Assembly: GCF_001194135.2 (NCBI RefSeq)
Contig: NC_069006.1
Coordinates: 389,351 to 427,900, forward strand
Source of the DNA: Octopus bimaculoides
Lineage: Eukaryota
Length of the DNA stretch: 38,550 bases
Direction of reading: 5' to 3'
In this document: piece after piece, positions 1-38,550 of the stretch
How the letters are laid out: each line of letters opens with the position of its first letter
Position numbering within the stretch: position 1 is the stretch's first letter
Program-made: the position numbers and the translations under genes
Notes under the pieces: model-generated
What the model was told of the DNA's origin: nothing
The model's input: the letters and a program-made list of their open reading frames with translations, nothing else
The model's database searches: none

Positions 1-1031
1 TATATATATATATATATATATTAGTTATATAACCGACGCTATAATATGACACAACCACCACAACAGTTACCACCACCACGATGGAGTACAAGGCAGCGAT
101 TAAAAGTAAAGAGTACCTCTCTAATGAGGGTATTCGTAGATGAGGAATGAGAAATGGGGAGTTCCAAACGATGAGGTGGAGTCGAAGGAAAACTAGAAAG
201 ATATTCCAACATTAAACACCAACAACATCAACAACAGCAACAACAGCAACAAAAGCAACGAAATAAAAATTTAATTAAAACAAAAACATTATTCGGAAGA
301 AGAGAAAGTGCAACATCCTCATCAGCATCTCCAACGTCACCCATATCTATTGCTACACGAAACCCCCGGCTCCATGCCACCTTCTCTCCGTTTCTGATAA
401 CAGCTGCGGATTTCGGAAAGCCGAAGGGGAAAATAATGTATTATAAATGCGAAAAATACAAAACGAAATGTTTAATAGAAATAAAAAAATAAATATATTA
501 AAGATAAAAATGAAAAGCACCAGCTGCACCACCACCACCACCACCACCACCACCACCACCAACATGTAGCAATACAGCAACATACAGCAACATACTCACA
601 CATCACATACATATACACAAACACCGACACCCGATCTCAAACAAATATATTGCTATATAAATAAATATATATATAAATGTATGTTTATACATACATATAC
701 ATATTTGCATTTTATTATTATTATTATCATTATTATTAATCATAAGATGCAGATTGACTCAAGGCCCGGGAATTTCTTACATTGGCACTTATCACTTGTT
801 AGGTGCTAACGTACGAAACTGCCGAGCTTTGAGTCGATTTGTAATTTCTACCGATTAAGAAAAACAACAGCAAAACAAAAAAACCAAAAAAAACCCCAAA
901 AAACAAAACTGTATATTCTCATATTCTAAGTTTTATTTTCCTGCTTGTATCACCAAAGCTATACGTGCGTACACTCGCACACACACATATGCATACATAT
1001 ATACATACATATATACTTACGCACACATATA

Positions 1032-1064
<33 letters not shown>

Positions 1065-1140
1065 GCATATATATTTTAATGTAATATATAATGTAATATA
1101 TAATGTAATATACACACACACATGTACACACAAATACATG

Positions 1141-1174
<34 letters not shown>

Positions 1175-1291
1175 CTCGTATATACATAGATATATGTGTG
1201 TACTCGTATAAACATATATATGTATGTATGTATATATATATGCATGTATGTATGTANNNNNNNNNNATGTATGTATGTATATCTATGTATG

Positions 1292-1325
<34 letters not shown>

Positions 1326-1453
1326 AATCCAGGCACCCAGAGGCACACATACCTACGTACATGGATGCATATAAGTATATATGAATATATAAACATCTTT
1401 CTATACAATTATTCATCCAAACACATTCATACACACATATATCTATATCTATG

Positions 1454-1498
<45 letters not shown>

Positions 1499-1866
1499 GT
1501 CTCTATATGTATATATTAGTATGTGTGTGTGTGTGTGTGTGTGTGCTTATGTCTAAAAGATGTGAAAGTAGATGCACATTCGCCATATTAGTCGGTTATT
1601 TCGGATGATAAACTGCGAGTCAGCAAAAGGCAGGGAAAGAAAACAACATTAAAGTTTTTAAGATTTAACAAGCGAAAGATAACAACACAAGAAAGTATAA
1701 AACAGCAACATCAAAACTTTACAAGGGAACGAAACAGCGAAGTAAAAGAACTGGGATGGGTCACGTATTATAATAGAGAATATAGTTGAAAGGGTCATGT
1801 CACACACACATATGCACTCACGGGTATGTATGCACATTCACTCATTGGGATGTGTGTGTGTGAATG

Positions 1867-1961
<95 letters not shown>

Positions 1962-1967
1962 TTAGAT

Positions 1968-2039
1968 GCCTCCATAGCCCAGTGGTTAGCGTACTGCTTT
2001 TGTAAACCAGGGTCGTGAGTTCGATCCTCATTGACGGCT
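1968..2039 (+). pseudogene. tRNA-Thr(TGT)-derived sequence; degenerate, probably the head of a SINE (family D)
   Basis: GCCTCCATAGCCCAGTGGTTAGCGTACTGCTTTTGTAAACCAGGGTCGTGAGTTCGATCCTCATTGACGGCT has an A box, a B box (GAGTTCGATCC) and a TT-TGT-AA anticodon loop. Two acceptor-stem mismatches and one anticodon-stem mismatch argue against a functional tRNA. Confidence 0.8.
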
Positions 2040-2109
2040 TCTATTACACGTTCACTTATTTTACTGGCGGTACCCCAGCATGCGTACATCCTTAGGACTG
2101 AAGGGTATA
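1968..2109 (+). mobile_element. Short tRNA-Thr-headed SINE (family D)
   Basis: The tRNA head is followed by GGCGGTACCCCAGCATG...GACTGAA, which resembles the family B 3' end (GGCGGTGCTCCAGCATG...GACTGAA), and then a (TA)n run. Confidence 0.6.
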
Positions 2110-3249
2110 TATATATATATTCTTTTATACCCTTCAGTCGTAAGGATGTAGGCATGCTGGGGTATGTATATCTATATATATATATGTATTATAGGAAACA
2201 GTATATAACCATCACTACACCTATACATATATATACACACACACATACACACATACATATATACAAATATGTATGACACTAATACAAGGATAACGGTTAA
2301 AATTCAAATATGCATTTTTGTCTCCTCCTCCATAAACATGCCACACATAGATGTATCTACACACANNNNNNNNNNNNNNNNNNNNNNNNNNNNNNNNNNN
2401 NNNNNNNNNNNNNNNNNNNNNNNNNNNNNNNNNNNNNNNNNNNNNNNNNNNNNNNNNNNNNNNNNNNNNNNNNNNNNNNNNNNNNNNNNNNNNNNNNNNN
2501 NNNNNNNNNNNNNNNNNNNNNNNNNNNNNNNNNNNNNNNNNNNNNNNNNNNNNNNNNNNNNNNNNNNNNNNNNNNNNNNNNNNNNNNNNNNNNNNNNNNN
2601 NNNNNNNNNNNNNNNNNNNNNNNNNNNNNNNNNNNNNNNNNNNNNNNNNNNNNNNNNNNNNNNNNNNNNNNNNNNNNNNNNNNNNNNNNNNNNNNNNNNN
2701 NNNNNNNNNNNNNNNNNNNNNNNNNNNNNNNNNNNNNNNNNNNNNNNNNNNNNNNNNNNNNNNNNNNNNNNNNNNNNNNNNNNNNNNNNNNNNNNNNNNN
2801 NNNNNNNNNNNNNNNNNNNNNNNNNNNNNNNNNNNNNNNNNNNNNNNNNNNNNNNNNNNNNNNNNNNNNNNNNNNNNNNNNNNNNNNNNNNNNNNNNNNN
2901 NNNNNNNNNNNNNNNNNNNNNNNNNNNNNNNNNNNNNNNNNNNNNNNNNNNNNNNNNNNNNNNNNNNNNNNNNNNNNNNNNNNNNNNNNNNNNNNNNNNN
3001 NNNNNNNNNNNNNNNNNNNNNNNNNNNNNNNNNNNNNNNNNNNNNNNNNNNNNNNNNNNNNNNNNNNNNNNNNNNNNNNNNNNNNNNNNNNNNNNNNNNN
3101 NNNNNNNNNNNNNNNNNNNNNNNNNNNNNNNNNNNNNNNNNNNNNNNNNNNNNNNNNNNNNNNNNNNNNNNNNNNNNNNNNNNNNTTCAGTCGTAAGGAT
3201 GTAGGCATGCTGGGGTATGTATATCTATATATATATATAATATATTAGT

Positions 3250-3430
3250 TCGGTGCAGTCATGGAAGTGTGTTTAAGAAGCTCGTTTCGCATGGACACTG
3301 TTTCGGGTTCAGTCCCATCAAAGAGCGATAATATTGGGCAAGTGTCATCACCACCACTACTAGATTCTTGCATTAACTCCTTTAGCCTTGGGCTGACCAA
3401 TGCCTGACGAATTAGTTAGGTATGCAGAAG
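3250..3430 (+). mobile_element. SINE family B, degenerate 5' part
   Basis: GGGTTCAGTCCCA B-box-like motif, TTGGGCAAGTGTC and AGCCTTGGGCTGACCAATGCC match the other family B copies. Confidence 0.6.
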
Positions 3431-3443
3431 CTGTGTTCGAATA

Positions 3444-3550
3444 CTCGGCAAAATTTGAACATGTAACGTAAAGAACCGGAAATCATAGCATCGAGCATTT
3501 TATCTGCTGCTCCAAAGATTTTGTCAATTCGCCAACATTGCCGCCATTAA
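3444..3550 (-). mobile_element. SINE family A, old 5' fragment
   Basis: The reverse complement reads TAATGGCGGC...AAAATGCT...TTTACGTTACATGTTCAAATTTTGCCGAG, matching the family A head. Confidence 0.55.
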
Positions 3551-3836
3551 TAACAAATATTACTTTGACTTCTATATTCTGCACAGTGTTCTTTAATCAA
3601 TGCATGTATACTATACTTAAGTACATGAAAGAATGATTCCCCCCCGCCCTCTCTCTCTCTCCCAGTGTGTCTATCTGTTTATCTATCTACCGCTCTCTTC
3701 CTCAGTATATGCACACACAGAGACACACATAAACATATCTACATGTATATATATATACATGTATATACATATATGTACATATATACATGTATATGTGTAT
3801 ATATACATACATGTATATATATATATATACATGTGT

Positions 3837-3875
<39 letters not shown>

Positions 3876-3918
3876 CATATGTATATACATACATGTATAC
3901 ATATGTATATATGTATAC

Positions 3919-3949
<31 letters not shown>

Positions 3950-4012
3950 CATACACAAATTCATCTACACGCACACATGCTTATAATCACAAATATGTAT
4001 ATTTACACACAC

Positions 4013-4052
<40 letters not shown>

Positions 4053-5001
4053 ACACATGAATATATATATCATTAGAATGTAGATGAGTGTAAGCGGTTA
4101 TATTTCCACAGGGAAATATAGTTAATATAATCCAGCAAACTCTGTGTCAACTCCGTCTAACTTCTTTCCAATATATTTACATCGTTATCTCCCCCTCTTT
4201 CTCCCACGCCACCACCACCACCACCACCACCACGCTCCATACCTTCCCTGTTACTCCTCCCCCTCCTCCTTCCACTCATTCTAATATTTCAAATGTTGCA
4301 GGTTCTGTTGAGCTCATGACTATTGTTGTTGTTCTCGTTCTTATTGTACTTGGTGGTGGTGGTGGTGGTGGTGGTGGTGCACCGTGTTGCTTACTTGCAC
4401 AACTGACGATGATGATGATGACGATGATGACGATGTTGCTGTTGTTTCATTCGTGTATTGATGTGTCGGTAGTGGTGGTGGTGGTGGACTGGCGTTATAG
4501 ATCCTGTGGTGGTGGTGGTGGTGGTGGTGGTGGTGGTGAAATTGTAGCGTTGATCGTTTATTGTTGTTCTTACTATTATTGGCGTTACTGTTGTTGTTGT
4601 TGGTGATTCTGTTGTTCTTACAACTGATTATATTTTTGCATTTCATGTTGTTGCAGTTGTTGTTGCTGTCACTACTGCTGTCCTTAATCCTACTACTGTT
4701 GTTGTTGTTGTTGTTGTTATTGTTGTAACAATACGTGATTTTGTTGTTGTTGTTCTCATCGTCATCGTCTGCTGATTAATATTTTTTTTCCTTTTCACGC
4801 TTATATTCTTGTTGTTATTGTTACTGTCGACCCTATTCTAAACGTTGATCTTGCTGTTGTTCTTGTTGCTACCACACTTGTCATTGTTCTTATTATTGTT
4901 GACCTTCTTCTTCTCCTTCTTCTTCCTCTTCCTGCTCCTGTTGTTGTTATTGTAGTTGCTGTCGTCGTCGTTGTTTTTGTTACTGTTGATATTGCTGTCT
5001 T

Positions 5002-5371
5002 GAGGCGCAATGGCCCAGTGGTTAGGGCAGCGGACTCGCGGTTTCGATTCCCAGAACGGACGTTGTGAATGTTTATAGAGCGAAAACACCTAAAGTTCCG
5101 CGAGGCTCCGGCAGGGGATGGTGGCGAACCCTGCTGTACTCTTTCACCACAACTTCCTCTCACTCTATCTTCCTGTTTCTGTTGTACCTGTAATTCAAAG
5201 GGTCAGCCTTGTCACACTGTGTCACGCTGAATATCCACGAGAACTACGTTAAGGGTACACGTGTCTGTGGAGTGCTCAGCCACTTGCACGTTAATTTCAA
5301 GAGCAGGCTGTTCCGTTGATAGGATCAACTGGAACCCTCGTCGTCGTAAGCGACGGAATGCCAACAGCAAC
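5002..5371 (+). mobile_element. tRNA-derived SINE family C, near full length, (CAA)n tail
   Basis: TGGCCCAGTGG A box and GGTTTCGATTCC B box; about 370 bp closely matching 34328-34720; flanking direct repeat GATATTGCT at 4988-4996 and 5372-5380. Confidence 0.9.
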
Positions 5372-5392
5372 GATATTGCTATCGTTGTGGCC

Positions 5393-5459
<67 letters not shown>

Positions 5460-5522
5460 TCAATGTATCATATATTCTGGAGGGAAGCTCACTCTAAAGT
5501 ATGGAGCAGTAATGTATTTTAT

Positions 5523-5694
5523 ATGTAGTTAAGTCTATGTCCGGTCATAGAGTGACCAATGGTTTCGCGTCCACAAAGGTCTTACCTAGTGGAAGTCTTT
5601 GGCTTTAGAGTTTGACGAAACATCCACGGGGCTAAGCCTTTTGTGGATGCGAAACCAGTGGTCACTCTGTAATCGGACATAGACTTAACTACAT
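5523..5694. repeat. Fold-back element with ~57-bp inverted arms around an HHR motif
   Basis: 5523-5579 is the reverse complement of 5637-5694 with about 5 substitutions and a 1-nt indel. Confidence 0.9.
5606..5669 (+). ncRNA. Type I hammerhead ribozyme motif with mutated core (C3>U)
   Basis: Stem I TAGAGT/ACTCTG; core TTGACGA plus an extra A; stem II ACATCCAC/GTGGATGC; GAA; stem III ACC/GGT; GUC site at 5661-5663. Confidence 0.7.
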
Positions 5695-5855
5695 TTTCCA
5701 TTATTCTTATGTTCTCCAAAACACGCTTCACTTCTCCTCCTCGGAATTAACACTCACGCAATGGTGATGACCAATTCCTCGGGTGCTTATGTGACATTCG
5801 GGGTTCCTGTAACTGTTCCTCTGGATCTTTCCTTGTAAACTGAACATATATATAT

Positions 5856-6146
5856 GGAAAACAAACTTCAACCAGCTATTCTGATATGTCTGTGCACACG
5901 TTTGAATGTGGTGTGTGCGTGCCAGAGGGCTTGCAAATCCAATTGGGGTCTTAGAAGACATGTTAGGATCTACAATGAGCAGAACTTACTTGCAGGTATT
6001 GGTAGTACAAATCAGAGGTGCAATCTATGTGGGTGTTTTTTCAAAATATTGTCTGGTTTAAAAAGCCACATCAGACGACATGAAAGGGCTAAGGTGTAGG
6101 TGCAGGAGGTGGTCAAACTCTGTGTAAGGAGTAGACAACCACCATG
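5856..6146 (+). pseudogene. Two-finger C2H2 coding remnant, probably the 3' end of an RTE-like LINE ORF2
   Basis: [21 protein letters not shown] precedes the stop at 6097-6099. Removing one duplicated GTGC gives FECGVCQRACKSNWGLRRHVRIY for finger 1. There is no TGEKP linker, and a short 3' segment runs into a microsatellite. Confidence 0.6.
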
Positions 6147-6150
6147 TATA

Positions 6151-6195
<45 letters not shown>

Positions 6196-6770
6196 ATGTG
6201 TGTACATATATATATATGTATGTATATGTATGTACATATATATATATGTATGTATATGTACATATATATATATATGTATGTATATGTATGTATATGTGTA
6301 TATATATATATGTATGTATATGTGTGTACATATATATATGTATGTATATGCATGTATATGTGTATATATATATATATGTATGTATATGTGTGTACATATA
6401 TATATGTATGTATATGCATGTANNNNNNNNNNNNNNNNNNNNNNNNNNNNNNNNNNNNNNNNNNNNNNNNNNNNNNNNNNNNNNNNNNNNNNNNNNNNNN
6501 NNNNNNNNNNNNNNNNNNNNNNNNNNNNNNNNNNNNNNNNNNNNNNNNNNNNNNNNNNNNNNNNNNNNNNNNNNNNNNNNNNNNNNNNNNNNNNNNNNNN
6601 NNNNNNNNNNNNNNNNNNNNNNNNNNNNNNNNNNNNNNNNNNNNNNNNNNNNNNNNNNNNNNNNNNNNNNNNNNNNNNNNNNNNNNNNNNNNNNNNNNNN
6701 NNNNNNNNNNNNNNNATATATATGTATATATATATATATGTATATATATATATGTATATATATATATATG

Positions 6771-6801
<31 letters not shown>

Positions 6802-6812
6802 GCTGGTATATA

Positions 6813-6855
6813 CGATTTGGCCTCTTCAAGGCGGTACCTTGAAGAGGCCAAATCG
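6813..6855. repeat. Perfect 19-bp hairpin with a 5-nt loop
   Basis: CGATTTGGCCTCTTCAAGG-CGGTA-CCTTGAAGAGGCCAAATCG. Confidence 0.95.
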
Positions 6856-7424
6856 CCTGCACCCATACAGCGGCGCCTAATCCTCTCATTCCGAGTCAAA
6901 TCATTCAATAAGACCAGAATGTAACATCGTTGTTACACCATGGCTTTGGTACACGAAAATCCCCTTCAAATGCAGCTGCACTCTTTTCTCTTGCAGTCAT
7001 TAACATTAAGCAAGAAATCCGAGCGTTGGTCGGTCTTCGTTTTCTATTTCCTATACTTCTGTCTTCTCAGTTTGTCTTTGTCACTGTCTTGGTGAGAGAA
7101 AACAACGGAGAGTAATTCGGTGCCGACTGTCGTTGCATTAGTGTTGTTGTTGTTGTTGTTGTAATGCTGCTGTGATGCATTAGTAAAGGATGGCGATGTC
7201 ATTGCTTATGGCCCCAGGCAACAATCTGCAAGAGATGGCTTTACATGCCGACAGAACATGCCGCAACGATGCACAGCCTCAAGCCTACATTCACACACAC
7301 ACAAACACACACACACACACACACACACGTACGTACGTACAATGTGTGTATATATATTTATGCGCATGTCAATATATTTGTGTGTGTATGTGTGTATGAA
7401 TGTGAATACAAGTATGCATATGCG

Positions 7425-7475
<51 letters not shown>

Positions 7476-7587
7476 CAATATTTATGCGCATGTCAATATA
7501 TTTATGCGTGTGTGTATGTGTGAGTGTGTATACATGTATGCATATACAAACGCGCGCGCACACATACAAGTACCATGCGTACATACA

Positions 7588-7622
<35 letters not shown>

Positions 7623-7759
7623 NNNNNNNNNNNNNNNNNNNNNNNNNNNNNNNNNNNNNNNNNNNNNNNNNNNNNNNNNNNNNNNNNNNNNNNNNNNNNN
7701 NNNNNNNNNNNNNNNNNNNNNNNNNNNNNNNNNNNNNNNNNNNNNNNNNNNNNNNNNNA

Positions 7760-7793
<34 letters not shown>

Positions 7794-8157
7794 ATATATA
7801 TACATACATGCACGCACACACACACACACACGCCTATCTTCAACACAAACACGAATACACATTACCGCAGGTATATACACCCACGTCATCACCCCTCCCA
7901 CCTCACCCCCACTCCCTATCAGCCCTTCTCTTATCTAAACTAAACCCAATGAATCACCAACTATATTTCGCCAACTTCTATCGAAACGGCTTTCTACACA
8001 CACTGGTAATAATTAGATTGAGCAATGGAGTCAATTAGAAGTTTAATCAACAAGGCTTTTTTTTTTCGGTTTTTACGAGATGTGGTTGTTGTGCAGGTCT
8101 GTGATGTTGATAATGGCAATGAAAGTGGTGGCGCTGGTGGCGGTGCAGTGACGACGG

Positions 8158-8188
<31 letters not shown>

Positions 8189-9040
8189 AATAGTGATGAA
8201 GTTTTTGATGGTGGTGGAAATAGTTGATGTTGTTGCTGTTGGGGTGGTAGTTGGTGCTGTTGCTGTTGTAGTCGGTGTTGTTGGTGGTGGCGGTGCTAGT
8301 GCTGGTGGTTGAGGTGGTGGTGGCGGTGGTGGTGGCAGCAGTAATGGTGATGAGAAGAGTTGACGGTGGTTCTGGCGTTGATGCTAGCGATGGCGACGAT
8401 GGAGAATCTGATGGTGGTGGTGGTCATGGTGGTGGTGGTGGTGGTGATGATGACAGTGGTGTTGGTGATTGGGGTAACGGGGAATTGACAGTGGTGTCAG
8501 AGCACATGGTATTGGCGACAGTAGTGGTGATGCTAGTGATGGTGGTGGTAGGGTGGTGGTGGTAGTATTGTGATGCTGTTAATGTTGGTTGTAGTTTTGG
8601 CGTTGGTAGTGGTGATGTTGTTGCTGTTGCTGTTGTTGGTGATGGTGTTGGCGGTGGCAATTAATTACTAACTACTTTAATCAAGTTGGGTTCAACCTCA
8701 TACTTGCTTAAGGACATCACAGTGGTAATTGCTTGAAAGTCGGTGGTGGTGGTAGCGGAGGTAGTAGTAGTAGTACTGGTGGTGCTACTGGTCGTACTAA
8801 TGGTGGTGGTAGTAGTAATAGCAATAGTAGTAGTAGCAGCAGCAGTAGTAGTATTAGTTGTAATACTAGTTAAAGCGGTCTGAGTAGTAGTACCAAGTGG
8901 TCGTAATAATTATGGAGTAGCTAGTAATATGAATGTTAGTAGTAGTCGTAGTAGTAGCATGTGTAATTGATAATTAAAAAAATTTTAATTAAAAATTAAA
9001 GTACAAAAATAGTCGTCCTCCTCCCCCTCCTCCTCCTTAT

Positions 9041-9270
9041 TAAGGCGGTTAGCTTAATAATAATTGTTAGCAGGTCGGGCAAAATAGCTGGCGTCATTTC
9101 GTTCGTCTTTACGTTCCAGGCTCGAATGCCGCAGGGGTCAACTTTGCTTTTCTTCCTTCTGGTGTCGAAAAAATAAGTACCAGTCTAGCACTACAGCCAA
9201 TACAATCGAGTTATCCCTCCACCGAAATTGCTAGCCTTGTACCTACATTTGAAACCATTATTATTATTAT
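9041..9270 (+). mobile_element. SINE family A copy with (ATT)n tail
   Basis: TAAGGCGG head, CTTTACGTTCC...GGTCAACTTTGC, ATAAGTACCAG, then GCCTTGT...TTTGAAACC(ATT)n. Confidence 0.8.
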
Positions 9271-9287
9271 TAGTAGTAGTAGTAGTA

Positions 9288-9848
9288 TCTTTGAACGAGA
9301 GAGCAATGCGTGCTATCAAAGTGACACTGGAGTAAAATATACGAAACCCAATATACCCATCATGACTACCCGTCTGACAAGGGTACACCAGGCACATGCA
9401 TCACAATCATATGTGCACGACATGGAAATCTCACATAAAGATAAACAGCACAGGATCTTACAGGTGGGGTCCAGTTAGAATTTTCTTCAGGACGAGTAGT
9501 CCAGTCCACTCAAATGGTCCCGGAATAAGATTTGTTTAAGGATGATGAATGAAATGCTCATGTTTCCGTGGTTGAATTATTCAAATCCCAAAGAATTCCT
9601 CTCAACACATGGCTATGATGCCCCCCTCCACTACTTCTGCTCTTGATCAGAGATGCACATATCATCATCCACAAAGGGACATGCTCAACTGGCTAAAGTC
9701 AAACAACTGACAAGTAAATATGCAGCATTGGGCAGAATATATGCTGTAGCAATCCTTTAAACCAAAAAAAATAATGTACATGACAACACTTTCAATCAGT
9801 TAAGATCAGGAGCCATGAGAGAAACTACTTAGTACTGCATTAGGGCAT
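9288..9848 (-). mobile_element. Non-LTR retroelement 3' region (family E); 5' boundary uncertain
   Basis: 9300-9412 is the reverse-complement homologue of 14273-14392, and both end at trinucleotide tails. I see no ORF. Confidence 0.6.
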
Positions 9849-9877
9849 GTTGTTGTTGTTGCTGTTATAATTATTAT

Positions 9878-10547
9878 TAAGACGGCGAGCTGGCAGAATC
9901 GTTAAAACGCCAGGCAAAATGCTTAGCGGTATTTCATTTGCCACTACATTCTGTGTTCAAATTCCACCGATGTTGACTTTGCCTTTCATCCTTTCGGAGT
10001 CAATAAATTAAGTACCAGTGAAACACAGGGGGTCGATGTAATCGATTAGTCCCCTCCCCCGAAATTTCAGGCCTTGTGACTATAGTGGAAAGGATTATTA
10101 TTGTTATTATTAAGGTGGCGATCTTGCTGAATCGTTACCATACAGGGCGAAGTGCTTAGCGTTATTTCGCCTGTCTTTACGTTCTGAGTTCAAGTTCCGC
10201 CGAGGTCGACTTTGCCTTTCATCCTTCATGGTCGATAAATTAAGTACCAGTGGAACATTGGAGTTGATGTAATCCACTAGTCCCCGCCCCACAAATTACA
10301 GGCCTTGTGTCTAAAGAAGAAAGGATTATTATTATTATTATTATTATTAAGGTGGTGAGCCGGCAGAGCCTTGAGTACGACGGGAAAGATACTTTGCTGC
10401 ATTACGACCATATTTGCCTTTCATCCTTTCGATGAAATAAGTAGCGTTTGAACACAGATTGATGTAATCAATTTATCCCCTCCCCCACAATTGATGCCCT
10501 TGTGGCAAAATTTGAAACCATTATTATTATTATTATTATTATTACTA
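9878..10547 (+). mobile_element. Head-to-tail array of three family A SINEs (9878-10110, 10111-10347, 10348-10547)
   Basis: Each copy starts TAAG(A/G)(C/T)GG, contains CTTTGCCTTTCATCCTT..TAAGTA and ends (ATT)n. The first two keep the GTTCAA B box; the third lacks that segment. Confidence 0.9.
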
Positions 10548-10660
10548 CTAGCTGGCCCTGAGCCGGCTAATTGTAGTATTTTATATATAAAGGTACAAAA
10601 TAACCACAGATACAAACATTCACGTACTTCTCTTGTACACGCACACACATACACACATAT

Positions 10661-10802
10661 ACTCACACACAGTTGAAACGCTGTTTGATTTTTCTTTTCA
10701 GCGTTGATATTACCCCTTCCTTCCTTATTCATCTATCATCCCTTCCTTTCTCATTCATATGTTGTGAAGGGGAAAAACACAAGAATATTATTATAGTAGA
10801 TT
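10661..10802 (+). repeat. Unclassified dispersed repeat H; second copy inverted at 32497-32617
   Basis: Shared GTTGAAACGCT, CCCCTTCCTTATTCATCTATC and TTCATATGTTGTGA..GAAAAACAC blocks. Confidence 0.75.
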
Positions 10803-11037
10803 ATTGTTGTTGTTGTTACAATAATAATAATAATAATAATTATTATTATTTAGTAGTACTAGAAGTAGTAGTATTAGTAGCGTAAAGAATTCTGTGACAA
10901 TTTAAGATAAAATATACACACACACATATATATATGATTAAACAATTACATATGGTTTTTTTTTTGATTTGCAAGATTCTTGATTGAACTCTTGTGTTGG
11001 GACAGATGTTGTGGTGTCTCGGGAGGGCCATTTGGCC

Positions 11038-11231
11038 AATAATAAACACACGCGCCGGCTCTATTTCACTTCTTTTACAATTATTAGTCAATTGGTTAAT
11101 TATTTAATCAGTTAATTAATCTACTGTCTGATTAATTGTTCAGTCAAGAAATAAATTAATCAATCAATTAATCAGTCATTTAAGTTCGTCAGTGCTGTTT
11201 CGTCGCCATTCGTGATCTCATCAATGACATG
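11038..11231 (+). repeat. Unclassified dispersed repeat G; second copy at 29556-29734
   Basis: Exact TTATTAGTCAATTGGTTA (11081 and 29601), ATTAATTGTTC and TCAATGACATG blocks, colinear in both copies. Confidence 0.75.
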
Positions 11232-11773
11232 CGCTGCTCTCTCAACCTTAGAATCTGTTGCAAATCTGTTTGTCCTTGAGTTTACTGCATCTTCCTGCAC
11301 AACACCAAATTTCACGACGTACACACGATCGCACACACATACATAAATATAGATACGTAATATACATAAATATGCATGCGCACATCTATGTAAACACACA
11401 CACACACACATTCTCTCTCTCACACACACACGCACATTCTGTCTCCCTCTCTCACACACGCACACAGGTACATGTATAAACTCTCACACATACATGCACA
11501 ATCATCCGCAAAAATACACAATGCACGCATATCAAACAAATATACACAGACAGAGACACACGGCGGCAGACAATGAAATACACACACACACACACACACA
11601 CACACACCTTACACAAAACGCATATACAAACACATACACATGCACAACCACGCATATATACACATACACACAAATTACGTGCATACACAGTTACAAAAAC
11701 TCCACATACACAAATACATAAATATATACAAATAAAAATATACACATATATATACACAAAAAAATTACATGCG

Positions 11774-11812
<39 letters not shown>

Positions 11813-12546
11813 AGCATATGCATACACGAATTACACACATGTATTTACAGGCAGAAACACATACATGCAGATGCAAACACATACACGGACAAAAACACAG
11901 ACGTCCACACATGTACACACACAACTATTAAACAGAAATTACACACACGTCGACACAAAAATAAATATAAACAATCATATACACACATGCACAAAAAAAT
12001 ATACGCGACATAAATACACAAAGACATATTTATACACACCCCAATAACACACATATATACACAGGGAGAAACGCATATATACAGATACTTACAGACAAAC
12101 ACATACACACATAGATATACACACATATTCAATCACTCATACAAAACGATCTAATCGATTCATCTAAATTAACAATGGCGTATGGTATACAAAGAAAAAT
12201 AAACGCTGGCATATAGAACCACACACACACACACACATAGACAATACTGATACACGTAGACACATATCAGGGCATATACAAACACATACATATATAGAGA
12301 CAAGAATACACAGCTGCATTCACACAAATACATACAAAGACAGAATATATACACACACACGCGCGAGAGTGAGCTCAAAGACACAAACACACTGGACACA
12401 CAGACACGTTTTAGTGATTTATCAATGGAAGATATTGCTTCTAACAAGTAACGACTTATGTCTTAAAAGGATTTCTAATTTATGAGTTTATGTCTGGTTA
12501 TTTACACGCACCCACCCACCCAACAAACGCGCGCGCAAACACAGAA

Positions 12547-12577
<31 letters not shown>

Positions 12578-12929
12578 CACGCGTACACATTAATATATTG
12601 AAAATATATATACACGTACATAGTTCCATGCATCCACATCTAGTAATACATAGAGACATACGTGCATATATATATACAGTGAGAGAGAAAGAGAGAGATA
12701 TATACAAATAGGTATAGATATTTATTCACGAATGTATATACATCCATATACACATGCACATGCATCCATGCACTCATTAACGCACGCACAAACACACGAA
12801 CAAGCATATATACTCGTATACATAAATATAAACAAATAGATATATGATCATACATGTTTCCATACATTGACACGTACATCCACATATAACATTATATTCA
12901 AAAACCTACATACTAATATACACACGTTC

Positions 12930-12979
<50 letters not shown>

Positions 12980-13000
12980 ACATACATATTTGCAAACATA

Positions 13001-13297
13001 TATGTGGTTGTGTGGTAAGAAGCTTACTTCCCAACCATATGCCTCCAGGTTCAATCTATCTGTGCGGCACCTTGGGTAAGTGTCCTCTACTTTAGCCTCG
13101 GGCCGCACCATTTGACAACCGGTGCTGGTGTGTTTATGTCCCCGTAACCTAGAGGTTCGGCAAAAGATATTGGTAGAATAAGTACCAGGTTTTCAAAAAT
13201 CAGTACCGGGTACTGAGGTCGATGCATTCGACTAAAAAATTCTTAAAGGTGGTGCCCCAGGATGGCTCTAGTCTAACGACTGAAATAAATGAAAGGA

Positions 13298-13300
<3 letters not shown>
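13001..13300 (+). mobile_element. SINE family B copy with internal deletion
   Basis: Head TGTGGTAAGAAGC..GGTTCAATC..TTGGGTAAGTGTC joined directly to TTGACAACCGGTGCTGGTGTG...GACTGAAA. Confidence 0.85.
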
Positions 13301-13360
<60 letters not shown>

Positions 13361-13442
13361 CAACAATATAGAATATGGAGACTTGTTCATCCTCAACATT
13401 CATTTCCTCTTATATAATTTCTTAGAGCATATTTTTTATGGT

Positions 13443-14059
13443 TGTTACGTCTACCCGTATTTCCACCGCACAAAGCCTGGCCAGTTACACATGGAACCGG
13501 AAATGATTTTCTGTGCAGCTTCTTCGGAGTCTGTCCATTTTGGCTAGTTTCAAGGAAAACAGAATACAGCTGTTTGTTAGGGTTCAGGGGGAAAGTAGGA
13601 AGAGGCTGTTGTTATGTATCCCTATAAGATAATGAAGGATGAGAACTTACCCTATATTTTCCGAAGGTGGCGAGATAAACGTTTGTCAACGACCGTTTGG
13701 CAAAACGACCGTTTTGGCAGAAATAACGTCGGTATGAATAACCAAATATATATACAGGAAGTTAGCATAGTACGAGANNNNNNNNNNACCTCGTTCCCTT
13801 CCTGTTAACGAGCAAGGCAGGTAATCTCGCACTTCCTGTTAAAAAGAGGAGTGGGGAAGACAGCTGGAGCTTGGCGCAGATAGAACCAGAACGAGAGACG
13901 GAGCTGCGTACGGGTCGGACCGTTCACCACCTACTTTGAAACCATTGAGGCTGGACATAATCTCCATAAATGAACATTTACTTCCCAGTTTGAACACTTT
14001 GTTGTTGCGATCAGAAGTTTAACACTTTTTCTTACATTATAATTTGTCTGATCGTAACA
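13443..14059 (+). mobile_element. 5' LTR of a Ty3/Gypsy retrotransposon (~617 bp, contains a 10-N gap)
   Basis: Terminal inverted 7-mer TGTTACG...CGTAACA, followed 3 nt later by a tRNA primer-binding site. Confidence 0.8.
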
Positions 14060-14062
14060 AAC

Positions 14063-14080
14063 TGGGGGCTCGTCCGGGAT
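14063..14080 (+). promoter_or_regulatory. Primer-binding site complementary to the tRNA-Pro 3' end
   Basis: TGGGGGCTCGTCCGGGAT is the reverse complement of ATCCCGGACGAGCCCCCA, the 3' 18 nt of metazoan tRNA-Pro including CCA. Confidence 0.9.
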
Positions 14081-14218
14081 CTGAACTCTCGCACACACAT
14101 TGTAAAACAACTTTACTATTCACCTATGAACTGANNNNNNNNNNGCTAAAATACACATATTACCTGCAATAATTTTGTATCAACATTCGAAATTCTTCTT
14201 GTGAAACCAGTATTTATC

Positions 14219-14272
14219 ATGGAATTTAAGGTGGAAGAATTTATTGAATTTCCCAGTGTGGAGCAATTGAGG
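14219..14272 (+). pseudogene. Truncated gag N-terminus (Gmr1/SCAN-type Gypsy-like)
   Basis: MEFKVEEFIEFPSVEQLR lies just downstream of the LTR and PBS and is cut off by the family E repeat. The family assignment is from remembered similarity. Confidence 0.55.
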
Positions 14273-14418
14273 ATATGGTTGTGATGCATGTGCCTGGTGT
14301 ACCCTTATCAGACGGGTAGTCACGATGAATATACTGGGCTTCGTATATTTTACCCCAGTGTCACTTCGACGGGGTGTGCTGCTCTCTCGCTCAATAATAA
14401 TAATAATAATAATAATAA
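14273..14418 (+). mobile_element. Family E 3' fragment with (AAT)n tail
   Basis: Homologous to 9300-9412 in the opposite orientation. Confidence 0.75.
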
Positions 14419-14623
14419 TCCTTTCTACAATAGGCACAAGGCCTGAAATTTATGGGGGGTGGGGTAAGTCGATGATATCGACCTCAGTACATGACTGGTA
14501 CCTAATTTATCGACCCCGAATGGATGAAAGGCAACGTCCACCTCGGTGGAATTTGAACGCAGAACGTAAAGATGGACGAAACGTCTCTAAGAATTTCGCC
14601 CGGCGGATGCTGCCAGCTCACTG
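14396..14623 (-). mobile_element. SINE family A copy
   Basis: (AAT)n-CCTTTCTAC..CACAAGGCCTGAAATT..CTGGTACC..GATGAAAGGC..ATTTGAACGCAGAACGTAAAG, the reverse complement of family A. Confidence 0.85.
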
Positions 14624-15783
14624 CATCAGTAGTAATAATAACAATAATAATAATATGAAGAAGAAGATGAAGACAGGAATGGTGATGAAGAACCACGGGA
14701 ATAACTAGAAGAAAATAAAAGAGAAAGTAGAAGAAAAGGAATTCTGAGAATTAATGTAAAAGAGATATTGAAGTTAGAAAGCAATGAAAAGTATTCTAAC
14801 AACAACAACACGAAGAACAACAAGAAGAGAGTGTGTCGGTTTCGACAAGAATTGGAATATAAAACGCACTGGAGTGAATAAAAGCATTTTGAATGTGTTT
14901 TGGTACGGAAGGAATTCAGTAGAGTTTTACAACGCCAACATTTGTCTCCTGCCAAAAACCTTTGACAAGTTCTAACTAATCAGACCTCGTCGCTTAAGCT
15001 CCGTTGGCTTCTGTCCAGGAAGAAAGAAAGAAAAAAAAATAGACATATATATACGAGAGAAAAATAGACAGACAACAAGATAGAGAAAAGGAGAGAGAGA
15101 TAGAAAATCTGGCCTTTGCTACGATGCCGAAATCGGACTTTAAGAGATGAACTTTTGCTCTAACAAAGAGCTGCCGCCACCATCCGCCTCGCTGTTTTGT
15201 GGTATGATTTGTATAAGCAGAAAGAAGAGGTTTTGTGTTTTTTTTTTTTTCAGTTGCATAAATAAAGCAAAGTGAAATATATTTATATGTATTTATACAT
15301 GGACTACGCTATTCACACACACACACACATACGTGTGTGTGTGTGTGGGCCCGTGTGTATGCATATAAATCAACGCGGCCACAATAATATATGTATGTAA
15401 GTATGTATGTATGTATATGAACTTTTACAGGCGTGTGTGTGTATATGTATATAAATATATATACACCGACATAATCATTAATACACATGTATAAGCATGC
15501 TTTTCTAGTCTTTGCGTGTGTCTGTGGGTATATATACGCCAAAACACACTTCTTAAAGCACCACCATCACTAAATGCTAAATCAAATTTAAATGTTTCCA
15601 CACACGTGACACGGAACCCTAAAATCTGCCGCTATTTCCAACGTGAGAGATTATTTCGTTCATCTTTCAAGGGACTCGACGTACTATGAAAAGCTTGTCT
15701 CTTAACCACCACCACCAACAACAACAACAACACAACCAGATTGACCTACTAACGGAAGAAAATGGATCAGATGCTAACGTATT

Positions 15784-15824
<41 letters not shown>

Positions 15825-16056
15825 TATATACACATACACACACACACACACANNNNNNNNNNNNNNNNNNNNNNNNNNNNNNNNNNNNNNNNNNNNNNNN
15901 NNNNNNNNNNNNNNNNNNNNNNNNNNNNNNNNNNNNNNNNNNNNNNNNNNNNNNNNNNNNNNNNNNNNNNNNNNNNNNNNNNNNNNNNNNNNNNNNNNNN
16001 NNNNNNNNNNNNNNNNNNNNNNNNNNNNNNNNNNNNNNNNNNNNNNNNNNNNNNNN

Positions 16057-16097
<41 letters not shown>

Positions 16098-16571
16098 TAT
16101 ATACACATACACACACACACACACACATGTATGTATGTATGTATACCATTATTTCACTGGTTTCAGTTATTCGTCTGGAGCCATACTAGTATACGACCAT
16201 TCGCGTTTTTATAGTCGTTCCCATGGACTCAGTCACGTATACTTATATCAACACCTATTTATCGAATGAGAAACTTATGATACGGAACACTAGTGTAAAC
16301 AGTTAAGCCTAAACCGAAGGAAAGCTTGGGCTTTTCCCAGCTCCTTCAACAAAATACCCACTTATAAGACGATGGTCAATCAAAAATAGAGTATCGGTAG
16401 AAGAAGACAGTTGTTGTCTTCCACGAAATGGAATTAGATCCCCGGTACCAAGTGGATGCGTTGCGAGTTGGACTTGCTACACATACAGCCTTAATGGCGG
16501 CTATAACATTTGTCCAACATTAATAAAATTTGTCTCACGTTAACAATAATAATTTAAGATATTAGCGATTA

Positions 16572-16989
16572 TAAGGCGGCGAGCTGGCAGAAACGTTAGC
16601 ACGCCGGGCGAAATGCTTAGCGGTCTGCCATTACGTTCTGAGTTCAAATTCCGCCGAGGTCGACTTTGCTTTTTATCCTTTCGGGGTCGATAAATTAAGT
16701 ACCACTTACGCACTGGGGTCGATATAATCGACTTAATCCCTTTGCCTGTCCTTGTTTGTCCCCTCTATATTTAGCCCCTTGTGGGCAATAAAGAAATAAG
16801 AAGCGTTAGCACGCCGAGCGAAATGCTTAGCATTATTTCGTCTGTCGCCACGTTCTGAGTTCAAATTCCGCCGAGGTCAACTTTGCCTTTCATCGTCGAT
16901 TAAATTAGTACCAGTTACGTACTGGGTCGATCTAATCGACTTAATCCCTTCTCCCCAAATCTGAGGCCTTGTGCTTCCAGTAGAAAAGC

Positions 16990-17024
<35 letters not shown>

Positions 17025-17025
17025 T
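16572..17025 (+). mobile_element. Two tandem, relatively young family A SINEs (16572-16802 and 16803-17025) with different 3' ends
   Basis: GGCGGCGAGCTGGCAGAAACGTTAGCACGCCGGGCG and GAGTTCAAATTCCGCCGAGGTC. The first ends CCCTTGTGGGCAATAAAGAAATAAGAA; the second ends (ATT)n. Confidence 0.9.
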
Positions 17026-17978
17026 GAGGATGTTGTAGTGGTAGTATCTGGAGCAGTTGGAAACAACGCCAATAATAACAGGAAGACGACAGCATCATTT
17101 GTAGAATGTACGCCGAATCAATGGCGGATAGAGGAGAATCCCCCCCACACACCGACACATAGACCACCACCACCGCAACAAAGACAATGACAATCAGGAA
17201 AACAAACCGAACGACAACATCTCCGGATAAGACAGAAATATGCTGCACCGTAACCTGTCTAAATCAATAGACGAGGCTAGAAAGAAAAAGAGCAGCGACA
17301 AGAAAAGCGATGGCAAACGCAGCTTCAATAATAACATTAAAAACAACAACAACAACAGAAGCGGAGGTAAGAACTACAACAACAACAATGACACCACCAC
17401 CACCACCAACAACAACAACACCAGTAACAACAACAACAGTATCAGTAACAACAACACCAGTAACAACAACAACAGTATCAGTAACAGCAACAACAACAAC
17501 TAATTCTAAAGACGTAGACAGATACGCAAGTCATTAAGTGAAGACGTAATCTACATGGAAGCCATAAAGATGTAGAACACGTGACGGTAGAGACACGATA
17601 CAACGAACACAGCACATAAATACACACACACACACACACATATATGTATACACCAATATATTTACCTTTATAGATATATATATACACATATATATACATA
17701 TACGCACACATATATACATATACGCACACATATATACATATACGCACACATATATAAATACACACACATATATAAATACACACACATACACATATATATA
17801 TCTTTACATACACACACACACCAAATANNNNNNNNNNTGTCTCTCTTACATTAAATGTATTATTCCACTGAACTTAACCTCTTTAATGGGACAGCTTGTC
17901 TTTTTGTTTCCTCAGTTATCTTCGTCCGAACGACTACTGAATTATCTCAGCTATCTACCTACCTACCTTACTCAACTA

Positions 17979-18009
<31 letters not shown>

Positions 18010-18234
18010 NNNNNNNNNNATATACATATATATATATACATATATATATATACATATACATATACACATCTCTATGGCACGTCTTTCTCTCACTGTCTCT
18101 CTTACATTAAATGTATTATTCCACTGAACTTAACCTCTTTAATGGGACAGCTTGTCTTTTTGTTTCCTCAGTTATCTTCGTCCGAACGACTACTGAATTA
18201 TCTCAGCTATCTACCTACCTACCTTACTCAACTA

Positions 18235-18266
<32 letters not shown>

Positions 18267-18681
18267 GCTTATTAATGTTTCCTTCTCTCTCCATAACTAT
18301 TTATCTAACTATCTACATCTCCCCCCTTACTTATGTATCAGTTGAACTTACCATTTATTTATAGGGTTTGCTATGTATTTATCTATCTATCTATCTATCT
18401 ATCTATCTCTAGTTGTAGAGCCATGCATCTCTAATAACAACACGAATAACAACATTAACACAAACAATGCGAAGAACAAGAACGGCTGAAACTAGAATAG
18501 CAACAACAACAACGTAAATAAAATTGAGAGTATCAACAACAACAATAACCTCGAAGACAGACACAGATGCGTATCATGAAATAAACACGTAATCTCCAAG
18601 GAAGATTTGGCATGGATCTCCACAGACGGCCATCTCTAAAGCTTGATACAAAATGTTACTGAATATCTACGAAGGCGGGGT

Positions 18682-18812
18682 GGCTAGGAATCTCGCTTTT
18701 CAACCATGTGGTGTCGTGCGTTCAGTCCCACTGCGAGGCACAGTGGGCAAGTGTCTTTTACTGTAGCCGCGGGACAACCGATGTCTTGTGAATGAACTTG
18801 GTAAACGGAGTA
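18682..18812 (+). mobile_element. SINE family B 5' fragment
   Basis: GTTCAGTCCCACTGCG..GGGCAAGTGTCTT..CTTGTGAATGAACTTGGTAAACGG. Confidence 0.75.
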
Positions 18813-18970
18813 TATGACTATATATATATATATNNNNNNNNNNNNNNNNNNNNNNNNNNNNNNNNNNNNNNNNNNNNNNNNNNNNNNNNNNNNNNNATAT
18901 ATATATATATATATATATACATATATATAGGAGAGTATTGTAGTTCGCTTGAAGCATTGTGTATTGCTTG

Positions 18971-19246
18971 TAAAGAATAAAGATTTAGAATGGTACAGCA
19001 ATGCACTATAAAACAAGAAATGGACTATATACCTGTTGTAATTTGGTTATCTATAGTCCGATGATATTTCGGAATTACAATTCCTTCTTCAGAACTTCTT
19101 AGCTAGAGACTAGCTTAGAAGATCTGAAGAAGGAATTGTAATTCCGAAATATCATCGGACTATAGATAACCAAATTACAACAGGTATATGGTCCATTTTT
19201 TTGTATTATGGGGCATTGTTGTACCATTCTAAATTTTTATTCTTTA
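18971..19246. repeat. 276-bp near-perfect palindrome (136-bp arms, 3-nt spacer)
   Basis: 18971-19106 is the reverse complement of 19110-19246, with a perfect block of about 65 bp. Confidence 0.95.
19121..19156 (+). ncRNA. Minimal type I hammerhead motif; mirror copy on the minus strand at 19060-19095
   Basis: GAT-CTGAAGA-A-GGAAT-TGTA-ATTCC-GAA-ATAT-C-ATC: intact core, 5-bp stem II, palindromic minimal stem III, AUC site at 19153, and only 3 proximal stem I pairs. Confidence 0.65.
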
Positions 19247-19708
19247 TATATATGTATATATATAGTCATTTCAAGGATGTCACGTCCTCATTAGGGATTA
19301 ATAAATCCAAAATTTCACTGGCTTAATCTCCATCACATTAGAAGAAAATCTTCAAAATATATTCGGGATTATTATAATAAGTATCATTAATAATAAGGTA
19401 AGAAAATGGGGAGGTGAGATTAATTTATTTGTATCATAGTTTGAAGTTCAAATTTAAATGAAAATAAATTTTTAAAAAGTACAAAAGCAACTCAAGGAAT
19501 CTACATAAGTTTCGATTCTGGCCCCTTAGTAATGCAGAATTCGAAGCATTTAGGTCAAATCCAATGTTAAGAATTGGGTATCATTTAAAACTGTATAGGG
19601 CAGAATCTTTTCATTTTTTTGTTTTTGTTTTTATAAAACGAAGGTTACACCTATCTTGAAGGTGTTCAAATCAAAAACTCTTACCTTATTATTAATATTA
19701 GTTATTAT

Positions 19709-19745
<37 letters not shown>

Positions 19746-19880
19746 GGTATTGTAAATTTTAGAGGTAATACTTGATAAGTGTAAGCACTTGTATATGCCG
19801 GATAGTGGCAGAGGTGAAAGAATATATTAAAACGTATCCTTTGTGTTCTGTTTTCATTTTACGTTTTAATATATATATAT

Positions 19881-20090
19881 ACTCTTTTTTACTCTTTTAC
19901 TTGTTTCAGTCATTTGATTGTGGCCATGCTGGAGCACCGCCTTTAGTAAATCAAATCGACCCCAGGACTTATTCTTTGTAAGCCTAGTACTTATTCTTTC
20001 GGTCTCTTTTGCCGAACCGCTAAGTTACGGGGATGTAAACACACCAGCATCGGTTGTCAAGCGATTTTGGGGGACAAACACACACACACA
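19881..20090 (-). mobile_element. SINE family B 3' half, young copy
   Basis: The reverse complement ends ...GGCGGTGCTCCAGCATGGCCACAATCAAATGACTGAAACAAGTAAAAGAGTAAAAAAGAGT. Confidence 0.9.
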
Positions 20091-20108
20091 CACATAAACA
20101 TACATACA

Positions 20109-20696
20109 AACTGGTGGGAACACAAACCACCTTCCAGTGCTTGAAAATGATCACATCTCACTCCTCTGGAACTTCACTGTTCAAACTGACAGAAAGATAG
20201 TTACAAATAGGCCAGACATTATATTGAAAGATTTCAGACAAAAATCATGCCTCCTCATTGATATGACTGTCCCAATCAACATAAATGTATCTCTCAAGAC
20301 CTACCAAAAACTGAGCAAGTATAAAGATCTTGAAATAGAAATTGGCAAAACGTGGAACCTCAAGACTAAAACAAAGCCTGATGTCATAGGTGCCCTAAGA
20401 ATGATTGCTACGTAACTCAGATACCAGGAAACCCCAAAATGACAGAAATTCAAAAAATACTGTTAATGGGAACTGCCCAAATCCTACGTAAAATACTGTC
20501 TATGTAATCTCAAATTTTAAAACAAACTCATAATTTTCTTATGGTTTCTTAAACGTTCTCTAGAACAATACTATGGCACCTTAGGCATAACACCAGCATG
20601 AACTTCTAATTTGGTGTCTCTCGAGGTCTCTGGGTGAGATTTGAAGTCAACTTGTACAAGTACAAAGCAAAAGTCAAACATAATAATAATAATAAT
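20109..20696 (+). mobile_element. 5'-truncated non-LTR retrotransposon with a restriction-like endonuclease C-terminus (R4/Dong-like) and (TAA)n tail
   Basis: NWWEHKPP/VLENDHISLLWNFTVQTDRKIVTNRPDIILKDFRQKSCLLIDMTVP...KLSKYKDLEIEIGKTWNLKT carries the RPDI..D..K..KY REL motif. It is frameshifted; the final stop is at 20505-20507, followed by a 3' UTR. Confidence 0.85.
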
Positions 20697-20840
20697 CCTT
20701 TCTACTATAGACACAAGGCCTGAATTTGAGGGGAGGGGACTAGTCGATTACATCGACTCCAGTGTTCAACTGGTACTTATTTTATAGACACCGAAATGAG
20801 TGAAAGGCAAAGACGACCTCGGTAGAATGTGAACTCATAT
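20681..20840 (-). mobile_element. SINE family A 3' half
   Basis: (AAT)nCCTTTCTACTATAGACACAAGGCCTGAA..CTGGTACTTATTT..TGAAAGGCAAAGACGACCTCGG. Confidence 0.85.
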
Positions 20841-21964
20841 ACTAGTAGTTGCCGCAGCAGCAGATTTTTTGTCCTTGTTTTCCTCTGAAAAACGCCTGAT
20901 GTAAAATCTATTCATAATTGCACTAATAATAATCAAAATAATAACAGCAAAGCAAACACTAGAACACATTAAATATTAATAGACGTATATTTATAATGCA
21001 TTCATCACCTGAGTAGTGTCTCCTCTATAATACCACATTAAATATTCCTTCTACCTTTTCGGCCAAGATTAATGACGACCTACTTACCAAACCAAACATC
21101 CTGAATATTACTTACTACACAATACATACATGTCATTTCAAGTGTGTGTGTGTGTGTGTGTATCGCTATATTAAACATTTCATTTTAACTCTCTTAATTA
21201 ATTCATAATCTTCTACAGTGATTAACCAACAATAACGTTTATATTGAATATGGAGCCAACAACTGTTGACTGGTATAAAAGACGTACAGATCATACAAGA
21301 GACATGCTAGTTTCTGCGGCGCACGGACAGGACCCCCNNNNNNNNNNNNNNNNNNNNNNNNNNNNNNNNNNNNNNNNNNNNNNNNNNNNNNNNNNNNNNN
21401 NNNNNNNNNNNNNNNNNNNNNNNNNNNNNNNNNNNNNNNNNNNNNNNNNNNNNNNNNNNNNNNNNCAGCTTCTAGTGCATTAAAGCCTGTAATACAGGCC
21501 AACTTGGCACATAAGACTCGGGATTATTTTCTGAGACATTTTGGGGAGAAAAATTGGTCTTATATCATTTATACCCTCTCTACAATAGGCCTAAGACCAG
21601 AAATTTTAACGGAGGGGCTAAGTCGATTGATAGGAAGACTCAGCGGTTATGTCGTTACCGGACGTCTGTCACTAAGGGACCGAGGCAGGGCGGAATCAAC
21701 GCGGCCGTAGCAGACGGTTCTCGTCTATCAACGACTGGAATTTCAACATCAACAACAGGGTATTTTGTAGGTGTGTATATGTGTAAATTTGTATGTTTTG
21801 CTTTACGTATGTCTTCTCATGCCTATAGTTGCATATCTAGACATGCTCGTATATATTTAAATGATAAACTTTACAGAAAGTTTTACAGATTTTTACAGTT
21901 CCAGTGATGGATTGGATCTATAGTCTTCGAGTGCGTCTGTGTGAGTGTGTATATGTGTGTATCT

Positions 21965-22175
21965 GTCTTTGTGATTGTCCCGCCGACATCGCTTGGCAAC
22001 CGGTGTTGGTTCACGTCTCGATAATTTGGCGGTTCGACCAAAGGGTCTGACAGAACAAGTACCAGACTTTAAAAAGAATTACTGGTGGGATCCATTCTTG
22101 TCGACTGAACCAAACAGGGCTATGCCCCCAAATGGCGGCATTCGAACGACTGAAACAAGAAAAAATGCGCGCGTG
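21965..22175 (+). mobile_element. SINE family B 3' half, diverged
   Basis: GCTTGGCAACCGGTGTTGG..GGTTCG..AAGTACCAG..GACTGAAACAAG. Confidence 0.75.
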
Positions 22176-22275
22176 TGTGTTGGCGTGTGTGTGTGTTGGC
22201 GTGTGTGTGTGTTGGCGTGTGTGTGTGTTGGCGTGTGTGTGTGTTGGTGTGTGTGTGTGTGATGTGTGTATGTGT
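22175..22275. repeat. Minisatellite of (GT)n-TGGC units (~14 bp)
   Basis: Repeated GTGTGTGTGTTGGC units are directly visible. Confidence 0.85.
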
Positions 22276-23103
22276 TGGCGTTTTTCTCTAACTCCAGGTG
22301 ATTATGATCCCACGCGTCTAATATCAAAAGCGTTCCAGCCTTGTTAAGCCTGCCTATTATTTTTCAGTTATAGTGTATTCGGACTCACATAGTGATGTAT
22401 CTACCACTACAAAGACCACACACGAGCGCACGGACACAAACATACGCACACATGCAGACATACATACATGCATACATACATATACATACACACCAGACAA
22501 ATAAGCATACTGGAAAGAGGGGAGAGAAAATGGCCTAAAGAAATACATATTTTAAGCTCAACGTTATACGTACACGTATAAGGACACACACACACACACA
22601 CACACAGATACACACAAAAATACATATACAAGTAGACACACAACATTATTAAATATGGTGAAAGCTAGCGAGAAAATGACCCCCAGAAACACACGCATTC
22701 GGTCACGTATACAGTCACACGCATAACCACACACACACACACACAAACATACGACACGATTAAACATGGCGGAAACAAGTGAGAAAATGGCTGCCTTAAA
22801 AACACGCGCATACAAATACACAAATATACATATATTTATATATGTATATATATCCTCACGCACACCAACACGCCCTTACATCAATCGAAGTCCTATCAAT
22901 AAACGAATCAATAGCCAATATTTTCGTGTCCAGAATGGGCGTCCATTACAAACAGGATCGTAACAATTGCAACATCAACCAAACCAGAAGACTCTCTATT
23001 GATCGGATTTACTAACGGCAGCCATTTATAAACCGATCACTGCTTGAAATTATTGATTCATCGCCATCGTTACATGTTTAACAATTCTGACGTCCTATTC
23101 ACA

Positions 23104-23139
<36 letters not shown>

Positions 23140-23326
23140 CTCGTACAGAGAGAGAGAGAAAGAGAGAGAGAGAGAAGAGTGTGTGTGAGAGAGAAAAAGA
23201 AATTACGCTGACAAACACATTTACATATATGTACATATGCACATATATATGTGGATATATGCATACATACATATAAGTACATAGACCTTTATATAAATAG
23301 ATAGATAGAGAGAATAATGTACAAGT

Positions 23327-23364
<38 letters not shown>

Positions 23365-24011
23365 GTATTATGACACACACAGACATATACGGACATGCAT
23401 TATACCATATATATGTACACATGTACGCACACATTTTTTTTTTATTTACTTTTTCCTCTTTCACCACCACCACTACCACCACCACCAGCACCAGCACCAC
23501 TACTACCACCACCACCACCACAATCACCACCGTGTCCGCCGCCGCTTCCGTCGCCTTCATTTTTCGTCCGACTGCGATCGTTGTTNNNNNNNNNNNNNNN
23601 NNNNNNNNNNNNNNNNNNNNNNNNNNNNNNNNNNNNNNNNNNNNNNNNNNNNNNNNNNNNNNNNNNNNNNNNNNNNNNNNNNNNNNNNNNNNNNNNNNNN
23701 NNNNNNNNNNNNNNNNNNNNNNNNNNNNNNNNNNNNNNNNNNNNNNNNNNNNNNNNNNNNNNNNNNNNNNNNNNNNNNNNNNNNNNNNNNNNNNNNNNNN
23801 NNNNNNNNNNNNNNNNNNNNNNNNNNNNNNNNNNNNNNNNNNNNNNNNNNNNNNNNNNNNNNNNNNNNNNNNNNNNNNNNNNNNNNNNNNNNNNNNNNNN
23901 NNNNNNNNNNNNNNNNNNNNNNGTCATATTGTATTATTTGCTTACAAAATAATACAATAAGATAAAAAAAAAAATGTCAACTTTTATTATATTCCTTATA
24001 TATATTAAAAA

Positions 24012-24181
24012 CCGTTAGATTCACTTCAACATTTGAATTTAATTTGCCAAAATATTTTCATCGCTTTGAGACTGCGACCTGTTCACTGACAAAATTCCGT
24101 GCTGCAGTGAACAGGTCGCGGTCTCAAAGCGACGAAGATATTTTGGCAAATTAAATTGAAATGTTGAAGTGAATCTAACGG
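24012..24181. repeat. 170-bp fold-back (77-bp arms, 4 mismatches, 16-nt spacer)
   Basis: 24012-24088 is the reverse complement of 24105-24181. Confidence 0.95.
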
Positions 24182-24199
24182 GTTTTTTGTGTTTTTAAA

Positions 24200-24402
24200 T
24201 GGCTTATAAACACCTTCCACGTTGCCATTGTTTTTGTTTCAGCACATGATTTCAGATCAGGTCACTTGCTATGCAAGTACATCTCCGTAATTATATATCT
24301 TGTTTCCGGTATAAATAGATATTACTAAGAAATATTACAGGTCCCTGGCACGTTGGAAAAAAAACTGCCGGTACGCCACATCAGATAGTTTGAGAAGCAC
24401 TG
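24200..24402. mobile_element. One end of a hAT/Charlie-like DNA transposon
   Basis: Terminal GTTTGAGAAGCACTG (reverse complement CAGTGCTTCTCAAAC) resembles hAT-Charlie TIRs. The other end is not seen and may lie in the gap at 23586-23922. The internal boundary is arbitrary. Confidence 0.5.
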
Positions 24403-24429
24403 CCCTTCACCATAAAATGGTTGAATCTT

Positions 24430-24735
24430 TTTTTATTTTTTACTTATTTCAGTCATTGCACCGTGGTCATGCTGGAGCATGACTTCCTTGAAGAACTTTA
24501 GTAGAAAAAAGTCGACCTCAGTTCCTGTTGTTTTAGTCTGATACTTATCCTACCGGTCTGTTTTGCGGAATCGCTAAGTTACTGGGAAGTAAACAAACCG
24601 ACACCGATTGTCAAGCGGTGGGGTGAGGGAAGGACAAACACATAGACATACATAGAGTAGAAGACGCTTGGTTAAGGTGCCATAGGGTGGGACTGAACCT
24701 GAAACCAGGTTGTTTTAAGGCAAAGTTTTTAACCA
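24430..24735 (-). mobile_element. SINE family B copy
   Basis: TTTCAGTCATTG..CATGCTGGAGCA..CGCTAAGTTAC..TTGTCAAGCGGTG..GGGACTGAACC. Confidence 0.8.
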
Positions 24736-24849
24736 CAGAGCCATATCTTCTTGCTTTTCTTCGTTTTCACCTTCTTCCACATGCCTCTTCCTCCTTTCTT
24801 GTTCCTCCTCTGCGCCACCTCTTCCTTGTATTTGATGGTATTGGTGGTA

Positions 24850-25385
24850 GAGTCTAAATTCTGCTCATGTCAGCTTTGCCTTTCATTCTTTCAAGATCGA
24901 TAAAATAAAATACCAGTCAAGTACTGGGGTCAATGCAAATGACTAACTCCCTTCCCCAAATTTCAGGCCTTGTGCTCATATTAGAAAGACTTAGTTAAGG
25001 TGGCGGCTTGGCAGAATCGTTAGAACGCCGGACAATAATCGGCATTTCTTGAGCTTTACGTTCTGAGTTCAAATTCCGCCGAGATAGACTTGGCTTTTCA
25101 TCATTTCGAGGTCGACAAGACCCGTTCCCGAAAATTTTCAGACCTTGTAGTAAGAATTTTTGTTATGGCATTGAGCTGGTAGAATCTTTAGGGCAGGGGA
25201 CAAAATGCTTAGTAGCATTTCTCCCGACTGTTTATTTTCTAAGTTCACATCCCACCAAGGTCAACTTTGGGGTCAATAAAATAAAGTACCAGTCAAGTAC
25301 TGCGGTCGATGTAATCAACTGACTTCCTCCTCTCCTTAAAATTGCTGGCCTTGTGCTATAGTTTGAGGCATTTGTTGTTGATAAT
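24850..25385 (+). mobile_element. Head-to-tail cluster of three family A SINEs
   Basis: Family A blocks recur at about 24850-24990, 24997-25150 and 25165-25385. Confidence 0.8.
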
Positions 25386-26129
25386 GATGGTAGTAGTGGT
25401 GGTGGTGGTGGTAGAAACATTTTATTTCTGTTTCACTATAATAATAACAGTGATGTGTTGTACTAATAATAAATTAACACAAACTTCCTTTTTACACCAA
25501 GCCTGCATTCTAAACAGAGGTCGTTAATCTGGCAACTTTCCTTTTCTCCTACTTAAATCTTGTGATTTTCTTGTCGTAAAAGTGTAGAACCTGAAATGCT
25601 AGATTCTCTTCGTTTTCTTTCTTTTATTTGCTGAGTTTATTTTCTTCGTATACACCTTCTGTTCATTCGTATTGATTCGTTTTTCTCTTCTACGATTCTT
25701 TCTGCCACATTTTACTTTTCTACATTCCTCTGCTATTTGTACATCTCATCCTTAGGTCTTAACCTCAGTTATGTTATTTGTAATATATATATATATTGTA
25801 GGCCAAAAGTCACGTACAAAATATGTTTAATACGCCACGGATTTGTGAAAGAGAGGCTTCAATTTTCTTAAAACGCATAAATCAAATAGAATAATGAATA
25901 CACCCGTACCTGTACAAGATGGAACAAAATGAATGATAATAATAACGTAATGTAAATAAAATGTCAAATGTTTTGGTGAGTCACTTTTGGTCCACTCTGC
26001 ATTATATNNNNNNNNNNNNNNNNNNNNNNNNNNNNNNNNNNNNNNNNNNNNNNNNNNNNNNNNNNNNNNNNNNNNNNNNNNNNNNNNNNNNNNNNNNNNN
26101 NNNNNNNNNNNNNNNNNNNNNNNNNNNNN

Positions 26130-26179
<50 letters not shown>

Positions 26180-26289
26180 GCAGGCGTACGCACTAACATG
26201 TATACACAAGCACGCAGACAAGAGTCTTCCATACCTGCACGCTGTGGTGATTTTGGTATATGGAAACTATATGGAAGCATGTCGAATAT

Positions 26290-26692
26290 ATATGTAATAC
26301 AAAATTAATATAAACAGCAGGTTGCAATGTTTCACCAAAAGGAAGAATTATAATTGTCTTAAATGCAACGAGGGTGTTTAAAAAAACACCTAGATTGCTA
26401 GAGATAAGAGCTAAAACGCTCTAATGCATGGTGTATATGGTTTAAGCTGGCTTAACTGATGAGGCAACGGAAATTGCCGAAACTGACATCAGTCTTAAGA
26501 ATTCTCAGTCGGCATTTTTCGGACAATTATGGTCCCTGTTAGTGTATATGTTTTCATTCATGTGCGTTAACTACAACATTAGTGCATTTTAGCTCTTATT
26601 TCTAGCGATGCAGGTGTTTTTTTTTAACACCATAGTCACATTTAGTGATCATTAAAATTCTCCTGCTGTTTATATTAATTTTGTGTATACAC
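26290..26692. repeat. Long interrupted inverted repeat enclosing hammerhead unit 1
   Basis: 26299-26320 is the exact reverse complement of 26663-26684. 26373-26426 approximately matches the reverse complement of 26577-26631. Confidence 0.85.
26451..26499 (+). ncRNA. Type I hammerhead ribozyme with an intact canonical core
   Basis: CTTAA-CTGATGA-GGCAA-CGGAAA-TTGCC-GAA-ACTG-ACAT-CAGT-C-TTAAG: all three stems pair; GUC cleavage is predicted after 26494. Confidence 0.9.
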
Positions 26693-26764
26693 ATTATCGA
26701 ATCGCTAAATCATCCATTAATTTGAGTGACGGAAGCATAATACTAATAGAGAATACTCAGCTGG

Positions 26765-26813
26765 CCTAACAGATGAGGCAACGGAAGCTGCCGAAACTGA
26801 TGTCAGTCTTAGG
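26765..26813 (+). ncRNA. Second type I hammerhead copy with a U4>A core mutation
   Basis: CCTAA-CAGATGA-GGCAAC-GGAA-GCTGCC-GAA-ACTG-ATGT-CAGT-C-TTAGG; part of a 102-bp direct repeat (26445-26546 and 26759-26860). Confidence 0.85.
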
Positions 26814-27189
26814 AATTCTCGGTCGGCATTTATCAGACAGTTATGGTCCCTGCCAGTGTACGAAGTCTGATCAGTAAGTATCCGGACTAAAGCACGCAGG
26901 GTAAATTCGCTTGGCGTAGATTGACTTTGACCTCTGCTGTGCATGCACCACTAAGTCTTAATGCCATAGCTCCATTCTGCTGTTTACAGCATTGCTTGGA
27001 AGGAAGGTGTGTAGCGTGTAATCGTCGCATTGACCATGACAGNNNNNNNNNNNNNNNNNNNNNNNNNNNNNNNNNNNNNNNNNNNNNNNNNNNNNNNNNN
27101 NNNNNNNNNNNNNNNNNNNNNNNNNNNNNNNNNNNNNNNNNNTATATATATATATATATATTGTTATTATTATTTAGAATTTTTAATAT

Positions 27190-27445
27190 TTTTTTTGAGT
27201 GGTTGGTGTAACACGGCGCTTTGTTTAACACTTTGATTTGGTGCAGCCTCAATCAGACACTTGTAGTTTTAATCCCATCAACAAACACACCGCCATATTT
27301 AACTTCTTTGAGTGGTAGGTTTAAAGAGGTGCTTTAACTCCACGTGTTTGTATAGCCTCCACTGGACACTTGTTTTAACCGCAATAATACACCAGTTTAT
27401 TTAAATCCTTCGTGTGGTAGGTCTAACACGGCGCTTTGTTTAAAA
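27190..27445. repeat. Degenerate tandem repeat with a ~105-113 bp unit
   Basis: (T/C)G(A/T)GTGGT starts at about 27196, 27309 and 27411; AACACGGCGCTTTGTTTAA is exact at 27210 and 27425. Confidence 0.7.
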
Positions 27446-28379
27446 GAACGATTCTCTCCTCCGTCTATGCTCAGATAAGTCAACCACTTTCAGTATCGCC
27501 ATTCCGGAGAGTAGGAAGACCAGCTGACAAAAGGTCATGAAGAATGTCCCTCGTCTATGACCCAATATTAGTACCTGAAACGCTAAGCCACGTGTGCCTT
27601 TTCATTTGGTTAGCGGTGCCCTCTCTAAGTTTTTTTTTCTCTTTAGTCAGGAGTGAAGGCAGTATTCATGACCCGCCACAGGGCCTCTCAGACTGGTGGG
27701 AAGGAGAAAGGTGTCCTCAACTCGGAAACCTGGGCCGCTTGCAACAGAATGAAGTGCACTAAACTTAAAGTGTAAAGTAGTGGTGGGAAAATTTGACCTC
27801 GATCGAAATTGAACTCAGAACGTATAGTGTCAGAACAAAATAACGTATGACTTTCTGTCCGCTGCTTAAACAACTGCGCCGTGTTGTCTCTAACGCCTTT
27901 ACGCGCGAAAGGGGGAAAGTAGTGGCTTTACTGAGAAAGGTGGAACAGAGAAAATGGAATATTATATATATATATATATAGATAGGTAAGAAGATTGATA
28001 GAGTGGTGGTATTGGCGGTGGCTTATAGCACAATGGATCTATCTTCGCGGTGTTTTATCATTTTATGTAGTGTTGTGGCGGAAGTTCAGGGAAAATACTG
28101 CATGAAACATATTTCTACTACTACTACTACTACCAGTACTACTACTACTATCAGATACTCGACAGCCTAAATGCTAAAACGCAGCATTCATTTATGCTGA
28201 CACACACTTTCACCATTACCACTATCAATATCAGAGTACCTGCTACTCACACGCCACCTATCGGTGTTACCAACATACACCCACATATACACTTTACAGG
28301 ACGGGTACCAAAGTATACGGCGCCATTACGCACGGAGAAGGTAATCATCTACAAAAGACACACACACAGACAAAACAAC

Positions 28380-28421
<42 letters not shown>

Positions 28422-28952
28422 TGTGTAAATAACAGAGTGTAATGGAGAAAGAAAGAGTGTGAGAGAGTAAGAGAAAGAGGGTGAAAGAGTTAGTAGTCAG
28501 CCTACAATAAGACGAACGAAAGAGAAATAGAAAGTGAAAGAGAGGAGAACGAGGAAGGAAAGAAGGGATAACGTGAGTAAGATAGGAGAGGTGGAAAGAA
28601 GTTAAAGTTCTATAATAATACAGCGGGGGGGGGGGATCAGAGAGGTAATGAGGAAGAGTGAGTGAAAGAATAAGACAAGAATGAAAGAGTTAAACAGAGG
28701 GGATTGAAAGACGTTGAGATGTGGAGGTAGATTTTGATAGAGATAAAAAGACGAAGGAAGTTTATAGATACACACAACGCACATATAAACATACATGTTG
28801 CATATTCATTATATCATAACCTTGATACTGGCTGCTGGTAATTATAGTGTTAAACACTTTCGGTATGCAAATTAGGGACTCCTTCATAGATTAACTGCTG
28901 CATTTATTGAGTATATAAACAGTTTGGTTGATTATTTCTCTGGATACTGTCA

Positions 28953-29020
28953 GAATGATGTGGACGCCCCTGATGAGAACCCAATAAGGTTCGAAAATCG
29001 ATTAAAGTTATTCATCATTC
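28953..29020 (+). ncRNA. Hammerhead-like motif with degenerate stem I, in a possible Penelope-like terminal repeat
   Basis: CTGATGA-GAACC-CAATAA-GGTTC-GAA-AATCGATT-A. Distal GAATGATG/CATCATTC pairs, but the proximal stem I does not. Confidence 0.55.
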
Positions 29021-29139
29021 TTTTCAGTCTGCGGAGAAATAGGTAAAATTTGCCCTGTTTATAATGATACCATATTACATATATATTACAGAAGGAGAGG
29101 GAGGGAGGGAGAGAGAGAGAGAGAGATAATTCTGAGTAG

Positions 29140-29300
29140 AGCGGTTAGTGACTGGTATTGTACTTCTACCGAATACCAATAGACGAAAAGACAACAAATG
29201 ACCTTGACAGGATATGTATACAGCACGTAAAGAGCAAGGGCAAGTACCACAAAACATTTTGCCCGACACACTAACGAATCTCCCAATCCACTGACCTTAC
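29140..29300 (-). mobile_element. Old SINE family A-like copy
   Basis: Reverse complement TAAGGTCAG..TCGTTAGTGTGTCGGGCAAAATGTTTTGTGGTAC..CTTTACGTGCTG resembles the family A head. Confidence 0.5.
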
Positions 29301-29555
29301 GAAAAGAAATAATGAAATATGTGACTGAGTCAATGAAAATAATGAAGTATAGTGAATGGAAAAAAGTGAAAGGAATAAGAATAACTGAAGGAAGACGATA
29401 CGAAATACCAGAAGAAAACAGAGCAAATAAGCTTCAAATAAAAATCATTAAGAATCACTGAAAGTTTCATTTTTGTAATTGGTTTGCGAGATTCTAAATG
29501 TGTATTCGTGTGCTGAAATGTATCTTGTTGATGGATCTCCGGAGTGTCATTATAT

Positions 29556-29734
29556 CAATAATAAACGCACACATTGCTGCTATTTCATTTCTTTACTTTT
29601 TTATTAGTCAATTGGTTAGCCATTTAACCAATTAACTAATCAATTGTTTGATTAATTGTTCGGTCAATCAATCTACCGATCAGTTACGTTTGTCAAAGTG
29701 CTTCCGCCGCCATTACGAATTCGTCAATGACATG
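29556..29734 (+). repeat. Dispersed repeat G, second copy
   Basis: Colinear with 11038-11231. Confidence 0.75.
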
Positions 29735-30189
29735 TTTCTACTACTAGTCTGTTTCAGGTCATGACAAAAAAAAAAAAAAAAAAAAAAAAAATAATAAAGT
29801 GAAATAAAATCAGTACATATAGTTGTTGTTTTCATCATGACCCTACAGAGACGTGACAAAATTACTGAAAAATATCAGAAATAAACACTGTATTCCGTCA
29901 GACTGCAATGCGACATTGGATTGACTTCGAAGTCACTTTTAACAATATTTTTCTTTTAGAAAATTAAATTTGTACTCTACAAAAGTATAGAGTAACCTGT
30001 TAGATTAAAGTTAAATAATTATTATAACTAAATATAAAAACAAACATGAACATATACACACATATGGAGGTAAATGACAGAAATAAACCCAGTTATTTTC
30101 TGCAGGTACTACGCCAGTTTGGAAATGAAAAATGTTACAAAGTGTTACTAACACATATATACACTCACCTACACTTCCATGCACGTTAC

Positions 30190-30252
<63 letters not shown>

Positions 30253-31155
30253 CGTGCGTGCGTGTATGTATGTATAATATGCAGACACTATACACACACA
30301 AGTGAGGTTTGTCCAATGATTTCAATGTATTCTTTTTATGTGTAAAGTTAAAAAAAATATCGACAAAGAATTGCTAAGACCTGCTGATAATTACCAACGG
30401 CAAATTTTCATGTCCCATTTAACCAATAATAATTTAAAAATAAATGCATATTAATTAAAAAAAAAAAGAGAAGCACAACTTGAAAAAAACGCCAATTTAT
30501 ATTTTATCATCGAAACAATATAGGATTTGATTGGTTTCCAAGCAAAATGGCTGAAAATTTTTGCTGTTATTTTTACGGTGTTCAATGATAAAATTTAAAT
30601 ATTTCCTCAAAAATAGGAAAACGTGCTGAAAATAAGAAAATTCTATAAGGTCCATGAATTGGATTTTTGTAGAGTAATCAGAACTGCTGTGTTTTTCTCC
30701 AGCAACAACTCGATCAACAACAATGACAACAACATCAGCTACAAGAAGAAGCGTCGCGAACAAATATAATGCTTGTATCAGCTGAAGAAGAATGGAGGAT
30801 TTTGTTGTTGTTGTTGGTCGGCGTAGACTCTCCCCCCTCCCCACCGCCAGATCTTCCCCGTCATATCTAATGCATTCTTCAAAGACTTATTTTGATGGGA
30901 AAAAAGGGGGAGGAATTTTGTACTCCATTGAGTGGACTCTTGTTTGTGATTAATCCATTTTAATTTGAAACCGGAAGGATGGAAAACAAACACAATAAAG
31001 AAATAAACAAAAAAAAAACGCATACAAAACCGTAGTAAAATAATTCCCAGGGCAATTTAAGAAGTGAAAAAAAAATCAAACCTGAACTGAAGAATCATAC
31101 CGAAACGCATGGTTCTTTGTCAAGAATATAATTAGAACAACAACAACAACAAAAG

Positions 31156-31626
31156 TAATAATAACAGTTTCGGATTTAGGCATAAGGGACAGAAATTCTG
31201 AAATAAGAGGCGGAGGTGGTAAGTGTGTTGTGGCAGTCGATGCAATCCACTCCAGCACGTGACTGCTACAACTTTACGTTCTAAGTTCAAATCTCGGCAA
31301 GGGCTTGAGGGCCTTTCATTCTTTCCAGCTCGAATAAAATAAAGAACCAATAGAAATACCGGCGCAAAGTGTTTCTTTTTCGACGCACCAAGCTTCTAAC
31401 AATTCGCTAAACAATAACAATATTAAATCAGCCATAGAAACAAAAACAATAACAACAGTTTTGGATTTAGGTAGAACGCGTGAAAGGAAGAACGGTGGAG
31501 GTGAAGTCAGCCAATACCATGGACCCCAGCACTTGACTGGTACTTTAAGTTCCTAAGTTCAAACCCCGTCGAAATCAACTAGCGTACCCTTCATCGGTTC
31601 GAGGTCGAATGAAATATATATATATA

Positions 31627-31669
<43 letters not shown>

Positions 31670-31920
31670 CCCTGTACAAATATCACTGCTAAGCACCTTT
31701 CCGATGCATGAAGATTCCGATAGTTCGTTCATCAACGCTAATGATAACAATAATAACAAACAATACTAATAGTTTCAGCTTTCGGCACAAAATCGGCAAT
31801 TTTAGAAGTGACCGGTCGAGTACATCAACCTCAGTACTTGATTAGTAATTTATTTTATCAATCCCAAAAGAATGAAAGACAAGTCCGGCCTCAGCGGGAT
31901 TCGAACTCAGAGCGTAAAGG
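31156..31920 (-). mobile_element. Cluster of three minus-strand family A SINEs; the first two carry an internal inversion
   Basis: Copies at about 31156-31412, 31448-31615 and 31745-31920. A plus-oriented B-box segment lies at 31272-31344 and 31545-31615. Confidence 0.7.
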
Positions 31921-32496
31921 CTCTTGTTTACAGAAATCAGCAAATAAATTAATTGCTGGTGTATTCTGGTCTCCGCCAAACCGATAATAAGTGGTTACGG
32001 GCACAGAGAACAGTGGAACTCCGCGATGTCCCAAAATCCCTTTACCTCGATGAATCGAGAGAGTTGTAAACACAAGATCTGAATGATGATTCTATAAACA
32101 AGAGTCAAAATTCTTGTTTAGATTCTTTGATCCGGTGATAGTTTTGGCCGAAGAGACGCAGTTGGTCGACATCAACACACATCAGCAAATAATTCATTAA
32201 CTGAATGTATAAATAAGAGCCAAAAACTCTTGTTAGACTCATCAGTCCATAGTAACTCTGGCTGAAGAGACACAACAAGGTCAAAACACCGGGTGTTTCA
32301 AAGTCTCCTTTAAAACTCCAATTAATCCAGTTAACACACATTGTCTGAAAGTTGTGCTTCATGGACAACATACAACAACATTTAACACATTTACGTTCAA
32401 ATCTGCCAGAATGTACTAAGAATAAATATGTGTGACGTTGTCTACAAAAAAATATGCTCAAATGTATATACTGTTAGGAGACTGTCTCTTTGAATC

Positions 32497-32617
32497 TGCT
32501 ATAACAATACTCCTGTGTTTTTCTCCGTCACAACATATGAATAAGAAAGTAAGGGGCGATAGATGAATAAGGAAGGGGCAAACAGGTAGTGGGAGCGTTT
32601 CAACTCTGTGTGTGAGT
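32497..32617 (-). repeat. Dispersed repeat H, second copy
   Basis: Reverse-complement match to 10661-10802. Confidence 0.75.
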
Positions 32618-33838
32618 ATATGTGTGTGCATGTAAAAGGGAGGTATGTGAATGTGTGTGTGTGTATCAGAGAGAGAGAGAGAGAGAGAGAGTGAGTGAGT
32701 GAGTGAGTGAGTGAGTGAGTGAGTGAGAGAGTGAGAGAGTGNNNNNNNNNNNNNNNNNNNNNNNNNNNNNNNNNNNNNNNNNNNNNNNNNNNNNNNNNNN
32801 NNNNNNNNNNNNNNNNNNNNNNNNNNNNNNNNNNNNNNNNNNNNNNNNNNNNNNNNNNNNNNNNNNNNNNNNNNNNNNNNNNNNNNNNNNNNNNNNNNNN
32901 NNNNNNNNNNNNNNNNNNNNNNNNNNNNNNNNNNNNNNNNNNNNNNNNNNNNNNNNNNNNNNNNNNNNNNNNNNNNNNNNNNNNNNNNNNNNNNNNNNNN
33001 NNNNNNNNNNNNNNNNNNNNNNNNNNNNNNNNNNNNNNNNNNNNNNNNNNNNNNNNNNNNNNNNNNNNNNNNNNNNNNNNNNNNNNNNNNNNNNNNNNNN
33101 NNNNNNNNNNNNNNNNNNNNNNNNNNNNNNNNNNNNNNNNNNNNNNNNNNNNNNNNNNNNNNNNNNNNNNNNNNNNNNNNNNNNNNNNNNNNNNNNNNNN
33201 NNNNNNNNNNNNNNNNNNNNNNNNNNNNNNNNNNNNNNNNNNNNNNNNNNNNNNNNNNNNNNNNNNNNNNNNNNNNNNNNNNNNNNNNNNNNNNNNNNNN
33301 NNNNNNGACAAGGTGATACTCAGACATTCAAACACGAGTCCACTGCATCTTATAGCAGAAACAGCTGTAAGCTAATGGAGTTCATAAGATAATCCCTTAT
33401 TCCTTTGTCATCTCAATTTCTTATTACCGGTCTGCACCCAACTGACGTTTCGTTCTGAAGCATATGCGTACCGAGTTCTACATCAAGTTATTTATATCGT
33501 AATACCTAAGCGAAATATATATACACACACACAGACACACACACACACACAGAGGTGAATGGTCAACCGTATCGTGAGATTACATAATAATGACAGTAGG
33601 ATTGTAGTTGTTATATTTCGTGTTATAGCTGATTGTGAATTTCTGAGAATATCTCCATTAAGAATTATTTGTGCAATCTCTACTTTTCGAAAACAAATTT
33701 ACGATCAACACATTTCTTTTCCTTTTACGTTCAACAAATCAAGTTTGCAGCTGTAATTGTTTTCTTGAAAATAATTTAGCTGTGGGTGAACTTCATCCCA
33801 GTGTAATTTTAGTCTATTCAGAAGTCAATAGAGCGATC

Positions 33839-33873
<35 letters not shown>

Positions 33874-34327
33874 GTTGTTGCTATTTCCATTATATAGCAA
33901 TTACCTAAGTCATTATTAAGTCCATATCTCCAAGAAAAATGTACTTCGTCATTCAATTTTCTTCTATAATTAATACGATTCTGTTTACTGTTTGCGATGT
34001 TTTCTTTCGGTTCTTCTCTGATGTTGTTGATGTTGTTATGCCCAGCCCAGGTTTCAGTCAGATTTCAGACAAATATCGTTAAGACTTCTGCATAAAAGCT
34101 TTCTTAAATAAATGTAATTAGAAGAATAATTAATTATTTAACAAGGCTGATAGTTAGAGATGGTATTTAGTACAAACTCAATGAATCTGTAGTCGCTACT
34201 CGAAGTTTCATATCGAGCACTGCATGTCCAGAATGTGTCAGTTATGCAACGCGTGTAGGTTATATAACGTTGTGCAATGTCTGTTATGCAATGTGTGTAT
34301 GTTATGCCCTGTGTACATATCACGCAA

Positions 34328-34720
34328 GTGGAGGCGCAATGGCCCACCCTAACTAAATGGTTAGGGCAGCGAACTCGCGGTCATAGGATCACGGTTTCGA
34401 TTCCCAGACCAGGTATTGTGAGTGTTTATTGAGCGAAAACACCTAAAGCCCCACGAGGCTACGGCAAGGGATGGTGGCGAACCCTGCTGTACTCTTCCAC
34501 CACAACTTTCTCTCATTCTTTCTTCCTGTTTCTGTTGTGCCTGTAATTCAAAGGGGTCAGCCTTGTCACACTGTGTCACGCTGAATCTCCACGAGAACTA
34601 CGTTAAGGGTACACGTGTCTGTGGAGTACTCAGCCACTTGCACGTTAATTTCACGAGCAGGCTGTTCCGTTGATCGGATCAACTGGAACCCTCGACGTCG
34701 AAAGCGACGGAGTGCCAACA
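34328..34720 (+). mobile_element. Full-length SINE family C with a 13-bp target-site duplication
   Basis: TSD ACATATCACGCAA at 34315-34327 and 34721-34733; homologous to 5002-5371; inserted into a TATGCAATGTGT minisatellite. Confidence 0.93.
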
Positions 34721-34931
34721 ACATATCACGCAATATGTGCATATTATGCAATGTGTGCATATTATGCAATGTGTACATGTTATGCAACAATTCTGTGTTG
34801 GTATTGTGTGTATGTTAGGTAATGCGAATATGACTTGCAATGTGTGTTATGCAATGTGTGTTTTATGTGAAATGTCATACAACAACTTGTACTATGTAAT
34901 GTCTGTATTATGCAATGTGTGCATGTAACAT

Positions 34932-35146
34932 TTAGAGTATAATACTCCATCCCGAGTCGTATAAACTCATAAGGTTCGTTTCCAGGATTCTTTGGCGTGT
35001 ATATACTCTCTCCAATGGGTAGGACACCGGTCCGTCGTAAGAGAACATCTTTGCCAGCTGAACAGAAACAGCGCAAAGTGAAGGGTTTTGCTCAAGAACG
35101 CCCGTTCCAGGAAACCACAATCTTACGACCATGAGTCCACTAAATC
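34932..35146 (-). mobile_element. tRNA-derived SINE (family I), diverged
   Basis: The reverse complement has a family C-like head (GTGGACTCATGGTCGTAAGATTGTGGTTT), then GTTCTTGAGCAAAACCCTTCACTTTGCGCTG. Confidence 0.5.
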
Positions 35147-35689
35147 ATGTGTCCCCCACTTGCAATACAGTGGGGGAATATTATGTAGTGTGTGTGTATA
35201 CTACGTAATGCTTGTTATTTTGGTTTATGTTTTAAGTTTCTCACCAGCAGAGAAAGAACTGATCTCGAACCTAGAACAACCAGGATAATCATACATTTGA
35301 TGGCATAGAAGACACATGTTTCTTCCCCTACAAAAATCTCAAAATAAAAAAATTATCCCGGCTTCTATGGGCGCCCCCGGACCTATATTATATAATCTAA
35401 TGCAGTAAAAAAATTGTGGTATAGCATCGTGCAATGTAGTCACCCGGGGGTTCTGTGTTCAATCCCAAAGTGAATTCACAAAACATCAACTGAAGCCAAA
35501 AAAAGGCTATGAAACGCAGAATGAGAACAGTTGACCCTTTTGCATCAAATAAAGGGTTAGATTCAAAATTCTGATACAACAACTGAATTCAACACAAGAC
35601 ACCCCGAAGAAAGCTGGAGTTTACAAGGGCTGAATCGCAGCGAAAGCAACAATCAAGATGGAGACCACCAGTCTGACTAATACAAACAG

Positions 35690-36045
35690 TTTTCTTTTAT
35701 TTGCTTCTGTTATTCGACTGTGGCCCTGCTGGAGCACAACCTTGAAGTGTTTTTGTCGAATAATTCGACTCCAGGGATTATTTTTTAAAGCCTAGTACCT
35801 ATTATTTGCCTCTCTGCCGAATCGCTAAGTTACGGGAATGTAAACAGACGAACACCGGTTGTCAAGCCTTGATGTAGTGGTGGTGGTGTGGGACAGATAC
35901 AGCCAGAAAGACACACACACACACACATATATATATATAAGACAACCTATCCTACAAGACACTTGCGCAAGGTGCCTCTCAGCATGACAAAACCCGTAAT
36001 CCCACGGATACGAAGGGAACTTCTTGACCATATACTGATACATAC
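35690..36045 (-). mobile_element. SINE family B copy
   Basis: TGCTGGAGCAC..CTAGTAC..CGCTAAGTTACGGG..GGTTGTCAAGC..GACACTTGCGCAAGGTGCC. Confidence 0.8.
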
Positions 36046-36179
36046 ATACATACATACATATACACTTATGCATGCATATATTTCCCAGCCATAGATGTAT
36101 ATGTAAACCTAATCAAAGTTTGTGCTTATATAATTCAGTTTCATCATCATACACATGTACTGCAAGTTCATTATACACA

Positions 36180-36233
<54 letters not shown>

Positions 36234-36269
36234 AACTCCAGTGTTACATGTTTGTGTGTGATTGTGTGC

Positions 36270-36392
<123 letters not shown>

Positions 36393-36696
36393 CATCACTC
36401 CAGTGCAGCGATACCCAAACACACACACAGATACACACAAGGACAAAATTACAATTATATATATGTATATATGCATTCCCTTAGTGCAGCATTATATACG
36501 CATTTTTCAAAATTATGCAACAACTCATATGTATATATTTAACTTTAGCAACGTCAATAATTGGAACAAATGCATAAAATCTGTTAGACGGCGCCGCCAT
36601 ATTCTCGAAGATGGATTTTAGATTTGATAAAAAACACCGAAAAAACATCTAATGGAAACATAAACACGTCAATACATACACATACATACATACATA

Positions 36697-36744
<48 letters not shown>

Positions 36745-37362
36745 GCATATCCATCTATCATACGCAAGATGGATAGTGATAATGACAACGGAATTATGTA
36801 ATTATGAAGACATTCACGGCAAAAATATGGAGAGAGAGAGAGAGGGGAGAGATAGAGAGAGAGAGAGTGAGAGAGAAAGAGAGAGAGAGAGAGAGATAGA
36901 GAGAGAGTGAGAGAGAGAGGGTGGAAGCGAGTGCAATGCACGTATGTATTGTATGGGTGTATGTATTTTAGTACATGGATGAGTTACTCATGAATTTTTC
37001 TATATACATGTAGAAGTTTCGTTTGTATATATAACGTACATACACAAACATTCCCCTCCACACACACACACAAATTCTGGCATACACAAGCATAAATACA
37101 TACATATATATCACACTTCTCATCTACACACATATTAAGAGTTTTAAGCGCATACTTATATAAATACATATAGACTCTCTCTCTCTCCCTCTACACACAC
37201 ATATATATATACACAAACACATTTAGATTATACTCATACATGCAATAACACAAATTTAACCCCACCCTCTCTCCCGCCAGTCTTGGTTCATCCATAAATA
37301 CATAGATATGTGTATGTATATATACGTGTGGATATGTGTGTATGTATATATACGTGTGGATA

Positions 37363-37414
<52 letters not shown>

Positions 37415-37859
37415 TATATATATGGTGAAAGAGAGAGAGAGGGATGGAGAGGGAGAGAGAGATTTATGTATATATGCATACAAACAAACATATACACACT
37501 CACATATCCATTTATAATGATGTCTGTCCCAAAAGAAACTAAACTTTTTGTGATAAATTCATTGTTTTTTTGTTTTTTTTTTGCAGAAGACTTTATCAGA
37601 TTTTTCTGCAAAATATCTTCGTTCATTGTTGAGTCACGGCTATCGACCTTTCATTAGTAAGGATAACATCACATGGAACCATTTGGGGTCTGGACTTGCT
37701 GGTTCCAAACGACTCTGGATCGTCCTTGAATGCGTTTCTCTTCTCGCATGGAATTTTCTTCCAACTTTTCTGTCATTTGAAATGAGTAAACCTTTCAAGC
37801 ATTATTTCAAATTTGGGGACGAAATTAAAAAGGAAAAGAGAGTGATTAAGGGAGAAGGT

Positions 37860-37910
<51 letters not shown>

Positions 37911-37931
37911 AAGAGAGAAAGAGAGAGATCT

Positions 37932-38480
37932 TTGTGGTTAAGGAGTTCGCTTTGCAATCGCTTGGTTTCGGTTTCAGTCCCAGAGCGCGGAACTTTAGCT
38001 ATGTGTTTGCTACTATGGCCCCGGGCCAATTAAGACCTCGTGAGTGAATCTGGAGGACGGAAACTGTGTGGAAGCCCGAGGCATATATACATATATGTTT
38101 GTGTGTCGTTCTGTTTGTACTGCGTGTATGCCCAAGCCATGGCTTGTAACCGGTATTGGTTCGTTTATGGCCTTTTGTGAGTGAATCTGGAGGACGGAAA
38201 CTGTGTGGAAGCCCGACGCATATATGTATGTGTTTGTGTGTGTGTATGTGTATGTGTGTGTGTATGTGTATGTGTGTGTGATTCTGTTTGTGCTGCGTGT
38301 ATCCTCAAGTCAACTGGTACTGGTTTGTTTATGTTCCTGTAACGGTTCGGCAAAAGACACCAATAGAATAAGTACCAGACTTTTAAAATAATACGCACTA
38401 GGGTTGATCTTTTGAGCTGTACCATTCAAGACAATAACCCGGTATGTACACAGTCCAATGACCGAAGCAAAGATGAAAGA
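37932..38480 (+). mobile_element. SINE family B copy with an internal ~137-bp duplication
   Basis: An exact 40-mer at 38040-38079 and 38177-38216; family B head and 3' blocks are present. Confidence 0.8.
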
Positions 38481-38550
38481 CTCACTCTCTCTGCATCTAT
38501 GTACGTCTCTCTCTCTCTCTCATATGTATATATATGTATATATATATATA

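What the first reader, a model, noticed from the sequence alone, without database searches (positions are those of the whole stretch)
26445..26860. Tandem pair of type I hammerhead ribozymes 314 nt apart: a retrozyme-like unit that could release a small circular RNA
Seen: two 102-bp direct repeats each fold into a complete type I HHR. Copy 1 has a perfect CUGAUGA/GAAA core and a GUC site. Stem I shows a compensatory change (CTTAA/TTAAG vs CCTAA/TTAGG). The stem III loops ACAT and ATGT are the two CpG-decay products of ACGT, so the ancestor was probably the 12-nt palindrome ACTGACGTCAGT. Established: palindromic stem III segments and tandem type I HHRs typify Penelope-like terminal repeats and metazoan non-LTR retrozymes, whose transcripts self-cleave into monomers that circularise. 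Inference: cleavage at 26494 and 26808 would give a 314-nt monomer. Copy 2 carries U4>A, so this locus may be decayed while the family is active elsewhere.
Basis: partly seen in the sequence, partly recalled or inferred. Interest (0 to 1): 0.92.

Follow-up and report, generated by a model that had tools for sequence, protein, structure and literature searches.

The report
Decayed hammerhead-ribozyme retroelement repeat
Two copies of a 102-bp repeat, each carrying a hammerhead self-cleaving RNA motif (one intact-looking, one with a mutated core), sit 314 bp apart in a repeat-rich animal-type genome; this looks like an old, non-coding relic of the known Penelope-like/retrozyme class of mobile elements, not a new kind of system.

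Summary
The sequence facts are correct. A 102-bp direct repeat (26445-26546 and 26759-26860, 87% identical) carries a type I hammerhead (HHR) in each copy. Copy 1 has the full CUGAUGA/GAAA core, three helices and a GUC site. Copy 2 has U4>A and a shortened helix II. A motif of this quality is not expected by chance (0 hits in 400 simulated windows).

The "tandem retrozyme that releases a 314-nt circle" reading is only partly supported:
- Only 102 of the 314 bp are duplicated (1.32 units), and TRF reports no tandem repeat.
- Rfam gives no hammerhead hit at gathering score.
- The active fold of copy 1 (-8.4 kcal/mol) loses to a competing fold that buries the core (-14.3).
- The two copies show no sign of constraint on the ribozyme.
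- No other family copy could be retrieved, so conservation and covariation remain untested.

Only one arm lies inside the proposed monomer.

Direct HHR repeats, an adjacent inverted copy, a 35-bp spacer and AT-rich flanks fit the complex insertions described for Penelope-like elements and their non-autonomous retrozyme derivatives. I find no RT/GIY-YIG ORF nearby. Verdict: a real but ordinary, probably decayed, member of a known class.

The parts
26445..26546 (+). H1: first copy of the 102-bp hammerhead-bearing repeat unit
   Evidence: Direct-repeat family D2; alignment; BLAST 87.3% over 102 bp, E 4e-31.
26451..26499 (+). Hammerhead 1, type I, with intact consensus core. Helix I 26451-55/26495-99; CUGAUGA 26456-62; helix II 26463-67/26474-78; GAAA 26479-82; helix III 26482-85/26490-93 with loop ACAT; predicted cleavage 3' of C26494.
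   Evidence: Descriptor match with helices of 5, 5 and 4 bp. All 13 modelled pairs are standard. Weak Rfam hits: RAGATH-1-hammerhead 16.3 bits over the whole topology and Hammerhead_3 17.5 bits partial.
26759..26860 (+). H2: second copy of the 102-bp unit
   Evidence: Kimura two-parameter (K2P) distance to H1 is 0.144.
26765..26813 (+). Hammerhead 2, degenerate. Core is CAGAUGA (U4>A at 26771); helix II has 4 bp; helix I CCTAA/TTAGG; loop III ATGT; nominal cleavage site 3' of C26808.
   Evidence: Found only when position 4 of the descriptor is relaxed; alignment.
26264..26426 (.). Left arm of a long inverted repeat flanking H1
   Evidence: Local alignment with the reverse complement of 26577-26723, with a 22-nt indel; I1 and I15; BLAST. 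Hairpin 26285-26700 has MFE -154.9 kcal/mol, z = -12.9.
26577..26723 (.). Right arm of the inverted repeat. It lies inside the proposed 314-nt monomer.
26431..26443 (+). Left copy of a 13-bp direct repeat (GTGTATATGGTTT) bracketing H1. It could be a target-site duplication or a template-switch junction.
   Evidence: D5. 12 of 13 positions match. About 1.2% of random window positions do as well.
26542..26554 (+). Right copy of the 13-bp direct repeat (GTGTATATGTTTT). Its first 5 nt (GTGTA) are also the last 5 nt of H2.
26724..26758 (+). 35-bp unique spacer between the right inverted-repeat arm and H2. Its length matches the 30-40-bp 'tail' described for PLE insertions.
   Evidence: Defined by the boundaries. 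The comparison with PMC8557442 is by length only.
26130..26178 (.). (TA)n tract next to an assembly gap. It bounds the ~860-bp block on the left.
27143..27161 (.). (TA)n tract next to an assembly gap. It bounds the block on the right.

Best explanation
The locus is an old, non-coding insertion of a hammerhead-bearing retroelement of the Penelope-like (PLE) / non-LTR retrozyme class.

Its layout is:
- an inverted partial copy (26264-26426);
- then a direct copy that starts with the hammerhead unit H1 and continues through the matching arm (26445-26723);
- then a 35-bp spacer;
- then a second hammerhead unit, H2 (26759-26860), which plays the part of a pseudo-LTR.

Shown:
- the repeat and the hammerhead motif;
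- the inverted repeat;
- the absence of an RT/endonuclease ORF in the ORF fragments tested and in all six frames of the 2.3 kb downstream (27143-29400);
- 13-14% divergence between copies, with excess CpG decay;
- the U4>A change in H2.

Inferred:
- The element was copied in trans by a PLE reverse transcriptase. That enzyme nicks AT-rich DNA and can prime on both strands, which naturally yields inverted plus partial-tandem copies.
- When such units are transcribed as multimers, the hammerheads cut them into monomers with 5'-OH and 2',3'-cyclic phosphate ends, which a tRNA ligase circularises.

At this particular locus I think that pathway is mostly dead. H1 could still self-cleave after 26494, but weakly, because a competing helix (ACUGAUG with CAUCAGU) buries the core. 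H2 cannot act on its own.

The only route to a 314-nt product is a double hammerhead. There the H1 and H2 helix III segments form a perfect 12-bp duplex (ACAT and ATGT are reverse complements), and the intact H1 core is presented with the H2 site at 26808.
For: - Motif and repeat.
- Chance excluded: 0 of 400 simulated windows. The core plus helix II signature occurs only 3 times in the window, all on the + strand within 2.5 kb.
- Inverted repeat flanking H1.
- No RT or GIY-YIG: Pfam on 10 ORF fragments and on six frames of 27143-29400. No informative ORF of 120 aa or more in the window.
- Neutral decay: 7 differences in the 49 hammerhead positions against 6 in the other 53; 11 transitions and 2 transversions; K2P distance 0.144.
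- Double-hammerhead geometry: the 12-bp helix III is fully Watson-Crick, and helix I of the H1 core with the H2 site has a single G.U.
- Literature fit:
  - PLE insertions form partial tandems (pLTRs carrying HHRs), often with an adjacent inverted 5'-truncated copy, a 30-40-bp tail and a microsatellite/AT-rich bias (PMC8557442).
  - PLE protein cuts AT-rich DNA and extends both strands (PMC11167929).
  - Metazoan type I HHRs have short helix III segments with palindromic loops and can act as dimers (PMC4209133).
  - Non-LTR retrozymes of 170-400 nt give circRNAs (PMC7229834) and derive from PLE pLTRs (bioRxiv 10.64898/2026.07.22.740005).
Against: - No second family member could be found anywhere. 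There is none in the window by BLAST or by a covariance model run with filters off, and none in the metagenome, viral or prokaryote collections beyond chance 17-mers. So 'mobile multicopy family' is inferred, not shown.
- Rfam hammerhead models do not reach threshold.
- The inverted copy lacks the hammerhead unit. The simplest PLE scheme, an inverted 5'-truncated copy that keeps its 3' end, predicts otherwise unless the 3' end of the unit is at 26723.
- The 13-bp direct repeat bracketing H1 is better explained by a separate insertion of H1.
- The flanking (TA)n tracts are weak evidence, because the window is full of microsatellites.
- No PLE coding remnant was found in the ORF fragments or in the 2.3 kb tested.
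Confidence: 0.62

Rival explanations
1. The ~100-bp hammerhead unit is itself the mobile module. H1 is a separate, later insertion into the apical loop of a pre-existing foldback (inverted-repeat) element, and H2 is another copy nearby. On this view the 314-bp spacing is incidental and there is no 314-nt monomer.
For: - A 13-bp direct repeat (12 of 13 identical) brackets H1 exactly, like a target-site duplication. Its first 5 nt overlap the unit's own 3' end, as expected for microhomology priming.
- Removing H1 and one repeat copy leaves a hairpin with a ~39-nt loop (reading).
- H1 and H2 share sharp boundaries (AGCTGG...GTGTA), but their flanks are unrelated or inverted.
- Retrozyme consensus lengths down to 51-98 bp are reported (bioRxiv 10.64898/2026.07.22.740005).
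Against: - The bracket repeat is low-complexity, and about 1.2% of random positions in this microsatellite-rich window reach the same match.
- H2 has no recognisable target-site duplication.
- The unit boundaries do not coincide with the ribozyme cleavage site, so the unit is not a retroposed self-cleaved monomer.
- Two independent same-strand insertions 314 bp apart need either a very abundant family or targeting.
Confidence: 0.2
2. One reading: an active or recently active retrozyme dimer whose transcript self-cleaves at 26494 and 26808 and yields a 314-nt circular RNA from this locus.
For: - Two hammerheads on the same strand at a spacing inside the known 170-400-nt range (PMC7229834).
- The monomer is 35.7% GC.
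- The circular fold of 26495-26808 is more stable than shuffled controls: -72.1 kcal/mol, z = -2.8, 1 of 200 shuffles.
- An H1:H2 double hammerhead with a perfect 12-bp helix III would let the intact core cut the second site.
Against: - H2 has U4>A in the invariant core. Established mutagenesis (Ruffner et al. 1990, from my own knowledge) shows that core changes other than at U7 cost orders of magnitude in rate.
- The locus fails the published operational test of a TRF tandem with at least 2 consecutive complete HHRs (preprint methods).
- Active folds lie 17-23 kcal/mol above the minimum free energy of the 416-nt transcript and 6 kcal/mol above it for the isolated H1.
- Only 60% of the monomer is paired, and its main complementary partner lies outside it.
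- Divergence of 13% with CpG decay, and no constraint on the ribozyme.
Confidence: 0.1
3. The functional unit is the long hairpin (26264-26723), for example a source of hairpin-derived small RNAs. The hammerhead sequence in its loop would then be incidental.
For: - A very stable ~400-nt hairpin, z = -12.9.
- The only Rfam match over the region is a long-hairpin miRNA precursor model, MIR8562, at 31.7 bits.
Against: - The MIR8562 score is far below that family's gathering score of 211 and reflects hairpin shape only.
- The arms are 74-90% identical with a 22-nt indel, so they are decaying.
- No conservation or expression data are available.
- It does not explain H2.
Confidence: 0.05
4. A chance resemblance: an ordinary local duplication that happens to look like a hammerhead.
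For: - Rfam hammerhead models do not call it.
- There are only two sequences, so covariation is not significant.
Against: - 0 of 400 simulated windows contain even a relaxed match.
- All 11 invariant core positions, G10.1-C11.1, A15.1-U16.1, a GUC site and three perfect helices occur together.
- The near-palindromic helix III is typical of metazoan type I HHRs (PMC4209133).
Confidence: 0.03

Closest known systems
Metazoan non-LTR retrozymes (Cervera & de la Pena 2020, PMC7229834)
   Same: - Type I hammerhead.
- Non-coding, AT-rich (36% GC).
- Unit spacing of 314 bp, within the 170-400 nt range.
- No LTR, PBS or PPT.
- Helix III segment able to support dimeric (double-hammerhead) action, as described for amphibian retrozymes.
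   Different: - Only 1.32 units, with just the 102-bp hammerhead part duplicated, and no TRF-detectable tandem array.
- The second ribozyme has a mutated core.
- A large inverted repeat straddles the first ribozyme.
- Family copy number and circRNA expression are unknown.
Penelope-like elements: pseudo-LTRs with hammerheads and complex tandem/inverted insertions (PMC4209133, PMC8557442, PMC11167929)
   Same: - Hammerheads sit in short direct terminal repeats.
- There is an adjacent inverted partial copy.
- A ~35-bp spacer has the length of the PLE 'tail'.
- The flanks are AT-rich, (TA)n.
   Different: - No RT/GIY-YIG ORF between the repeats or, as far as tested, nearby (ORF fragments and all six frames of 27143-29400).
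- The repeats are 314 bp apart, not ~3 kb.
- Helix III is a real 4-bp stem with a tetraloop rather than the 'minimal' PLE hammerhead.
- The inverted copy lacks the hammerhead unit.
Classical satellite/SINE hammerheads (newt satellite 2, Schistosoma Sm-alpha, cave-cricket pDo500); Rfam RF00163
   Same: - Type I topology.
- Weak or short helix III, implying dimer-dependent cleavage.
- Carried by short non-coding repeats.
   Different: - No sequence similarity detectable through the Rfam models (best clan hit 17.5 bits).
- Not in a long tandem satellite array here.
Plant LTR retrozymes (PMC4918200)
   Same: Two same-strand hammerheads in direct repeats bracket a non-coding segment that could be excised as a circle.
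   Different: Plant elements use type III hammerheads in ~350-bp LTRs, have PBS/PPT and 4-bp TSDs, and give 600-1000-nt circles. None of these features is present here.

Membership tests
Hammerhead ribozyme, type I | Invariant core C3 U4 G5 A6 N7 G8 A9 ... G12 A13 A14, the A15.1-U16.1 pair, and H17 at the cleavage site | tested here: met
   H1 has CUGAUGA, GAAA, A26482-U26493 and C26494. H2 does not meet it: its core is CAGAUGA, with U4>A at 26771.
Hammerhead ribozyme, type I | Three helices around the core, with helix I open and helices II and III closed by loops | tested here: met
   Helices of 5, 5 and 4 bp in H1 and 5, 4 and 4 bp in H2. All 26 pair cells are standard pairs, against 15-42% when the partners are slid.
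Hammerhead ribozyme, type I | Match to the curated covariance models (Rfam clan CL00010) at gathering score | tested here: not met
   No hit in the whole window at gathering score and none at E<=10 in 731 nt. The best is 17.5 bits (Hammerhead_3, partial; gathering 48.5) in a 71-nt search. Published PLE and retrozyme hammerheads were found with descriptors rather than these models, so this lowers the claim but does not refute it.
Hammerhead ribozyme, type I | Covariation supporting the helices across family members | tested here: inconclusive
   Two sequences only. There is one compensatory pair in helix I, and 247 of 500 shuffles reach the same score.
Hammerhead ribozyme, type I | Mg2+-dependent self-cleavage at H17 | not testable with these tools
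   In silico only. The active fold is -8.4 kcal/mol against a competing minimum free energy fold of -14.3 for H1.
Metazoan non-LTR retrozyme | Tandem repeat of 150-450-bp units, each with a type I hammerhead. The operational test is a TRF-detectable array with at least 2 consecutive complete HHRs. | tested here: not met
   TRF reports nothing in 26179-27042. Only 102 of the 314 bp are duplicated. The second HHR core is incomplete.
Metazoan non-LTR retrozyme | Multicopy family dispersed in the genome | not testable with these tools
   No further copy in the 38.5-kb window. The source genome is not available. The public collections searched gave nothing relevant.
Metazoan non-LTR retrozyme | Non-coding, under 50% GC, and lacking LTR, PBS and PPT | tested here: met
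   35.7% GC. Only short spurious ORFs. I looked for no primer-binding or polypurine motifs beyond reading the sequence.
Metazoan non-LTR retrozyme | Monomer predicted to form a stable, highly self-paired circular RNA | tested here: inconclusive
   Circular minimum free energy -72.1 kcal/mol, z = -2.8, 60% paired. The strongest complementarity of its 26577-26723 segment is to 26264-26426, outside the monomer.
Metazoan non-LTR retrozyme | Expression as linear and circular RNA of unit length | not testable with these tools
   No transcriptome data are available.
Penelope-like element (autonomous) | Single ORF with a telomerase-like RT and a GIY-YIG endonuclease between the pLTRs | tested here: not met
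   314 bp between the repeats. Pfam is negative for 10 ORF fragments and for all six frames of 27143-29400.
Penelope-like element (insertion signature, autonomous or not) | Partial tandem giving HHR-bearing pLTRs, plus an adjacent inverted 5'-truncated copy | tested here: inconclusive
   Direct HHR repeats and an adjacent inverted copy are present. However, the inverted copy contains no hammerhead unit, and the order of the parts fits the published scheme only if the 3' end of the unit is at 26723.
Penelope-like element (insertion signature, autonomous or not) | A 30-40-bp 'tail' and an AT-rich or microsatellite target | tested here: inconclusive
   A 35-bp unique spacer at 26724-26758, and (TA)n tracts plus gaps on both sides. 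Microsatellites are everywhere in this window, so the flanks carry little weight.

The most novel reading that the evidence does not exclude
The two CpG-decay products of the ancestral ACGT loop (ACAT in H1, ATGT in H2) are exact reverse complements. The two helix III segments can therefore form a perfect 12-bp intermolecular-type helix within one transcript.

In that double hammerhead the single intact core (H1) would cut the site of the core-dead copy (26808). H1 in its monomeric fold would cut its own site (26494). If so, a locus with only one working ribozyme would still release a 314-nt RNA.

More broadly, 'dead' hammerhead copies in retrozyme or PLE arrays could remain usable as substrates. 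A related possibility is that the ~100-nt hammerhead unit is an independently mobile module that targets hairpin loops.
Probability: 0.07. Interest if true: 0.5.

Novelty: new member of a known kind. Interest (0 to 1): 0.25.

Why it matters
If the family is active elsewhere in this genome, it adds one more lineage to the catalogue of animal hammerhead retroelements that make abundant small circular RNAs. The locus would also be a clean natural example of the PLE-style 'inverted plus partial tandem' insertion in a very short non-autonomous element, which bears on how retrozymes derive from PLE terminal repeats. On its own, this decayed locus does not open a new question. Its practical use is as a seed for a genome-wide family search.

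Tried and rejected
1. Rfam at gathering score over the whole window gave only a tRNA. E-value mode over 731 nt gave only a sub-threshold long-hairpin miRNA model. A 71-nt search gave only weak partial hammerhead hits.

2. A type III reading, suggested by the Hammerhead_3 alignment that uses the hairpin TTAAGC-TG-GCTTAA as a closed helix I, was rejected. Position 16.1 would be G, and no helix III can be formed with the upstream sequence (reading).

3. Family copies were not obtainable:
   - Two metagenome scans with core and helix III patterns gave 0 hits.
   - A viral-contig scan gave 2 hits and a prokaryote-genome scan gave 120 hits to a 17-mer. That number is what chance predicts for 596 Gb, so I did not pursue them.
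   - A search of protein space with the open +1 frame shared by both copies found no candidate.
   - Exact-protein look-ups of two window ORFs to identify the source found nothing on record.

4. A covariance model built from H1 and H2, run over the window with filters off, found only the two copies themselves.

5. A search for a PLE RT/GIY-YIG remnant was negative.

6. Sensitive BLAST found no reverse-complement copy of the hammerhead unit to the left of the inverted arm, as the simplest PLE scheme predicts.

7. No convincing target-site duplication was found for H2 or for the whole 26264-26860 block (reading).

8. The third hammerhead-like core at 28970 is not the 3' partner of a PLE. It has a different sequence, lacks a proximal helix I, and there is no ORF between it and H2.

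9. Host identity: the composition and repeats look like an invertebrate, possibly a cephalopod. I could not verify this, so it is not used in the argument.
Full report
**What is there**

The window is a gap-ridden (15 runs of N), microsatellite-rich eukaryotic assembly of 37% GC. It carries many copies of a SINE-like repeat.

At the reported coordinates there is a 102-bp direct repeat: H1 at 26445-26546 and H2 at 26759-26860. The copies are 87% identical and 314 bp apart start to start.

Read by hand and with a descriptor of my own, H1 contains a complete type I hammerhead at 26451-26499:
- helix I CUUAA/UUAAG;
- C3-A9 = CUGAUGA;
- helix II GGCAA/UUGCC, closed by CGGAAA and starting with the usual G10.1-C11.1 pair;
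- G12-A14 plus A15.1 = GAAA;
- helix III ACUG/CAGU, closed by ACAU;
- a GUC triplet with C17 at 26494.

H2 has the same layout at 26765-26813 with three departures. Its core reads CAGAUGA (U4>A at 26771). One helix II pair is lost (A-U becomes A.C). Helix I reads CCUAA/UUAGG, which is a double, pair-preserving change. Cleavage after 26494 and 26808 would indeed give 314 nt.

**Is it more than chance?**

Yes.
- A relaxed descriptor (helices of at least 4, 3 and 3 bp) found nothing in 400 second-order Markov simulations of the window on both strands.
- My back-of-envelope estimate for the strict version is about 1e-5 per window.
- A very loose scan for core plus helix II finds only three sites in the window, all on the + strand within 2.5 kb: H1, H2 and a third motif at 28970.

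The usual database support is missing, however.
- Rfam gives no hammerhead at gathering score.
- It gives none at E<=10 in a 731-nt search.
- It gives only 17.5 bits (Hammerhead_3, partial) and 16.3 bits (RAGATH-1-hammerhead, full type I topology) in a 71-nt search.

Hammerheads of Penelope-like elements and retrozymes were found in the literature with structural descriptors, not with these models (PMC4209133, PMC8557442). I therefore read the Rfam result as a caution, not a refutation.

**Does the pair show constraint on the ribozyme?**

No.
- The 13 differences split 7 in the 49 hammerhead positions and 6 in the other 53.
- One of the 13 core positions is hit, where about 1.6 would be expected under neutrality.
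- The single compensatory pair is not significant with two sequences: 247 of 500 shuffles reach it, and my estimate is p about 0.1, because two transitions at a U-A pair always give C-G.
- Four of the 13 differences are CpG<->TpG/CpA changes. That is 4 of 12 CpG site-copies against 9 of about 180 other site-copies.
- The window as a whole is only mildly CpG-depleted (observed/expected 0.82).
- The copies differ by a Kimura two-parameter (K2P) distance of 0.144, so the duplication is old.

**Predicted folding**

- For the isolated H1, the hammerhead fold evaluates to -8.4 kcal/mol. The minimum-energy fold is -14.3 and pairs the core ACUGAUG with CAUCAGU, the loop plus 3' strand of helix III. 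The inferred ancestor behaves the same way.
- For the 416-nt transcript covering both copies, the minimum free energy is -114.1 kcal/mol. Forcing the H1 hammerhead gives -96.8, and forcing a double hammerhead gives -91.1.
- Nearest-neighbour models ignore tertiary contacts. Weak helix III hammerheads are known to be poor self-cleavers as monomers and to act as dimers (PMC4209133, PMC7229834). One PLE hammerhead cleaved only in the presence of its protein (PMC11167929). Weak or conditional activity is therefore the expectation.

The H1 and H2 helix III segments can therefore form a perfect 12-bp duplex. By the topology of a double hammerhead (Forster et al. 1988, cited in PMC4209133; the strand assignment is my inference), the intact H1 core would face the H2 site at 26808, with helix I CUUAA/UUAGG containing one G.U. 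The mutant H2 core would face 26494, across a helix I with a C.A mismatch. This is the only plausible way the locus could still release a 314-nt RNA. I give it a low probability.

**Surroundings**

Most of the remaining 212 bp (26577-26723) is the right arm of a long inverted repeat. Its left arm (26264-26426) lies upstream of H1, outside the proposed monomer.

RNA from 26285-26700 would form a ~400-nt hairpin with H1 at its tip (-154.9 kcal/mol, z = -12.9). The proposed circular monomer folds only moderately better than shuffles (z = -2.8, 60% paired).

Other features of the block:
- H1 is bracketed by a 13-bp direct repeat, GTGTATATGGTTT / GTGTATATGTTTT. The first five bases of the right-hand copy are also the last five of H2. 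In this microsatellite-rich window a bracket this good arises at about 1.2% of random positions.
- A 35-bp unique spacer separates the right arm from H2.
- The whole ~860-bp block lies between (TA)n tracts that abut assembly gaps.
- There is no reverse-transcriptase or GIY-YIG signal in ORF fragments around the locus or in six-frame translations of 27143-29400. No informative long ORF exists in the window.

**Interpretation**

The combination matches the 'complex tandem/inverted' insertions described for Penelope-like elements (PMC8557442): short direct repeats carrying type I hammerheads, an adjacent inverted partial copy, a tail-sized spacer, AT-rich flanks and no coding capacity. It also fits the finding that a PLE protein nicks AT-rich DNA and extends both strands (PMC11167929). 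That activity would naturally produce a head-to-head inverted copy next to a direct one.

Animal non-LTR retrozymes are now argued to be non-autonomous derivatives of PLE terminal repeats (bioRxiv 10.64898/2026.07.22.740005). 'PLE-derived' and 'retrozyme-like' are therefore the same hypothesis at this resolution.

My best explanation (confidence about 0.6) is that this is an old, decayed, non-autonomous member of that class. The main rival (about 0.2) is that the ~100-bp hammerhead unit moved on its own and that H1 inserted, with a target-site duplication, into the loop of a pre-existing foldback. In that case the 314-nt 'monomer' is an accident of spacing. The two cannot be separated without other family copies.

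**What could not be done**

The decisive evidence is conservation and covariation across genomic copies, tandem organisation elsewhere, and expression. All of it needs the source genome and transcriptome, which these tools do not reach.
- Pattern scans of the metagenome, viral and prokaryote collections gave nothing beyond chance matches.
- A protein-space search using the open frame shared by both copies gave nothing.
- Exact-protein look-ups to identify the source found nothing.
- A covariance model built from H1 and H2 found no further copy in the window.

**Comparison and verdict**

- As a hammerhead, H1 meets the sequence and helix definition, and H2 fails at U4.
- As a retrozyme in the published operational sense (a TRF tandem with two consecutive complete hammerheads), the locus fails.
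- As an autonomous PLE it fails, because it has no ORF.
- It resembles both in how it would work. The PLE insertion signature is present but imperfect.

This is a new member of a known kind. It is not a new mechanism, and at this locus it is probably not functional. Interest 0.25.

Noticed in passing
window 28953-29020 (+), core at 28970-29004: A third hammerhead-like motif lies 2.2 kb downstream on the same strand: CTGATGA, a 5-bp helix II (GAACC/GGTTC), GAAA and an 8-nt palindrome AATCGATT in place of helix III. There is no helix I next to the core, only a distal 8-bp helix GAATGATG/CATCATTC. It is probably a decayed hammerhead of a different family. On the minus strand the same stretch gives weak C/D-box snoRNA-like hits (snoZ105, 19 bits, E 0.23).
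   Followed up: partly
window 26264-26426 and 26577-26723: A long inverted repeat (74-90% identical, with a 22-nt indel) would make a ~400-nt RNA hairpin with hammerhead 1 at its tip (z = -12.9). It might be a foldback element or a source of small RNAs in its own right.
   Followed up: partly
window 14271-14710 and at least 12 related stretches (e.g. 9076-9412, 9863-10112, 10145-10349, 16602-16735, 16812-17015, 20680-20837, 24876-24988, 31815-31919): A dispersed SINE-like repeat, 71-83% identical between copies and on both strands, is associated with (TAA)n tracts. It dominates the window's interspersed repeats.
   Followed up: partly
window 1968-2039 (+): A tRNA-Thr (anticodon TGT) is called by both Rfam (36.6 bits) and ARAGORN. 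It sits between (GA)n and (TA)n microsatellites and could be a gene or the head of a tRNA-derived SINE.
   Followed up: no
window 5839-6096 (+): A stop-free fragment with a C2H2 zinc finger (Pfam zf-C2H2, E 1.9e-5, just at the curated cut-off). It could be an exon or a transposon ORF remnant.
   Followed up: no
window 20098-20412 (+): A 105-aa stop-free fragment that, from memory, resembles the C-terminal region of invertebrate non-LTR retrotransposon ORF2 proteins. It has no Pfam hit.
   Followed up: no
window 27284-27335 and 27386-27437: A 52-nt direct repeat, 73% identical, 102 bp apart, just downstream of the gap that follows H2. It is unrelated in sequence to the hammerhead unit.
   Followed up: no
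window 26008-26129 and 27043-27142: Assembly gaps abutting (TA)n tracts lie on both sides of the hammerhead block. Further copies of the unit could be hidden in unassembled sequence.
   Followed up: no
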